From the NCBI GenBank assembly GCA_016207165.1, contig JACQQD010000003.1, forward strand, positions 1 through 64,000: a stretch of 64,000 nt of DNA, read 5' to 3'. The position numbers and the translations under genes were made by a program. Under the pieces are notes generated by a model. The model was not told the DNA's origin, did no database searches, and saw only the letters and a list, made by a program, of their open reading frames with translations. Source of the DNA: Candidatus Micrarchaeota archaeon (GTDB lineage Archaea; Micrarchaeota; Micrarchaeia; Norongarragalinales; Norongarragalinaceae). This document shows, in pieces, positions 1-64,000 of the stretch. The stretch's first letter is position 1. Each line of letters opens with the position of its first letter.

Positions 1-2
1 AC

Positions 3-167
3 GTGTCGGCGCGCGTCTGCCGCACGTGCGGGCACGTGGGATGCTGCGACTCATCCCCAAAACGCCACGCCCGGGAACACTTCAAAAAAACAGGCCACGC
101 GATTCTGTCGGACTTGAACGACTCGTGGCGCTGGTGCTATCAATGCAACGACTACGTCAAGAACTAG
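3..167 (+). CDS. UBP-type zinc finger protein (5'-partial)
   Basis: Not in ORF track. Frame 3 reads VSARVCRTCGHVGCCDSSPKRHAREHFKKTGHAILSDLNDSWRWCYQCNDYVKN*, matching the zf-UBP pattern CxxCGHVGCCDSS..H...H...GH...WCY. Confidence 0.85.
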   Translation: MSARVCRTCGHVGCCDSSPKRHAREHFKKTGHAILSDLNDSWRWCYQCNDYVKN

Positions 168-213
168 TCCAACGGGTTCAAGCAGAATGCGGCCCAAAAG
201 ATGGAAAAATAGA

Positions 214-227
214 AGTGCTCTAGCCGG
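214..227 (-). repeat. att site (duplicated tRNA-Glu 3' end)
   Basis: Identical to 4790-4803. Confidence 0.85.
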
Positions 228-356
228 ACGCGCTGCCTGAGGCTGAGTGCGCCGGCAATGAATTTGGTACAATCGTGCCGAATTCCGCACGAATGCTAAA
301 AAAGACTTTTGTCCAGAGGTCGAGACCCCGTGAACGGACAAAACAACCACAAAAAC

Positions 357-1529
357 ATGAACGACGTCAGCCAAGCGTTTTCTCGCTTGGAGCGCGACCA
401 AGCCGTCGTTTCCGAGAATAAAGAGCTAATCCATCGGTTTGCCAACACGTGGTTGGCCAAAGGCGTCACCAACGTGCGCGCCGTCAAGCTGGTCTACACC
501 CTGCGCAAGCTGGCCGCCATTCTGAACAAGCCATTTCAAGCCGCCTCCAAAGACGACCTGATTACCTTGGTCGGCAAAATCGAGCAAAGCGGTTACGCGG
601 AGAACACCAAATACGACTTCAAAGTCGTCCTCAAAATGTTCTACCGGTGGCTTAAAGGCAACGACGAGGAGAATCCGCCGGAAACCAAATGGCTCAAACC
701 CCGTTCCAAGAAACGCGGCCAAACCCTACCCGAACAATTGCTTACCGAAAAGGAAGTGTTGGCCATGGCGCAGTCCGCCCAGCACCCCCGCGACAAAGCC
801 CTGATTATGGTTTTGTACGAATCCGGCTGCCGCATCGGCGAACTTTTGTCCTTAAGAATGAAGAATGTGGAGTTCGACCAATACGGCGCGGTTTTGCTAG
901 TGAACGGCAAAACCGGCCACCGTCGTGTCCGCATCATCAGTTCGGCGCAAGTGTTATCCAACTGGATGGAGCACTACGAAAGCACCAAAGACCCGGAAGC
1001 GTCATTGTGGCCGCCGCGGGCGTGCAGCCACCACGACACCAGCCACGCGGCAGATTACCGGTCAATCTACAAAACCCTACAAAACTTGGCGGAAAAAGCA
1101 GGCGTAAAAAAGAAGGTCTACCCGCACTTGTTCCGCCACAGCCGGGCTACCGCATTAGCCAACAAGTTGACCGAAGCCCAAATGAAGGAATACTTTGGCT
1201 GGACGCAAGGCAGCGACATGGCGGCCACCTACGTCCACTTGAGTGGACGTGATGTGGATGACGCGTTGTTGGCCCTGCATGATTTTGGCGACCAACCGAA
1301 AAAGAAGGAAAAGGCGTTGGAACTCAAAACTTGTTTGCGGTGCAAAGAGAGAAACGCGCCTTCATCCAAGTTTTGCTTCAAATGCGGCACGCCGCTGGAC
1401 GAAGCCATTGCGGCAACACTGGCCCCGCCAAAGTTGATGGATGAGGATTTGATGCGCCAACTCTTGGAGCACCCTCTGTTCAAGGAATATCTTGTTGAGA
1501 AGGCTCTCGCGAACGGGTTAGTCAAGTAA
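357..1529 (+). CDS. Tyrosine recombinase/integrase with C-terminal zinc ribbon
   Basis: Catalytic motifs ESGCRIGE (R), GKTG (K), HLFRHS (HxxR), ATYVH (Y); C-terminal CLRC..CFKC. ATG 357 preferred; ORF open from 309. Confidence 0.95.
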   Translation: MNDVSQAFSRLERDQAVVSENKELIHRFANTWLAKGVTNVRAVKLVYTLRKLAAILNKPFQAASKDDLITLVGKIEQSGYAENTKYDFKVVLKMFYRWLKGNDEENPPETKWLKPRSKKRGQTLPEQLLTEKEVLAMAQSAQHPRDKALIMVLYESGCRIGELLSLRMKNVEFDQYGAVLLVNGKTGHRRVRIISSAQVLSNWMEHYESTKDPEASLWPPRACSHHDTSHAADYRSIYKTLQNLAEKAGVKKKVYPHLFRHSRATALANKLTEAQMKEYFGWTQGSDMAATYVHLSGRDVDDALLALHDFGDQPKKKEKALELKTCLRCKERNAPSSKFCFKCGTPLDEAIAATLAPPKLMDEDLMRQLLEHPLFKEYLVEKALANGLVK

Positions 1530-1573
1530 AGTGCAGTGCGTAATCTCCTGGCTACAAATGCCTTGAAAGAGGT

Positions 1574-2527
1574 CTAGGAAGCCCTTTTCTCTCGCTGTTC
1601 CGCGATTTGTCGGGCTACCGCGTAAAACATCTTTTGGACTTTCTTGATGGTCTCGGGTTGAAGTTGGCCGTTTTGTTCGCTTGAGCCAACGTGAACGTAT
1701 GAGCCGTGCTCGGATTCTTTTCTTTCCAATTTGACACCGGCCACGCGGGGAAGCTTAGCCTCATCCAGTTCAAAGTCAAGCGGAATATTGAATCCGTACG
1801 CGCCCGGTTGAGTTTTACTGCCCTCTCTGTAAACGAGTCCAGGGACGTTGGGGTAAATCTCAAATGAGGGAAAGCCTGCTCGAAATCGATTGTCGTTGTC
1901 ATAGACCAAGCGCCGATTCTCACGGGCCTGTCCAATATACCGGCGTTTTTGGCCGACCACTTTGACCAAATCGTTGTAGTCTGACATTTCAGAAAACTCA
2001 AAGCGCACCGGCTGACCTTCGTTGTTTATTCCGGCAACACCGCCAAACGGAATGCATCGGGTAACTTCCGGTTGAATGCCCATGGCGTGAAGCGTCAACA
2101 CGGCTCGTTCAACAGCGCCGGATGAAGTAATGGGAGTGGTCATGATGGACGCGCGATTGCCTATTGGTTTGTCGATGATTCCCTCATGGACCAAATGAGA
2201 CATGGCCCGGTATAGGGCCGTTGCATGGTCGATATGGGGATCCAAATGGGCCAAAACGTTTACCCCTTCTTGCGATCCGGGAAAATGAATCATGAGGCAG
2301 CCGCCGATACTCGTGAGAAGGTGCGGCGGAGTTGAATCGGGACTAGCTGCTTGCTTTTTTGGGGCCGAACGTTTTTTCACACTTTGGGCTTTTGAGCGCG
2401 ACACGCCGTATCCGTTCTGAGAAACGATCAGTTTGGGCGAATTTGTCTCCAAAGTGTGAACATCAAGTGTTTGACGCTGGACTTCATACGGTTTCGGTCT
2501 AAACCATTGACGAAAAAAATCAAACAT
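1574..2527 (-). CDS. Hypothetical protein, possible CheD/CNF1/NTAN1-like Cys-His amidohydrolase
   Basis: Long ORF, ATG 2527 (MFDFFRQW); motif TSIGGCLMI...VLAHLDP. Confidence 0.55.
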   Translation of the reverse strand: MFDFFRQWFRPKPYEVQRQTLDVHTLETNSPKLIVSQNGYGVSRSKAQSVKKRSAPKKQAASPDSTPPHLLTSIGGCLMIHFPGSQEGVNVLAHLDPHIDHATALYRAMSHLVHEGIIDKPIGNRASIMTTPITSSGAVERAVLTLHAMGIQPEVTRCIPFGGVAGINNEGQPVRFEFSEMSDYNDLVKVVGQKRRYIGQARENRRLVYDNDNRFRAGFPSFEIYPNVPGLVYREGSKTQPGAYGFNIPLDFELDEAKLPRVAGVKLERKESEHGSYVHVGSSEQNGQLQPETIKKVQKMFYAVARQIAEQREKRAS

Positions 2528-2983
2528 CGAAGATTTCAATTGAGTCGGGAATAATAAAACCGCGGTTTTTGTTGAAAGTAAGATAGGTTCAAGATAGGCA
2601 TAGAGAAATTCGTAGGATTCAAAAACGCCAAACACGAGCCGCCAGCATAGCGTCAGGCTAAGATTACGTGCCTTTTTCGTGGCATTTCAATAAAAAGCCG
2701 TTCACGAAAAAACGCGGTTTTTCATTCGTGAAGATTACGTGAAACAGACTTGGATAGACCGACAGACAGGTAGAAATAAATTCGTAGGAACGAAAAACGC
2801 CGAATTCAAGGGCCCAATGCCAGTTCAGGGGCGGTTTCCGTGGGCAACCCGTGGATTTTCTATAAAATCCAACCCGCGGGTTGCACGCGTTTTCAACCCG
2901 TGGAGAACTCGTGGAAAGTCCAAGGAAAAGCGCTAAAAATCCAAAACCAAAGACATATATATTGAAATATAGTAGGATATACT

Positions 2984-3220
2984 ATGTCGGATTTGACGAC
3001 AATATTGGTGCGTGGAGAGGAAAAAAAAATGCTTGAAGACGCGCGAAACAAGCTCATCGGTGCTGGCACAGATCGCCTACCTAAACCAGTAATCAATCAC
3101 CTCAAACGTCAAGGATTTGACGAGGAAAAAATCAAAAAACTAACTCGCGGCGTTATCGTGTCTATTGGTTCCGCCGCCATCGAGTATTTGCTTGAACAAG
3201 ACCAGGAGGAAAAAGTATGA
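2984..3220 (+). CDS. Small putative ribbon-helix-helix DNA-binding protein
   Basis: 78 aa; N-terminal strand TTILV followed by helices; AT-rich TATA-like sequence upstream; ATGA overlap with next gene. Confidence 0.55.
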   Translation: MSDLTTILVRGEEKKMLEDARNKLIGAGTDRLPKPVINHLKRQGFDEEKIKKLTRGVIVSIGSAAIEYLLEQDQEEKV

Positions 3221-4263
3221 ACGCGAACACATCAACGTATCCCCAATACGTACCGAACCAGGCACACCACTATTATGAGCAAGAAATCCGGAAAACAGGA
3301 CACCCAACTTTCAAAATTCCGCATCAAGTCTTCGAGTTAGCGAAGGATACAAACCTGCAAAAACTCAAAAAAATTCTGGAAACCCCAGGATACCCCGCGC
3401 ATTTCCAAAACGAATGTGCAAAGGAACGAAATCTCAAGGCAGATGACGCCCTCGAGACAATGCTAGAATACCAATTCCAAAACGACGTGAAGGGTTTACA
3501 GTCAAGTCAAAGCCTTCAGCTTGTCGACATGGCAATTCAATCTGGGTTCACGTGGATCAAAATTCCAACGCGTACAAACGACATCAAGCAATTTAAGTCA
3601 ACGGTTGATATGGCAATCCCTCGAATTGAGGAACATGGCCTAAAACCGTTTATTCACATCGACCTTGGAGATAGCACAAAGCTTTTCCAAGCCAAACTGG
3701 AGCATGCTTTGGAAACCTCGGCAACCGGCATCTCATTCAAGTACCGTTCGCCAACCACGCACAAGCTGAATTATCAACGGGTAACGATGCTCGAAACGAC
3801 GAAAATCCTTCAATTATCCGGAACCCAGCGGCGGCATAAAAGGCTCGATCCACATACCTGCATGCCGTTGTTACTTGGACTCGTTTTCGATACAGTAACC
3901 CTTTACAGTCATAGACCCTATCTAGGTCTCCCGGACGTTCCGATTGAAAATGCGGATATCTTTTCAGAAGCGCACGGCGGGTACTACACGCTGCCTGAAT
4001 GGATCCAAAAATTGGGAAATGAAGAATTTATCACCAACACCAACCACCCACTCCTTACGGAACCAGGTTATGAAGTCGCCGAATTACTGCAAAATGAGCA
4101 TGAATGCAATCGACTCAATGCGACACTGAAATCCCACGAAACACTCGCATTACAGCAAGAATTCCAAAACATCGCTTCGGCTAAAAGAAAAAACAAGTTG
4201 GACGAATACGTTAGCGAAAAACCACTTCTCGCGACAGCGTTTCCGTATTTAAACCCCGTCTAA
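3217..4263 (+). CDS. Hypothetical protein, divergent tRNA-guanine transglycosylase-like TIM barrel
   Basis: 348 aa; segments KTGHPTFKIP, KPFIHID, TGISF, LQLSGT, LVFDTVT and C-terminal SHETLALQQEFQNI...LDEYVSEK parallel the TGT layout; DSGG and CxCxxC motifs not seen. Confidence 0.45.
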   Translation: MNANTSTYPQYVPNQAHHYYEQEIRKTGHPTFKIPHQVFELAKDTNLQKLKKILETPGYPAHFQNECAKERNLKADDALETMLEYQFQNDVKGLQSSQSLQLVDMAIQSGFTWIKIPTRTNDIKQFKSTVDMAIPRIEEHGLKPFIHIDLGDSTKLFQAKLEHALETSATGISFKYRSPTTHKLNYQRVTMLETTKILQLSGTQRRHKRLDPHTCMPLLLGLVFDTVTLYSHRPYLGLPDVPIENADIFSEAHGGYYTLPEWIQKLGNEEFITNTNHPLLTEPGYEVAELLQNEHECNRLNATLKSHETLALQQEFQNIASAKRKNKLDEYVSEKPLLATAFPYLNPV

Positions 4264-4791
4264 AAAAAGTTGACGTGAGCAGGAACGACAGTTCGATATC
4301 AAAAGTTTGGCGCTTGGCACGCTCCATAGAATCCCAATAGGGCTTTCCGTTAAGCCAAAATAAGCCTCGGAGTTTTTCTCGTTTTTCGGGTGGTTTGGAC
4401 CAAAAATTGCAAGCTCGATAAGTATCCTCCCAAACTTCCATCTCACGCACTAAGTCCGAAAAAATCAAACCGCCCAAGACCAGCACCCCCTCACGAAGCG
4501 ATCCTATAACGGAGCACTCCTTTAAAAGAAGTCCGCAATGAATGAACCCGAATTTGGGTGCATTTGTACGAACCCTTAGGGCAGTCCTTAACTACATCAA
4601 AACGCCTTCAGGCCGTAAGACCGCCCCGGAACGGTTCATGCCTTCAGATTGAAGTAGAGCGCAGGGGGTTGGCTTTCCGTTTGTTCTTCCGTCAAACGCC
4701 TGAGATGGAGAACATTAAAAAGCCAGTTTTCTTTGGGCAAAGCGGACAAAAGAGGATTTCGTGCCAAGTGCACACTGAGCCGCTGTGAGAG

Positions 4792-4866
4792 TGCTCTAGC
4801 CGGGATTTGAACCCGGGTCGCCGGCTTGAAAGGCCGATATCCTTGACCGTGCTAGACGACTAGAGC
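4792..4866 (-). tRNA. tRNA-Glu(UUC), intronless, CCA not encoded
   Basis: Reverse complement GCTCTAGTCGTCTAGCACGGTCAAGGATATCGGCCTTTCAAGCCGGCGACCCGGGTTCAAATCCCGGCTAGAGCA folds as a cloverleaf with anticodon TTC. Confidence 0.97.
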
Positions 4867-4906
4867 AAAGAAAATAAGGGAACTAAGTGGTGCGGAAAAG
4901 GCTTTT

Positions 4907-5566
4907 TTAGAGTATTGCTTTTGCCTTCAACGCGTCCCACACGCGTTCGTGGATGGCTTTGGGCGGCAAAAGTTGGTCGCCTTCAACCGTCTTGATCACA
5001 AGCCAGTTACGTTCTCGAGCAAGTTGTAAGTAGTTCTCATAAACTCTGCTTTCAAATTCAGTATCCAATTCATGAATATCAATTTTTGTTAGTGGATTCT
5101 TCTGTTTGCGGGCAGCATAGAGGGCACGAGTTACGTTACGGGGAACGTCCAAAAAGATAATCGCGTCTGGGCGTGGCAAATTCTTTTCTATTAAGTCAAT
5201 CCACTTCCAGAGTGCTCTTTTTTCTTTTTCATCTGAAACCAAAGCACCTTGGAATGCCAAGTTGGCTGGAGTGTAGCGATCCAGGATGACACAATCATAC
5301 TCCGCTAGAGCCATTCGTATTTTCTCTGCGTTGCAGTATCGGTCCAGTGCGTAAAGAACAACCGCTTCATGTATACGGTCTTCTTTCTTGCCAAGTGCAC
5401 CAGAAAGATACTCGGCAATCAATTGGCCTACTGGAGATGAATAATCTGGAAAATAAAATGCGGTTGCCGTTTTGCCATTTTTTTCTAATGCAGCAAGCAT
5501 AAGCTGTGTTTGAGTCAGTTTGCCGGCGGCGCTCAATCCTTCAAACACGATGAGTCTTCCAGTCAT
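4907..5566 (-). CDS. tmk: Thymidylate kinase
   Basis: LIVFEGLSAAGKLTQ P-loop, FPDY, VILDRY, PDAIIFLDV; start at ATG 5566. Confidence 0.92.
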   Translation of the reverse strand: MTGRLIVFEGLSAAGKLTQTQLMLAALEKNGKTATAFYFPDYSSPVGQLIAEYLSGALGKKEDRIHEAVVLYALDRYCNAEKIRMALAEYDCVILDRYTPANLAFQGALVSDEKEKRALWKWIDLIEKNLPRPDAIIFLDVPRNVTRALYAARKQKNPLTKIDIHELDTEFESRVYENYLQLARERNWLVIKTVEGDQLLPPKAIHERVWDALKAKAIL

Positions 5567-5621
5567 GGTGCATGCAATCCTGGCCTGCCGAGGTTTAATG
5601 GATTTGGGTGCCCCCGTCCTC

Positions 5622-6206
5622 CTACACTCCCACCACGTGAAACAGGATGGTGGCGGCAACGGGCAACAACACGTTGTCGTCCGTGCGCCAGGCCAAGGTT
5701 TCAAGCGCGCCCAAGACCACGGCGTAAAAGACGGCTGGAGCGAGGGGCACGACGAGGGAAGCGATGGCCGACGCCGAAAAAATGAAGGCGGCCAAGCCCT
5801 CCCACTTCTTTTTCTTGTTCCAAGGCAGGCCGTGTATGCCGTGCAAGCCGACCAGGGTGGCAAAGCCGTCGCCGAAGGCCACGATGGCGATGACGGCCAA
5901 AGCAAAGTCAAAGGGCACAAACGCCAGCAAAAACAGGGTGCCGGCGAAATACATGAGAGCGCCTTGACCGGGAAACAAGACGTTTTTGCGTTCGTATTGC
6001 GTCAAAGCGGAGTCAACAAACGGCAGGGCATAGCCGCAGAGCTTGAGGTGCAGAATGGTTAAGCCCAAAAACAGAGCCGCCGCATAGCCGTACAACGCGT
6101 GCGTGGGACCCAAAAAAAGCGCGACAGCCAAAAGGCCGCCGCCGAAAAGGATGTGGAACCACTGGCGATTGGACTCAAAACCATGAGTGGGCGACTTGGG
6201 TTTCAA
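5622..6206 (-). CDS. Phytol/dolichol kinase-like CTP-dependent membrane kinase (SEC59/VTE5 family)
   Basis: RQWFH, GDGFATLVG, KKWEG, DDNVLLP motifs; TTG start overlapping the upstream stop. Confidence 0.85.
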   Translation of the reverse strand: MKPKSPTHGFESNRQWFHILFGGGLLAVALFLGPTHALYGYAAALFLGLTILHLKLCGYALPFVDSALTQYERKNVLFPGQGALMYFAGTLFLLAFVPFDFALAVIAIVAFGDGFATLVGLHGIHGLPWNKKKKWEGLAAFIFSASAIASLVVPLAPAVFYAVVLGALETLAWRTDDNVLLPVAATILFHVVGV

Positions 6207-6643
6207 GGCGAGTTCCTCCCGAACCGCAGCCACGCCATGAGGTAGACCACGATGCCCAACGAAAATCCGGCGATGACTTGTTCGACGCTGTGCACTCCCA
6301 GGAAAATGCGGGAATAGCCGACCAGCAACGCCAAAGGAATGACCAGAAGCGCCCACCGGCTTCCCAAGGAAGCCATCAACAGCACGGCGGCAAAGGCGGC
6401 GTGAAGGGATGGGAAACCGAAATCCAGGGGGCAGTCCACCAGCCCCGGCACGTCCACGCAGGGACGCGGGAGTTTAAAGAAAGCCTTCACGAGGAAACCC
6501 AAAACCGCGGCCACCACCACCGAGTACAGAAAAACGTAGTGGCGGCGGAGGAAAACCAGGCCGAAGGCAAACAAGACAACGCCGACCAAGTAATCCTGGA
6601 CGTGAAACAGCGTGGAGAACCAAAGCAAGAGCGCGTCAATCAT
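6203..6643 (-). CDS. PAP2-family membrane phosphatase
   Basis: KAFFKLPRP, FPSLH, SRIFLGVH motifs. Confidence 0.92.
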   Translation of the reverse strand: MIDALLLWFSTLFHVQDYLVGVVLFAFGLVFLRRHYVFLYSVVVAAVLGFLVKAFFKLPRPCVDVPGLVDCPLDFGFPSLHAAFAAVLLMASLGSRWALLVIPLALLVGYSRIFLGVHSVEQVIAGFSLGIVVYLMAWLRFGRNSP

Positions 6644-6740
6644 TCAGGCTGGTAACGGAAAACGCGTTTTATAGGATTTGCCTTGGCCAGGCGAAGCCTC
6701 CAACCAAAGCTTTTAGAACGCGTTTCAAAAGAAAGGCACT

Positions 6741-8210
6741 ATGCACGGGTTATTCGAAGAGTTGCACAAGTTAGCCCAAGCCACGCCGGAAATCTCCGTT
6801 TCCCAAGCCCTGGAAAACCCGCGGCTGACCAAAACAGCGACGGGAAGCCTGAGCATTCAAAGCAGCGTCACGCACCGGTTGGCCAGCCAAACCCACGTGG
6901 TTTTGGACGAAACCGAGCCGTTCGCCCCATGGATTCGAAAGGCGGTGGACGCCGCGAAAACCGAGGACCTCGTCGCCGTGCGGCGCAGCATCGGAAAAAA
7001 TGCGTTTGAGTCCTGCCTGGTATTGCCTCGCAAGCATTCGTGCATCGCGGGGTATTGGGCGTCGACGCAGTTTGCCTCCCAGCAAAAAAATCCGGACTTC
7101 ATCACGTTGTGCCTACCGGACTACCCCGAACAAAAAATCCTGGTTTTTGCCGACGCGGGCGTGACGCTGATCTTGGGTTCGGATTACCTGGGAGAAAGCA
7201 AGATGTCGTTTCTGCGGCTGGCCATGTACCACGCCAAAAAACAAGGGGCATTGGGGCTTCACGCCGGCAGCAAGCACGTGGTGCTAAAGGAAGGAAGAAA
7301 AGGCGTACTTTTCTTTGGCCTAAGCGGAACCGGCAAAACCACGTTGTCCACGCACTCGCTGTTCTTGGAAAAGCCGGAGTACAGCGTCGTCCGCCAGGAC
7401 GACATCGTCATACTCCAAAAAGACGGCAGGGCCATTGGCACCGAAGAAAACTTTTACGTTAAAACGGAGGGGCTCAAAAACGACAGGCAGCCGGGCCTTT
7501 ACGCCGCGTGCATGAATGGACATGCTCTGTTGGAAAACGTCGCCGTCCGAAACGGGCAACCCAATTTTTTGGATTCCAGCAGAACCACCAACGCCCGCGC
7601 CATCGTTCGGAGACGCGATTTGCCGGACACGGACGACGACGTGGACTTGCCCAAAGTCACGCACGCGTTTTTCATCACGCGCCGGCGCGACGTGGTGCCG
7701 GTGGCCGCCAAGCTGTCTGCGGCGCAAGCCACGGCGTTTTTCATGCTCGGCGAATCCGTGGAGACGTCCGCCAGCGACCCCCAACAAGCCGGAAAGACGC
7801 GCCGCGTGGTGGGATTCAATCCATTCATCGTCGGCGACCCAGCGGTTGAAGGCAACCGCTTTTTGGAGTTGGTCACCGGCGGCCAAACCGAGTGCTTTTT
7901 GTTGAACACGGGCCGCATCGCCGAAAAGCAAAACATCACGGCCGACGTGTCGGCGCGCCTGGTCGAGCAAATCCTCCGCGACAACGTCGTCTGGCAAGCC
8001 GACCCGGCTTGGGGGTATCAGACCCCGAAAACCGTGCCTCACATGGACATGTCGCTTTTTGACCCAAAGAAATACTACGACGCGGACGCGTACCAAGCCA
8101 AAGTCGACGCGTTGAAGGCCGAACGCCGCGCGTGGCTAGAGAAATTCCCTGGACTCAAGCCTGAAATCAAAGACGCGTTGAACTTGAATCAGTTAAAAGC
8201 GCTTGAATGA
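6741..8210 (+). CDS. pckA: Phosphoenolpyruvate carboxykinase (ATP)
   Basis: YLGESK, LHAG, FFGLSGTGKTTLS, QDD, LLENV, LLNTG motifs. Confidence 0.9.
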   Translation: MHGLFEELHKLAQATPEISVSQALENPRLTKTATGSLSIQSSVTHRLASQTHVVLDETEPFAPWIRKAVDAAKTEDLVAVRRSIGKNAFESCLVLPRKHSCIAGYWASTQFASQQKNPDFITLCLPDYPEQKILVFADAGVTLILGSDYLGESKMSFLRLAMYHAKKQGALGLHAGSKHVVLKEGRKGVLFFGLSGTGKTTLSTHSLFLEKPEYSVVRQDDIVILQKDGRAIGTEENFYVKTEGLKNDRQPGLYAACMNGHALLENVAVRNGQPNFLDSSRTTNARAIVRRRDLPDTDDDVDLPKVTHAFFITRRRDVVPVAAKLSAAQATAFFMLGESVETSASDPQQAGKTRRVVGFNPFIVGDPAVEGNRFLELVTGGQTECFLLNTGRIAEKQNITADVSARLVEQILRDNVVWQADPAWGYQTPKTVPHMDMSLFDPKKYYDADAYQAKVDALKAERRAWLEKFPGLKPEIKDALNLNQLKALE

Positions 8211-9234
8211 CGCACGCGTTGGCTTTCGGAAACGCGTATTTTTCCAATTCGCCTCGCCGCACCCACTTGACGGCCTGGCATTGCTGGGGGCTTGCAATGC
8301 CTGACACCCACCGCGCGTCAAAGGCATGCAGCGTAATTTTGAAATGGGAGTAGGCGTGCTTGACTTCGGCGACTTTTTTTCCAATGCGGATTTTCACGCC
8401 GGTTTCCTCGAACACTTCGCGGGCGGCGGCACGCGGCAACGACTCCCCGGCTTGGATTTTGCCGCCGGGAAACTCCCACAACCCGCCCAAAAGCCCCTGG
8501 GGTTTGCGTTGGCAAATCAAAACCCGCCCGTTTTTTCGGACTACGGCGCACGCGATGGTGAAGTGGGAAACGGGTTTCTTCTTTTTCTTGACGGGAAAGA
8601 AGTCCTGTTTTTTGAGTTTCAAGGCGCGGCAATCGTTCCGAAGCGGACAATTCAAACACAGCGGTTTTTTCGGCAAACACGCCGTGGCACCCAGTTCCAT
8701 GAGCGCCTGGTTGTAGGTTCCGGCGCGCGAAGGCGGAAGGTTTTCCTGGGCGACGCGCTTGAGTTTTTCCTTCGTCTTGGACAAGGCCACGTCGCCTTTT
8801 TCCGCGGTGACGCGCGAGAGCACGCGCACCACGTTGCCGTCCAGCACGGCATGGGGTTTGTTGAAAGCGATGCTGGACACCGCGGAGGCAATGTAGTCCC
8901 CGATTCCCGGCAAGTCCAGGAGTTCTTCGTACGAGTCGGGAACCCGGCCGTATTTCTGGAAAGCAATTTTCGCGGCCGCGTGCAGGTTGCGGGCCCTCGA
9001 ATAGTAACCCGCCCCCTCCCATGCCTTCAGCACGTCGTTGACATCCGCGTGGGCCAGGGCCTCAAGCGTCGGAAACCGCTGCAAAAACCGCCGGTAGTAC
9101 GGAATGGCTTGGTCCACCCGGGTCTGCTGAAGCAGGACTTCCGAAACCCAGATCTTGTAGGGGTCGCGGGTTTGACGCCAAGGCAGATTGCGCTTGTGGC
9201 GGGCGTACCAAGAAAGCAGTTTTGAAGTATTCAC
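8167..9234 (-). CDS. mutY: A/G-specific adenine glycosylase with C-terminal Nudix domain
   Basis: WVSEVLLQQT, GYYSRARNL, HhH-GPD, FeS CLPKKPLCLNCPLRNDC, HAYSHF. Confidence 0.96.
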   Translation of the reverse strand: MNTSKLLSWYARHKRNLPWRQTRDPYKIWVSEVLLQQTRVDQAIPYYRRFLQRFPTLEALAHADVNDVLKAWEGAGYYSRARNLHAAAKIAFQKYGRVPDSYEELLDLPGIGDYIASAVSSIAFNKPHAVLDGNVVRVLSRVTAEKGDVALSKTKEKLKRVAQENLPPSRAGTYNQALMELGATACLPKKPLCLNCPLRNDCRALKLKKQDFFPVKKKKKPVSHFTIACAVVRKNGRVLICQRKPQGLLGGLWEFPGGKIQAGESLPRAAAREVFEETGVKIRIGKKVAEVKHAYSHFKITLHAFDARWVSGIASPQQCQAVKWVRRGELEKYAFPKANACVIQALLTDSSSTRL

Positions 9235-9290
9235 AAACGGGTTTCAAGGAAAACCAGGTTTTATAGGATTGCAACGCCATCACCCAATCC

Positions 9291-10451
9291 ATGCGCTTTA
9301 GCGACAAGACCATCATCGTCGGCGTAACGGGCAGCATCGCCGCCTACAAAGCCCTGGAGCTGGTGCGGGCCTTGAAAAAAGAGGGGGCCGAGGTGCACGT
9401 CATCCAAAGCGAGGGCGCGAAAAACTTCGTCTCGCCGCTTTCGTTTCAGACCATTTCCGGCCACCCCGTCCTGGAACAGCAATTCGGCGACCGGAAAATG
9501 AAGCACATCGATTTGAGCCAAGCCGACGCGCTTGTGGTCGCGCCAGCCACGGCCAACTTCGTGGCCAAAGCCGCCATGGGATTGGCCGACGACTTGCTGA
9601 CCACCACCCTTCAAGCCTTTGGCGGTCCCGTCGTCATCGCGCCGGCCATGAACGACGTCATGTACGAAAACCAGGTCCAACGAAGAAACATTCAAAAGCT
9701 ACGCCAAATCGGGTACGCCGTCGTTGAACCGGGAGTCGGGGATTTGGCGTGCGGACGCAAAGGCCAAGGCCGGTTGGCGGCCTCCGAGAAAATTTTGGAT
9801 GCGTTGGACACCTTCTTCGTAGCCAAGGACCTCAAAGGAAAAACCGTGCTGGTCACCGCCGGACCCACCCGCGAGCATTTGGATCCGGTGCGCTTTTTGT
9901 CCAACGCCTCCACCGGAAAAATGGGTTACGCCTTTGCGCAGGCGTCCTTGGCCCGCGGAGCCAACGTCATCCTCGTCTCCGGTCCCACTTCCCTGGAGAA
10001 ACCCGCCGGCGTGAAAACTTTTTCCGTGACCACCGCGGCCGACATGCTTTCCGCAGTCAAGAAGCATTTTCAAGGGTGCGACGCGTTTGTCTCGGCCGCC
10101 GCGCCCGCCGACTTTCGACCCGTCAAAACAAGCAAGCAGAAAATCCCAAAGAAAAACGTGGACGCCATCGCGTTGAAACCCACCGAAGACATCCTCGCGT
10201 GGTGCGGAAAGCACAAGAAAAAACAGTTCGTCCTGGCATTCGCCTTGGAAATGAATTCCTCCCTGGCCAACGCAAGAAAAAAACTCAGGGCCAAAAACGC
10301 GGACGCCTTGGTGTTGAACACGCCGGAGAACGTGGCCAGCGACAACGCGCAAGGCGTGCTGGTGTTTCCTTTTACGTTCAAGCGCATCACCAGAAAAAGC
10401 AAAATCTCCTTCGCCCACGACGTCCTGGATCGGTTGCTAAAGCATGCTTGA
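9291..10451 (+). CDS. coaBC: Phosphopantothenoylcysteine decarboxylase/synthetase
   Basis: GVTGSIAAYK, APATAN, PAMN, LACG, TAGPTRE..DPVRFLSN.STGKMG. Confidence 0.96.
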   Translation: MRFSDKTIIVGVTGSIAAYKALELVRALKKEGAEVHVIQSEGAKNFVSPLSFQTISGHPVLEQQFGDRKMKHIDLSQADALVVAPATANFVAKAAMGLADDLLTTTLQAFGGPVVIAPAMNDVMYENQVQRRNIQKLRQIGYAVVEPGVGDLACGRKGQGRLAASEKILDALDTFFVAKDLKGKTVLVTAGPTREHLDPVRFLSNASTGKMGYAFAQASLARGANVILVSGPTSLEKPAGVKTFSVTTAADMLSAVKKHFQGCDAFVSAAAPADFRPVKTSKQKIPKKNVDAIALKPTEDILAWCGKHKKKQFVLAFALEMNSSLANARKKLRAKNADALVLNTPENVASDNAQGVLVFPFTFKRITRKSKISFAHDVLDRLLKHA

Positions 10452-11220
10452 ATACATTCTGTTGGGCATCCTGCAAGGCGTCACCGAGTGGCTGCCGGTT
10501 TCCAGCAAGAGCCAAGTCATGCTGTCGGCGGTCTCGTTCTTGGGCCTCAACGGGTTGGACGCCCTCAAATTGTCGTTGCTTCTGCACGCCGGCACCGCGC
10601 TGGCGGCGGTGGCGTACTACCGAAAAACGCTGTGGAAACTCTTCCTGGAACTTGGAGACGTCAAAAAAACGTCGCACACGTTCCGCTTTCTCTTTACGTC
10701 AACCGCCGTGACGGCCGCCGTGGCACTGCCGTTGTACTTGGCGTACCGGGGAAGTTTCGACGTCAACAACGCCCGCATCCTCACGGCCCTCATTGGACTG
10801 GGTCTTTTGGCCACCGCCCTACTTTTGCACGTCAAGCCCAAAGGACTCCGCAAGGAAAACGAATTGACGTGGAAGGACGCCGCCTTTGCGGGACTGCTGC
10901 AAGCCTTTTCCGTGCTTCCAGGAATATCGCGCTCCGGCACCAGCACCGCCGCCCTGCTTTGGAGAAACGTGTCGCAAGACGAGGCCCTTCGGCTGTCGTT
11001 CTTGATGAGCATTCCCATGGTGGCCGCCGCCCAAATCGCATTCTTTTTCATCGAAGGCCTGCCGGCCATCGGCTGGACGCAAGCCCTGGTGATGGTGGCC
11101 TCCTCCTTCGTGGCGGGATACTTCTCCATTGAAGCGCTTCTGCGCATCGCGCGCCACGTCTCGTTCGCCTGGTTTTGTGCAGGGTTGGGATTGGTCGCCT
11201 TGGCCGGCGCCTTTCTTTGA
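10444..11220 (+). CDS. uppP: Undecaprenyl-diphosphate phosphatase (BacA)
   Basis: QGVTEWLPVSS and PGISRSG motifs; multi-TM. Confidence 0.93.
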   Translation: MLEYILLGILQGVTEWLPVSSKSQVMLSAVSFLGLNGLDALKLSLLLHAGTALAAVAYYRKTLWKLFLELGDVKKTSHTFRFLFTSTAVTAAVALPLYLAYRGSFDVNNARILTALIGLGLLATALLLHVKPKGLRKENELTWKDAAFAGLLQAFSVLPGISRSGTSTAALLWRNVSQDEALRLSFLMSIPMVAAAQIAFFFIEGLPAIGWTQALVMVASSFVAGYFSIEALLRIARHVSFAWFCAGLGLVALAGAFL

Positions 11221-11284
11221 ATTCAGGAAAAAAACGGAGCAAACCCGGCACCACTTTAAACCCGGAAGCGCCTTGGATTCTTTG

Positions 11285-11677
11285 ATGGAAAGACTCGTGT
11301 GGCTGGTGATCATCGGCATTTTTTCATTGGGTTGCCTGCAATACGGCGCCGCCACACCGACACCCAAGGCATGCACCCTGGAGTACGCGCCGGTGTGCGG
11401 CGTGGACGGCATGACCTATTCCAACAAGTGCTTCGCTGGAGACGTGGCCGTGGACCACGTCGGCGAATGCCAAACCGAATCGCCCACGCCAGCGCCCACG
11501 GATTCCTGTCAACTGTTCCGACACGCTCAAACCGGTCAAGTCCAGTGCTTCGGCTGCGCGGGCACGGTGTGCACCACTTTGGAACGCGGGTTTGAACCCT
11601 ACGAACTCCCGGACGACTACATCGGCATTCCCTACGCGTGCTACCCCACCGCAAAAGGCTGTGCCTTGGCCCAGTAA
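11285..11677 (+). CDS. Kazal-domain-containing lipoprotein
   Basis: Signal/lipobox (SLGC) then CTLEYAPVCGVDGMTYSNKC Kazal motif. Confidence 0.85.
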   Translation: MERLVWLVIIGIFSLGCLQYGAATPTPKACTLEYAPVCGVDGMTYSNKCFAGDVAVDHVGECQTESPTPAPTDSCQLFRHAQTGQVQCFGCAGTVCTTLERGFEPYELPDDYIGIPYACYPTAKGCALAQ

Positions 11678-11714
11678 CCCAATCGCTTTTATCCGGACGC
11701 CGCCAAGAACAAAA

Positions 11715-11808
11715 CAGATGATGACTGCGTTACGGCGGATGGGTTGACGCAAAAGGCTTTCGGGCTGACGGCATTAACCCAAGTGAAGAATGACGGACGG
11801 TCTGACTT
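11715..11808 (+). ncRNA. Box C/D 2'-O-methylation guide sRNA
   Basis: C box ATGATGA 11718-11724, D' CGGA 11736-11739, internal hairpin, C' GTGAAGA 11783-11789, 12-nt guide ATGACGGACGGT, D box CTGA 11802-11805; guide is antisense to the conserved 16S 1398-1408 region. Confidence 0.8.
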
Positions 11809-11849
11809 TTCCGAAACTCTTTTCTACATGTGCGGCATACAAGTAAGAA

Positions 11850-12824
11850 ATGACCCAGAAACCCATTTCCTCGTTCATCGAGAAGCATTACCGGCATTTT
11901 AACGCCGCCAAAGTCGTGGACGCCGCACGCGCCTACAAAAAGCACGTCGAGTCCGGCGGACCCATGATGGTGACTCTGGCTGGAGCCATGAGCACCGCAG
12001 AACTGGGCTTGTCGCTGGCGGAAATGATCCGGAAAGACAAAGTCCACGCCATCACGTGCACCGGCGCCAACTTGGAGGAAGACGTGTTCAACTTGGTGGC
12101 CCACGACCACTACGTCAAACTGCCGGACTGGCGGGACCTGTCCGTCCAGGACGAATTGAAGTTGTACTCCAAGGGACTTAACCGCGTCACGGACACCGCC
12201 ATTCCCGAAGAACAGGCGTTGCGGCGCATGGAGAAGCACTTGCTGGCGTTGTGGAAGAAAGCCGACCAAAAAGGCGAGCGCAAGCTGCCCCACGAGTTTT
12301 TCTACGACCTTTTGTTGTCGGGTGAGTTGGAAAAATATTACCAAATCGATGCGAAAGACAGTTGGCTGCTTGCCGCCGCGCAAAAAAATCTGCCCCTGTT
12401 CGTTCCCGGCTGGGAGGACTCCACCATGGGAAACATTTACACGGCCAACCACATTGCTGGAAACATCCGAAGCCTTGACACCGTCAAAGGCGGAACCCAC
12501 TACATGAAACAGTTGGTGTCTTGGTACACGGAGGCCTCGAAAAAGAAATCCATCGGCTTTTTCCAGATCGGCGGCGGAATCGCCGGCGACTTTCCCATCT
12601 GCGTGGTGCCGCTGCTTCACCAAGACCTCAAGCGAAAAGCGCCGTACTGGGGTTACTTTTGCCAGATCAGCGACTCCACCACGTCCTACGGCTCGTACAG
12701 CGGTGCGGTCCCAAACGAGAAAATCACGTGGGGGAAACTGGACGCCGACACGCCCCGCTTCATCATTGAATCCGACGCCACCATCGTGGCTCCACTGGTT
12801 TTCGCCTACGTCTTGGACTGGTGA
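11850..12824 (+). CDS. Deoxyhypusine synthase family protein (bacterial-type)
   Basis: TLAGAMSTAE, TGANLEED, IGGGIAGDFPIC, GSYSGAVPNEKITWGK, SDATIVAPL. Confidence 0.9.
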   Translation: MTQKPISSFIEKHYRHFNAAKVVDAARAYKKHVESGGPMMVTLAGAMSTAELGLSLAEMIRKDKVHAITCTGANLEEDVFNLVAHDHYVKLPDWRDLSVQDELKLYSKGLNRVTDTAIPEEQALRRMEKHLLALWKKADQKGERKLPHEFFYDLLLSGELEKYYQIDAKDSWLLAAAQKNLPLFVPGWEDSTMGNIYTANHIAGNIRSLDTVKGGTHYMKQLVSWYTEASKKKSIGFFQIGGGIAGDFPICVVPLLHQDLKRKAPYWGYFCQISDSTTSYGSYSGAVPNEKITWGKLDADTPRFIIESDATIVAPLVFAYVLDW

Positions 12825-12897
12825 AAAACCACCGCAAGCGTTTTATTTCCGCCGGGGTACGTTGAGTTTAACGAGGTGACTGGAATGAACGGCAAAA

Positions 12898-14994
12898 GTG
12901 ATTCTCTTCCGCGCGGTGGACGCCTTCCCGCAAAACCCACGCCAGTCGCCGGATTCGACTAATTGTCAGCGCGTCGTCGTCAAGTTCGGAACTCAAGTGC
13001 TCACAACGGATAGCGGTAGCTTGGACCTCAACGCCTTGCGCGACTTGGTAAGCGTCATCGCCGGACACCGTTTGAAAGGCACTCACGTGGCCATTGTGAC
13101 GTCGGGCGCAATCGGTGCGGGCGCATCCGCCATCGGGTTGAAACGCCAAGGCCTCTCCGTCGCGCAACAGCAAGTGGCCGCCGCCGTGGGCCAAAGCCTT
13201 CTCATGGAACAATACAATGCCTTGTTCGGGCGGAAAGGCATCGCCGTAGCCCAACTGCTTTTGACCAACGACGATTTTGAGGATGAAAAACGACGGAAAA
13301 ACCTCGTCGGAACGTTGCACGCCCTGCTGCAGCAAGGCATTGTGCCGGTCATCAACGAAAACGACGTGGTCACGACCAGCGAGTTGGACTTTTCAAGCGG
13401 CAAAACCGGCGGCGCCTTTGGCGACAACGATGAATTGTCAAGTTTAGTGGCCCAAGCCATCGGCGCACAAACGCTCGTGTTGATGTCCAACGTGGACGGC
13501 CTTTTAGGTCCAAATGGCCACGTAATTCCGGAAGTGGCCGACGTGAGCGACTCACTGGAAAGCCTCGACCTGAAAAACGGGAACGGCCGCGGCGGGCTCA
13601 AGACCAAACTCAAAGCCGCCCGCTTTGCAACCCGTGCAGGCATCGGCGTGTACTGGATCAACCGGCATGCCACTACGCTTGAACACGTGTTGGAAGGCCA
13701 AACCGCAGGCACCAAGTTTGCCCCGGCTGGGACCGCAACCAATGAAGTGGAACAGCAAGTCCGGAACGCGGTCCAGCAAAGCCGACAGGCCCGCCACGAC
13801 TTGGCGAGAACGCTGGCCACGCAACGCAACGACGCCTTGCAGAAAATGAGCGACGCGTTGGACGTCCACCGGCAACGCATCCTGGAAGCCAATGCGAAGG
13901 ACGTACAAAAAGCAAGGGATGACGGCCGACCCGAGGCGTTCATAGAACGCCTGGCGCTGGACGGTGTCAAACTGGATGCGCTTCAACGCACGCTGGTTGA
14001 CGTGGAAACCCTGGTTTTGCCCGACATGCGCATGCGCGAATGGACGTTGCCCAACCAGGTGGTCATACGGCAGGTCCGCGTGCCCATCGGAGTCGTCGCG
14101 TTGGTATTCGAGGCGCGTCCAGACGTCGTGGTGGAAGCCGCGGCGTTATGCATCAAAACCGGCAACGCCTTGCTGCTCAAAGGCAGCCGCCAGGCGCACG
14201 CCACCAATACGGCTATCGTGCGCTCCCTGCAAGACGCGCTCCAAGCTACCGGTTTACCGAACGGATGCGTTCAATTGCTACCGCCAGAGAGGGAATCCAC
14301 CGACGCGCTTTTAAAAAACACCTGCGTCGACCTGGTTATTCCTCGAGGTGGCGCAGACTTGGTGACCAAAGTCCGAAAAGACGCGCTCATGCCCGTCATT
14401 TTCGCCGGCGGCGGCACCTGCCACGTCTACGTACATCGCGACGCCGACCTGGACATGGCCACAGGGATACTGCTGAACGCTAAAACGCAGAAGCCATCGG
14501 CGTGCAATGCGTGCGAGACGCTCCTGATCCACCGCGATATTGCCGCACAAGCGCTTCCACGGCTCGCTGCCGCCTTGCAAAACGCCGGCGTCACGGTCAA
14601 AGGCGACGCGGCGTGCCTAAAGATTCTGGTGGGCGACGTGATCCAAAGTCAGCGAGAACCGGACTGGCGTGCGGAATACCTCAACTTGACGCTTGCTGTC
14701 CGCGTGGTGGAACGCCTGGAGCAAGCCGTGGACCATATCAACCGATACGGCACCCACCACTCCGACGCAATCATTACGGCAGACGAAAGAAGCGCCCGCC
14801 AATTCATGGACGAGGTGGATTCGGCCGCCGTCTACTGGAATGCGTCCACGCGCTTTACCGACGGCGGACAATTCGGATTCGGCGCCGAACTGGGCATCAG
14901 CACGCAGAAAACGCACGTGCGCGGACCCATTGGCATCGACGCGTTGTATACCTACCATTACGAAATCACGGGCAACGGACAGGTGAGGACATGA
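12898..14994 (+). CDS. proBA: Fused glutamate 5-kinase / gamma-glutamyl phosphate reductase
   Basis: N-half VVVKFGT, VTSGA, INENDVV, GDNDELS; C-half FEARPDV, KPSACNACETLL, NASTRFTDGGQFGFGAELGIST; one continuous frame. Confidence 0.95.
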   Translation: MILFRAVDAFPQNPRQSPDSTNCQRVVVKFGTQVLTTDSGSLDLNALRDLVSVIAGHRLKGTHVAIVTSGAIGAGASAIGLKRQGLSVAQQQVAAAVGQSLLMEQYNALFGRKGIAVAQLLLTNDDFEDEKRRKNLVGTLHALLQQGIVPVINENDVVTTSELDFSSGKTGGAFGDNDELSSLVAQAIGAQTLVLMSNVDGLLGPNGHVIPEVADVSDSLESLDLKNGNGRGGLKTKLKAARFATRAGIGVYWINRHATTLEHVLEGQTAGTKFAPAGTATNEVEQQVRNAVQQSRQARHDLARTLATQRNDALQKMSDALDVHRQRILEANAKDVQKARDDGRPEAFIERLALDGVKLDALQRTLVDVETLVLPDMRMREWTLPNQVVIRQVRVPIGVVALVFEARPDVVVEAAALCIKTGNALLLKGSRQAHATNTAIVRSLQDALQATGLPNGCVQLLPPERESTDALLKNTCVDLVIPRGGADLVTKVRKDALMPVIFAGGGTCHVYVHRDADLDMATGILLNAKTQKPSACNACETLLIHRDIAAQALPRLAAALQNAGVTVKGDAACLKILVGDVIQSQREPDWRAEYLNLTLAVRVVERLEQAVDHINRYGTHHSDAIITADERSARQFMDEVDSAAVYWNASTRFTDGGQFGFGAELGISTQKTHVRGPIGIDALYTYHYEITGNGQVRT

Positions 14995-15761
14995 AACTAT
15001 GCGTCATCGGCGTCGGCCGACTCGGCTCCGCGCTTTTGCAAGGCTGGAAAAAAACGGATTGGGCGTTATCGGCGCTCGGCAAGCACGGCGTGCCGCGCGA
15101 GGTAAAGGAAGTCACCTTCAAGGAAGCCATCCAAGCCGACATCGTCGTGGTGGCGGTCAAACCCAAGGACGTTGCCAGTGTATTGCAGGAATTGTTTGCT
15201 CACGGGCAGAGTCCCGGACCGCTGATCGTTTCCGTGGCCGTGCAACCCGACTTACAAACCTTGCAGGCTCACGCGCCCCAAGGCGCGGCAGTGGCGCGCG
15301 CCATGCCCAACATTGCCTGTGCTGTTGGAAAAAGCGTCACGGCCTACGCATGCGGCCGACACGTATCGAGCCGTCAGCAAATCCAACTCCAGGCGTTGTG
15401 GGACGCCTGTGGACAAGGCATCTTGGTTGAGGAAAACCAACTGGCCGCCGCCACGGCGCTGTCCGGTTGCGGGCCGGCTTACGCCTTTCGGTTCATCCAA
15501 TCCTTGACACGCGCGGGCGAGCAAATGGGATTGGAAAAAACGCAGTCGGAGCAAATGGCACGCGGCATCTTGCAGGGCGCCGCCGGCTTGTTGGAGAAAG
15601 AACCGGAAAAGCCGTTGGTGCAATGGATTGACCAAGTGGCCACACCCGGCGGCACGACGGAGGCCGCGTTGAAAAAATGGGGCGAGTTGGAATTCGACCG
15701 CGTGGTTTTGGAAGGGCTGGCCGCCGCGTACATGAAAAACAAGACGAGGGGACAAAAATGA
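14991..15761 (+). CDS. proC: Pyrroline-5-carboxylate reductase
   Basis: IGVGRLG, AVKP, RAMPN, LSGCGPAY, VATPGGTT; ATGA overlap with proBA. Confidence 0.93.
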   Translation: MKLCVIGVGRLGSALLQGWKKTDWALSALGKHGVPREVKEVTFKEAIQADIVVVAVKPKDVASVLQELFAHGQSPGPLIVSVAVQPDLQTLQAHAPQGAAVARAMPNIACAVGKSVTAYACGRHVSSRQQIQLQALWDACGQGILVEENQLAAATALSGCGPAYAFRFIQSLTRAGEQMGLEKTQSEQMARGILQGAAGLLEKEPEKPLVQWIDQVATPGGTTEAALKKWGELEFDRVVLEGLAAAYMKNKTRGQK

Positions 15762-16093
15762 CCGCCACCTGGCAGGACTTTGAAAAAATCGACATGCGCG
15801 TAGGCATCATCGTGGACGTACAAGACTTTCCGGAAGCGAAAGTGCCGGCATACAAGCTCAACGTCGACTTGGGCCCGCAAATCGGGCTCAAAACATCCAG
15901 CGCCCGCATCACCCAATTGTATTCCAAGCAGGACCTCTTGGGAAAAACAGTCGCATGCGTCGTCAACTTCGCGCCCAAGAAAATCGGCTCGTTCGTCTCG
16001 GAAGTGCTCGTCATGGGTTCGTACAGCGGCGGCAACGTCGTCCTCCTGACACCCGACAAGCCGCAAGCCCAACCCGGCGACAAAATAGGCTGA
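15758..16093 (+). CDS. csaA: tRNA-binding protein CsaA/Trbp111
   Basis: DFEKIDMRVG, SSARIT, VVNFAPKKIG..SEVLV. Confidence 0.9.
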   Translation: MTATWQDFEKIDMRVGIIVDVQDFPEAKVPAYKLNVDLGPQIGLKTSSARITQLYSKQDLLGKTVACVVNFAPKKIGSFVSEVLVMGSYSGGNVVLLTPDKPQAQPGDKIG

Positions 16094-16123
16094 CATTTAT
16101 CCTTCAAGTCGCCCAGTTAGAAC

Positions 16124-17092
16124 ATGTCCAAAAACGCGGACGTGGCCCGATTGCTACAGCAGGTGGCCGACGCGCTGTTGGCCTTGGGCGAGGACGCGTT
16201 CAAGGTCCGCGCGTACAAGACCGCCAGCCAAACCATTGAAGTTTTGGACGAAAACATCCAGGACGTGCACCGCCGGAACGCGTTGGAAGAGATTCCGGGA
16301 GTCGGCAAAGCCATCTCCGAGAAAATCGCGCAATACTTGGACACCGGCAAACTTTCGTACTACGAAGGCCTCAAGAAAAAGCTCCCCAAGGACTTCGAGC
16401 AACTCATCCAAGTCGAATCCCTGGGGCCCAAGAAAGTCTACGCGGTGTACAAGAAACTCAACGTCAACACGCTGAAGGACTTGGAGAACGCGTGCCTAAC
16501 TGGAAAAGTTCGAAAACTAAGCGGGTTTGGAGAGAAAAGCCAGGCGAAAATCCTGGAGAACCTCGGCCGCATCCACTCCAAACAACGAGTCCCGTACGAG
16601 ACCGCGCACGCCGTGGCGCAGAAAATCGTTTCGAAACTTGAAAAACAAAGGGAAGTCAAACGCGTCTCGAAAGCCGGGAGCCTGAGGAGGAAGAAAAAGA
16701 CAATTGGGGACGTGGACATCCTGGTGGTTTCCGCCAACCCCAAGAAAACCGTGGATTTTTTGGTCCGGTTGCCGTGGGTCAAGCACGTCATTGGCAAAGG
16801 ACCCAAAAAAACGTCGTTCCAAGTCAAAAACGGTTTGCAAGTCGACGTGCGGCTGGTCAACGAAGACCAATGGGGTGCGGCCTTAGTGTATTTTACCGGT
16901 TCCAAGGCGCACAACATTGAACTCCGCAGAATCGCGCAAGGCCAGGGACTCAAACTCAACGAGTACGGACTGTTTTCCGGAAAAAAATGCGTGGCCAGCA
17001 AAACCGAGGAAGACCTGTACCACGCGCTCGGACTGAAGTTCGTTCCACCGGAGCGGCGGGAAACACGGCAATTCATTGAATCAAAAACGTAA
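16124..17092 (+). CDS. polX: Family X DNA polymerase (no PHP domain)
   Basis: FKVRAY, HhH repeats, AGSLRR..GDVDIL, QVDVR, YFTGSKAHN, PPERRE. Confidence 0.92.
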   Translation: MSKNADVARLLQQVADALLALGEDAFKVRAYKTASQTIEVLDENIQDVHRRNALEEIPGVGKAISEKIAQYLDTGKLSYYEGLKKKLPKDFEQLIQVESLGPKKVYAVYKKLNVNTLKDLENACLTGKVRKLSGFGEKSQAKILENLGRIHSKQRVPYETAHAVAQKIVSKLEKQREVKRVSKAGSLRRKKKTIGDVDILVVSANPKKTVDFLVRLPWVKHVIGKGPKKTSFQVKNGLQVDVRLVNEDQWGAALVYFTGSKAHNIELRRIAQGQGLKLNEYGLFSGKKCVASKTEEDLYHALGLKFVPPERRETRQFIESKT

Positions 17093-17140
17093 AAAAACGC
17101 CTTGACCTGCAACAATACCAATGCAAAGGATTTGAACGGC

Positions 17141-17470
17141 ATGAAGTGGCTTGAAAACATTAAAATGAGTTTCAGATACGGCGCCCAAGTCAACAAATTG
17201 AAGGCACACTTGATGGAAGAACAAGATTCCGTGGTCATGCTGCAGGCGCTGAAAGGCCCGGTGGCAAAATTCCACGTTGGTTTCCGCGGGCGGGCCGAAT
17301 CCGACCGATTCCTGGGGTTGGTGCGAAGCACGGGAGTCGGGGAACACGTGTTTGTGACGGAGATTGGAACCCAGCTGAAGCTGGAGGCCAAAAGAGACTC
17401 GCCCGACGGAAAAGCCATTCTTGACATGCTGGCGAGAGCCTTGCAACGCCACCCGCGCATGAGGACTTAA
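17141..17470 (+). CDS. Hypothetical protein
   Basis: ORF fills the gap between polX and msrA; ATG 17141. Confidence 0.6.
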   Translation: MKWLENIKMSFRYGAQVNKLKAHLMEEQDSVVMLQALKGPVAKFHVGFRGRAESDRFLGLVRSTGVGEHVFVTEIGTQLKLEAKRDSPDGKAILDMLARALQRHPRMRT

Positions 17471-17509
17471 ACCGCGCATTAAAATTCAGGCCAGCCAAAG
17501 AAAACCATC

Positions 17510-17983
17510 ATGAAAACGGAGACGGCCACGTTTGCCGCCGGCTGCTTTTGGGGCGTGGAAGAATTGTACCGCACCACCCCCGGCGTTTTGTCCACGCAAG
17601 TGGGTTACACCGGGGGCCGCATGAAAAACCCGTCGTACCAGGACGTGTGCACGGATGAAACCGGGCACGCCGAAGCCGTCCAAATCACGTTTGACCCAAA
17701 GAAAGTGTCGTACGAGGCGTTGTTGGACGTGTTCTGGCGGGCGCACGACCCCACGCAAGTCAACCGCCAGGGGCTGAACTTCGGCAACCATTACCGCTCC
17801 GTCATCGGCTATCACTCGGAAAAACAGCGGAAAGTGGCCGAAGCCTCCAAAAAGAAGGAACAGAAACGCTTTGACAAGCCCATTGCCACCGCCATCCAGA
17901 AAGCAGGCGCGTTCTACCCCGCGGAAGAGTACCACCAAAAGTTCTTCATGAAGCGCAACGTGAAGTTTACTGGCGTGTGTTGA
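17510..17983 (+). CDS. msrA: Peptide methionine sulfoxide reductase A
   Basis: AGCFWG, GYTGG, HDPT, AEEYHQ. Confidence 0.97.
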   Translation: MKTETATFAAGCFWGVEELYRTTPGVLSTQVGYTGGRMKNPSYQDVCTDETGHAEAVQITFDPKKVSYEALLDVFWRAHDPTQVNRQGLNFGNHYRSVIGYHSEKQRKVAEASKKKEQKRFDKPIATAIQKAGAFYPAEEYHQKFFMKRNVKFTGVC

Positions 17984-18008
17984 CAACGCGGCCAAAGGAC
18001 GCACGCGC

Positions 18009-18968
18009 CTACTGGATTTCACCCACGAGTTCCTCAAGCAAGTCCTTCAACGTGACCACGCCGACGTATCCGCCGCGAACCCCGGTGACCACCGCCATGT
18101 TGACGCCCTTGGCTTGCATGAAGGAGAACGCTTCGCTGGCGGTTTTGTCCTGGGCAATGAGAACAGGCGGCCGCATGTGCTTGGACACGGGGTCCCGGGA
18201 GTGGTGCAGCACGGCGTGCGAGAGGCGCTTGAGCGTGATGACGCCCACGGGGTTGACTCCGGAAATGACGGGAAAGCGCGAGTGCGGGGATTGCAGCGCC
18301 TTGTGAAGCGCGACGTCCACGTGCAAGTCGGGGGTAAATACGTGGGTCTTGTTCTTGGGCGTCATGCAGTGGGAAACCGGTTTGTCGCTGAACAAGAACA
18401 CGTTTTCAATCAAGGCCCGCTCGTTCTCGCTGACGGCCTTGTCTTTGACGCCCAGGCGGGCGGCGGCCTTGATTTCCTCCTCCGTTACCACCACGCCGCC
18501 TCGCGAGTAAGAGCCCGGCACGATTTGGATGATCAATTCAAAAAAGAAAATCAGCGGGGTCAAGACGGTTTGAAGCACTTCCAAAACCGGGGCGAACGTC
18601 AACGCCATGGCTTGCGCCTGCGTGGAGGCCAACGCTTTCGGCGTGATTTCTCCGAAGACTAAAATCAGAAAGGTGATGACGCCGGCGGCCAAGCCCAGGC
18701 CGGCATCGCCGAACAATTCCAGGGCAACGGAGGCCGCCAAGACGGAGGCGCCTACGTTGACGACGTTGTTGCCGATGAGAATCGCGATAATGACGCGCTG
18801 GGGGTGGGTCTTCAAGCGGGCCAAGGCTTCGGCGCCCGGCCTTTTTTGGTCAAGCAACCGTTGCAGTTGGATGCGCGTCACGCTGAGGAACGCGACTTCC
18901 GAAGCTGAAAAGAACGCGGAAAGCGCGAGCAGTCCGACCACCGCCAAAAACTCGAAGAAAACCGCCAC
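18009..18968 (-). CDS. CNNM/DUF21 + CBS domain protein (CorB/hemolysin family)
   Basis: SAFFSASEVAF, ILIGNNVVN, FGEITPK, CBS pair, DLLEELVGEI. Confidence 0.92.
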   Translation of the reverse strand: MAVFFEFLAVVGLLALSAFFSASEVAFLSVTRIQLQRLLDQKRPGAEALARLKTHPQRVIIAILIGNNVVNVGASVLAASVALELFGDAGLGLAAGVITFLILVFGEITPKALASTQAQAMALTFAPVLEVLQTVLTPLIFFFELIIQIVPGSYSRGGVVVTEEEIKAAARLGVKDKAVSENERALIENVFLFSDKPVSHCMTPKNKTHVFTPDLHVDVALHKALQSPHSRFPVISGVNPVGVITLKRLSHAVLHHSRDPVSKHMRPPVLIAQDKTASEAFSFMQAKGVNMAVVTGVRGGYVGVVTLKDLLEELVGEIQ

Positions 18969-19103
18969 GATACGCTTCCTAGGAAAAAAGCGTACTTAAG
19001 GCTAGTCCCGAAAAAAAGTACGTTGATTGCCGTTCTAGGTGGGCGGTTTTAAACCCGGAAACCGGAGGCCTAATAACCCAAAATCATGGAGGGGGTCAAA
19101 AAA

Positions 19104-19373
19104 ATGGCATTTGGACAGGAAATCTACAACCTGTTTCCCAACGAGTTCTATCTCTTGGTGCACGTCGTCGCCTTGTTGCTGGGATTGTACCTGGCATCCA
19201 AAGTGATGAAGACACATGAAAAACTCAGTTGGTTCTTGGTGTTGTACGCCATCTCGGAAGCCGTGCACGTGTTGACGCACTTGGGCTACACGACGTTGCC
19301 GTTTTCGCACCTGGTGCAGGAAGTCCTGCTTTTGGTCGGCGTGCTCATGCTCTTGATGGGCATGAAAAAGTAA
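19104..19373 (+). CDS. Small 3-TM membrane protein
   Basis: Hydrophobic ORF with His residues; GGAGG upstream; TTTAAA promoter near 19048. Confidence 0.7.
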   Translation: MAFGQEIYNLFPNEFYLLVHVVALLLGLYLASKVMKTHEKLSWFLVLYAISEAVHVLTHLGYTTLPFSHLVQEVLLLVGVLMLLMGMKK

Positions 19374-19382
19374 GTTGAATTG

Positions 19383-19414
19383 TTTGGGGCGAAAGCCCCA
19401 AAACCCTTTTTTTT
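19383..19414 (+). terminator. Hairpin plus T-run between convergent genes
   Basis: TTTGGGGC-GAAA-GCCCCAAA followed by an 8-T run. Confidence 0.6.
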
Positions 19415-19498
19415 CCCTGCTTTTTCCCTTAACCGTTTTTTTGATGACCGCAAGGCTGTAGGCCTACGGATGGCCGCGCCGTTTTCCTGGAAAAGTCC

Positions 19499-20812
19499 TT
19501 AAGCCCGCGAGCGGCTTCTTCCTGGCAAGGGTCTTCGGCGGTCGCGTCCGTGGAGCTGGGGTCCGCGGCGGCGAGAGAAATGCGGGCCGTGGGAGTGGCG
19601 TCCAAATGGGCGTCCGCCAAAACGGTCGCGGCGTCCGCGCGCCTGCGGCGTGAGTTCGTCGTCGGGCCGCGAGCGCCGGGGGGTGAACGCCGTGTACTTG
19701 GGATCCACGTGGACGTCGAGGCGCTCAATGGTCGAGCGGCTGCGCGCCACCATTTTCTCCAATTCCCGTTTTTCCATGACGTTGGTGACAAAGGAAATGG
19801 CGTCGCCTTTTTTTCCGGCGCGGGCGGTTCGGCCGATGCGGTGGACGTAGACTTCCGGCTCGTCCGGCAAATTGTAGTTGACGATCAGCTCCACGTCGTC
19901 GATATCCAAGCCGCGGGCCGCCACGTCGGTGGCCACCAGGACGTTGGCCTTTTGCTCCCTGAAGGAGGCAATGTTTTTCTCGCGGCGGGCTTGCGTCAAG
20001 TCGCCGTGCAGGCACACGTTGTCAAAGCCTTTGTCCAACAACGCGTAGTGAAGCGAGTCGGCGCCCCGCTTGGTCCTGCAAAAGACGATGGACAGGTACG
20101 GCTTGCGTTCGGCCAGAAGCGAGCAAAGCGCGGACGTCTTCTGCTTGGGGTCCACGACGACAAAGTGCTGGGTGATGTTCTCCGCCGTCATCTTGTCCTC
20201 GCTGGTCTTGATCATTTCCGGCTGCACCATGGATTCCTTGGCCAATTGAACGATGGCGTGCGGCATGGTGGCCGAAAACAACATGGTTTGGCGGTGCTTG
20301 GGCGCCTTGCTTAAAATGAAGCGGACGTCGTCGATGAAACCCATGTCCAGCATCCGGTCCGCTTCGTCCAACACCACCATTTTGACGTGGCTCAAGTTGA
20401 GCGTCCCGCGTTCCAGATGGTCGATGATGCGGCCCGGCGTGCCCACCACCACGTCCACGCCGCCGTGCAGCGCCCCGATTTGGCGTTCGATGTCCTCGCC
20501 GCCGTACACGGACAATACCTGGTGCGGACAATATTTCCCAAGTTCACGGAATTCCTCGACTACCTGCAACGCCAATTCGCGCGTGGGCACCAAGACCAGG
20601 GCCTGGACTTTCTTCTCCGGGGCAATGACCTGCAGAATGGACAGCGCGAACGCGGCCGTCTTGCCGGTACCGGTTTGGGCTTGGCCGATGAGGTCTGAAC
20701 CCTGCAACAAAAGCGGGATGGCGTGCGCCTGAATCGGCGTGGCCTCGGTAAAACCGGCGTCAGCTACGGCTTTCAACAAATTCTCCCGCAATCGCAGGTC
20801 CTCAAATCGCAT
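19499..20812 (-). CDS. DEAD-box RNA helicase
   Basis: Q motif, AQTGTGKT, PTRELA, DEAD, SAT, HRIGRTARAG; Arg-rich tail; ATG 20812. Confidence 0.96.
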   Translation of the reverse strand: MRFEDLRLRENLLKAVADAGFTEATPIQAHAIPLLLQGSDLIGQAQTGTGKTAAFALSILQVIAPEKKVQALVLVPTRELALQVVEEFRELGKYCPHQVLSVYGGEDIERQIGALHGGVDVVVGTPGRIIDHLERGTLNLSHVKMVVLDEADRMLDMGFIDDVRFILSKAPKHRQTMLFSATMPHAIVQLAKESMVQPEMIKTSEDKMTAENITQHFVVVDPKQKTSALCSLLAERKPYLSIVFCRTKRGADSLHYALLDKGFDNVCLHGDLTQARREKNIASFREQKANVLVATDVAARGLDIDDVELIVNYNLPDEPEVYVHRIGRTARAGKKGDAISFVTNVMEKRELEKMVARSRSTIERLDVHVDPKYTAFTPRRSRPDDELTPQARGRRDRFGGRPFGRHSHGPHFSRRRGPQLHGRDRRRPLPGRSRSRA

Positions 20813-20983
20813 GGTCACTTCACTCCAAATACTCAAAGCGGCGCCCGGAAAAGGATTCCGGGGAACGCCGTCCAATTCAAAGCGTTTCCGCCTGAGGCGG
20901 AAAACTTGAAAAAACAGCGCTCGGCTTTTGGTTGATTGAAAGAAGGTGTGGAAACGCCAGCTTTAAAGGCTTCGCGTTGAAAC

Positions 20984-21766
20984 TCAGGCTCCACACGTCT
21001 CGGCGTGCACGTCGTAGCCTTCCGGCGGCTCGCATTTCTTGGACGGAATGCAGGCCTCGGCCGTAACGGAAGCAATTTCTTGGGATACGTCCGCGCCCGA
21101 CGGGCCAAACGAAATGAGGATTTGATCCAAGTCCTTGAAGGGGTACGCGCTTAAATCGGAAACGGATTGGTTGTTGAGGTAGAACTTGAGCGTGTCGGGC
21201 CCAAGTTTCAGCGTGTGGCTTGGATTTTGCGCGCAATGCATGGGCTCGCCGGCGGCGACCTGCAAGCAAGTCTGGTTCAAAAAGCCGCCGAACGTCTTGA
21301 ATAGATACGACAGGGCAACGCCAGAGGCATGCAGGTGCACGATGTTTGCGTTACCGTCGTGGAAGTGAATGAACTCGGTGAGGGGTTGCTCCACGCTGGA
21401 CTGGAAACGGTATTCCGAAAAGTTCACGGCCTGGCCCTGAACGTAGACTTTGATGTCGGCGTGCACGTGCTGGTTTTCTTCAAAAAAACCGGTTTCCCAA
21501 TTGAATCCCGGGGTCGTCAAGTAATAGCCGGACGCGGAAACAGCCAACAAAAAGCCAAGCGCCGCCAAAGCCGTCTTGCGCTTGGCAAGACTGTGCACCA
21601 TGAACACAAAGCCGATGGAGGCCGCCAACGCCAAAAGGGCAAACTGCCAGAACGGAATGGACAGTTCCCACAAGACGGGTCCGGCACAGGATGCCACCGC
21701 TTCGCCAGCTTCATCGTGGGCCGCGACCAAGCCGGCGAGAAAGACGGCGGAAAGAAAGCGCTTCAT
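20984..21766 (-). CDS. Hypothetical membrane protein with His-rich motifs
   Basis: Signal peptide (ATG 21766), TM helices, HVHAD and IHFHD..IVHLH motifs. Confidence 0.75.
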   Translation of the reverse strand: MKRFLSAVFLAGLVAAHDEAGEAVASCAGPVLWELSIPFWQFALLALAASIGFVFMVHSLAKRKTALAALGFLLAVSASGYYLTTPGFNWETGFFEENQHVHADIKVYVQGQAVNFSEYRFQSSVEQPLTEFIHFHDGNANIVHLHASGVALSYLFKTFGGFLNQTCLQVAAGEPMHCAQNPSHTLKLGPDTLKFYLNNQSVSDLSAYPFKDLDQILISFGPSGADVSQEIASVTAEACIPSKKCEPPEGYDVHAETCGA

Positions 21767-21826
21767 AGGGAAAAACCTTGAAGCAACCCCTCCTTTAAAA
21801 CAAGGGGGGTTTTGAATCAAGAAAGC

Positions 21827-22282
21827 ATGAAGCGCGCTCTGCTGGTTTTGCTGTCCCTTCTCTCGGTAACCGCCAGCGCACACTTGGAAGCCGGAATCGA
21901 CGAAGTCGTGGGACCCTACCAGTTGGATGTGGGTTGGGATCCGGTGGCTCCCAACGTCGGCGAAAAAACGGTGTTTGCCATCAACGTCGTTAACCCCAAA
22001 ACGCGCGATCCGGCGGCGTTGGACCGCATGTTCGTGCGGCTGGAAAAAGGAGAAACCGTCTATTTCTCCGGGAACTTGGACCTTCAAGATGGAGGCACGC
22101 AATTCTCGTACCAGTTCCCGCACACCGGCGTCTGGAACATGCACGTGGAGTTTGACGGCTACAAAGCGGATGCGGAAGTCTTCGTGCCCGGCGCCCCGCC
22201 TTCCAGTGAAAGCCTGGCGTGGGTTTTGGCCGCCGGGCTTGCGCTTTGTTGCGGATACTTGCTTTGGAAAAAAAAGAATTGA
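21827..22282 (+). CDS. Secreted, C-terminally anchored Ig-like protein (YtkA/CopC-like)
   Basis: Signal peptide ending ASAH, beta-rich domain with FPHTGVWNMHVEF, C-terminal TM plus KKK. Confidence 0.65.
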   Translation: MKRALLVLLSLLSVTASAHLEAGIDEVVGPYQLDVGWDPVAPNVGEKTVFAINVVNPKTRDPAALDRMFVRLEKGETVYFSGNLDLQDGGTQFSYQFPHTGVWNMHVEFDGYKADAEVFVPGAPPSSESLAWVLAAGLALCCGYLLWKKKN

Positions 22283-22322
22283 AAAAAGGAAAGAAACGCC
22301 CGAAAAAGGCGTTTTGAAGGGT

Positions 22323-22550
22323 TTAGTAGTCGCCGTCGTCGCCGCGGTCGCGGTGTCCGCCGCCATGGCCGCCGCGTCCGCCGCCAAAGCCTCCACCGCC
22401 GCTACGGGGCTTGCGGTGCTTGCGGAAGCAGTCCCGACAGTATACGGGCCGGCCTTCCGTGGGTTGGAACGGCACTTGGCAGGCCGCTCCGCACTCGCTG
22501 CAGGTCGCGTCATACAAGCTGCGACCGAATTGGTCTTGGTTGTCACTCAT
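22323..22550 (-). CDS. CxxC-x17-CxxC zinc-ribbon protein
   Basis: CSECG..CQVPFQP..GRPVYCRDCF plus Gly/Arg tail; AGGTGA SD. Confidence 0.92.
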   Translation of the reverse strand: MSDNQDQFGRSLYDATCSECGAACQVPFQPTEGRPVYCRDCFRKHRKPRSGGGGFGGGRGGHGGGHRDRGDDGDY

Positions 22551-22878
22551 TTTCTATCTCACCTATTTTCGAATAGAGGGAACGCAAAAACTCCTCAAAA
22601 AAAGCGGTTCGTTTCAATTCACTCAATTTTTGTGTGCTTGTCGTGACCGAAGGCTCTCGGTCCCCTATTCAATGTACTTAATCCGCCGAAACCGCCTTTT
22701 AAGGCTATGCTTTGGATAACACGGCACGGCGGGGCGTAGGGCGGCGCAAACCACGCCGCCCCCCTGCGCCGGTACATGCCGCGTGTTCCAGGTTCCGTCG
22801 GAAACACAAAACCCGGCCAGAACTTAAAAAGTCAGGGACAGGTGCTGGCCGGTGGAAACGGTTTTTAATTTCCGCCCC

Positions 22879-23589
22879 ATGCAGGACGTCATGACGGACC
22901 ACCCCGAATACCATTCCGTCTTGGGCCATGGCGGCATCCGCGACGTGATTTTGGGAGCCAACGACGGCTTCGTCTCCATGTTGGGCTTGGTCACCGGCGT
23001 GGCCAGCGGCACGTCGGAAAGCGGCTTCGTGGTGCTGGCTGGCATTGTTGGAGCGGTGGCGGCCGCCATTTCCATGGCGTTGGGCAACTACATTTCCGTG
23101 AAAAGCCAGATCGAAGTCTACGACGCGCAAATCGAGCAGGAAAAGACCGAGATGCGGCAAATGCCGGATGTCGAGCGACGGGAAGTCTGGGAAATCTATA
23201 AAAAGAAGGGCTTTCGGGGCAAGCAATTGGAGGGCATCGTCAAGCACTTGACTTCCAACAGGAAGCGGTGGCTCAACGTCATGCTTCAAGAAGAGTTGGG
23301 CATCCACGCGCAGGACTTGGGTCACCCCGTGCAAAGCGGCGTGCTGACGGGAGTGGCTTTTGCCGCGGCCGCCGCATTCCCCATTTTACCGTACGCGGCA
23401 TTGCCGGCAAGAACAGCGCTTTGGGTGTCCGTGGCGTTGACTTTGTTGGCCGTTTTTGCCACCGGCGCGCTCAAGACGCGGTTCACCAAGCGAACGTGGT
23501 GGATCAGTGGAATGGAAATGACGTTGATTGCCGGAATTGCCGCCGCCATCGGGTTTTTGGCGGGGGACATCGTTGCCGACGTGTTCTGA
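22879..23589 (+). CDS. VIT1/CCC1 family Fe/Mn transporter
   Basis: RDVILGANDG, AISMALGNYISVKSQ, EELG. Confidence 0.93.
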   Translation: MQDVMTDHPEYHSVLGHGGIRDVILGANDGFVSMLGLVTGVASGTSESGFVVLAGIVGAVAAAISMALGNYISVKSQIEVYDAQIEQEKTEMRQMPDVERREVWEIYKKKGFRGKQLEGIVKHLTSNRKRWLNVMLQEELGIHAQDLGHPVQSGVLTGVAFAAAAAFPILPYAALPARTALWVSVALTLLAVFATGALKTRFTKRTWWISGMEMTLIAGIAAAIGFLAGDIVADVF

Positions 23590-23671
23590 CCCTGGAAAAA
23601 AAGCTTTAAAGACCGGGTCTTCCAAAGATGGAAACCAGCTCCTAGAATGGTCTGAAAACAAGGTGGGTTCA

Positions 23672-23749
23672 ATGGTGGAATTGTTCAACGTGACTTTCGT
23701 CGCCGTGGTGGCGTTTGCCGCGGGGTACATGACGTCCAGCCTATTTTGA
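23672..23749 (+). CDS. Putative 25-aa single-TM microprotein
   Basis: MVELFNVTFVAVVAFAAGYMTSSLF*; AGGTGG SD; BRE/TATA-like box at ~23594-23610. Confidence 0.5.
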   Translation: MVELFNVTFVAVVAFAAGYMTSSLF

Positions 23750-23832
23750 GGATCCCCGGAAAAAAGCTTTAAAACCGTTTGACCCCACACTTACGACCAC
23801 GCAAAAACCGTTTTTTTGGGTTGGTTGGCTTT

Positions 23833-25056
23833 ATGGTTGAGTCGTTTGACGTCATCGTCGTGGGTGGAGGCCCGGGGGGCTCCGCGTGCGCGACGTTTCT
23901 GGGCAAAGCCGGAAAAAAAGTATTGTTGTTGGAAAAAGCCAGGTTCCCGCGCGACAAGACGTGCGGCGACGCGATTTCAGGCAAATCCATGCGCGTGCTT
24001 AGGGAACTGGGCTTGACCATGGAAATCGAGCGCAACCCCCATGCCGTCATCCGGGGCGTCATCTTTTCCTCGCCGAACGGAAAAACGGTCCACATCCCTT
24101 TTCCGCAGAAGCCCGACCAATCCGCGCCCGGATACTGTTGCCGGCGCGAAGTCTTTGACAACATCGTATTCCAGAACGCCAAAAAGTTTGCCGATGTCCG
24201 CGAAAAAATCATGGTCACCGACGTCATCCGGGAAAACGGGTTCGTCGTGGGCGTCAACGCCAAAGACTTGGACGGCAAAAAAGACGTCGAATTCCGCGCC
24301 AAAGTCGTGGTGGGCGCCGACGGATCGCAAAGCGTGATGGCCAACAAGCTGGGACTGCTTGACACGCCCGACGAACACCATTGCACGGCGCTTCGCATCT
24401 ACTACCAGAACGTCCGCGATTTGACCGACAGCATTGAACTGCATTTCGTCGACAGCGTCATGCCCGGCTACTTCTGGATTTTTCCGCTGGAAAACGGCTT
24501 GGCCAACGTCGGCATCGGCATGATCACCAAGGACATGAAGGAGCACAAGACGAACCTCAAGCAAGTCACCTTTGACGCCATCGCCAACGATCCGTTGTTC
24601 AAAAAACGATTCCAAGGCGCGCAAGCCGTCGGGCCCGTCATGGGATGGACCCTGCCGTTTGGGTCGCACCACCGCAAATGCTTCGGCAACGGATTCGTCC
24701 TTGTAGGCGACGCCGCGTCGCTGATTGATCCGTTTACCGGTGAAGGCATCGGCAACGCCATGACGTCGGGTTGGATTGCCTCGCAAGTCATCGCCGACGG
24801 CTTGAAGCAAAACGACGTGTCGGAATCCTTCTTGAGGCAATACGACGAGAAGCTTTGGAGCGAAATCGGTGCGGAACTGGACACGTCCTACAAATTGCAG
24901 CGCGTCGGGCGGTTCAAGCCCCTGCTGAACTTCGTCGTCGGAAAAGCCGCGAAAAGCCCGAAAGTGCGGGAAACCATTTCCAGCATGCTGGGCAGCGAAC
25001 AAGCCAAAAAAGAATTCACGGGACCGCTTTTTTACCTCAAGCTCATGCTGAGCTAA
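23833..25056 (+). CDS. Geranylgeranyl reductase family FAD oxidoreductase
   Basis: GGGPGG, FPRDKTCGD, GADG, GYFWIFP, VGDAA..DPFTGEGI. Confidence 0.93.
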   Translation: MVESFDVIVVGGGPGGSACATFLGKAGKKVLLLEKARFPRDKTCGDAISGKSMRVLRELGLTMEIERNPHAVIRGVIFSSPNGKTVHIPFPQKPDQSAPGYCCRREVFDNIVFQNAKKFADVREKIMVTDVIRENGFVVGVNAKDLDGKKDVEFRAKVVVGADGSQSVMANKLGLLDTPDEHHCTALRIYYQNVRDLTDSIELHFVDSVMPGYFWIFPLENGLANVGIGMITKDMKEHKTNLKQVTFDAIANDPLFKKRFQGAQAVGPVMGWTLPFGSHHRKCFGNGFVLVGDAASLIDPFTGEGIGNAMTSGWIASQVIADGLKQNDVSESFLRQYDEKLWSEIGAELDTSYKLQRVGRFKPLLNFVVGKAAKSPKVRETISSMLGSEQAKKEFTGPLFYLKLMLS

Positions 25057-25193
25057 ACACGCACGCGGCCCCCCACCCCAAACCGTTTTTTGATTTTTAA
25101 TCTTTTGGATGTACCCGAGCCAAAACGCATGGCTTAAAAGCCGTGACGAGAACGACTATCAACTCCTTTACGTAAAGGGGGGTGACGCAGACG

Positions 25194-25307
25194 ATGCCCA
25201 AACCCAAGCGCGAAACCGAGGAAGAGTGGGAAGACGACGAAGAGGACGAAGACGAATTCGAGGACGAAAACGACGACGAAGACGTCGACGACGATGACTC
25301 CGAATAA
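25194..25307 (+). CDS. 37-aa hyperacidic microprotein
   Basis: MPKPKRETEEEWEDDEEDEDEFEDENDDEDVDDDDSE*; GGGGTGA SD; T-rich terminator downstream. Confidence 0.7.
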   Translation: MPKPKRETEEEWEDDEEDEDEFEDENDDEDVDDDDSE

Positions 25308-25358
25308 GCCCTGATTCACGCTTCAAAATCGTTTCTTTTTTCTTTCCCTTTTTTTCCT

Positions 25359-25907
25359 TCAACGAATCAAACTGAAAAATTCGGCTCTCGTTTCCGGACG
25401 GCTCCGGAACGCTCCTCTCACGCACGACGTGACGGTGGTGCCCGGCTTGGCCTGCTCTCCGGAAAGCTCCATGCACAAGTGCCTCGCCTCCAGTACAACC
25501 CCCACCCCCTTGGGTTTCAGCGTTTGCTCCAATGCGTCGGCGATTTGGTCGGTTAAGCGTTCCTGGACTTGAAGCCTTCGGGCGTACAAGTGCACGACAT
25601 CGGAAATCCGGCTGAGGCCCATGACGCGCCCGTCGGGAATGTACGCCACGTGGCACTGGCCGAAAAACGGCAGCAAGTGGTGCTCGCACAACGAATAGAA
25701 CGGCACGCCTTTCAGCAGAATCAAGTCGTTGTTCTTCTCTTCAAAGACCGAATCGCCAACCACGTCCTGAAGCGTCTTTTGGTAGCCTTCCGTCAGCGCT
25801 TCAAAGACGTTCGCCGCCCGCGCCGGGGTTTTTTCCAAACCCGTGCGCTTTGGATCTTCGCCCAATTCCAAAAGCAACCGTGAAAAAACGGCTTGCAAAT
25901 CCGCCAT
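25359..25907 (-). CDS. folE: GTP cyclohydrolase IA
   Basis: TPAR, SLCEHHLLPF, GLS, RLQVQERLT, HLCM. Confidence 0.96.
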   Translation of the reverse strand: MADLQAVFSRLLLELGEDPKRTGLEKTPARAANVFEALTEGYQKTLQDVVGDSVFEEKNNDLILLKGVPFYSLCEHHLLPFFGQCHVAYIPDGRVMGLSRISDVVHLYARRLQVQERLTDQIADALEQTLKPKGVGVVLEARHLCMELSGEQAKPGTTVTSCVRGAFRSRPETRAEFFSLIR

Positions 25908-26026
25908 GACAAAACAGGTGGCATAACAAAGTTAAAGGGTTTTGGACGCTCCCAGCAAGAAAAACAAAGTTTAAATGGTGAGAGTCGAGTAAAAACTGGA
26001 AAACCATTTTCAAGGGGTAGGTTTCT

Positions 26027-26710
26027 TTGAGGGACGTTCAAGCGTATTTCGCGGAATTCTTCGCCACATTCGCGCTGGTGTTCATCGGTGCCGGCGCCGT
26101 CATCATGGACACCTTAAGCGGAGGGGCCCTGGGACTGCTGGGCGTCGCCCTGGCGCACGGATTGGTGCTGATGACCATGGTTTACGCGGTGGGCCACGTC
26201 TCCGGCGGCCACGCCAACCCGGCGGTCACCGCCGCCATGTGGGTGACCAGGAAAATCGAGTCCAAGAAAGCGTTGTTTTACGTCATCGCCCAGCTTCTGG
26301 GCGCCAGCTTGGCCGGATTGTTTTTGCTGGGACTGTTTCCAGCCGCCACGGCGAACCTCGGCGTGCCGGACTTGGGCGCCAACGTCAACTTCCTGCAAGG
26401 CATCGCCGTTGAAGCCATACTGACGTTCTTTTTGGTGTTCGTCGTCTTCGGCGTGGCCGTGGATTCCCGCGCCCCCAACCAAGTGTACGGCGCCGCCATC
26501 GGGCTGGTGCTCACATTCGACATCCTGTTTGGCGGCCTGCTTACCGGCGCGGCCATGAACCCGGCGCGCGCCTTCGGCCCCGCCTTGGCTTCAGGCTATT
26601 GGGCCACGCAATTCGTGTACTGGATTGGGCCCTTGGTGGGAGCCATTGTCGCCGGACTGGCGTACCACTACCTCTTGTTGGACCACAAAACCCTCAAGAA
26701 AATGCGTTGA
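26027..26710 (+). CDS. Aquaporin/MIP channel
   Basis: Two NPA motifs (SGGHANPAVT, AMNPARAFGPA). Confidence 0.96.
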   Translation: MRDVQAYFAEFFATFALVFIGAGAVIMDTLSGGALGLLGVALAHGLVLMTMVYAVGHVSGGHANPAVTAAMWVTRKIESKKALFYVIAQLLGASLAGLFLLGLFPAATANLGVPDLGANVNFLQGIAVEAILTFFLVFVVFGVAVDSRAPNQVYGAAIGLVLTFDILFGGLLTGAAMNPARAFGPALASGYWATQFVYWIGPLVGAIVAGLAYHYLLLDHKTLKKMR

Positions 26711-26761
26711 AACCCGTTTGGGTCTTTGGGCCTCCCCTGCTTTTTTTGCCCGGAACAGCCA

Positions 26762-27979
26762 TCAGTACTTGATGATGACGTTTTCGCCTAAATCCGAGAT
26801 GTGGTCGAAGTCCAAGTCGATTTTCTGGCCCGCGGACGTTTCCACCACGAACGTCTCCTTCTTCGGGTTGATGCCGGCAATCTTGCCGACGAAGCCCCCG
26901 ATTTCCGTGTAGACGTCCTTGCCGGACAAATTCAATTTCGCCAGGATGCTGCGGCGGAACTCGTCGGACAAAAGCGTGAACAGGTACATGGCCGCCACCA
27001 CCAAAATCAAGGAGTAAAAGAACTCGGCAAAACCCAGGCTTCCCAGCACCCACTCCGCGGCGTTGTTCAGCACCAGCCACGCCAGCAGGATGGCGGAAGC
27101 AAACGTAACCTGTTTGGGAAGCAGATACAGCTTCTTTTCGTTCATGACGCGCAACAAATCGCCGACGAGGTACACCAACAAGCCGATGGGAAACAAGGGG
27201 AAAATCCCCCGCAGGAAAAGGGCGGCGACTTCCAAGGCGTTGGCTTGCGGCAGGGAATACGCGTCGCTGGCCCCCAAGAGAAACGACACCACGACGAGGG
27301 CCGCGGCGGCGAAGTTGAAGATGAAGGCCTGGTTCTCCAAGGACACTTGCACGCCGGAGAACGCCTTGAACAGTTTTTCCTCAAGCCCAATGCCCTTGAA
27401 GACGAGGTACGAACCCAACACCGCCAAAAGCAACCGAAAACCCAAGTACTCCGAGAACGCGAACAACAACAGCAAGAGCCCCGGAATGCCAAAGACGATG
27501 CGCGCGAAGTGCGGTTCGCGGAGCTTCTCCAAAATCACGAAATACGTCTTTTCCAGCTCCTTGGTCTGCTTGACGGTCACCCGCTTGACGCCGTCAATTT
27601 TGATGCGCGACTGAATCAAAGGCAAGAGCTGTTCGTCGGACGCGCCGTCGGAAACGAAGATGCAGCCGTCCGCCGGAAACTTGCTCAACACCGTCTCCAA
27701 TTGCCGGAAAATGCGGCGGTCGGCCTTGTAACCCATCTCCGGAACTCCGGTAACCGTCGCGATTTCCACGTCCTCGTGCTCTTTGGCCAACTCGTCGTAA
27801 ATGTGGAGTCCCGCGAACATCGTGTTCACGTCGGAGTCCTCGGGGTCCACCACGCCCAGCTTGGAGGCCGCCGCCAAATTGGCTTTCCGTCCAACCACCG
27901 GCCCCCGCACCCGCGCTTTTTCGCCCAAGTCGTCGTCCACGTCCACGCACAATACCAGGACTCGTCGCTTTTTGGACAT
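26762..27979 (-). CDS. DUF373 family membrane protein
   Basis: LCVDVDDDLG, DPEDSDVN, VSDGASDE motifs followed by TM helices. Confidence 0.88.
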   Translation of the reverse strand: MSKKRRVLVLCVDVDDDLGEKARVRGPVVGRKANLAAASKLGVVDPEDSDVNTMFAGLHIYDELAKEHEDVEIATVTGVPEMGYKADRRIFRQLETVLSKFPADGCIFVSDGASDEQLLPLIQSRIKIDGVKRVTVKQTKELEKTYFVILEKLREPHFARIVFGIPGLLLLLFAFSEYLGFRLLLAVLGSYLVFKGIGLEEKLFKAFSGVQVSLENQAFIFNFAAAALVVVSFLLGASDAYSLPQANALEVAALFLRGIFPLFPIGLLVYLVGDLLRVMNEKKLYLLPKQVTFASAILLAWLVLNNAAEWVLGSLGFAEFFYSLILVVAAMYLFTLLSDEFRRSILAKLNLSGKDVYTEIGGFVGKIAGINPKKETFVVETSAGQKIDLDFDHISDLGENVIIKY

Positions 27980-28036
27980 AAGGAAAAACGTTAGGCCGCG
28001 CGCATTTATTTAAGCCGCCTACCCACACAATCGCGT

Positions 28037-29098
28037 ATGGACATCCAGGATGCCCTCAACCAAAAACGAAAAACCATTGACGCCGCCATCGAAAAATACG
28101 TGCCCCGCGCCATGGACGCCAAGAAAGCCGAATTCCTGTTGGGAAAGCCCCGGTACGCCTACGACGTGAAAACCGCGCAGAAAGCCGTCAACGACTTGAT
28201 TTGGGACTTGTTGGACCGAGGCGGAAAACGCTGGCGGCCCGCCTTGATGCTCTGGGTCGCGGAAGCCATCGGCGGCAAACAAAAAGCCGACCGCCTCACC
28301 GACTTTGCCGCGATTCCCGAAGTCGTGCACAACGGCACGCTGGTCATTGACGACTTGGAAGACGGGTCGCTTAACCGCCGGGGAAAACCCTGCCTGCACC
28401 GCGTGTACGGCACGGATTTGGCGGTCAACGCCGGCAACGCCATGTACTTCCTGCCGCTTTTGTCCCTCGCACGAAGGAAAGGGGTCTCCGACGCGCAACT
28501 GGTCAAAGCCTACGAGACCGTCGTCCAGGAAATGGCCAACCTGTCGTTCGGACAAGGATTTGACATTCTGTGGCACAAAGGCCAAGGCCACCCCACGCAA
28601 GACGAGTACCTCCAGATGTGCGCGTTCAAGACCGGAACCCTGGCGCGCATGGCCGCCAAATTGGGAGCCGTTCTGGCGGACGGCACGCCCAAGCAAGTCG
28701 ACGCCGCCGCGGCGTTTGCCGAAGGACTGGGCATCGCCTTTCAAATCCAAGACGACATCTTGAATTTGACGCTCCCGAAAGACGCGTGGGGAAAAGACGT
28801 CGGCGAAGACATCACGGAAGGCAAGCGCTCGCTTTTGGTCATCCACGCGCTCTCAAACCTGTCCAAAAAAGAGAAACAAGAGCTGTTGGACATCCTCAAC
28901 GCGCACACCCGCGACGAAGCACTCATCCAGCGCGCCGTACACCTCATCGAAAAAACCAGCGCCATCGCTTACGCCCAAGACAAAGCCAAGGCCATCGTAC
29001 AGGACGCGTGGAAGAACGTCGAACCGCTTCTCTTGGAAGGACAAGCCAAAGACGCACTCAACGCGTTGGCAGACTATGCCATCGAACGCCGGTCTTAA
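28037..29098 (+). CDS. Polyprenyl (GGPP) diphosphate synthase
   Basis: GGKRWRP, DDLED..RRG, KTG, FQIQDD. Confidence 0.95.
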   Translation: MDIQDALNQKRKTIDAAIEKYVPRAMDAKKAEFLLGKPRYAYDVKTAQKAVNDLIWDLLDRGGKRWRPALMLWVAEAIGGKQKADRLTDFAAIPEVVHNGTLVIDDLEDGSLNRRGKPCLHRVYGTDLAVNAGNAMYFLPLLSLARRKGVSDAQLVKAYETVVQEMANLSFGQGFDILWHKGQGHPTQDEYLQMCAFKTGTLARMAAKLGAVLADGTPKQVDAAAAFAEGLGIAFQIQDDILNLTLPKDAWGKDVGEDITEGKRSLLVIHALSNLSKKEKQELLDILNAHTRDEALIQRAVHLIEKTSAIAYAQDKAKAIVQDAWKNVEPLLLEGQAKDALNALADYAIERRS

Positions 29099-29108
29099 TC
29101 AAAATCAA

Positions 29109-29867
29109 TTACAACCCCGTGGGCGCGTCGATGAATTCAAACGGCACGCCGAATTGCTTTCGAACCCATTTTCCGACCGCCTTGGGGCCCAAAATTTCCG
29201 AGTTGTAGTGGCCGCATTCAATGAGGTTCACGCCAGATTCCTTGGCAAAATGGTAGTCGGAGTGCTTGACTTCCCCGACCACCAACGCGTCAAACCCCTC
29301 TTTTTCCGCTTCCAAGGCCGCAAAGGCGCCGGAACCGGAGCACACCGCTACCCGGGAAACGATTTGGGGTCCAAAAGCAAACAACCGCGCAAAGCCCAGC
29401 TTCTCATTGACTCTTTGAACCAAGGCGTCCCGGCCAACATTCAAAACGCCGCACAACGCCAACAACCCGCATTCCACGTCCACGCAGGGCCGAGGGTTCT
29501 TGACGCCAATGGCTTTTGCCAAAAGCGCGTTGTTGCCCAACGTCGGGTGCGCGTCCAGGGGCAAATGCATGGCGTACACGGAAAGACCGGCTTTGCTTGC
29601 CGCTTGGACGCGCCGGTTCGTGGCTTTCACGGTCCTTGGATCTTGCTTTTTCCAAAGCAGGCCGTGGTGCACGAACAAAAAATCCGCGTTGACGAAAGCG
29701 GCGTTCTGGATCGTTTCCATGGCCCCGTCGCACGCCACCACCCCCTTTTGCACCTGCGCTTTTCCTTTCACTTGCAATCCGTTTACGGACTCGTCCTGGC
29801 CTTGGTAAAAGGAGAACTCGGCGTCCAACGCTGAAACCAATGTTTTCAAGGAAACGCACCGCGCCAT
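29109..29867 (-). CDS. Nif3-like dinuclear metal center protein
   Basis: NGLQV, HHG, HLPLDAHP..GNN, GHYNSE. Confidence 0.93.
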   Translation of the reverse strand: MARCVSLKTLVSALDAEFSFYQGQDESVNGLQVKGKAQVQKGVVACDGAMETIQNAAFVNADFLFVHHGLLWKKQDPRTVKATNRRVQAASKAGLSVYAMHLPLDAHPTLGNNALLAKAIGVKNPRPCVDVECGLLALCGVLNVGRDALVQRVNEKLGFARLFAFGPQIVSRVAVCSGSGAFAALEAEKEGFDALVVGEVKHSDYHFAKESGVNLIECGHYNSEILGPKAVGKWVRKQFGVPFEFIDAPTGL

Positions 29868-29870
29868 ACG

Positions 29871-30440
29871 TCACGACTCGAAAATGCGGTCCGGCACCAC
29901 TCCGTCCTGCGGCACGGGTCTGACGGGCACGAAATCCGTTGAGGAAGCGGGGGTGGCTGGGTCCGGAGCGGGATTTGAAGGAGATGCCGTGTTGGCTTCC
30001 GACACAGGGGGTTCAACGCGTTCCTGAGTTTGGATTGGACTGGATTTTCTTTTTTCCAGCCACGCCTGCAATTCTTTGACGTCCAACGCCAACGTGGCGT
30101 CCTTTTTCGCGTGGGAGACGAACCACTCCACCAAGGACACGTCCTCGTCGGTGAACTCCGAAACGAAGGGCTGGAGGTTCTTCTTCAAGGGATTGGCCAA
30201 CAAGTCAAACACCGTCAACTCCAAGTACGTGACGTGTTCGGAGGGAACGCGGATGAATTGCCGGCGCACCCTCTCGCGGACATCCGGCAAAATGGTGTGC
30301 GGCCGACCGGTTTCAACCACCATTTTCTTGGATTGCATGGTTTTCCGCAAAATCGACGCGTAATACGCTGGCTGCGCTCCGGGGGCGGGCGTTTTGGGAA
30401 CGTCCACCCAAATGGATGCGACGTCGTCAGCAATGGTCAT
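29871..30440 (-). CDS. Hypothetical protein
   Basis: 189-aa ORF with host-like codon usage; Pro-rich tail. Confidence 0.65.
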   Translation of the reverse strand: MTIADDVASIWVDVPKTPAPGAQPAYYASILRKTMQSKKMVVETGRPHTILPDVRERVRRQFIRVPSEHVTYLELTVFDLLANPLKKNLQPFVSEFTDEDVSLVEWFVSHAKKDATLALDVKELQAWLEKRKSSPIQTQERVEPPVSEANTASPSNPAPDPATPASSTDFVPVRPVPQDGVVPDRIFES

Positions 30441-30501
30441 GGCAAGCCAAAGCCCTGTGAAAAGTCAGCAATAAAAACGTGGCTTTCAAAGAAGGTAACT
30501 C

Positions 30502-30789
30502 ATGAAAACCAAGAAGGCACTCAACGAAGACGAACTCCGGGAAAAACTCGCAAGAATCAATCGCAAGCTCTCGGCGTTGACCCCCGAAAAGGCGGTGGCT
30601 CCCACCCTGGCGGACCTGCGGCAAAACCGGAAAATCCGGGAGCCGGACACGGAACAACTCCGCCAACTCCTCCAAGAGCGGGCTAAACTTGAAGAGCAAA
30701 TGCTCAACGACTGGTCCGCCGGACGAAGCGCTGGAAGCTTCGGCGCCAAACCGAAGACCAAGCCCTACGCCTCGAACTTCGCAAAGTAG
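30502..30789 (+). CDS. Hypothetical coiled-coil protein
   Basis: ATG with AAGGT upstream; fills the gap; short convergent overlap with rps2. Confidence 0.55.
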   Translation: MKTKKALNEDELREKLARINRKLSALTPEKAVAPTLADLRQNRKIREPDTEQLRQLLQERAKLEEQMLNDWSAGRSAGSFGAKPKTKPYASNFAK

Positions 30790-31355
30790 TCCGCGAACGC
30801 GTCGTCCGAGGAAATCACGCCCGTGGCCTTCATGACTTCCCGCGCCAGAAGGGCGTACATCAACGCCACGCTTTTCCGGCCTTTGTTGTTGGTGGGCACG
30901 ATGACATCCAAAAAGTTCGTCGAATTGTTCGTGTCGCAGAACGCAATGATGGGCACGTTGATGGAATACGCTTCCTTGACGGCCTGGCGGTCCACCGACG
31001 GATCCGTGACCAAAACCAACTTGGGCTCGCAAAAGTCGTCGCGCGCCGGATTCGTAAACCGTCCGGGGGTAAAGCGCCCGGTCAACGGCTTGCAACCCAG
31101 TAACTCGCAGAACGCCTCAATGGGCTTGCGCGCGTTGTCTTTATTGCCCACCAAATAGACGTCGCCCAACGGAAAACGGGCGATCAACTGGGCCGCCAAA
31201 CGCAAGCGCTCGTCAAGCTTCTTGAGATCCAACACGTGCAACCCGTCTTCTCGGGCCTTGTAAATGAATGACTTCATGCTGCCGTGCTTCTGCCGCGTGC
31301 CGATGTGCGCGCCGGACTCCAAATACTTTTCCTGAGGAACCAAAAACTCTGCCAT
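30765..31355 (-). CDS. rps2: 30S ribosomal protein S2 (uS2)
   Basis: GAHIGT, GRFTPGRFTNP, DRQAVKEA, PTNNKG. Confidence 0.97.
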   Translation of the reverse strand: MAEFLVPQEKYLESGAHIGTRQKHGSMKSFIYKAREDGLHVLDLKKLDERLRLAAQLIARFPLGDVYLVGNKDNARKPIEAFCELLGCKPLTGRFTPGRFTNPARDDFCEPKLVLVTDPSVDRQAVKEAYSINVPIIAFCDTNNSTNFLDVIVPTNNKGRKSVALMYALLAREVMKATGVISSDDAFADYFAKFEA

Positions 31356-31664
31356 AACCTTGTTCATCAACCCGTTTGGGACACGGCACGTGTTGAACGA
31401 AAGCCCCTTGACGCCATCGGCGTCAAGCGCAACGAACACCCAGCGGCGCCGTTCTTAGTCGCTTTCAGCAAAGTTCTGAAAACGCCAACCCTCCTCATGC
31501 CTGAACTCCTTAAAAAGCCCATTCACGCCCGCCCGGCCGTTCCTCGAAACCCCGCTCCAAGTTCCCGGCATGCCATACGCTTCAAGCATCGCCTTGAACA
31601 AAACCGACGCCACCCCGCGCAGAACAACAACGGTTTTAACCCGAAAAAACCCTTTAAACGCATC

Positions 31665-32477
31665 ATGGGCGACGACGTGCAACTCGAAGAGGAAGGCCTG
31701 GTGGAGGATTCCTTGGAGGAAGTCGAATTGCCCCCCGAAAAAAAAGCCAAAGCTCCGGCCGTCGACGAACAAATCCAAGACTGGGTCAAGCAAGACGGCT
31801 TGGAGCAAGTCACCCTGGAGGAAAACGCGATTCCAAAAACCGCGGCCACGCAACCCCCAGAAAACGTCTTGGAGGGCCTAGTCAACCAAGGCACCTTCCA
31901 GGAAATCGCTCCGCCGCAGAAAACCCAAGAAAAAGACGGCGCCGAACCCCGGCTCTTGGCCCCACCCCAGGAAACGCAATCCGAAGAAGTCCAATCAGAG
32001 CTTCAAAACATCCAGCCCCAAACCCGCCTTGACCCCGTCCGCGTCCTTGAAGCCGCGCTTTTCTTGGCCAACAAGCCGCTTTCATTCCAACAGTTGCAAG
32101 ACATTCTGCAAGTGCCCCGCGAACGCCTCAACGTCCTTCTGCGGGAACTGGAGAAATGGCTGCCCGCCGAATCCGCCGTTGAATTGAAAGTCACGGAGCA
32201 CTCGGCGGCCCTTCAACTGAAAAACGAGTACGTCGACCGCGTGGCGAAATTATCCAAGGAAGTGGAACTCTCCAAAAAAGCCATGAAAATCCTGGCTCTC
32301 GTCGCCAAAAAGAAACAGTTCCTGCAAAGCCAACTCAAGCACTACTTCAAAGGCGAAATCTACGCCTACGTCACCGAACTCAAACAAGCCGGCTACCTGG
32401 AAGCCAAGAAAAGCGGCAACACCCGCCTGCTTCGGCCCACAACCAAGTTCTACGAATCATTCCAAATCAAGGAATGA
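31665..32477 (+). CDS. scpB: SMC-Scp complex subunit ScpB with acidic N-terminal extension
   Basis: LEAALFLANKPLS, winged-helix segment, PTTKFYESF; ATG 31665. Confidence 0.85.
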   Translation: MGDDVQLEEEGLVEDSLEEVELPPEKKAKAPAVDEQIQDWVKQDGLEQVTLEENAIPKTAATQPPENVLEGLVNQGTFQEIAPPQKTQEKDGAEPRLLAPPQETQSEEVQSELQNIQPQTRLDPVRVLEAALFLANKPLSFQQLQDILQVPRERLNVLLRELEKWLPAESAVELKVTEHSAALQLKNEYVDRVAKLSKEVELSKKAMKILALVAKKKQFLQSQLKHYFKGEIYAYVTELKQAGYLEAKKSGNTRLLRPTTKFYESFQIKE

Positions 32478-32479
32478 AT

Positions 32480-33991
32480 TCAGATGGACGCGCGTCTCCC
32501 GCGGGCCCGCCTTGTTTGGGCCACCATGACGAAGCTTCGCGCATCATCCGCCAAAAACTGCGCCCCACGCGTCTTGTAAGCGTAATTCAAAACCCCTTCA
32601 GCGGCCTGCTTGGCGGAAGCGCGATTACGCAAGTGGTTGAGAAACTCGTCGTCCAAATCCTCGTGAATCATTTGGGTGCCACCGTTGTGCAGAAGCGACT
32701 TGAGTTCGTCCGGGCCGTCGGTTCGGATGTGCAGGGCGCGGCCCGGCGTCAAATGAATCGAATGCATCGTGTAATCCTCAGGCGAATGGGGGATTCCCGT
32801 AAACTTGGAAAGATCGACGCCCAGCATGATGTCTCCGGCTTCCTGCGACGGCGGCAAACGGCCGACCGAAGGGTCGAAAACAACGGGGTGGCCGTGACCA
32901 GCCGCCACGTAACAGAGTTTGCGGGTATGCGTATCATACAATGCAAAGAGTCCCGCGCCCTTGACACCTCGACGCACGAACTCCTGATGGACGTCGTGGG
33001 CGTGTTCCCTCAAAAACTGTTCCTTGGCCGAATCGTCAAACAGTTGGTCTGATTTGACGTAGCGCGCGGTTTTCAGGTCCATGCCCATCAGGAGGTTGCG
33101 GACGTTGTTGACTTTGGTACGGTAGTCGTCGGCGTGGCCCTCCACATCGACGCTGGAAATCAGGAAAATGCGCCGTGAACCAGAGTAACTCGGTGCCGGT
33201 TCCAGTTCAGCCAAATTAAAATTGTCCCCGCCAAAAACCGACGGATACTGACTCAAGAATGCCGCCTTGTTGCCGACGGCTAGGTGGTGCTTGACGCCGG
33301 GAATCATCGTTTCCTTATTGATGCGCGGAAATTCGGACTCGTAGTTGGACACTTCAGCCTTGAAATTGTCAAACGCATGCGCCACGTCGTAAATGCGGTG
33401 GAAAGCGGCCAAATGATGTCCAGCCTCCCAGTTGCGCGTCAAAAAACGCCCCAGCTTTCTGGGATCCGCAAATCCGGCGAGCCGGTTCTCCAAGAAATCC
33501 AGCGTCTTTCGGGCGGACAAAAACTTGGATGTAGCCCGGTGAAGGTAAAACAGGTTCACGGGATCGATGTGGGCGCGATCAAATTCGGCCAGTTTGCTTT
33601 CGACGATGGAAAACCGCGACCGTCGGTGCGCTTCCTCCACCGCGGCCTTAAACTCTTCGCGCCGCCGATCATTGGACAAAAACTCGTCCAACGCGTCTTG
33701 GTACATCTCCTCGTAACGTTCCCGGGCGAAAGAAATCTCGCCTCTACCATGCTCGGAAAACAGTTCGGGTTCCACATGGCGGATTGCGGTCCGCTCCTTG
33801 ATGCGGTCCGAAAGTCGGCTGATTTGGTCCAAGAACGGTTCCTGAACAGTCTGCCGCAACCGTTTTTGGACGCTGGACTCATCACCGGGAAATACAGAAA
33901 TGCCAAAACGAACAGAAAACGCGTCGCCGAACCGTTGAACCGCACTCCGGAATCGGTCGCGAAAAGAACGTCTTTGCAACGGTTCAGCCAT
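32480..33991 (-). CDS. Protein with C-terminal SpoIIE/PP2C-like phosphatase domain
   Basis: GGDNF, VDVEGH, YVAAGH, RTDG, DDA motifs; unrecognised helical N-terminus. Confidence 0.75.
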   Translation of the reverse strand: MAEPLQRRSFRDRFRSAVQRFGDAFSVRFGISVFPGDESSVQKRLRQTVQEPFLDQISRLSDRIKERTAIRHVEPELFSEHGRGEISFARERYEEMYQDALDEFLSNDRRREEFKAAVEEAHRRSRFSIVESKLAEFDRAHIDPVNLFYLHRATSKFLSARKTLDFLENRLAGFADPRKLGRFLTRNWEAGHHLAAFHRIYDVAHAFDNFKAEVSNYESEFPRINKETMIPGVKHHLAVGNKAAFLSQYPSVFGGDNFNLAELEPAPSYSGSRRIFLISSVDVEGHADDYRTKVNNVRNLLMGMDLKTARYVKSDQLFDDSAKEQFLREHAHDVHQEFVRRGVKGAGLFALYDTHTRKLCYVAAGHGHPVVFDPSVGRLPPSQEAGDIMLGVDLSKFTGIPHSPEDYTMHSIHLTPGRALHIRTDGPDELKSLLHNGGTQMIHEDLDDEFLNHLRNRASAKQAAEGVLNYAYKTRGAQFLADDARSFVMVAQTRRARGRRASI

Positions 33992-34001
33992 AAAGCAAAT
34001 A

Positions 34002-34676
34002 CTATTGCTCGAATTCCTGCTCAAAAACCTTTCTCATGGATTCCGCCCGCTGTTTCCCGATGCCTTCAACCTGTTGGAGGTCGTCGGGAGAGGCGTTGGC
34101 TATGCGCTGAAGCGTCTTGAAGTGCTTCAACAAGGAAACCGCGTTCTTGGGCCCCAAGCCCGGCAGGCTTTCCACGACCAACCGTTGTTGTTCCGCCAAG
34201 GTAACGCCTTTCTTGGCGAACTGGAGCCGGTGCATGCGTTGCTCGCCGAACTGCTCTTTTTCCGCCAACGCATACAAAAAGTCGGCCAGTTCGTCGTCGG
34301 AATCAAAAAAGAAGACGGGGAGTTTGAAGTCGACAGCCAACGAAATAAACGCCCCCCGCAACGCGTTGGGCTGGATACGCTCAAAATCCGAGCCCACCAA
34401 CGCCAACAAAGGCGATTCAAACGCGTTCTTCAAACGGCCGGCTTGCACGAAGAGTCTGCCGTCGATGATGGAGGCCTCAAAATCCTTGGCCTCTTTGCGC
34501 TCCAATGCCACGCGTTCCGAAACAATGAAGTCCCCGGATTCCAGGCGCACCGGTTTTAACACGACGCCTTTGCGGAAAAGCGCCTTGGCCACCGAACTTT
34601 TCAGTTCGCGGTCATCGACGAAGAGTTGAAGCGTATTGCTGGCAGTAAGGCCTTCGTCAAAAACCAATTCCGCCAT
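34002..34676 (-). CDS. ERCC4/XPF-type nuclease with HhH2 domain
   Basis: VDDRE, GDF, ERK..DF..SIIDGRL, HhH motifs PGLGPK and EGIGK. Confidence 0.93.
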   Translation of the reverse strand: MAELVFDEGLTASNTLQLFVDDRELKSSVAKALFRKGVVLKPVRLESGDFIVSERVALERKEAKDFEASIIDGRLFVQAGRLKNAFESPLLALVGSDFERIQPNALRGAFISLAVDFKLPVFFFDSDDELADFLYALAEKEQFGEQRMHRLQFAKKGVTLAEQQRLVVESLPGLGPKNAVSLLKHFKTLQRIANASPDDLQQVEGIGKQRAESMRKVFEQEFEQ

Positions 34677-34690
34677 TTTGGAGCAACCCT

Positions 34691-34810
34691 TCAACGCGTT
34701 TGCTCGGTTTGCTTGACAAACCGAATAATAACGTCGCTAATGCTTTCCCCGTCTTTGCGGTGTTGGTTGAGTCTGGCAATGGCCGCGTCGCTCAAATCAA
34801 TCCAAGGCAT
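34691..34810 (-). CDS. 39-aa RHH antitoxin-like protein (archaeal VapB/DUF217 type)
   Basis: Not in ORF track: MPWIDLSDAAIARLNQHRKDGESISDVIIRFVKQTEQTR*, matching the I.LS..A..RL...K..GES.SDVI.R pattern. Confidence 0.7.
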   Translation of the reverse strand: MPWIDLSDAAIARLNQHRKDGESISDVIIRFVKQTEQTR

Positions 34811-34853
34811 GTACTGAAAACAGTGATTCTAGGTATTAAGTTTTTGCTGAAGC

Positions 34854-36398
34854 TCAAAAATCCCTTAAACCCTTTTGGGCGTCATGGGACGCGTTGCGGT
34901 CCCGGCTCATTTCGCGCGAGAGTTCGCCGAGCGTCTCGTGCATTTGGCGTTCTTTTCGTTTGGCAATCCAGAAAAACGCTTCGTCCTTCGTGTTTTTCGC
35001 CAACAACACCACGGCGTTGCCGGCGCGGACTCTTCCGGTCCGGCCCCGGCGCTGGATGGACCGGATTTCGGAAGGGACGGCTTCGTAGAAGATGACGAGG
35101 TCGACGGCCTCAATGTCCAAACCTTCTTCGCCGACGGAAGTGCAGACCAACACGTTGAAGGCTTTTTGCCGGAATTCGTCCAACAACGCCTTTTGTTTCT
35201 TCTGCGTCATTCCAGCTCTACCGACCAGCATTTTAGCGGAAACCCCTGAAAGCGTGTTGAGGTCTTGCGTGAGGCGGTCCGCGGTGTCGCGGTAGTGGGC
35301 AAACACGATGAGCGTTTTGCCTTGGGCCACGGCATTAAAGACCAGGGTTTTGAGGCGCGCAATCTTGGGGTGCACCACGCCTTTGGAGAGCAGTTCGTCG
35401 CATTGCGCCAAGAGTTTCGTGACGCGAAAGTCGGACAACAAGCCCGTAACCGCCTTGCTCTTGGTTTTCCGCGTCTTGAGTCCCTCCAGAAAAGAGTGAA
35501 GGGCGTCCGTTCCCTGGCTTTCCAACAAATCCAGTCCATGAGCCAAATTCATGGCGCGGGCGTGAAGCGAAGCCGCCTTGTAGGCCGCCGGATTGGAAGG
35601 AATGGCCGCGGAAATCTTGGCGCGCATGGAAAGCAAGTCGCGTTTGTTGACTTTCGCGGTGTCCGCGGATTCGGAGAATCCCAGTTGCTTCAAATCGCCG
35701 AGCGTCTCGGAGAGCATGGACCGCAACAGGTTCTGGATGGACTTGAATTCGTCGGGCAAGTCCACGAACAAAAAATCCAGTTTCACGGGTTGCACGTACT
35801 TGGAGACCAACGGGTCTTTTTCGTGCTTGAGCTCCAGGTGCGTAATGCCCAAATTACGGCAGATTTGCTCGATTTTTTCTTTCTGCGACGACGGCGACGC
35901 CGTCAGCCCCAACACTCTGGCGGAACTGTGCTGGGCCAGTTCTCCCAGGAAAACGTACGCGTAATCACCCACGGCGCGATGCGCCTCGTCGAAAACAACC
36001 AGGGAGAAATCCGTAAACGAAAGTTTGTGGGACAACACATCGTGTTCCACGGTCTGGGGCGTGCCGCAAATGATTTGCGCGGACGCGTACATGGCTTGGC
36101 GTTGATTGGGGGCAACCGAGCCGGTGACCACGATGACTTTTTCCGGGGAAACGTCAAGCACGTCGGCCATGCGCTGGGCCTGCTGGTCGGCCAAGGGTTT
36201 GGTGGGCGTCAGAAAGAGGATTTTCTTGTCGGGCTGGGTCTTGAGGTAGTGGGCGGCCAACAACGCGGCGACAAAGGTTTTCCCCAACGCCGTGGGCATG
36301 ACGACCAAGGTGTTGTGCCAAAGCGCGGACGCGGCGGCCAAGAGCTGGTAGTCTCGTTTTTCCACGTGGGTTTTCAAAAGCGACAAGTCCAATTCCAT
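34854..36398 (-). CDS. Hef/FANCM-like SF2 helicase (ERCC4-related), no fused nuclease
   Basis: RDYQ, PTALGKT, DEAH, LTASP, SVGEEGLDI, QRRGRTGR. Confidence 0.93.
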   Translation of the reverse strand: MELDLSLLKTHVEKRDYQLLAAASALWHNTLVVMPTALGKTFVAALLAAHYLKTQPDKKILFLTPTKPLADQQAQRMADVLDVSPEKVIVVTGSVAPNQRQAMYASAQIICGTPQTVEHDVLSHKLSFTDFSLVVFDEAHRAVGDYAYVFLGELAQHSSARVLGLTASPSSQKEKIEQICRNLGITHLELKHEKDPLVSKYVQPVKLDFLFVDLPDEFKSIQNLLRSMLSETLGDLKQLGFSESADTAKVNKRDLLSMRAKISAAIPSNPAAYKAASLHARAMNLAHGLDLLESQGTDALHSFLEGLKTRKTKSKAVTGLLSDFRVTKLLAQCDELLSKGVVHPKIARLKTLVFNAVAQGKTLIVFAHYRDTADRLTQDLNTLSGVSAKMLVGRAGMTQKKQKALLDEFRQKAFNVLVCTSVGEEGLDIEAVDLVIFYEAVPSEIRSIQRRGRTGRVRAGNAVVLLAKNTKDEAFFWIAKRKERQMHETLGELSREMSRDRNASHDAQKGLRDF

Positions 36399-36571
36399 AA
36401 AAATGCAGTACGTCGTACGCGGCCCCCGCAATTAAGGGTTACCGGAACCGCGGTTTTTTTAAAGGAAAGAAGCGTTACACGTAACCCCGCTCTGACCCGG
36501 GCGGAAAAAATTGGGCTTGAACCGGCAAAACGAGGCCGGAAACGCCTTCACGGGTTGGGGGAGAGGCAGGT

Positions 36572-36772
36572 ATGGCGATTTTACCCATTGCGCCGGTGGA
36601 GCGGTTGATTCGAAAAGCCGGGGCCGAACGCGTTTCCCAGGATGCCGCCGAAGCGTTGGCTGACGTTCTTGAAGACGTAGGAGTAGACATTTCCCAGAAA
36701 GCCGTCCAGTTGGCCAAGCACGCGGGACGAAAGACGGTCACCAGCGAAGACGTCAAGCTGGCGTCCCGCTGA
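36572..36772 (+). CDS. Archaeal histone (HMf family)
   Basis: [19 protein letters not shown]...[12 protein letters not shown]. Confidence 0.97.
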
Positions 36773-36819
36773 AAACCCCTGCTTTTAATTAGCTTCAAGG
36801 CGCCTAAAGCCTTGGAATT

Positions 36820-38529
36820 ATGGCCGCGGAATTGGGCGTTTCGTTTGTCGACGTGGGTTGGCTCGTGTTCTTCGCGGCGCTGGCCAGCATTTTGGCGGCG
36901 CGGTTCGGAGTTCCCCCGGTTCTGGCACTGCTTGGAGCCGGCGTTTTAATCGGCCCGCACGCGTTGGGGTTGATCACGGAAAACCAAGTCGTCTCGTTTT
37001 TCGCGGAAATCGGGGCCGTGCTCTTGCTGTTTACCATCGGAGCCGAGTTCAGTCTCTCCAAACTCCGTCAATACGGCGCCAAAGCGTTTTCCATCGGCTT
37101 GATCAAATTGGCCGTGGTATTCTGGCTGTCGTACCAGACGGCAAGGCTGTTGTCGTTGGATGGGTTGACGTCGTTGTACGTCGCCGCGATTTTGGCCATT
37201 ACCAGCACGGCGTTGACCATCAAAATCTTGGAAGGCCACCAATTGGCTTCGCGCGAGGAAGTGCCGTATTTGGTGGCTTCCCTGGTGGTGGAGGACATCT
37301 TCGCCATCTTCGCCTTGGTGTTCTTTTCCACGTCGGACCAAGCTGGAGCCACGGCGCTGGGTTTGGCCACCTCGATTTTGGTGGCGTTGGCGGTTCTAAG
37401 CGTAGCGTACTTCGTCGTCCTGCGGTTGCTTGGCAAACTCATGGAGTGGCTGGACCAGTACAGCGTCCAGGAAACCACGCTGTTCTTGGGGTTGACCCTT
37501 GCCATCGGATTTAGTTTTTTGGCGCAAAGCGTGGGGCTCACGGCATCCATCGGCGCGTTTCTGGCCGGTTCCGTGGTGGCGTCCTTACCGAAGGGAAAGG
37601 CGTTGGAGCACGCCCTCGCGCCGTTTGCCTTGGTGTTCTCCGCCATCTTCTTCGTCTCCATCGGCTTAAACGTCAACCTGCAAAGCGTGCTGGACCACGG
37701 AGTCCTGGTAATCATCTTTGGCGGTTTGGGCGCGTTGTACCGATTCCTTGGAACCGGCATGAGCATGTATCTGAACGGGTTTTCCTCGAAAAGCGCGGCA
37801 TTCAGTGGCTTGGCCATGATGGCCGCCGGAGAATTCTCCTTGGTCATTGCAAGCCAGGGCGCCAAAGTGGTTTCCGGTTTCGATTTGGTCAGCGTCACAT
37901 CCGCGGTGGTGTTCCTCTCCACACTGTTAGTCAGCGTCAGCGTGCCGCATCACGCCGCCGCCTACCGCATCGGCAAAAACGTGGTACCCCAATTCATGCA
38001 GAAAAGCGCGCGGCGGACGGCCGTGGGCCTCACCATGATTCTAAACGCCTTCAGCCAGTTGCCGTACACGGCCCGCGAACAACTCCAGAAATTCAAGGTG
38101 GACGCGGCCGTAGTCAGCATCGTCATTAGCGCCACGGCGGCTTTGCTTTGGATATTCGGGGAAGGAACCGTTTCGCTCTTGGGCAACGTGGTGCCGTGGT
38201 ACGCCGTCATCTTGTCCATCAGCACCCTGGTGCTGTTGCCGATTCTGTTCCGCATCGGCCAGGAACTCTTCTTCGTTCTGTCTTACGTGGAACGCAAGAC
38301 GCGCGCGGCCAGCGCCATGAACTGGACGGCGCTGGTGATTTTGGCCGGGCTTCTGCTTTTGATTCCCTTCGCGTTGACGTACTGGCAACGGGAATTGGGC
38401 ATCGGCGACATCGCGTTACTGGTGCTGGTCTTGGTGGGCGGATTTTACGCCTTCAACTTGAAGACGTCCAACCGCGAAGCGAATTCCGTGTTCCTCAGCG
38501 ACGACCGCTGGAACGGAAAGAAGAAGTGA
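36820..38529 (+). CDS. CPA2 (KefB-like) cation:proton antiporter
   Basis: Multi-TM; LLFTIGAEF, VVEDI, GAFLAG, GEFSLVIA. Confidence 0.9.
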   Translation: MAAELGVSFVDVGWLVFFAALASILAARFGVPPVLALLGAGVLIGPHALGLITENQVVSFFAEIGAVLLLFTIGAEFSLSKLRQYGAKAFSIGLIKLAVVFWLSYQTARLLSLDGLTSLYVAAILAITSTALTIKILEGHQLASREEVPYLVASLVVEDIFAIFALVFFSTSDQAGATALGLATSILVALAVLSVAYFVVLRLLGKLMEWLDQYSVQETTLFLGLTLAIGFSFLAQSVGLTASIGAFLAGSVVASLPKGKALEHALAPFALVFSAIFFVSIGLNVNLQSVLDHGVLVIIFGGLGALYRFLGTGMSMYLNGFSSKSAAFSGLAMMAAGEFSLVIASQGAKVVSGFDLVSVTSAVVFLSTLLVSVSVPHHAAAYRIGKNVVPQFMQKSARRTAVGLTMILNAFSQLPYTAREQLQKFKVDAAVVSIVISATAALLWIFGEGTVSLLGNVVPWYAVILSISTLVLLPILFRIGQELFFVLSYVERKTRAASAMNWTALVILAGLLLLIPFALTYWQRELGIGDIALLVLVLVGGFYAFNLKTSNREANSVFLSDDRWNGKKK

Positions 38530-38533
38530 TTTC

Positions 38534-39517
38534 ATGCGTTGGGCGGCCATGACATCCAACCGGCCAAAAAACGCGGCCAAAACTCTCCAGGCGTACGGCA
38601 AGGTTTCCTGGATTTTGGTGTGCCCCGAACGGTTTCGCGCCGACATGAAAACCGCGGCCAAGGACGCCGACGTAACGGTGGTCACCGAAGAGGCGTTCCT
38701 CAATGAAATGCCGAGACGGTTGCACGCCCCGTTTGCCAAAGGATTTGGAGGCTGGCGCAACATGGCTCTCGCTTTTTGCTCCAAGGAGAAAAAAGACGTC
38801 GTGTTCTTGGACGATGACACCACGCCGCAGAACAACGTATTGGAGCGCTTTGACGCGCTCATGCCGGAAAAAGGCATGGTGCTTGGAAAGTACGGCCACC
38901 ACGTGGGCGGCGCGTCCACCGCCCTATTGGATTTGACGCACGCCCTGGAAAAATTCAACCAAAAAAAGCTGAGGGAAAAAGAGTTCCTGCGGAGGCTTGA
39001 GGAACGCCTGCAGGGCGTGCCGCCGGAACAAAGGCCGGTTCAAGGCGCGGGGGCCGTGGGAGGATGCCTTGGCATTTCGGCGGCAACAGCCCAAAACCAA
39101 TGCTTTTTTCCATCCGTTTACCGCGTCGAGGACGGAACGTATGCCGCGTTATGCGCGGGAAACGTCGTCCAGCCCTCCATGGAAGAAGCCCCAATGGTCC
39201 GGCACGAGAAAGAGGGAAGACCCGACGGACTTCGTTCTGAACTCCAATCCGACCTGGACGGCAACGTCGTGGCCGCCTACGTGGTGGCCCGCGAAAAAAA
39301 CGAGCCGATGGCATGGGACGACCTCAAAAAGCGAATCCGTAAAGGACTCTTGGTGGACTACTTTCAGGAAAAATACGCGAAAACAGAATTCCGACACCCC
39401 GACTTGGACCGCATTGCGCAATTGCAGGTGCGAGTCAGCGAAGCCCAGGCGGACGACGCTTGCACGTCGTACCGGGACGCGCAGGCCATTTGGCTGGAAG
39501 CGTGGGAAACCGCATGA
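38534..39517 (+). CDS. Putative GT-A fold glycosyltransferase
   Basis: GFGGWRN and VVFLDDD (DxD), RVEDG motifs. Confidence 0.6.
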   Translation: MRWAAMTSNRPKNAAKTLQAYGKVSWILVCPERFRADMKTAAKDADVTVVTEEAFLNEMPRRLHAPFAKGFGGWRNMALAFCSKEKKDVVFLDDDTTPQNNVLERFDALMPEKGMVLGKYGHHVGGASTALLDLTHALEKFNQKKLREKEFLRRLEERLQGVPPEQRPVQGAGAVGGCLGISAATAQNQCFFPSVYRVEDGTYAALCAGNVVQPSMEEAPMVRHEKEGRPDGLRSELQSDLDGNVVAAYVVAREKNEPMAWDDLKKRIRKGLLVDYFQEKYAKTEFRHPDLDRIAQLQVRVSEAQADDACTSYRDAQAIWLEAWETA

Positions 39518-41274
39518 TGTTAAGCGCATTGTTTTTGGTTTCCGCGTTTTTGATGGGGCTAGCGATTTTCCCAAGGGAGAAAAACAACGGGGTTTGGGCG
39601 GTTTTGGCTGGCTCCGCCATCGCCGCCGCCACGCTTTTTTTGGTTTCAATGGGCTTGGGCCTCAACCCAGCCAGTCTCGTGTTTTCTTCCCTGCTTTTGT
39701 TGGCCGCCGCCGGAATGCTCCACCTCAAAAACCCGATCCGACTCTCGCTGGAAAAAGACGTGCGCATCCTGGCTGTCCTGGCCTTCGCGTTCTTTCTTTT
39801 GGCGGGTTATGCGTTGTTCCACGTCGACGACGTGCCGCGGGGCGTGCGCATCGATTTCGGGTTTCACGCCAGCATGGTGTCGGGGTTGGTTCAAGGAGGC
39901 GAAGTGCCCATGGAGAATCCCCTTTTCGCCGGCACGGCGCTGCGTTACTATTATTTGCCGCAGGTCTTCATGGCGGCGCTGGACGTCGGGGGACTTGATT
40001 TGCCTTGGGCCATGGCCGTTTCGTTCGCGTTGTGGAATGCGGCGCTGGTAACGGGAATTTTTTTGCTGGCGCGGCAGTGGTTTTCCAGGAAAGCCGTGGC
40101 GTACCTGGCCGTATTCTTGTTTTTGATGAATGGATCCTTCGCGTTTCTGCCGTATTTGGAGACTCACGGCGTGGTCGGCAACCTCGGCGCGTTTTTGCAG
40201 GACCCCGGCTTCTTGTCGGATTACCGGTCCACGGGGTTTCCCTTTGAAAACAACTTGGTGGCCCAGCTTTTCTTCACGCGCAGTTTCCCGCTGGGCTTTG
40301 GCATCCTGGTTTTGCTGTTGTACGGCTTGAAGGAAAAATGGGATTCCCGAAAAACCGGGGTCCTGGCCGGAATTCTTCCGCTGGTGCATTTGCCGTCCTT
40401 CGTTCTTTGGGTGCTGTTCGCCGTGACGTACGCCGCCTTTTTCGACCGGAAAAGACACTGGCTCACGCACGCCATGGTGGCATTGCCCTTGGCGGCGCCA
40501 GGACTCTGGTTTCTGCTTGAAAGCGGCGCCACGCAAAGCATTCGTTGGCATGCCGGGTGGATGGCGCCGGATGCCACGCCCTGGGGAATGCTTGTTTTTT
40601 GGGCCGGCAACATCGGATTGTTTTTGGTTTTAGCCGCGTACGCGTGGCCCAAGCAAAAAACGGTTGTACAACATGTTTTTTTGGCAGGAATTCCCGCCTT
40701 TGTCTTGGGAAACGCGATCCTAGTGGCACCCAATCCGTGGGACAACATCAAACTCTTCCTGCTTTTCTTTTTGGCCTTGGCACTCTTGGCCGCCGAAGGC
40801 CTGGCCGCGCTTTGGCAGAAAGGCATGGCTTGGAAAGCCGCCGCCGTCATCCTCGTGTTCTTCATGACATTGACCGGATTGCTGCACGCCGAAACCGTGT
40901 TGGCTCACGCTTCCGACGAGATGTATCCCGCCAACGACTGGAAGGCCTGCCAGTGGGCCAAAGAAAACCTTTCCACCCGTGCGTTGCTTTTGACGGACGG
41001 CACGCACACCTGCGCTTCAGCCATCCAGGGATTCCAAGTCTTCTTGGGTCCCTTGGAGTGGATCGAAAACCATGGCATTGCCTATGAAAACCAGTTGGCG
41101 GAAAACAACGCCATGCTCGCCGGAGACTGCCAGGCCTTGAAGGAAAACGGCGCAACCCATTTTTACCGGGGCGGGTATTTGGGGAGAAACGCGTGGGTGA
41201 ACCAATCGTTCTGGAACGCCCAGGAAAAAGCGTATGACGCCCAAGGCGTGGCCATATACAAGGTAAGTTGCTAG
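39514..41274 (+). CDS. Polytopic membrane protein, probable GT-C glycosyltransferase
   Basis: Many TM helices; D..FH and P.ENP.FAG..LRYY motifs; C-terminal soluble domain. Confidence 0.7.
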   Translation: MMLSALFLVSAFLMGLAIFPREKNNGVWAVLAGSAIAAATLFLVSMGLGLNPASLVFSSLLLLAAAGMLHLKNPIRLSLEKDVRILAVLAFAFFLLAGYALFHVDDVPRGVRIDFGFHASMVSGLVQGGEVPMENPLFAGTALRYYYLPQVFMAALDVGGLDLPWAMAVSFALWNAALVTGIFLLARQWFSRKAVAYLAVFLFLMNGSFAFLPYLETHGVVGNLGAFLQDPGFLSDYRSTGFPFENNLVAQLFFTRSFPLGFGILVLLLYGLKEKWDSRKTGVLAGILPLVHLPSFVLWVLFAVTYAAFFDRKRHWLTHAMVALPLAAPGLWFLLESGATQSIRWHAGWMAPDATPWGMLVFWAGNIGLFLVLAAYAWPKQKTVVQHVFLAGIPAFVLGNAILVAPNPWDNIKLFLLFFLALALLAAEGLAALWQKGMAWKAAAVILVFFMTLTGLLHAETVLAHASDEMYPANDWKACQWAKENLSTRALLLTDGTHTCASAIQGFQVFLGPLEWIENHGIAYENQLAENNAMLAGDCQALKENGATHFYRGGYLGRNAWVNQSFWNAQEKAYDAQGVAIYKVSC

Positions 41275-42095
41275 ACGCCGGAAACGATGCGCAACAAGTC
41301 CCTTGTTCCCGGGGCCAAGCCGAAAATCGTGATTAGCAAAAGAACAAAGTTGCGTTCGTTGACTGCGGTTTCCTTGCGCAAGACTTCCGCGGCCACCAAG
41401 GCAAAGCCAATCTTGATGGCGAAAAAAAGCCAAGGCCCCGCCGCACCGATCAAAAAATTGCCCAGCACGTGCTGCTCCGCGTACCCGGCAAAATTCGTGC
41501 CGACAAACGTTGCCGCGCCGTCAAACACCTGGCCGAACACCATGAACGAAACCAACGCGTCGCCTGGAACCTGGCGCACGTGGTTTACAAGCCAATACAA
41601 GCCAAAAGCCAAGGCGGCCAAGCCCAAGATCATGAACCCGGAAACAAAGTCCTTGAATCCAGGCACCAACACAAAAAACGCGGCGGCGGCATACACGGTT
41701 CCGGCTTTTCCAACCCCGTCCAGCGTCTTTTGCTTGTTTTTCGTGGCCATCCACCAGACGCCGGCGGTCACCGCCAACAACAGAAAAATCAGGACGTAAA
41801 TGTAGGGCGTGACGAAGGGATACAATTCCAAGCCGCCCAGGTTCACCACGCGCGGCAAGATTTGGGCGTCCTCAAACACGCGGAAAATGCCGCCGAAGAC
41901 CACGAACGGCAAAATCGCGTAAAAGAATTTCTTGTCAATATCCACCCCGGTTTTCCGCAAGCCACGGAAAATCAGGTACACGGCGAGTAAAGCGATGATG
42001 GCGTAAACGGCCGTGTTGTAGACATTGTACGGCGCGTATTGGTCCTGGTACAGAATCGGGTTGATGAAGTATTCCTGGATGAAGTCGGAAACCAT
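41271..42095 (-). CDS. DUF63 family membrane protein
   Basis: YNVYNT, RVFEDA, DGAAT, EQHVL, GLAPGTRD. Confidence 0.9.
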   Translation of the reverse strand: MVSDFIQEYFINPILYQDQYAPYNVYNTAVYAIIALLAVYLIFRGLRKTGVDIDKKFFYAILPFVVFGGIFRVFEDAQILPRVVNLGGLELYPFVTPYIYVLIFLLLAVTAGVWWMATKNKQKTLDGVGKAGTVYAAAAFFVLVPGFKDFVSGFMILGLAALAFGLYWLVNHVRQVPGDALVSFMVFGQVFDGAATFVGTNFAGYAEQHVLGNFLIGAAGPWLFFAIKIGFALVAAEVLRKETAVNERNFVLLLITIFGLAPGTRDLLRIVSGV

Positions 42096-42138
42096 GCAAT
42101 ACGATGCCGTCGTCGTTCAAGTTGTTTAAGCTTTGCGT

Positions 42139-42852
42139 TTAATCCAGTCCCACGACCCGCCAACTTTGGTTGAACACGGCTCGGCCCTCCAAAAACCGTG
42201 CCTTCAAAGGTATTTCCGTTTTTTGCCGGCGCACCGGACAGACTTCGTTGAGCACGCAAATCCCGCACTTGGGGGTTTTTGGAAGGCACAGGTTCTGTCC
42301 GAACAAGACGAACACGTTGTTCAGATGCCGCCATTGGCCTTGGGGGTACAAGGCCTTCAGTGCGGCTTCCGTCTGTTCGGGAGTCTTCGTGCGGACCAAC
42401 CCCAGCCAATTGGCGATGCGGTGCACGTGCACGTCAACAGCAATGGCTTGTTTTTGGAAAGCGTAATTCAAAACGCAGGACGCCGTCTTCCGACCCACTC
42501 CCGGCAACGACAAAAGCGCCTCCATGGAATCCGGCACCAAGCCTCCAAAATCCCTCAACAACTGTTGCGCCAGGGCGTGGATGTAGCGGGATTTGGCTCG
42601 GTAAAACCCGATGGGCCTGATGAGTTGCTCGATGCGTTTCAACGGAGCGCGAGCCAGTTTTTCCGGCGAGTCGTAGTGCTTGAACAACTCGTTGGCCACC
42701 CGCGCCGTGGTCTCGTCCTTGGTGCGCGCCGACAACACCGTTCCCACCAAAATCCGAAACGCCGTGGGCTCCGAGCCGGAATACGCTGTGGCGTTGCCAA
42801 ACAAGCGGCGGAGGCGCTTGAAGACGAATTGGGGTTTAGGGGAATGCGGCAT
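42139..42852 (-). CDS. nth: Endonuclease III
   Basis: LSARTKD, LPGVGRKTA, VDVHVHR, FeS CLPKTPKCGIC..C. Confidence 0.95.
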   Translation of the reverse strand: MPHSPKPQFVFKRLRRLFGNATAYSGSEPTAFRILVGTVLSARTKDETTARVANELFKHYDSPEKLARAPLKRIEQLIRPIGFYRAKSRYIHALAQQLLRDFGGLVPDSMEALLSLPGVGRKTASCVLNYAFQKQAIAVDVHVHRIANWLGLVRTKTPEQTEAALKALYPQGQWRHLNNVFVLFGQNLCLPKTPKCGICVLNEVCPVRRQKTEIPLKARFLEGRAVFNQSWRVVGLD

Positions 42853-42894
42853 GAACACCCAAACGGTTTAACAAATCTCAAGCAATAAAGAATT

Positions 42895-43917
42895 ATGCTC
42901 GCTCTGAAAGTCGAGAAAAAAAGGGCCCAAACCGCCAAGGAATGGCTGGTCCAGAAAGGCATTCTCGCCTCGGGAGTCAAAGCCCTGCGCGACGACGCAT
43001 ACGTCTATTTTGCCGTAACGAAAAAAACCGAGACGCCGTTTGACGCCTCCTTCACCCAAAAAACCTTTGAAGCCACGCCCACGGTGCCTTCGTTTAGAAA
43101 AGCCTTGGAGGACCGCCTCGGAAAAAAGCTGGCCGAAGCGGCTACAGCCAGCTTTGACACCATCGGCGAAACGGCCATCATCGAAGTGCGCGACGAACAC
43201 AAGACATGGGCCAAGAAAATTGCTTCCGCGCTCTTGGACTCCAACCCCAAAATCAAGACGGTCTTGGGCAAGGCCTCGGCCATGCAAGGCGAGTACCGCG
43301 TGCGAAAACTGGTTTGGCTGGCCGGAAAAAAGACGTTCGACGTGACGTACCGGGAAAGCGGATGCGTCATGGCCTTTGATTTGAGGAAAACGTATTTCTC
43401 GACGCGGCTGAGTTTTGAACGCGGCCGCATCGCGTCGAAAGTCAAACCCCGCGAAAACGTGCTGGCGCTTTTCGCCGGCGTGGGGCCGTTTGCCCTGGTC
43501 ATCGCCAAAAAACAGCCGGCATGCCACGTCGTGGCCATTGAACTGAATCCGTACGCCGCGAAAACAATGCAGGAAAACGTTCAGCGCAACCACGCGCAAA
43601 ACGTGACGGCGATTCAAGGCGACGTGCGAAAGGTATTGAAAGACTACGCCCAGTGGGCGGACCGCGTCACCATGCCGCTTCCGCACACGGGCCACGACTT
43701 TCTGCAGGATGCCATTTCAGCCACGAAATCCGGGGGCGTCATTCATTTCTACGGTTTCGGCGGCGAAAAGGAAGGCGTGTACAGAAACGCGCTTTCCTCC
43801 ATAAGGCGCGCCGGCCAGAAAACGAAAGTGAAATGCCGGGTCCTGGAAAAGCGCGTGGTTCGCCCCTACGCGCCCAGCGTCTACCAAGTCGTCGTGGACT
43901 TCAAAGTCACTCGTTAA
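42895..43917 (+). CDS. Trm5/Tyw2 (Met-10+) family tRNA methyltransferase
   Basis: KTYFSTRL..ER, LFAGVGPF, ELNP, MPLP, VRPYAP. Confidence 0.9.
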   Translation: MLALKVEKKRAQTAKEWLVQKGILASGVKALRDDAYVYFAVTKKTETPFDASFTQKTFEATPTVPSFRKALEDRLGKKLAEAATASFDTIGETAIIEVRDEHKTWAKKIASALLDSNPKIKTVLGKASAMQGEYRVRKLVWLAGKKTFDVTYRESGCVMAFDLRKTYFSTRLSFERGRIASKVKPRENVLALFAGVGPFALVIAKKQPACHVVAIELNPYAAKTMQENVQRNHAQNVTAIQGDVRKVLKDYAQWADRVTMPLPHTGHDFLQDAISATKSGGVIHFYGFGGEKEGVYRNALSSIRRAGQKTKVKCRVLEKRVVRPYAPSVYQVVVDFKVTR

Positions 43918-43945
43918 ACAAACCGAACGCTTTCGTGCAACACTC

Positions 43946-44093
43946 ACTGGTGCTTGATGAGTTGCACCAAGCCGTCAATGCGCTTGTCACACCGAATCCT
44001 CGGGGGAACCCAGGTTCCCCCTGGAGATTCGCGCCTCCTCGCCCCCTCCTACTGGTGCTTGATGAGTTGCACCAAGCCGTCAATGCGCTTGTC
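43946..44093. repeat. 43-bp direct repeat flanking a 62-bp palindromic insert
   Basis: ACTGGTGCTTGATGAGTTGCACCAAGCCGTCAATGCGCTTGTC at 43946-43988 and 44051-44093; GGGGGAACC-CA-GGTTCCCCC between them. Confidence 0.92.
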
Positions 44094-44312
44094 CAGGTAC
44101 GCGTGATCCGTCTTGGAATCCAGTTCCGCACGCATGCGTTGCACGTCGGATTTAAGCGCCAGGGACTGCTGTTCCAGCGACGACAAGAGGCCCTCCAACT
44201 GTTTCGCGTCGTTGGACAACTGTTTCTGGAAGCGGTGCGTGTTCTGCAACAGCAAAATCACGACGCCCGCGGACACTGCGACGGTTAACGCCGTAAACGC
44301 GTCCAACTCCAT
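44049..44312 (-). CDS. Small TM-anchored coiled-coil protein
   Basis: N-terminal TM then heptad-rich region. Confidence 0.7.
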   Translation of the reverse strand: MELDAFTALTVAVSAGVVILLLQNTHRFQKQLSNDAKQLEGLLSSLEQQSLALKSDVQRMRAELDSKTDHAYLDKRIDGLVQLIKHQ

Positions 44313-44313
44313 G

Positions 44314-44634
44314 CTACGTCAACCTCACGCGCACCGAAGGGTTGACTTCGCCCAGCGCCTCGGTTTTTTGGCGTAACACGGCGTTGCCCGTGGCGCGGCT
44401 CAAAAGCTTCTCGGTGTCCTGGTACGACGCCTTGGCCTGCATTGCCTTGGAAAGCTCGCCGAGGTTGGACTTAAGCGCGTCAAAGTCGTGCACCACCAAT
44501 TCGGCGCGGGAACGCATGGCCGCAAACCGCTTCTCCATGGCGTTGGCGGCCTGGTAGACGTAGACGAACAAGACGGCGCCTAAAATGCCGATGCCTCCCG
44601 CCGCGATGCCGACCAGGGTGAGGGGGTCAACCAT
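44314..44634 (-). CDS. Small TM-anchored coiled-coil protein
   Basis: N-terminal TM then heptad-rich region; adjacent to the previous gene. Confidence 0.7.
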   Translation of the reverse strand: MVDPLTLVGIAAGGIGILGAVLFVYVYQAANAMEKRFAAMRSRAELVVHDFDALKSNLGELSKAMQAKASYQDTEKLLSRATGNAVLRQKTEALGEVNPSVRVRLT

Positions 44635-44657
44635 TCACAGAAAAACGGTTTCCGCGT

Positions 44658-45254
44658 TTAAATACGTTGGCGGCTCGCGGAAAGCATGTAGACGTGCCAT
44701 GGCACGGGCGGAAAGCCGATGGAAACAGGATCAAGCTTTCGGGCTTTCAACGCCTTGAGTTGGCGCACACGGACCTGGTCAGACGGCAAAACGAAAAAAG
44801 CCGCGTGTCGAAAGCCGGAATCGCTTTGCTCGACGTGTTCGACGCGTGCTCGGTCCAAAGCGGCGTCCACGCCCTGGTCCCTGAAGTCCGGGTGAACCAC
44901 CAGGGAATGCATTTGCGCCACGTGATGGACGTCGCGGCCGCGAAACATGAGTTTGGCGTGAAGGCGCCTTCGATCCGCCTCACTTAAACAAGACGTGAAA
45001 TCGGACAGGGGACCCAGCATGGCAATGCCCACCGGCTGGTTGTTGGGAGCCAAGGCGACAAAACAAGCCGTCCGGCCATGTTTTTCATGGGCCGGCGCGT
45101 CAAGCCAGGACCAATACGATTCAATCACGTCGTCGGCCGTATGGCCGGAAACCAAAAACTGTTCCGGGGGAGCGTGTCGAATCAAGTCAAGAGCTTTTTG
45201 CTGAATGCGGGCCGGCAAGTGCTCCAAGCGGCGAACTTCAAAACCCGGCTTCAT
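44658..45254 (-). CDS. GNAT-family acetyltransferase-like protein
   Basis: CFVA..PVG, LVVHPDFRDQGV acetyl-CoA-binding motif. Confidence 0.7.
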   Translation of the reverse strand: MKPGFEVRRLEHLPARIQQKALDLIRHAPPEQFLVSGHTADDVIESYWSWLDAPAHEKHGRTACFVALAPNNQPVGIAMLGPLSDFTSCLSEADRRRLHAKLMFRGRDVHHVAQMHSLVVHPDFRDQGVDAALDRARVEHVEQSDSGFRHAAFFVLPSDQVRVRQLKALKARKLDPVSIGFPPVPWHVYMLSASRQRI

Positions 45255-45304
45255 GGAACGACGATGATACGCTAACTGGAAATTAAACGTTTACAGAAAG
45301 AAGA

Positions 45305-45423
45305 GTGACAGCAGCAACCCGCGTTCCCACCTGAAAAGGCAGTACTGGCAGGGTCGTACGGGGGCTTTGCTTCTGTGTTCGGAAAGGGAACAGGCGTTAC
45401 CCCCCGCCTATGGCCGCTGTCGT
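45305..45423 (-). rRNA. rrf: 5S rRNA (stand-alone)
   Basis: Reverse complement GACAGCGGCCATAGGC...CCCTTTCCGAACACAGAAGCAAAGCC...AGTACTG...GGGAAC...GCTGCTGTC; terminal helix pairs; ends approximate. Confidence 0.93.
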
Positions 45424-45445
45424 ACCAAGGGTGCAAGAGGGGATA

Positions 45446-45874
45446 TTAATAGCTTCCTCTTCGATGGAAAGAGAACACGCGCTGGAAGTGGCGCTCCAAG
45501 CGTCGGACGACCGTCGCCGAGTCAAAGAGGCGGAACTGATTTTTTTGCCTTCTTGAAAAAACGATTCGTATGCGCGGACGGTTTTCCGAGCCCCCAAAAT
45601 CGGCGCGTTGCGCTTGGCGGCGCCGGGCCACGTATTGCTGGAAGGCGGTGTTGATCTCTTTTCGGGCCGCCGGAGAAAGCGTTTCCACGTTGGTGATTTC
45701 AACCACGAGACGCGAATCGGCGGGAGAAACCCCGGATTGCTTGGGCAGCGTGTATTCGGGGCGGACGGAAACGAAAAACCGGGGACCGATTCCGCTGACT
45801 TCAGCGGGCGCGTGGTGGCGTAGAAGAATGTCCTGGATTCGGTCAACTAGTCGCGCCGGCACAAAGCCTAACAT
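45446..45874 (-). CDS. Hypothetical protein
   Basis: ORF between 5S rRNA and rpl1; ATG 45874. Confidence 0.45.
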   Translation of the reverse strand: MLGFVPARLVDRIQDILLRHHAPAEVSGIGPRFFVSVRPEYTLPKQSGVSPADSRLVVEITNVETLSPAARKEINTAFQQYVARRRQAQRADFGGSENRPRIRIVFSRRQKNQFRLFDSATVVRRLERHFQRVFSFHRRGSY

Positions 45875-45971
45875 AGTCCAAAACGCTTTTAAAGCCGCTT
45901 GGGCACGGAGAGTACCTGCACGTTTTCCCGAAACACTATTCCGCTTTGCGGAATAGGAGGGGCAACACAAA

Positions 45972-46604
45972 ATGCATTACGACAAGAAGCACATCGGCCA
46001 GGCCGTCCAACAAGCCCTTACTGACAAGGGGGAGAAAAAATTCACTCAGAGCCTGGATTTGGCCATTTCGTTTCGAGACTTGGACCTCAAACGCCCTGAG
46101 AACCGAATCAATTTGGACGTGGTCCTGCCGTTTGCGCCCAAGAAAAAGCCGGTGGCGCTTTTCGCCGACGGCGAACTGGCGTACAACGCGAAAGACCAAG
46201 TCGACAAAGTCATTGGAAAAGCCGACATTGAATCCATTTCCAAGGACAAGAAACGCCGAAAAGAGCTCTTGGACTACCGCTTTTTGTCGGACCCCAAGCT
46301 CATGGCCGACGTCGGCAAAAACCTGGGCCAGACCCTCGCGCCGAGGGGCTTGTTGCCCAAACCCCTGCCGCCGGGCGCCAACCTCCGGGATGCCGTGGAC
46401 CGCATCCGCCGCTCCGTCTCGCTGAAAACCAAGAACTTGCCGGTCGTGCACTGCATCATCGGCAACGAGCGGATGCCCCCCGATGAAATTACGGAGAACG
46501 TGCAGGCCGTCATGGAAGCCGTGCTCAAGATTGTCCCGGAACACCAAGTCGCCAGCGTCTTTGTGAAAAGCACGATGGGCAAACCCGTGAAAGTGGGCGG
46601 ATGA
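45972..46604 (+). CDS. rpl1: 50S ribosomal protein L1
   Basis: KKFTQSLDL, LGQTLAPRG, KSTMGKP. Confidence 0.96.
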   Translation: MHYDKKHIGQAVQQALTDKGEKKFTQSLDLAISFRDLDLKRPENRINLDVVLPFAPKKKPVALFADGELAYNAKDQVDKVIGKADIESISKDKKRRKELLDYRFLSDPKLMADVGKNLGQTLAPRGLLPKPLPPGANLRDAVDRIRRSVSLKTKNLPVVHCIIGNERMPPDEITENVQAVMEAVLKIVPEHQVASVFVKSTMGKPVKVGG

Positions 46605-46608
46605 AATC

Positions 46609-47445
46609 ATGTTTTTGACCAGGGATGCCAAAAAGGGAATCGTCGCCACGCTTCAAAGCAAGATTGAAAAATATCCCGTGGTCGCCGTGGCTTCGCTCAA
46701 AGGCCTGCCGGCCAAGCAATACGGGTCCATCCGCAAGAAGACGCGCGAAAAAGCCCACATCGCGTTTGCACGACTGACCTTGATGAAGCGCGCCCTGGAG
46801 CAAAGCAAGCGCAAAGACGAGCTCAGGGACATTGACGCCGCGTTGGGCGACGGATCGGTGCTGGTGTTTTCCGAATTGGATGCCTTCACGTTGTACAAGC
46901 TTTTCAAGCAGAACAAGTCCAAGACCGCGGCGAAAGCCGGAGCCATTGCGCCCATCGACTTGGTCGTGCCCGCCGGAGAGACGAATCTTGCTCCGGGTCC
47001 GGTGCTCACCGAATTAAAGCAAGCCGGCATCCAAGCCAAAATCCAGGGCCCAAAAGTCGTGATTACCAAGGACGTCGTGGTCGCCAAGAAAGGCGAGCCC
47101 GTGTCCGACTCCGCCGCCATGGTCCTGTCCAAGTTGGGCATCGAACCCATGGAAGTGGGCCTGCAAGTCGAGAAAGTCTTTGACCACGGCACCCTGTACG
47201 CCGGCTCCGTCTTGGAAATCGACGAAGAGGCGGTAGTCCAGAGCCTGGTTTTGGCCCACCAGCAGGCCGTGAACTTGCTGGTGGAAGCGGAAATCTACAA
47301 CGACGTCTCGGCTCCCTTGATTTTGCTGAAAGCCCAGCGCGAGGCGTTGGCCATCCAAAAACTCGTCGAATCCAAGGCTCCGGCAAAAACCAAGGCCGAG
47401 GAAAAACCCGCCGAAGCGGCTTCCGCTTCGGAAGAGAAAAAATGA
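46609..47445 (+). CDS. rpl10: 50S ribosomal protein L10 (P0)
   Basis: AKAGAIAP.D..VPAG.T...PGP, LSKLGIEP. Confidence 0.95.
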   Translation: MFLTRDAKKGIVATLQSKIEKYPVVAVASLKGLPAKQYGSIRKKTREKAHIAFARLTLMKRALEQSKRKDELRDIDAALGDGSVLVFSELDAFTLYKLFKQNKSKTAAKAGAIAPIDLVVPAGETNLAPGPVLTELKQAGIQAKIQGPKVVITKDVVVAKKGEPVSDSAAMVLSKLGIEPMEVGLQVEKVFDHGTLYAGSVLEIDEEAVVQSLVLAHQQAVNLLVEAEIYNDVSAPLILLKAQREALAIQKLVESKAPAKTKAEEKPAEAASASEEKK

Positions 47446-47451
47446 AGGTGA

Positions 47452-47754
47452 ATGATCATGAAAGACGTATACGCCGCTCTGTTGCTGCACAAAGCCGGGC
47501 AACCCATCAACGAAGAAAACGTGAACAAAGTGTTGATGGCCGCCGGCGTGCAGGAAGACGCAACCAAGATTAAGGCGTTGTGCGTGGCCCTGGACGGCGT
47601 CAACATTGACGACGCCGTTTCGAAGGCCGCGGTCGTTGCCGCCGCTCCAAGCGTTGGAGCCGCGGGCGCCGCCGCTGAAGAAAAGAAGGAAGAGGAAAGC
47701 GCGGAGAAAAAGGAAGAGGAAGCCGCCGCCGGCTTGGCGTCGCTCTTCGGCTAA
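47452..47754 (+). CDS. rpl12: 50S ribosomal protein L12 (P1)
   Basis: YAALLLH, Ala-rich hinge, [13 protein letters not shown]. Confidence 0.97.
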
Positions 47755-47838
47755 ACGTTCTCCCCGTTACCTTTTTTTTTCTTTTTTCGCACAACCCGGT
47801 CCACAGGCTAGCTATAGCGCAAGCCGCACTCTTTTTTT

Positions 47839-48393
47839 TTAATCCGAGGAAGCGTACGACTTCAGCCACGTCAAGACTTGCGTCCGGGCGAATTGTTCCG
47901 ATGCTTGCCACGCTTCGCGCTTGGGGGCCGAAAGTGCCTCATGGCCTCCCACGGGAAAATGCTTGACGGAACCAAAGAAGTCCTTGAGAAACAAGCGGAG
48001 TTGCCGGTAGTCCTCAGGACTCAATGGCACGACGGCGTGCTTTGTTGAAAGCGTGTCACCAAAAACCCCGGCAACCCCGGGCTTGGCAACGAGCTTTCTT
48101 TCCGTGTAATGGGACTTGGGCTGAACGTGAGACCCCAGAATCCACGACGTGGAATTCCATTCAAAGGGATGCAAGGTGAGTTGGACGTGCACTTGCGGGT
48201 TTCGGGCGTGGGCTTGGCATGCAAAGTGGGCGACAAAACGTCCACCGGAACCCAGGCGGCCTTGAAACGTCCAATTCACCACGCGGTCGTCGTCGCCTTT
48301 CGTGTCAAAAAGAGAAGCCGTGTTGCCGTGAAAGACTTCCGCGTTTCCCGGAGTCTCTATCTTCCGCAGTTCACGGAGGAACTCGGAAAGCAT
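47839..48393 (-). CDS. Hypothetical protein
   Basis: 184-aa ORF filling the gap. Confidence 0.55.
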   Translation of the reverse strand: MLSEFLRELRKIETPGNAEVFHGNTASLFDTKGDDDRVVNWTFQGRLGSGGRFVAHFACQAHARNPQVHVQLTLHPFEWNSTSWILGSHVQPKSHYTERKLVAKPGVAGVFGDTLSTKHAVVPLSPEDYRQLRLFLKDFFGSVKHFPVGGHEALSAPKREAWQASEQFARTQVLTWLKSYASSD

Positions 48394-48408
48394 ATCCGGC
48401 TTCGCGCC

Positions 48409-48828
48409 TCAACCGGCTTGTTGGTTGGTGGCCGACGGGCTCTGCAAATGGGGTTGGAAGACTTTGATGGGCGCGGAAATGTTGATGGCGTAACCCAACA
48501 GGGTGCCGACCGAGGACGCCGTGTACTCCAAGGAGCCCAGCAACCGTTCGGCCACGTCCTTGGGCAAGGCTTTCTGTTTTTTGAAGTGGTCCACCACGTT
48601 TTTGCGCTCGGCTTTGGGCCCTTCCAGCCACGCCTCGCCGATGACTTTCATTTCCGCCACATCCTTGGCGTAGTGGATGGTGTACTCGTAATCCACCACA
48701 ACGTCCTCGCCACGCTCGGATACATCCAAGACGTCGATGTTGACGTTGAGGCCCTCGAACTTGGCGTCGGTTTTCATGCGTTTGGCGGCGACCGAGACGA
48801 TGCGGCCCCCGCGAACTTTAACGGCCAT
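48409..48828 (-). CDS. Hypothetical archaeal protein
   Basis: 139-aa beta-rich ORF with host-like codon usage. Confidence 0.75.
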   Translation of the reverse strand: MAVKVRGGRIVSVAAKRMKTDAKFEGLNVNIDVLDVSERGEDVVVDYEYTIHYAKDVAEMKVIGEAWLEGPKAERKNVVDHFKKQKALPKDVAERLLGSLEYTASSVGTLLGYAINISAPIKVFQPHLQSPSATNQQAG

Positions 48829-48847
48829 AATACAAAGACACCTCGGG

Positions 48848-49522
48848 TTAGATTTCCAGGCTTTCTCCAGGCTGCATGACGTGAGGCAACGTCTTGGTTT
48901 GCTTCACGCGGCTTGCAAAATCCTTGGCGTCCGCCTGGATGTTGTCAAACGTATTGTAGTGCATGGGCACCACGTGTTTTAAACGCATGCGCTTGACGGC
49001 CGTGATGGCCGCCAAGACGTCCATGGTGTACGTGCCCCCAATGGGAACGAGGCCCACGTCGGCGGACACGCGGGACAAGTCGAAAAAGTCGTAGGTATCT
49101 CCCGAGTGGTACACGGACTGGCCTCCAACGGTGACGATGTAACCCACGGCATGCACGCTTTGAGGATGCTTAGCCGCCACCACCTGCACGTCCATGCCTT
49201 GAATGGTGAACCGCTCGCCTTCGGAGACGGCCATCTTCAGCCGCTCCGGCACGTTCAACCCCTCCAACGTCTCCAGGGGAGCGATGATCTGACACATGTT
49301 GCGCGTGACGACTTGCTCCAACGTCGCGGGGTCGCGGTGGTCGAAGTGCTCATGCGAGACGAAGACGGCGTCCACATCGCGGAACTGGGAGGCCGACGCG
49401 GCCGGCGGCACGCGCCGCGGCGTCTTGGAGTTGGAGTCCTTGGACAGCCAAGGGTCAAACAACACGTGCTTGCCGCCGATTCTTACGGAAAAGCCGGAAT
49501 GCCCCAAGTACAACAGTTCCAT
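48848..49522 (-). CDS. MBL-fold metallo-hydrolase (UPF0173-like)
   Basis: LGHSGF, SHEHFDH, HSGDT, PIGG.YTM, PMHY. Confidence 0.92.
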   Translation of the reverse strand: MELLYLGHSGFSVRIGGKHVLFDPWLSKDSNSKTPRRVPPAASASQFRDVDAVFVSHEHFDHRDPATLEQVVTRNMCQIIAPLETLEGLNVPERLKMAVSEGERFTIQGMDVQVVAAKHPQSVHAVGYIVTVGGQSVYHSGDTYDFFDLSRVSADVGLVPIGGTYTMDVLAAITAVKRMRLKHVVPMHYNTFDNIQADAKDFASRVKQTKTLPHVMQPGESLEI

Positions 49523-49575
49523 CAACGGAAAATGAAAGGGTCGGCTTTTATAGATTCGGTTCATTTAAGCCGATT

Positions 49576-50403
49576 ATGCGCTTTGGTCCAGCAGGCGTAC
49601 CCATTCGATCCAATCAACGGTCCAGTTTGGCGGGGGTGCAAGTCACCGCGGACTTGGGTTTGGACGCCATGGAACTGGAGTTCGTGCATGGCTGCCGCAT
49701 GAACGACGAATCCGCGAAAGCCGTGGGCGCCATGGCCAAGGAAAAAGGCGTTTCGTTGTCTTGCCACGCCTCCTATTACCTGAACCTGTTGTCTCCCGAA
49801 AAAAACAAACTTGAAAAAACCCTGCACGAACTCACGCGGACCGCCGAAGTCTTGGCCCTGGCCGGCGGAAAACGCATCGTGTTTCATTCGGGATTCTACT
49901 TGGGCATGAACCCCGCCAAAGCGTATGCGGCCATGAAGAAACAGTACGAGGCCCTTGCCAAAACCATTTCAAAAAACGATTGGAACGCGGTTTTGGCCCC
50001 GGAAGTGACTGGAAAAAAAAGCCAGTTTGGCTCCTTGGAAGAAGTATACGGTTTGGCGGCCGACATCGGCTACGACAAAATCCAGCCTTGCATCGACTGG
50101 GGGCACGTTCACGCCCGCGACAACGGCGCCTTGAATCAACCCGAAGAGTTCGAAAAAGTGCTGGAAACCGTGGAAAAATTCGTCGGCAAAGAGGGACTCA
50201 AGACCCTGCACTGCCACATCGAGGGCATCCGGTTCACGGAGAAAGGCGAGAGAAACCATTTGCGCATCACGGAGGGCCCCCCGGACTACAAGCAAATCAT
50301 CCGGGCACTCAAAACGTTCAAGTGCGATGGCACCTTGATTTGCGAGAGCCCGGCCATGGAAGACGATGCCTTACTCCTCCAAAAAGCGTGGAAAACGGCC
50401 TAA
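49576..50403 (+). CDS. nfo: Endonuclease IV (AP endonuclease)
   Basis: FGPAG, HASYYLNL, FHSG, PEVTGK, IDWGHVHAR, H.H, ESP. Confidence 0.92.
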   Translation: MRFGPAGVPIRSNQRSSLAGVQVTADLGLDAMELEFVHGCRMNDESAKAVGAMAKEKGVSLSCHASYYLNLLSPEKNKLEKTLHELTRTAEVLALAGGKRIVFHSGFYLGMNPAKAYAAMKKQYEALAKTISKNDWNAVLAPEVTGKKSQFGSLEEVYGLAADIGYDKIQPCIDWGHVHARDNGALNQPEEFEKVLETVEKFVGKEGLKTLHCHIEGIRFTEKGERNHLRITEGPPDYKQIIRALKTFKCDGTLICESPAMEDDALLLQKAWKTA

Positions 50404-51217
50404 AAGGGGATTGGGTCCGCCAGCAAGACCTCGTGACGCAGGTGCGGGCGCACGCCGTCAAGGATTCGTTGATACTGTTCGCGCAAACCATTCGGCGGAA
50501 GCCTTGCGGAAAGCACCACGGCGTGCGGCCCGCCGGCAAACACGCGCACCAGGGGCGCGCCATGCACCCAAGGCACCAGAACAGATTCAAACCGTTTCTT
50601 CCATGCTTTAACCTGGGAAAAAGACAGCAAGGACTTCTCGTCGGGATTTTCTCCCGTGCGCGCGGGAACCGTCAAGTTCACGCGGGCAAACGGTTCAGCC
50701 AAAGTGGACCCTGGAAAACCATCCGAAGCGGGTACCCCAGACCCAACAAAAATTTCTTTGCCTTTCTTCCCTCGTAAATCTCCTTGCTGATTTGCACGGA
50801 CTCCGACAACGCCTTCAATTCCTTTTCAAGAAGCGCCACCGAGGGCTCCGGAAGCATGGGGGGAAGCGTATCGGGGTGCCGGGGCAACGCAATGGAAGGC
50901 TTGGAAAACACCACCAAAAGCCGGTTGCCCAAAGACCGGTACGTCCAATCGGCTTCGGGTCGGATGCGAAGCCACTGCAAGTCAGCGTACAGGTTCCTCC
51001 AGTCCTGCCGGAACTTCGGCGCCAGTGTGGAGGAACCGATGACCGCGCTGGCTTGCGCGCGCAAAAAAGCCCTCACCAAAGGCCCTGCCAAATCCGGGGA
51101 ATGCTCAAACAAACCGTTTCGGTTGGGCAATTCAACAGCCCAATACGAACGAGGGCCCTGCGTGGAAGGAGGCAACTTGAAATGGTGAAGCGTCAGGCGG
51201 CGCGCGGTAGAACCCAT
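50400..51217 (-). other. Two overlapping hypothetical ORFs, possibly one frameshifted gene
   Basis: ORF 51217-50678 overlaps ORF 50702-50400 in another frame; second frame is open well upstream of its TTG. Confidence 0.45.
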
Positions 51218-51264
51218 CCAACCGGAGTATAACGCAACCCATAAAAAGCGTTTTCCGCCTCTGT

Positions 51265-52035
51265 TTGAAGGAACAGAACCATCAGAACCAAGCGCGTGTA
51301 TTTTACGTGGCCAAAAAAGAATTCTCTTCATTGTACGTGGGGTTGGGCGCCTTGGCGGTGCTTCTCGTCGTGGGCGTCGCCTACGTCGCGTTTTTGCAAC
51401 CCGTTTTAAGCCAACCCACGCCGACGCCCAGCGCACCCGTCATCACTTCGAACAACGCCAACCCCTCCATCCCAGCCCAAGCGGTTCTCACCGGCAAGCC
51501 CAGCTGTTCCACCAACGCCAGCACGCCCGTGCTGTTGTTTCACGACCCGTACTGCCCCGCGTGCGCGGCCAACGAACCCATCCTCAACGCCTTCTACAAG
51601 AAGTACGCCGGTTCCGCGGACATCCAGTACCGCTTCGTGGCCACGCATTCCAGGCAAATGGCCCAGCAATTCGGCATCAACGAAACGTTCATCGCCCACG
51701 ACTACCACGTGTGCGCGCAGGACCAAGGCCGACTCCAGGAATTCAAGGCCTGCTTTTACCGCACGCTTGAAATCCAGGACGGCCAGTACCTGCCCATGAA
51801 CGACTCCACGCTTCGCGACTGCGCCGTGGTTCAAAGCGGGTTAGACCAAGCGCAACTGGACGCGTGCTTGCAGACGGCGCGGGCCCGCATCGACGAACAA
51901 CTGCTGGAGGCCGCGGACTTTGGCGGCGGCACGTATTTTACGCCCATGGCCGTCGTGGGATGCGAGTACCGCGTGAACTCGGCGCTGGTGGAAGAAACGT
52001 ATTGCGCGGTTTCAGGCGCCTGCCCAACCGCTTAA
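51265..52035 (+). CDS. Membrane-anchored thioredoxin/DsbA-like protein
   Basis: N-terminal TM, DPYCPAC (CxxC), cis-Pro TP motif. Confidence 0.8.
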   Translation: MKEQNHQNQARVFYVAKKEFSSLYVGLGALAVLLVVGVAYVAFLQPVLSQPTPTPSAPVITSNNANPSIPAQAVLTGKPSCSTNASTPVLLFHDPYCPACAANEPILNAFYKKYAGSADIQYRFVATHSRQMAQQFGINETFIAHDYHVCAQDQGRLQEFKACFYRTLEIQDGQYLPMNDSTLRDCAVVQSGLDQAQLDACLQTARARIDEQLLEAADFGGGTYFTPMAVVGCEYRVNSALVEETYCAVSGACPTA

Positions 52036-52063
52036 AAGCATCCAAAGCGTGGTATTTCGACAT

Positions 52064-53521
52064 ATGCTTCGAAGCATTCAGCCCAAGCAGGACTGGAACC
52101 AACGCGTGCTGCGCGTACTGAAGGAAGCCCCCAAACTCAAGAAGCTCCGCGTCTTGGCGGGGTTTAACGCGGTCACAGACTACATCAAGTTCGTGGATTC
52201 CAAAACCGTGCTGAAAGCCTTCAGCGGATTGGATGAAGCGGAACGCAAAAAAGCGCTGGACAAAAGCCAATCCGACGCCAACCACCTAACCCACCCCAGA
52301 GACTTTTTGGCGCAGCTTTTCCGGTGCATGCGCATCGGCAAAGCGGGTTTAGTCGTCGCGTCCCCGGAAGTGCTCAAGTGGCTGGACGACGCCTTTGGCG
52401 CGCCGGACGAAAAGCGCTTGGGGGGACAAGCCGCCCTGATGGCCGCCCAACTCTCGGAATTGGGAGCCCGCGCCTGCATCTACCCCGCCAACCTGTCCGT
52501 GGACCAAGCCAAACTGATTCCCGACGACGTCTGCGTGCCGGTGGCCGACAAAAAGAAACTCAAGCTCGCAAAGCCCCTGAAAGCCGCCCGACCCGAAGAC
52601 CCCACCCAAACCAGTTGGATTTTTGAATTCACCCACGGCCAAGTCCTGGAACTGCCTGGCGAACGCATCGAGTGCCCACGGCAGAACCGCCTCATCGTCG
52701 CCTACCCCTCCAACTACACCGCCGCCTTCAAGAAAGACATGGAACCCGCGCTGCCCAAGCTCGCCAAGCAAATCGACGTACTGCTCGTGTCCGGCTACCA
52801 TGCCCTGGACGCCAAAACCGCGAAAAAGGAGTTGGCCACGATAACGGACCAACTCAAAAAGATGCGCAACGCCAACAAGAAAATCCAAGTCCACTACGAA
52901 TTCGTGCCCTACGAGGATGACGCCGTCGGAAAAGCCGCCCTCAAGGCGCTCTCCGGCCTCATTGACAGCATGGGCATGAATGAAGTGGAGCTCGTCAACG
53001 TCTTGAAGTTGTTGGGATTCAAGAAAAACGCGCAGGACATCGAAAAACACGAGTGCGCCGAAACGCTCTACGAAGGCGCGGCCGCCGTCCTGGAAAAACT
53101 CCGGCTTCAACGCGTCCACGTGCACAGCCTCGGCTACAACGTTCTGGTCGTATCCAAGAAAGTGGACGCCGACGCGGCGCGCGACGGCGCGCTTTTTGGC
53201 TCCGCGGCCGCCACCGTCAAATCCACGACCGGTAAATTGGGCCAAGCCGAATTTTCCAAGGAGGTCTTCCTCAAAATTTCCGAAACCGGGTACAACCAAA
53301 TCGGGCAATTCGAGTCCTCCATCTGGGACTCGTGGCAGAAAAAGAAGCGAAAACCCATTTCCTCTCTTTTAAGAAAACAGTTCATGAGCTCCGGCATCTT
53401 CGACGAACAAAAAACGCATACCGCCATCATCGTTCCGGCGCCAGTGGCTACCGGGTTAAAGACCACCGTGGGATTGGGCGACGTCGTCTCGGCGTGCGCC
53501 ATTGCCTTCCAAGCCGCCTGA
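52064..53521 (+). CDS. ADP-dependent glucokinase/phosphofructokinase
   Basis: GFNAVTD, RLGGQA, IFEF, RQNR, SGYH, GMNEVE, TVGLGD. Confidence 0.92.
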   Translation: MLRSIQPKQDWNQRVLRVLKEAPKLKKLRVLAGFNAVTDYIKFVDSKTVLKAFSGLDEAERKKALDKSQSDANHLTHPRDFLAQLFRCMRIGKAGLVVASPEVLKWLDDAFGAPDEKRLGGQAALMAAQLSELGARACIYPANLSVDQAKLIPDDVCVPVADKKKLKLAKPLKAARPEDPTQTSWIFEFTHGQVLELPGERIECPRQNRLIVAYPSNYTAAFKKDMEPALPKLAKQIDVLLVSGYHALDAKTAKKELATITDQLKKMRNANKKIQVHYEFVPYEDDAVGKAALKALSGLIDSMGMNEVELVNVLKLLGFKKNAQDIEKHECAETLYEGAAAVLEKLRLQRVHVHSLGYNVLVVSKKVDADAARDGALFGSAAATVKSTTGKLGQAEFSKEVFLKISETGYNQIGQFESSIWDSWQKKKRKPISSLLRKQFMSSGIFDEQKTHTAIIVPAPVATGLKTTVGLGDVVSACAIAFQAA

Positions 53522-53526
53522 AACCC

Positions 53527-54183
53527 ATGAGCCCCCCGCTTCCCCGCATCATTGGCGTTGAACATTACCCCTGGAACTTGGACGAAGCAAAAAAAGTCGT
53601 TGACGCACTCCCCGGAAGCTCCCGCGTGGGCCTGGAAATGGATTTGCCGCCCTTACTCCACGAGGCCTTCCAGAAAAAGTACCCCCGTCTGACTGGATCC
53701 GGAATTTACGGCGCCACCGGTTTTTTCAATGAACTGGCGAAGTACGCGACGAAGCGCGGCCACACCATCGTGTGGCTGGACCACCCGACGCGATCCATGG
53801 CAGGCGTACACCCCCTGCTTGAAAAAATGGAGCGGTACCTGGACCAACGCGCAAAAAATGGCGAACCCGCCGACATGCTACCGGTCCAAATGATATTCGG
53901 TTTTCGGGCGTTGACCCAAAGGCTCGCGCCATTCCGATCCAAAATCATGGCGCACAAAATACGTCGGACGCCATGGGCGGAAACGGACGTGGCCCTTTTG
54001 GGGGGCTTCCACGCCGAAGACGTGGCCGAGGCACTCAATGCACGCGTGGAGAAACAGATCGGCGAAACCACGCCTCAACAAGCCCGTAACGCCCGAAACG
54101 CATTCGAAGAATTTCGGTCAACGCAGGACGTGCGCCAATGGGTGGACGATTTCCTAAAGGGGCTCAAACAGCAAGGCACTTGA
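53527..54183 (+). CDS. Hypothetical protein, TraB/Tiki/EreA-ChaN-like fold
   Basis: IIGVEH, VGLE, VWLD, R.KIMA..I, LLGGFHA motifs. Confidence 0.55.
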   Translation: MSPPLPRIIGVEHYPWNLDEAKKVVDALPGSSRVGLEMDLPPLLHEAFQKKYPRLTGSGIYGATGFFNELAKYATKRGHTIVWLDHPTRSMAGVHPLLEKMERYLDQRAKNGEPADMLPVQMIFGFRALTQRLAPFRSKIMAHKIRRTPWAETDVALLGGFHAEDVAEALNARVEKQIGETTPQQARNARNAFEEFRSTQDVRQWVDDFLKGLKQQGT

Positions 54184-54229
54184 CGCCACCCCCCGCAAAA
54201 ACCATTTAAACCCGGCTTGCCACCAAGAA

Positions 54230-54373
54230 CAACGGTTGGAATGGCCCGGGATTTACTTTGCCGTTGAAAACGTCGTTTTAGCGTCCAGCCCGTTGCTTTT
54301 TCAATGTCGTTGTCCCTTGAAAGCCCAGCGTTAGCTTGGCCCCGGAACGCGTTGGGAAGAAGGACAACGAAAA
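54230..54373 (+). promoter_or_regulatory. Structured leader of the cysteine operon
   Basis: TTTAAA at 54205-54210; stems CAACGG/CCGTTG and TCGTTGTCC/GGACAACGA covering the RBS region; uORF MARDLLCR at 54241-54267. Confidence 0.45.
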
Positions 54374-54778
54374 ATGAGGGAGAACATCATGATCATGGAA
54401 ACGCGCCGGCTTTGGGCGCATGAAGAAACAAGGCCCGAACACAAGGAACACTTGAAAAAACAGATTGTGGAAAGCCAGACCATCACGCCCATCGTGGTGG
54501 ACCGGGAGACCTTCGTGGTTTTGGACGGCCACCACCGCCTGCAAATCGTCCAAGAACTGGGTTTTGGAAAAATACCCGTGCACTGGATGGATTACGGCGA
54601 CGCGTCCATCGAAGTGAAAGCCTACGACACCGGAACGCCCTTGGACAAGGCGCACGTGATTGCGCGCGCCAAACAAAAAAGGTTGTACCCGCCGAAAAGC
54701 ACGCGGCACACGTATCAAGGAAAACACGTGTCCGAGTGGACGGAAAAACACCCGGTTTCACTATCGGAGTTGAAATGA
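54374..54778 (+). CDS. ParB/Srx-fold protein, SerK/SbnI-like (putative serine kinase)
   Basis: AHEE, PIVVD..VLDGHHR, IPV..DY, YPPKSTRH; first gene of the cysteine operon. Confidence 0.65.
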   Translation: MRENIMIMETRRLWAHEETRPEHKEHLKKQIVESQTITPIVVDRETFVVLDGHHRLQIVQELGFGKIPVHWMDYGDASIEVKAYDTGTPLDKAHVIARAKQKRLYPPKSTRHTYQGKHVSEWTEKHPVSLSELK

Positions 54779-54781
54779 CGA

Positions 54782-55726
54782 ATGCATGAATCCATCCTGG
54801 ACGCCGTGGGAAACACGCCTCTGGTCAAACTCAAGAAAATCGGCAAAAACCTCGGCGCCCGACTCTACGCGAAAGTCGAGTACGTCAACCCCGGCGGATC
54901 CGTCAAGGACCGCATGGCCATCCAAATGGTGGCCGACGCCGAAAAACAAGGGTTGCTGAAAAAAGGCGGCACCCTCGTCGAGCCCACGTCCGGCAACACC
55001 GGTGCGGGATTGGCCGTGGTGGCCGCCGTCAAAGGCTACCACTGCATTTTCGTTGTACCGGACAAAGTCAGCCCCGAAAAAATCGACTTGCTGAAAGCCT
55101 ACGGTGCCGAAGTCGTCGTCACGCCCACCAACGTGGAACGCGAGGACCCCCAAAGCTATTACTCCGTCGCCGACCGCTTGGCCAAAGAAAGAAACGCATT
55201 CCAGCCCAACCAGTACTTCAACCCCTCCAACCCCTTGGCGCACTACGCGTCCACGGGCCCTGAAATCTGGGAACAAACCAAAGGCAACGTCACGCATTTC
55301 GTGGCCGGCATGGGAACCGGAGGCACGATTTCAGGAGTCTCGAAATTCCTCAAAGAACAAAACCCGAAAATCCAGGTGGTGGGCGCGGACCCGGAAGGCT
55401 CCATTTACTCGTCCAAAGACATCCACCAGTACAAAGTCGAAGGCATTGGCGAAGACTTTTACCCCGGAACCATGGACCTCAAATTGGTGGACCGCATCAT
55501 TCAGACGCACGACGCGGAAAGCCTGTCCATGACGCGCCGGCTCGCGCGAGAAGAAGGCATCCTGGTTGGCGGGTCCTCGGGGGCGGCCACCGTGGCGGCC
55601 GTGAAACTCGCCGAAGAACTGGAAAAAGACGCGCTGGTCGTCGTGCTCTTGCCCGATGGCGGACGAGGTTACCTCAGCAAAGTCTTCTCCGACGCGTGGA
55701 TGGAAAAAAACGGTTTTGAAGTGTGA
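54782..55726 (+). CDS. PLP-dependent cystathionine beta-synthase / cysteine synthase
   Basis: VGNTPL, NPGGSVKDR, EPTSGNTG, GMGTGGT, VEGIGED, GGSSG. Confidence 0.93.
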   Translation: MHESILDAVGNTPLVKLKKIGKNLGARLYAKVEYVNPGGSVKDRMAIQMVADAEKQGLLKKGGTLVEPTSGNTGAGLAVVAAVKGYHCIFVVPDKVSPEKIDLLKAYGAEVVVTPTNVEREDPQSYYSVADRLAKERNAFQPNQYFNPSNPLAHYASTGPEIWEQTKGNVTHFVAGMGTGGTISGVSKFLKEQNPKIQVVGADPEGSIYSSKDIHQYKVEGIGEDFYPGTMDLKLVDRIIQTHDAESLSMTRRLAREEGILVGGSSGAATVAAVKLAEELEKDALVVVLLPDGGRGYLSKVFSDAWMEKNGFEV

Positions 55727-55790
55727 CCATGCGGTTGAACACGAACGTTTTGCTGAAACAAAACGATTCACGAAAAAGGGGTCTGGCGCA

Positions 55791-56933
55791 GTGAAGTTCA
55801 ACACGAAAGCGGTTCACGCCGGAGAAAAACCGGATTCCGCCACCGGGGCCCTGGCAACGCCCATTTATCAGACGAGCACGTACGCCCAGGACGCGCCCAA
55901 CCAACACAAGGGCTTCGATTACAGCCGGGCGGCCAACCCCACCCGGCAAATCCTGGAAAACAATTTGGCGGCCCTGGAAAACGTGGATTACGCCGTGGCA
56001 TTCTCTTCGGGCTTGGCGGCCACAAGCTCGGTGTTGAACTTGTTCAAGCAAGGCGACCATGTGGTCGCGTCACAAGACATGTACGGCGGCACGTACCGGT
56101 TGTTCAAGCAACTCTACGAAAAATACGGAGTCACCTTTGATTTCGTTGACGCGACGAACTCGGACGCCCTGCAATCCGCCATCAAACCCAACACCAAACT
56201 CGTATGGATTGAAACCCCCTCCAACCCGCTTCTCAAAATTACGGACATCAAAGCCGCCGCCGCCATCGCCCACGACGCCAACGCGCGGTTGGCCGTGGAC
56301 AGCACCTTGGCCACGCCCCACCTACAACAACCCTTTTCCTTGGGGGCCGACTTGGTCGTGCATTCCACCACGAAGTACCTCAACGGACACGCCGACGTCA
56401 TCGGCGGCGCGGTATGCGTCAAAGACAAAACCCTCTACGAACAGTTGCGCTTCTGGCAGAAGTCCGTGGGATCGGTTCCGGGCCCCCTGGATTGCTATTT
56501 GGTGTTGCGCGGAATCAAGACCCTGCCGCTTCGCATGGACCAGCACTCCAAGAACGCCATGACCGTCGCCCAATTCCTGCAAAGCCATCCCAAAGTCAAG
56601 CGCGTCATTTACCCCGGACTTCAAAGCCACCCCCAACACGAATTGGCGAAAAAACAGATGACCGCGTTTTCAGGAATGATTGCCGTGGAATTGGACGCCT
56701 CCTTTGAAAAAGCCATGGCGTTTGCCTCCAACTTGGAACTGTTCACCTTGGCCGAGGACTTGGGGGGAGTCAAGAGCCTGACGTGCCACCCGGCGTCCAT
56801 GACGCACGCCGCCGTCCCAAAACAAGAACGCCTCAAAACGGGATTCACCGACGAACTCATCCGCCTGAGCATCGGCATCGAGGACGCCGACGACCTCATC
56901 GAAGACCTTGAAAAAGCGCTGGACCCATTGTAG
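55791..56933 (+). CDS. Cystathionine gamma-lyase/synthase
   Basis: PIYQTST, YSRAANPT, ETPSNP, HSTTKYLNGH, IRLSIGIE; GTG start 55791. Confidence 0.93.
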   Translation: MKFNTKAVHAGEKPDSATGALATPIYQTSTYAQDAPNQHKGFDYSRAANPTRQILENNLAALENVDYAVAFSSGLAATSSVLNLFKQGDHVVASQDMYGGTYRLFKQLYEKYGVTFDFVDATNSDALQSAIKPNTKLVWIETPSNPLLKITDIKAAAAIAHDANARLAVDSTLATPHLQQPFSLGADLVVHSTTKYLNGHADVIGGAVCVKDKTLYEQLRFWQKSVGSVPGPLDCYLVLRGIKTLPLRMDQHSKNAMTVAQFLQSHPKVKRVIYPGLQSHPQHELAKKQMTAFSGMIAVELDASFEKAMAFASNLELFTLAEDLGGVKSLTCHPASMTHAAVPKQERLKTGFTDELIRLSIGIEDADDLIEDLEKALDPL

Positions 56934-58340
56934 ATGAATATGCCGAAATTCTTCAACACATTGACCCGCAAGAAGGAAGCGTTCAAGCCCCTCCAGAACA
57001 ACTTAGTGCGCTGGTACGCATGCGGCCCCACGGTGTACAATTATCCCCACATCGGCAACTACCGCGCGTACGCGTTTGTTGACTTGCTCCGCCGCTTTCT
57101 GGAATGGAAGAACTACAAAGTCATGCTGGTCATGAACATCACGGATGTGGACGACAAAACCATCCGCGACTCCCAAAAACAAGGCAAAACATTGGAAGAA
57201 TTCACGCGGTTCTACGAGAAAGGCTTTTTCGAGGACCTGCAAACACTGAACATTAAGCCCGCTAACTACTATCCCAGAGCCACGGACCACATCAACGACA
57301 TGGTCAGCCTCATTGGCGAATTGACGCTGGCCCACAAGGCGTACCAAGGCTCAGACGGGTCATGGTACTACAAGATTTCCGAGTTCTTGGACTACGGCAA
57401 GCTCTCGGGCCTCCAACAAAAGGACTTGAAAGCCGGAGCCTCCGGCCGCGTGGCGGCGGATGAATACACCAAGGACAACGTCTCCGACTTCGTATTGTGG
57501 AAAGCCTGGCAGCCAGACGACGGCGACGTGTACTGGGAAACCCGTCTTGGAAAAGGAAGGCCCGGCTGGCACATTGAATGCTCCGCCATGAGCACCAAGT
57601 ACCTGGGGTTTAGCTTTGACATCCACACCGGCGGCGTGGACTTAAAATTCCCCCACCACGAAAACGAGATTGCCCAGTCGGAAGGCGCGTCCAAAAAACC
57701 GTTTGTCAAGTACTGGCTGCACAACGAGCACCTCCTGGTTGAAGGCAAGAAAATGTCAAAATCCCTGGGCAACTTCTACACGCTGCGCGACTTGTTGGAC
57801 AAAAACCTCAAACCCGCGGCCATCCGCTACGCGCTCATTGCCACGCACTACCGAAGCCAACTGAACTTCACGTTTGACGTGGTGCACGCCGCAGAAAAAA
57901 CGCTGGACCGCCTCCAAGACTTTTTGGCTCGAGCGAAAGAAGCGGATGGAAAAAACAATCCCGGCTTGGAAAACGCGATCAAAAACACGAAAAAACGATT
58001 TGAAGACGCGTTGGACGACGACTTGGACGTCGCGCAGGCCCTCTCGGCGGTCTTTGAACTGGAGCACCAAGCCAACAAGGCCATGGCGCTGGGCCACGTC
58101 TCCAAAAAACAAGCCGAACGAATCGCAGACTTCTTTTGGAACGATTTTAACGCGGTCTTCGGCGTCCTGGAAAAAAAGTCCGCCACCGTGCCGAAAACCG
58201 TTTTGGACCTCGTGGAGAAACGGGAAGCCGCCCGAAAAAAGAAGGACTTCAAGGCCGCGGACGCGCTTCGAAACCAAATCAAGGAAAAGGGCTTCGAGGT
58301 CGTGGACGAGGCCACTGGGCCCCGGCTGAAAAAAACCTAA
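56934..58340 (+). CDS. cysS: Cysteinyl-tRNA synthetase
   Basis: CGPTVY, HIGN, GRPGWHIECSAM, FPHHENE, KMSKS. Confidence 0.98.
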   Translation: MNMPKFFNTLTRKKEAFKPLQNNLVRWYACGPTVYNYPHIGNYRAYAFVDLLRRFLEWKNYKVMLVMNITDVDDKTIRDSQKQGKTLEEFTRFYEKGFFEDLQTLNIKPANYYPRATDHINDMVSLIGELTLAHKAYQGSDGSWYYKISEFLDYGKLSGLQQKDLKAGASGRVAADEYTKDNVSDFVLWKAWQPDDGDVYWETRLGKGRPGWHIECSAMSTKYLGFSFDIHTGGVDLKFPHHENEIAQSEGASKKPFVKYWLHNEHLLVEGKKMSKSLGNFYTLRDLLDKNLKPAAIRYALIATHYRSQLNFTFDVVHAAEKTLDRLQDFLARAKEADGKNNPGLENAIKNTKKRFEDALDDDLDVAQALSAVFELEHQANKAMALGHVSKKQAERIADFFWNDFNAVFGVLEKKSATVPKTVLDLVEKREAARKKKDFKAADALRNQIKEKGFEVVDEATGPRLKKT

Positions 58341-58969
58341 CCACGAAGGTCCTGAAACGTTTTGTAGCCTTCCACCAAAAACAAGAATGCGGGAAGCAGG
58401 GGCGGAAAAACCGCGTCGAGACGGCCGACCCACAACGTGAAAAACAATCCGCCGAAAAGCAGGGCATCCCGCAGCAAGTACTTCTGGCGTTCCACGGCAT
58501 TGGACGCGTCCTGGGTTTTTCCTTCCTGGACCAGACGGTCAATGAATACCATCGTCAACGCAAACGACAGGAACACCAAACCAAACAGCGGCGCCACAAA
58601 AAACGGGTCCACGCGGTCGCGAAACGCATACAAAACCGCCAAAAAGACGCCCAAGCCCGTGAACACGGAAAGCCAGACCGTCACGCCTTTTTGCTTGGAC
58701 AAATTGACTTTGACTTGTTCAAGGTCCGACAGCAAACCAAAAAACATCTGGAAGCGGTTGCCGCGCCACTCCTTGGGAAAATCAAGGAAACGAACGGCCA
58801 AGGACCCAAACAACAGCAAAAATTCCAAGCCGTACGCGGCGCCCAACACCTTGAGGGAAAACGCGTCAAAGAAAACTCCGGAAACGGATTTGACCAACGC
58901 ATCAAAAAGGTACAACAAAAGAAGCAAGTGAACGGCGAAAACGCCGAGGCGATCCAAGGAAAAGCGCAT
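58337..58969 (-). CDS. Hypothetical membrane protein
   Basis: Multi-TM ORF directly downstream of alaS. Confidence 0.65.
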   Translation of the reverse strand: MRFSLDRLGVFAVHLLLLLYLFDALVKSVSGVFFDAFSLKVLGAAYGLEFLLLFGSLAVRFLDFPKEWRGNRFQMFFGLLSDLEQVKVNLSKQKGVTVWLSVFTGLGVFLAVLYAFRDRVDPFFVAPLFGLVFLSFALTMVFIDRLVQEGKTQDASNAVERQKYLLRDALLFGGLFFTLWVGRLDAVFPPLLPAFLFLVEGYKTFQDLRG

Positions 58970-58975
58970 GCTGTT

Positions 58976-61627
58976 TCACGCCTTCTTGCCGCGGGCAAAA
59001 CGCGTGGACCCGCCGCCTTTGGCCCCCGCGGCGTTCAAAAGAGCAGTGGCATCCTGTTTGGACGAGTCATGCGTGGCAGCCACGACCAAGCCCGTCTTGG
59101 TCCAAAGCACGCAATCGATTTTCTTCGCCAGCTCCGTGGCCAAAAGCTCTAGCGTCTTCATGTCGTCAAACGGCACTTCCTTGTTGACTTGAACCTGTTT
59201 CTTGGCCAACGCCTCGTCCAACACTTTCCTGGCAAACGACGCCGCCAAGAGGTCCTGGCTCTTCTCCACTTTCTTTTGCGCTTCCTTCCATTCTTCAAAA
59301 AGCCGGTTCACGCCGGAAGGCAATTGGTCCGCCGACACGCTTAAAACCGAGGCGGCCTCGTCCAACACTTTTTCCTGGTGCTGCACGAACTCCAAGGCTT
59401 TCGGCCCCGCACGGTAGCGGAGGCGAATGACGCCGTCCTGGACTTGGTCCACGCCGGTAATCTTCAGAAAACCAACTTGGTTCGTCGCGGTCCGGTGGAT
59501 TCCGCCGCACGCCTCCGCATCCCAATCTTGGATGGTCACCACGCGAATGGTCTTGCCAATGGCGCCGCCGCCCTGGTACAACCGGAAACCGTGTTCTTGT
59601 TCGGCGCGCCCCCGGTCCATTTCCTGGACCGTCACGGCCCGCGCCTGCATGATGACTTCGTTGGCCACCCGCTCCATTTCCTGGACTTTCTCCAGGGACG
59701 GGCGTTCAAAGTGCGTCACGTCCACGTGCGCCTCGGCTTCCTCCTTTTTGGAGCCGTGTTGCCACACGTGGCCGCCCAGCACTTTCCGAGCGGTGGCAAT
59801 CATGATGTGGGTGGCGGTGTGATGCCTGGAAATGCTTTCCCGGCGCGGCACGTCCAATTGCAGCAACACATCCTGGTTGAGCGTGAAATCCGACGCGTTG
59901 GAAACGTAGTGGATGACGACGGAACCCTGTTTTTGGACGTCCACCACGTCCACGCCCTCCATGAACCCGTGGTCAGCGGCTTGGCCTCCGCCTTCCGGAT
60001 AAAACAGCGTGCGGTCCAGCACCACGGCGTTGAAAAGAAAGTCCACGTGCAGGACTTTGGCGTGCGTCTGTTTCAGCGTGGCGTCCAAGTAATACAGTAA
60101 CTGGGTGGGGGGAAGCGGGGGCAAAACGATTTTGGTTTTGGGATCTTTTTCCGAATCCTCGTCGGAGTGGTCTTTCCCCATGACGTGTTTTTCGGTGAGC
60201 TGCTTGTAGAATTCGGAAGGGATTTGGATGGATTTGCCGGCGGCTTTCTCCAAGAGTTCCGGGGTGATGCCGTGGCTTTCGTACAGCGTCACCATTTCCT
60301 TTGTGGACAAGGGTTTTCCGGAGGCGACGACCTGTCGGGCCATGCCGGAGGCTTTCTGAAACGACGCCTCGTACTTGCGTTTTTCCACGCCCAAGACCGC
60401 AAACACGTCATCCAGGTTCTCGCGGAGTTCCGGGAACACGGGGTGCAAGTCGTCGGCGTGCAGTTGCATGACTTGTTCCAAATCCACGTTCAAATGGTAT
60501 TGGTGGATGAACGCCAACGCCCTGCGCAAAAGCACGCGCAAGTTGTAGCCGCCCGCCGAGTTGGAAGGCAACGCGCCGTCCGTCAACGCGAACAACAAGG
60601 CCCGCGAGTGGTCCGCCACGGCGTACAAGGCTTGTTGCGGCGCGATGGAGTGCTCCAATTCATTCAGTGAAATGGATAGCGCGGAGGCAATCTTTTGCTT
60701 CTCTTGCTTGAGGTCCACCGTGCTTTCCACGTCCAAACTCGCCGAGAGCTTGGCGTAGCGGTCCAAGAGTTCCTGGTCAAGCGACAGCCCGGCCTGGCGC
60801 CGCATGAAGGACAACGGCTTGGCAAACACCGCATCGTATGCGGTGGGCGTGCCGTTGTAGTACCACAGCAGCCGCTCAAAGCCCCACCCCACGTCGATGA
60901 CTTTGGTGTCCAACTCCTCAAACCCGGCCTTGGACGCGCGGAACTGCATGAACACGGAGTTGACCAGCTCCGATCCGTGCGCAAAGGACTCCATGGAGGG
61001 GCCGAACGCGGAAAAATCCGGCATGTTCCAGACGTCCTCGCCGTAGATGAGGTCCTCCTTGGAAACGCCCAACACGCCAGTGAGAAAATCGAAGTTGTAC
61101 TGCAGGCACTCTTCCTTCCAGTAGCCGTCTTGGGGGGCGTTAAACGCGTGCTGGCCCGCCATCATGAAACACGAGAAATGCCTTCCCGTAATACCGATGT
61201 TGGCGATGTCCGGAAAACGCAGGCACATCTGCGGCACCATCAACGGGTTGGCGGGATACTCAAAGACGACTTTGCCTTGCTCCAACCGCTGAAAATCCAC
61301 GATGGAGGCAATGGTAAAGGGTAAATCGTCGCGCCACCGGGACACCACGGGATACCGGGGAATCACGGCGTGGCCGTTTTTCTTCCAGAAACCCGCGAAC
61401 TTCTTCCAGAAACTCGCGTACGTCTCGGCCCGAGGCTGTTCACGGAAAAACGCGTATTGTTCATGCGAAGAGTCGCCGCACGTGTCGCGGGCCGAAACGG
61501 ACCAAAAACCCTTGCCGCAGATTTTGCACGCGTACCGGGAAAAGCCCTGCTCGTCAAACAAGGGCACCTGGTAGTACTTGGAATAATCCTCCCGGAACGT
61601 GTCCACGAGCGTTTTCTTGGAGAGCAT
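58976..61627 (-). CDS. alaS: Alanyl-tRNA synthetase (archaeal type)
   Basis: ASIVDFQ, QMCLRF, GRH, DVGWGFER, FYPEGGGQ, HHTATH, ACGGIH. Confidence 0.97.
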   Translation of the reverse strand: MLSKKTLVDTFREDYSKYYQVPLFDEQGFSRYACKICGKGFWSVSARDTCGDSSHEQYAFFREQPRAETYASFWKKFAGFWKKNGHAVIPRYPVVSRWRDDLPFTIASIVDFQRLEQGKVVFEYPANPLMVPQMCLRFPDIANIGITGRHFSCFMMAGQHAFNAPQDGYWKEECLQYNFDFLTGVLGVSKEDLIYGEDVWNMPDFSAFGPSMESFAHGSELVNSVFMQFRASKAGFEELDTKVIDVGWGFERLLWYYNGTPTAYDAVFAKPLSFMRRQAGLSLDQELLDRYAKLSASLDVESTVDLKQEKQKIASALSISLNELEHSIAPQQALYAVADHSRALLFALTDGALPSNSAGGYNLRVLLRRALAFIHQYHLNVDLEQVMQLHADDLHPVFPELRENLDDVFAVLGVEKRKYEASFQKASGMARQVVASGKPLSTKEMVTLYESHGITPELLEKAAGKSIQIPSEFYKQLTEKHVMGKDHSDEDSEKDPKTKIVLPPLPPTQLLYYLDATLKQTHAKVLHVDFLFNAVVLDRTLFYPEGGGQAADHGFMEGVDVVDVQKQGSVVIHYVSNASDFTLNQDVLLQLDVPRRESISRHHTATHIMIATARKVLGGHVWQHGSKKEEAEAHVDVTHFERPSLEKVQEMERVANEVIMQARAVTVQEMDRGRAEQEHGFRLYQGGGAIGKTIRVVTIQDWDAEACGGIHRTATNQVGFLKITGVDQVQDGVIRLRYRAGPKALEFVQHQEKVLDEAASVLSVSADQLPSGVNRLFEEWKEAQKKVEKSQDLLAASFARKVLDEALAKKQVQVNKEVPFDDMKTLELLATELAKKIDCVLWTKTGLVVAATHDSSKQDATALLNAAGAKGGGSTRFARGKKA

Positions 61628-61685
61628 GGCCACCAGCTTTAGGCTTTCGGCAACTATTTAATCTTGGCCTCGGTAGTTGTTCAAA

Positions 61686-63197
61686 ATGAAGGAAGCCTTC
61701 AACGTCAAAGTCTACGACATCGAACAAGGCCGAAACGAAGTCGTTTTGAGCGCCAAGCAGGCCCGCCGCATGGGCGTCGACGTTTCCGGCCGCGTCGAAC
61801 TATCCGTCGGAAAAAAGAAAACCACGGCCATCGTGAACCTGGCGCACCGGACCGTTTCAAACCACGAAATCGGCGTGTTCTGGGAAGCCGTGCAGGAACT
61901 CAAACTCAAAAACGGGCAAAAAATATCCGTGTCCCCGCTACGGCCGCCCGCGTCCCTGGACGCCATCCGGAGAAAACTGGACGGCAAGACGTTGGAACCC
62001 GTCGAAGTGCGTAGCATCATCACCGACTTGATGAACGGCCACTTGGCGACCCCCGAACTGGCCGCGTTCATCGCGGCGGTCCACACGCGCGACATGACCA
62101 TCGAGGAAACCACCGCGCTCACGGAAGCCATCTACCAGAGCGGCGAACGATTGACGTTCAAAAAAACAAAACCCGTGCTCAGCGAGCACAGCATCGGCGG
62201 CGTGGCCGGAGACCGAACCAGCATGCTGTTCGTACCCATCATGGCGTCTTTGGACGTGTTGGTACCCAAAACCTGCAGCCGCGCGATTTCCTCGGCCGCC
62301 GGCACCGCCGACGTCATGGAATTGTTTTGCCCCGTGGACTTGACCGCCCAAAAAATGAAGGCCGTCGTCGAAAAAACCAACGGGTGCCTGGTGTGGGGCG
62401 GGGCCGTGAACATGGCGGCCGCCGACGACAAGCTCATCCAAATCCGCCACCCCCTCCACTTGGACCCCCACCCGCTTTTGTTGTCCAGCATCCTGGCGAA
62501 AAAAAAAGCGGAAGGCGCAAAATACGTCATCCTGGATATCCCCACCGGCATCGGCGCCAAAGTCCGGGAAGTCGAGGAAGCCCGCGCCTTGGCTAAAAAG
62601 TTCCGGACTCTCGGCGAACACCTGGAAATCAACGTCGAAGTAACCATCACCGACGGTTCCGAGCCTTTGATGCCGTTTGCCGGCCCGGCGCTGGAAGCCA
62701 AAGAGGCGCTTAGGACCATGGAAGGATCCGGTTGGAACGGGTTGGCGGAAAAGTCATGCCAGCTCTCCGGCGTGGCCATCGCGCTTCTTCGAGGCGTCTC
62801 ACGCGAAGAAGGCTACCGCTTGGCGCGCCACCGCCTCAAAGACGGCCACGCCCTGCAGAAATTCTTGGAAATCGTGGCCGCGCAAGGCGGCAAAAAAGAG
62901 CCGCAAAGCGCGGACGTTCAAGTCGGAAAATTCCGAGCCACCGTGTTCGCTCCAGAGGAAGGCACCGTCGAGCACGTGGACAACCGCCGGCTTTCCCGCG
63001 TGGCCCGCGCATTGGGCGCTCCGGACGACAAACTGGGGGGCCTCCACGTGTTAGCCATGAAAGGCGACCGCGTCGAGAAAGGCCAACCCATCTGCGAACT
63101 GTACGCCTCAAGCCAAGACAAGCTGGACTACGGCCTCGAGCAAATCAAGCACTTCAATCCAGTGGACATCGAGAAAATCGTCATCGACGTGGTATAA
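61686..63197 (+). CDS. AMP phosphorylase (thymidine phosphorylase family)
   Basis: N-terminal AMPpase domain, HSIGGVAG, SRAISSAAGTAD, SILAKK, GPALEA. Confidence 0.92.
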   Translation: MKEAFNVKVYDIEQGRNEVVLSAKQARRMGVDVSGRVELSVGKKKTTAIVNLAHRTVSNHEIGVFWEAVQELKLKNGQKISVSPLRPPASLDAIRRKLDGKTLEPVEVRSIITDLMNGHLATPELAAFIAAVHTRDMTIEETTALTEAIYQSGERLTFKKTKPVLSEHSIGGVAGDRTSMLFVPIMASLDVLVPKTCSRAISSAAGTADVMELFCPVDLTAQKMKAVVEKTNGCLVWGGAVNMAAADDKLIQIRHPLHLDPHPLLLSSILAKKKAEGAKYVILDIPTGIGAKVREVEEARALAKKFRTLGEHLEINVEVTITDGSEPLMPFAGPALEAKEALRTMEGSGWNGLAEKSCQLSGVAIALLRGVSREEGYRLARHRLKDGHALQKFLEIVAAQGGKKEPQSADVQVGKFRATVFAPEEGTVEHVDNRRLSRVARALGAPDDKLGGLHVLAMKGDRVEKGQPICELYASSQDKLDYGLEQIKHFNPVDIEKIVIDVV

Positions 63198-63202
63198 ACC
63201 CA

Positions 63203-63778
63203 ATGGTCACTCATGTCGCCGTGTACCACCAAGTGGAACCAGCCGGACGCATGCAAAAGCCAGGAACCGCAATCACGTACTTTGAATTCCACGTCGGCAC
63301 GCCGGAAGAACTGGGAACCACGGCCATTTCTGAATTCAATCCGGGAAAACTATTGACCCGCGTCGCGGTCCGACGCATACCGTCCAGATACCGCGGCGTC
63401 TTGGCAAGAACCCTTCAAACCATGAGAGCCATTGGGTACATGCGCTACCGAATCGTTCAGAGAGCCGACCGGAAGCGGAAAGCCATCAGCAGCAACGTGT
63501 ACCCCAAAAAAAGCATTGGAAAGCGCATTCCAGGACTGGGAACCCGGTTGGAACGATACGTGACACGGTACCTAAGAAGGTCTCGGTGGGCCGTGCAGTA
63601 TTTTAGAACCACTAAAAATCCATCCGAGCCCCGTACCAAGCAAATCGTCGCCCGCGGCGGCCTCCCGAAAGACCAAGATGTGCATTGGCGCCGATGGGAA
63701 GCAGGACTCAAGCGGGCGGAGCGCCGGGCGTGGCGCGACCTTGGACGAAAACGCAAGGAATTGGGGACACCCGTGTGA
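63203..63778 (+). CDS. Arg/Lys-rich hypothetical protein, possibly GNAT-like
   Basis: ATG 63203; VYP..IPGLGTRLE resembles an acetyl-CoA loop. Confidence 0.55.
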   Translation: MVTHVAVYHQVEPAGRMQKPGTAITYFEFHVGTPEELGTTAISEFNPGKLLTRVAVRRIPSRYRGVLARTLQTMRAIGYMRYRIVQRADRKRKAISSNVYPKKSIGKRIPGLGTRLERYVTRYLRRSRWAVQYFRTTKNPSEPRTKQIVARGGLPKDQDVHWRRWEAGLKRAERRAWRDLGRKRKELGTPV

Positions 63779-64000
63779 AGAATCGTGAAAGACAGATCCG
63801 CATTGGTCACGTGCACTTAACCGTTTCAAATCTCTCCCTATCCATCGCGTTTTACCGGTTGCTGGGATTTGAAATCACGCAAAGAATGGGTGACCAAGCC
63901 GCGTTCTTGTCCTCTGGCGGATATCATCACACCATCGGATTGAACACGTGGAGCAAACCCGGAGCCCAAAAACCACAAAGCGGCCAAATCGGTTTGTACC
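63775..64000 (+). CDS. VOC/glyoxalase family protein (CatE-like), 3'-partial
   Basis: Not in ORF track: IGHVHLTVSNL..SIAFY.LLGF...AAFLSSGGYHHTIGLNTW; GTG overlaps the previous stop. Confidence 0.88.
   Translation, partial: MKNRERQIRIGHVHLTVSNLSLSIAFYRLLGFEITQRMGDQAAFLSSGGYHHTIGLNTWSKPGAQKPQSGQIGLY

Follow-up and report, generated by a model that had tools for sequence, protein, structure and literature searches.

The tRNA-guanine transglycosylase (TGT) fold was long known only from tRNA-modifying enzymes, and its reuse in DNA modification and in a defence system was recognized later with DpdA and Cap10. DpdA, a DNA 7-deazaguanine transglycosylase, is encoded by phages and Dpd islands, and Cap10 is a TGT-like protein of type IV CBASS. 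In eukaryotes, QTRT2, a non-catalytic TGT subunit, acts as the partner of the catalytic QTRT1. To our knowledge, a TGT-type fold is not known among the toxins of toxin-antitoxin (TA) systems. Here we analysed a pair of overlapping genes from a Candidatus Micrarchaeota archaeon, the larger of which encodes a member of an unannotated and very divergent branch of the TGT superfamily, as supported at the level of the family.

The pair is located in a 64,000-nucleotide stretch of contig JACQQD010000003.1, referred to as the window. The original prediction had drawn attention to two genes in this stretch, and both open reading frames (ORFs) were found where it had placed them, coupled by an ATGA overlap (ATG 3217-3219, TGA 3218-3220). 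A GGAGG sequence lies 10 nt 5′ of the ATG of the 348-aa gene, and the chance of its 348 stop-free codons is ~1.6e-8 at the local composition. The pair lies within a 4.6-kb element that is integrated at the 3′ end of a tRNA-Glu gene. The features of this element are as follows:

214..227, no strand: attL, the left copy of an exact 14-bp direct repeat (identical 14-mer)
309..1529, + strand: tyrosine integrase of 406 aa with a TTG start and a C-terminal zinc ribbon (Pfam, NCBIfam and PHROG matches)
1574..2635, − strand: 353-aa ORF, divergent from the pair (no family match in Pfam, NCBIfam, PHROGs or PADLOC)
2592..2983, no strand: repeat-bearing region that precedes the small gene and whose initial bases are shared with the 5′ end of the 353-aa ORF
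2984..3220, + strand: small gene of 78 aa (ORF; strand-helix N-terminus and a C-terminal helix rich in small residues)
3217..4263, + strand: large gene of 348 aa, degenerate TGT-superfamily TIM-barrel protein (model of a relative and profiles)
4211..4486, − strand: 91-aa ORF, convergent with the large gene and overlapping its 3′ end by 53 nt (HMM)
4790..4803, no strand: attR, the right copy of the 14-bp repeat, at the tRNA-Glu 3′ end (identical 14-mer)
4791..4866, − strand: tRNA-Glu (UUC), the integration target (ARAGORN; Rfam tRNA, 60.6 bits)

When both strands of the 64-kb window were searched, the 14-mer was found at 214 and 4790 only, and the chance of such a 14-bp match between the two flanks is ~7e-4. 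The integrase matched Pfam Phage_integrase (E 1.9e-20) plus DZR/Zn-ribbon, PHROG integrase (E 1.6e-26) and, under the equivalog cut-off, an NCBIfam XerA-type model (E 7.8e-31). It was the only product with a match when the pair and its neighbours were scanned with Pfam, NCBIfam, PHROGs and PADLOC. The GC content was 0.42-0.50 over ~1400-5400 versus 0.55-0.63 from 5400 on. Placement of the pair on mobile DNA, as originally suggested, was borne out by the integrase and the 14-bp repeat at tRNA-Glu, as well as by DDE transposases beside relatives of the large gene. The integrated state of the element was present in four DNA runs from one groundwater study, and no RNA run was listed for it. Sequencing runs also contained a form that skips 69 bp (2807 to 2877), a weak signal with sides of 28 nt. 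Of 150 related genomes, one (G401) contained a homolog of the 353-aa ORF (42-48% identity), located at the end of a contig, and a comparison of this ORF with the 371-aa neighbour of the G243 pair revealed no similarity.

Our evidence for the fold of the 348-aa protein comes from the model of a relative, P0006 (pLDDT 87.3, pTM 0.89). This model contains a TIM barrel, an N-terminal hairpin and a C-terminal zinc subdomain, and it is superposable on TGTs. In a Foldseek search of the PDB, all 50 of the 50 matches listed were TGT-family proteins (best E 2.3e-12). The top VIA-align matches were archaeosine TGT 1iq8 (Z 25.3, 309 aligned, rmsd 3.7), bacterial TGT 3unt (Z 24.1) and QTRT2 6fv5 (Z 23.0, 312 residues aligned), followed by DpdA 7ui4 (Z 16.6) and Cap10 9ntn_B (Z 15.6), with generic barrels at 14.1 or below. 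Both phmmer (E 1.9e-4) and family profiles connect the window protein with P0006. Its own model was poor (pLDDT 65.2, confident for about residues 40-200 only) and placed the TGT family level with other TIM barrels (DpdA Z 11.4 versus a top Z of 11.9); Foldseek searches with this model returned only generic TIM barrels at E ~1e-3. Profile comparison with hhalign matched a 17-sequence family profile, which included the unpublished G197, to five TGTs plus the DpdA-like L027 over 219 columns (95.5%, E 1.6e-8) and to the five TGTs alone (74.8%, E 2.6e-5), as compared with P 0.14 for a reversed-TGT control and P 0.007 for seven phage DpdA sequences.

The divergent TGT fold that the original prediction had read from motif order by eye is therefore supported at the family level, both by structure prediction with Foldseek, in which P0006 matched TGTs, and by the alignments (Z 23.0-25.3 for the P0006 model; profile E 1.6e-8). 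The four proposed strand motifs (KPFIHID, TGISF, LQLSG and VFDTV) correspond to strands 5 to 8 of the barrel in the P0006 model, and the C-terminal His-plus-helix stretch aligned with the zinc His and last helix of TGT. The N-terminal 'T.H...P' match had been placed wrongly; the counterpart of the TGT-type 'TP' motif is at Pro9, and the hairpin that precedes it in TGTs is absent.

Family models and sequence searches gave little indication of this relationship. The window protein did not match PF01702 (gathering cut-off 26.3 bits) at E up to 1, and among seven family members the best E was 0.15, in one of the seven. None of 14 members matched NCBIfam, an hmmsearch of PDB sequences with two family profiles returned no TGT, and tblastn of P0006 against phage records gave no match. 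Searches of BFVD viral structures produced weak matches only (E 3e-6, TM ~0.4), and word-index protein searches retrieved few proteins besides the query (3, then 2). In the ESM Atlas, the large protein matched unnamed archaeal clusters (0.92) and a viral cluster (0.82) of which 15% was TGT; these matches serve as leads only, and the Atlas lead points to Methanobacteriota. Our literature searches found no description of this TGT-fold family.

The family shares with the bacterial and archaeosine TGTs of PF01702 the fold established for P0006, collinear motifs and the profile match. However, it differs from them in its residence on mobile DNA, in going undetected by Pfam and, above all, at the catalytic positions. 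According to passages of PMC10164549, TGT and DpdA have three invariant Asp residues, of which two are essential. The nucleophile column (E. coli D264; DpdA D256), where strand 8 ends, contained an acid in none of the 16 aligned members of our family. This column was Ser or Thr in 12 members and Ala or Gly in the other 4, with Thr228 in the window copy, which keeps the neighbouring 'GID' Asp as Asp225. At the column of the base-binding Asp (E. coli D143; DpdA D130), where strand 4 ends, 14 of the 16 members have Asp or Glu, whereas the window copy has Thr118. We found no DSGG motif, the site of the general acid/base Asp (E. coli D89), in a region that lies outside the confident hhalign block; a semi-conserved Asp 2-3 residues past strand 3 (Asp90 in the window copy), likewise outside this block, is a possible D89 counterpart. 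The CxCxxC and His positions align with those of TGT; P0006, G197 and G227 have the full zinc motif, and some other members have part of it. The window copy contains no Cys in the aligned stretch, in which His307 remains. Thus, DSGG and CxCxxC are absent from this protein, as had been remarked from its sequence. We conclude that the 348-aa protein is neither a canonical TGT nor DpdA, and we infer that canonical Asp-mediated guanine or 7-deazaguanine exchange is beyond its capacity. Since residues needed by its relatives have been lost, its function is probably new.

Five acids on the catalytic face of the barrel, at the columns of Glu39, Glu64, Asp139, Asp252 and Asp277 in P0006, are kept by most family members. 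The window copy deviates at five positions (Arg33, Thr38, Glu39, Asp139 and Asp277 in P0006 numbering) and could thus be inactive. An acid is missing at the Glu39 column in this copy alone among the 16, at the Asp139 column in this copy and one other, and at the Asp277 column in four members including this one. Moreover, the window copy does not have the N-terminal hairpin, and only 7 codons are open upstream. These losses would be explained if the family were functional and this copy were a decaying relic, now idle in an old and possibly immobile element. Consistent with such a relic, a gene of ~55 aa that belongs to the cassette described below was not detectable in the window, and no contig with an empty site or circle junction was found in the four DNA runs. 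However, the 348-codon frame is intact despite the low chance of its being open, the ribosome-binding site is good, the ATGA overlap is preserved, and both the integrase and the small gene are intact. In addition, the zinc Cys residues are also missing from the closest relatives of the window copy (P0002-P0004), so that part of its apparent decay is a subfamily trait. We consider decay of this particular copy to be quite improbable.

Linkage of the small and large genes, a central element of the original prediction, recurred when homologs were collected and their co-occurrence was determined. Four of five clear small-gene homologs lie directly 5′ of a family member, with overlap in all four pairs and ATGA in three of them; the fifth lies upstream of a DUF3800 protein. 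The small gene of the window is 38% identical to the gene 5′ of the G243 family member (E 2e-15), further relatives are present in G177, G236 and G281, and six additional matches were weak (E 4e-4 to 8e-3). Five other family members are preceded by a different gene of ~95 aa. The resulting cassette on Micrarchaeota mobile DNA consists of the TGT-branch gene, a small upstream gene and a gene of 65-106 aa. An HMM of the last family that was built without the window sequence identified the frame 4211-4591(−) at E 6.8e-6, indicating that the 91-aa ORF is a member. This ORF also aligned with its G236 counterpart by BLASTP (E 0.001); BLASTP gave no alignment with the G243 counterpart, though the family HMM supports membership. 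A candidate remnant of the ~55-aa cassette gene 5′ of the 91-aa ORF was unsupported (best E 0.8). One ~55-aa cassette protein scored 20.1 bits against DUF2080 (E 5.5e-4), just under the cut-off of 21.5; validation of a DUF2080 antitoxin elsewhere is described in part of PMC10440598. Distribution of the family is patchy, with members in 8 of 401 genomes of the class and in none of 25 from the host's own family.

Seven of ten loci adjoin one DDE transposase family (35-57% identity), and the pairwise scores of the transposase and the large protein are correlated (Spearman 0.66, from non-independent pairs that include G197). Such an association would fit a large protein that is a binding-only pseudoenzyme, one that lost catalysis in the manner of QTRT2 and binds DNA or RNA for the element in an accessory or regulatory role. 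The Z score of 23.0 to QTRT2, which is named as a non-catalytic TGT subunit in the title of its entry, and the loss of the nucleophile in all members and of the zinc motif in many also favour this possibility. Conservation is very low, with 2 invariant columns in 13 sequences, and so few conserved positions would also fit a protein that only binds. However, cassette genes were present at just 5 of the 30 best transposase loci, indicating that the cassette is not needed by the transposase, and the conserved acids at the strand ends suggest a working pocket. QTRT2 has a catalytic partner, whereas PF01702 was found in none of 31 genomes (host genome G000 and 30 relatives), and our family resides in prokaryotic mobile DNA. 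Besides the window, a tRNA gene adjoins the cassette at only one of six other loci scanned (the unpublished G197), and thus tRNA targeting is not general. We consider loss of all catalysis unlikely. Terminal inverted repeats were also sought at the transposase-linked cassettes; one good pair was identified (L011, 18 nt, 94%) but nothing consistent.

The same transposase family carries N6_N4 methylases beside the members in G234, G197 and G227 and, without a family member, at L056 and L065. A gene with an AbiEii toxin domain and an Eco57I-type methylase are among the other cassette neighbours, and a true DpdA-like gene lies beside a methylase in G156 (PF01702 E 1.5e-10; PADLOC DpdA E 3.8e-6). 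The N6_N4 methylases and the DpdA-like gene raise the possibility that the pair is DNA-modification cargo, in which a DpdA-like alteration of bases in element or host DNA, with different catalytic residues or a different substrate, would protect the element against restriction and the small gene would encode a controller protein. The five catalytic-face acids kept by most members are consistent with this possibility, and DpdA is likewise a TGT-fold protein of mobile or defence DNA. Even so, our family is more distant from DpdA (Z 16.6; P 0.007 for phage DpdA) than from the tRNA enzymes (Z 23-25), and it does not have all three of the Asp residues that passages of PMC10164549 give as invariant. 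PADLOC DpdA models, which do match the G156 gene, missed all 18 family members scanned, and no Dpd genes were found among the cassette neighbours. The host genome contains no full-length QueC (PF06508), with partial PP-loop matches of 19.6 bits (positions 2-68 of 210) and 18.6 bits. Given the absence of the Asp nucleophile from all 16 members, of the base-binding Asp and zinc ligands from the window copy and of a full QueC, base exchange of the DpdA type, which the original prediction had entertained, is unlikely, and we are doubtful of DNA modification in general.

Searches for other defence functions were also largely negative. PADLOC gave no match for the window proteins or for 14 further cassette proteins, and among 14 family members its one match was LmuB at E 0.015. 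Cap10 resembles our family as a TGT-like barrel in a conflict system, with a weak structural match, but Pfam and PADLOC scans of selected genes neighbouring the cassettes revealed no CD-NTase or QueC-like neighbour.

The small protein had been called RHH-like, a label that reflects appearance only, as none of five members of its family matched any Pfam RHH model at E up to 5. It had no Pfam or antitoxin-family match, and nothing in the ESM Atlas scored above 0.75. We regard it as a putative DNA-binding regulator or neutraliser. Phased repeats had also been claimed upstream of the pair; repeats are present but modest. The motif C[CT]CGTGGA occurs three times within 68 bp (2848, 2897 and 2908) and has 46 matches over the full 64 kb, giving this cluster a Poisson P of ~2e-5 per 68-bp stretch and ~0.02 over the window. 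An 11-nt word at 2660-2670 is repeated at 2731-2741, a 41-nt repeat pair starts at 2592 and 2764 (78% identity), and an AT-rich stretch that appears TATA-like by eye lies ~20-30 nt 5′ of the small gene's ATG. This region is a putative operator. The arrangement resembles that of type II TA bicistrons, with a DNA-binding-like small gene that overlaps a larger one. As in those systems, the small partner is swapped between loci, one small homolog being paired with the unrelated DUF3800 gene, and the location is mobile with a patchy distribution. The cassette proteins nevertheless match no TA family.

The reading that we favour, tentatively and with somewhat less than even confidence, is that the pair constitutes a module of a regulator, possibly also a neutraliser, and an effector of the TA or defence-island kind, carried as cargo by mobile elements and using non-canonical base chemistry. 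The acidic pocket of the barrel, which is still conserved, would use a different chemistry to bind or attack a tRNA or DNA base, e.g. to remove it by hydrolysis. The small protein, whose translation runs through the ATGA overlap, would act at the upstream repeats as a repressor of the operon. Three of the family's five conserved acids are lost from the window copy, which may be attenuated. The methylase neighbours fit this regulator-effector module and the DNA-modification alternative equally well. A bolder version, which we put forward as speculative and rather unlikely, would see in the cassette a new system of DPANN mobile elements that serves conflict or maintenance. The TGT-barrel effector would excise nucleobases or carry out a new base exchange on tRNA or DNA, with Ser/Thr or water in place of the Asp nucleophile. 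Interchangeable small partners would control the system, and a second small pair consisting of a DUF2080-like protein and the 65-106-aa protein would accompany it.

With DpdA and Cap10 as precedents, the family described here would be a further offshoot of the TGT fold, one that has no Asp nucleophile and that escapes the models of Pfam, NCBIfam, PHROGs and PADLOC. Its carriers are elements with an integrase or a transposase in genome-reduced archaea, and the searched genomes of the host lineage have no TGT. If most members are active, they would carry out a chemistry not described for the TGT fold; if they are inactive, the family would be a prokaryotic counterpart of a QTRT2-type pseudoenzyme. 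The mobile DNA of Micrarchaeota is poorly known, and our analysis adds to it two defined entities, a small integrative element and a transposase family that carries cargo.

The small and large genes, encoding proteins of 78 and 348 aa, lie in a region that we read as a 4.6-kb integrated element carrying an integrase, a 353-aa ORF, the gene pair and a convergent 91-aa ORF. Features in and beyond the element are as follows.

3-167, + strand: Cys/His-rich ORF of 54 aa, just beyond attL (the left copy of the 14-bp repeat)
214-227 and 4790-4803: exact 14-bp repeat, the second copy being the 3′ end of tRNA-Glu
309-1529: tyrosine integrase with a zinc ribbon
1574-2635, - strand: 353-aa ORF of the element, no family match
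2984..3220, + strand: small gene, 78 aa
3217..4263, + strand: large gene, 348 aa
4791-4866, - strand: tRNA-Glu
45306-45421, - strand: 5S rRNA gene (Rfam 70.1 bits), far downstream

The 14-bp word occurs only twice within the 64-kb window (chance ~7e-4). GC content is 0.42-0.50 over ~1400-5400, 0.52-0.55 at the integrase end (1-1400) and 0.55-0.63 beyond 5400. The host genome (G000) is 1.27 Mb, with a completeness of 90%, and the window covers the initial 64 kb of one of its contigs. Four groundwater DNA runs (X1-X4), all belonging to a single study, yielded contigs with the element integrated, and neither an empty site nor a circle was found among those contigs. One homolog of the 353-aa ORF was identified among 150 relatives, at a contig end in G401 (42-48% identity). 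Contigs of X1 and X3 contained 40 additional letters at 4826/4827, inside tRNA-Glu, which may represent an intron-bearing or foreign tRNA copy. Read depth over tRNA-Glu was 5 to 30 times the flanking depth, indicating that this sequence is common to many organisms.

Both ORFs of the pair were present as predicted, with ATGA common to the two genes. GGAGG lies 10 nt 5′ of the start codon of the large gene, and 348 codons without a stop would arise with a chance of ~1.6e-8 at this composition. The repeats predicted upstream of the pair proved to be short direct repeats, genuine though modest: C[CT]CGTGGA occurs in 3 copies within 68 bp ahead of the pair versus 46 matches window-wide (chance of the cluster ~0.02 across the window), an 11-nt word occurs twice (2660 and 2731), and a 41-nt repeat is found at 2592/2764 with 78% identity. 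One contig each of X2, X3 and X4 skipped 69 bp at 2807-2877, in the repeat region before the small gene; this may be a repeat-number variant, for which sides of just 28 nt are weak evidence.

The large protein had no named match in Pfam, NCBIfam, PHROGs or PADLOC. A scan of 1.84 billion representatives identified six relatives besides the window protein (23-31% identity, E 3e-28 to 2e-4), and further members were found in G236 (hhalign 79%, E 1.5e-5) and G227 (96%, E 3.3e-9). Counting G000, 6 of 401 genomes sampled from the phylum have a member, as do 8 of 401 sampled from the class; none was found in the 20 and 25 genomes, respectively, of the host's own taxonomic family.

The original prediction assigned the large protein a TGT fold. 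The window protein's own model was mediocre (pLDDT 65.2, good over ~residues 40-200) and resembled TIM barrels generally, with DpdA, QTRT2 and two TGTs at ranks 3, 6, 15 and 23, not set apart from other TIM barrels. Support for the fold came instead from the family profile and from P0006, a relative richer in family features, modelled using 14 family sequences but none from a TGT (pLDDT 87.3, pTM 0.89). All 50 PDB matches listed by Foldseek for this model were TGT-family proteins (best E 2.3e-12). All-against-all structural alignment gave Z 25.3 with archaeosine TGT, 24.1 with bacterial TGT, 23.0 with QTRT2, 16.6 with DpdA and 15.6 with Cap10, versus at most 14.1 with unrelated barrels. A profile of 17 family sequences matched a set made up of five TGTs and the DpdA-like G156 protein at 95.5% (E 1.6e-8); the reversed control gave P 0.14, and seven phage DpdAs gave P 0.007. 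The family alignments of 15, 16 and 17 sequences include one protein of the unpublished genome G197, and the two folds were made without it. The family thus has the TGT fold and is homologous to TGTs.

Catalytic residues are missing from the family or from the window copy. In a DpdA study (PMC10164549), three Asp residues are reported to be invariant across TGT and DpdA, and Ala substitution at two of them to abolish activity. The nucleophile column (E. coli D264) contains Ser or Thr in 12 of 16 members and Ala or Gly in the other four. Asp or Glu occupies the base-binding column (E. coli D143) in 14 of 16, with Thr118 in the window protein, and the general acid/base position (E. coli D89) falls beyond the confident alignment block. 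As predicted, DSGG is absent. The zinc CxCxxC and His positions of TGT align with the family and are complete in P0006, G197 and G227; the predicted loss of CxCxxC was confirmed in the window protein, which, like its closest relatives, has no Cys there. These comparisons suggest that the large protein would not carry out Asp-mediated base exchange. In most members, five acids persist where strands end at the catalytic face of the barrel, which suggests that the family barrel has a working pocket. A binding-only pseudoenzyme seems unlikely.

The window copy starts ~25 residues late with just seven open codons upstream, and therefore has no N-terminal hairpin. Among conserved polar columns, Arg33, Thr38, Glu39, Asp139 and Asp277 (P0006 numbering) are altered in it, and its Glu40, Lys160, Asp225, Glu261 and Glu308 are kept. 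We consider it quite improbable that this copy is a relic, a possibility compatible with any other reading of the whole family.

Canonical 7-deazaguanine exchange, as carried out by DpdA, is unlikely for the large protein. In addition to the altered Asp columns, G000 and 30 relatives all lacked PF01702 (0 of 31, with the control detected in 14 of 14), and QueC gave no more than partial PP-loop matches in G000. Within the phylum sample, just 6 of 201 genomes carried PF01702. Given this scarcity, these archaea may lack archaeosine in tRNA. Separately, locus L027 (G156:C1:275222-279019) encodes a 420-aa DpdA-like TGT (PF01702 E 1.5e-10, PADLOC DpdA E 3.8e-6) with intact CxCxxC. Its gene is flanked by that of an N4/N6-type DNA methylase on one side and by an unknown gene of 261 aa on the other, and we regard it as a candidate DNA deazaguanine system of archaea.

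Linkage of the small and large genes was borne out across genomes. The small protein was 38% identical (E 2e-15) to the product of the gene directly 5′ of the G243 member, and searching 401 genomes with a profile of these two sequences yielded five clear homologs (G000, G243, G281, G236 and G177), besides six weaker places. In four of these genomes the small gene immediately precedes a family member, and the two genes overlap, through ATGA in three cases. The fifth, in G281 (L039, G281:C32, 894-1842), overlaps and precedes a DUF3800 gene (E 8.1e-18) with no TGT-fold gene; thus, one small partner is paired with a different large partner. The upstream gene in G234, G225, G264, G226 and G197 is instead ~95 aa, with no Pfam match, and resembles a winged helix by eye. 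Two further small genes recur at these cassette loci, of ~55 aa and 65-106 aa. One ~55-aa copy scored 20.1 bits on DUF2080 (cut-off 21.5), and this gene could not be detected in the window. The convergent 91-aa ORF of the element is a member of the 65-106-aa family, matching an HMM built without it at E 6.8e-6.

The predicted mobile setting was also found elsewhere: besides the window's integrated element, 7 of 10 family loci adjoin a SWIM plus DDE_Tnp_1 transposase. Six of these seven transposases were 35-57% identical pairwise, whereas the large proteins are 17-36% identical; a profile of the transposase also picked up the seventh, that of G227. Among 401 genomes, 81 carry the transposase, in many cases as several copies and fragments (L050-L079), and cassette genes were present at only 5 of the best 30 transposase loci. 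Hence, the cassette is cargo or a frequent neighbour of the transposase, outside the transposition machinery. N6_N4 DNA methylases adjoin the transposase at three cassette loci and at two loci without the cassette. Neighbours at L050-L079 were varied and included such methylases at L056, L065 and L059. The SWIM plus DDE_Tnp_1 family looks like a cargo-carrying transposon family. L009 carries an AbiEii toxin-domain gene (570-1283, - strand, E 9.4e-10) at a distance of 0.5 kb from the G234 member.

Our preferred but tentative reading, possible rather than probable, is that the pair is a putative module of the toxin-antitoxin or defence-island kind, in which an effector is combined with a regulator or neutraliser, because the genes overlap, the small partner is swapped between loci, one small homolog is paired with an unrelated effector, and the spread on mobile DNA is patchy, amid methylases and an AbiEii gene. 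A putative DNA modification serving anti-restriction has a low probability. The family had no match in the four libraries, and a literature search found no published description. It is a branch of the TGT superfamily without the nucleophile, carried by mobile elements of Micrarchaeota.
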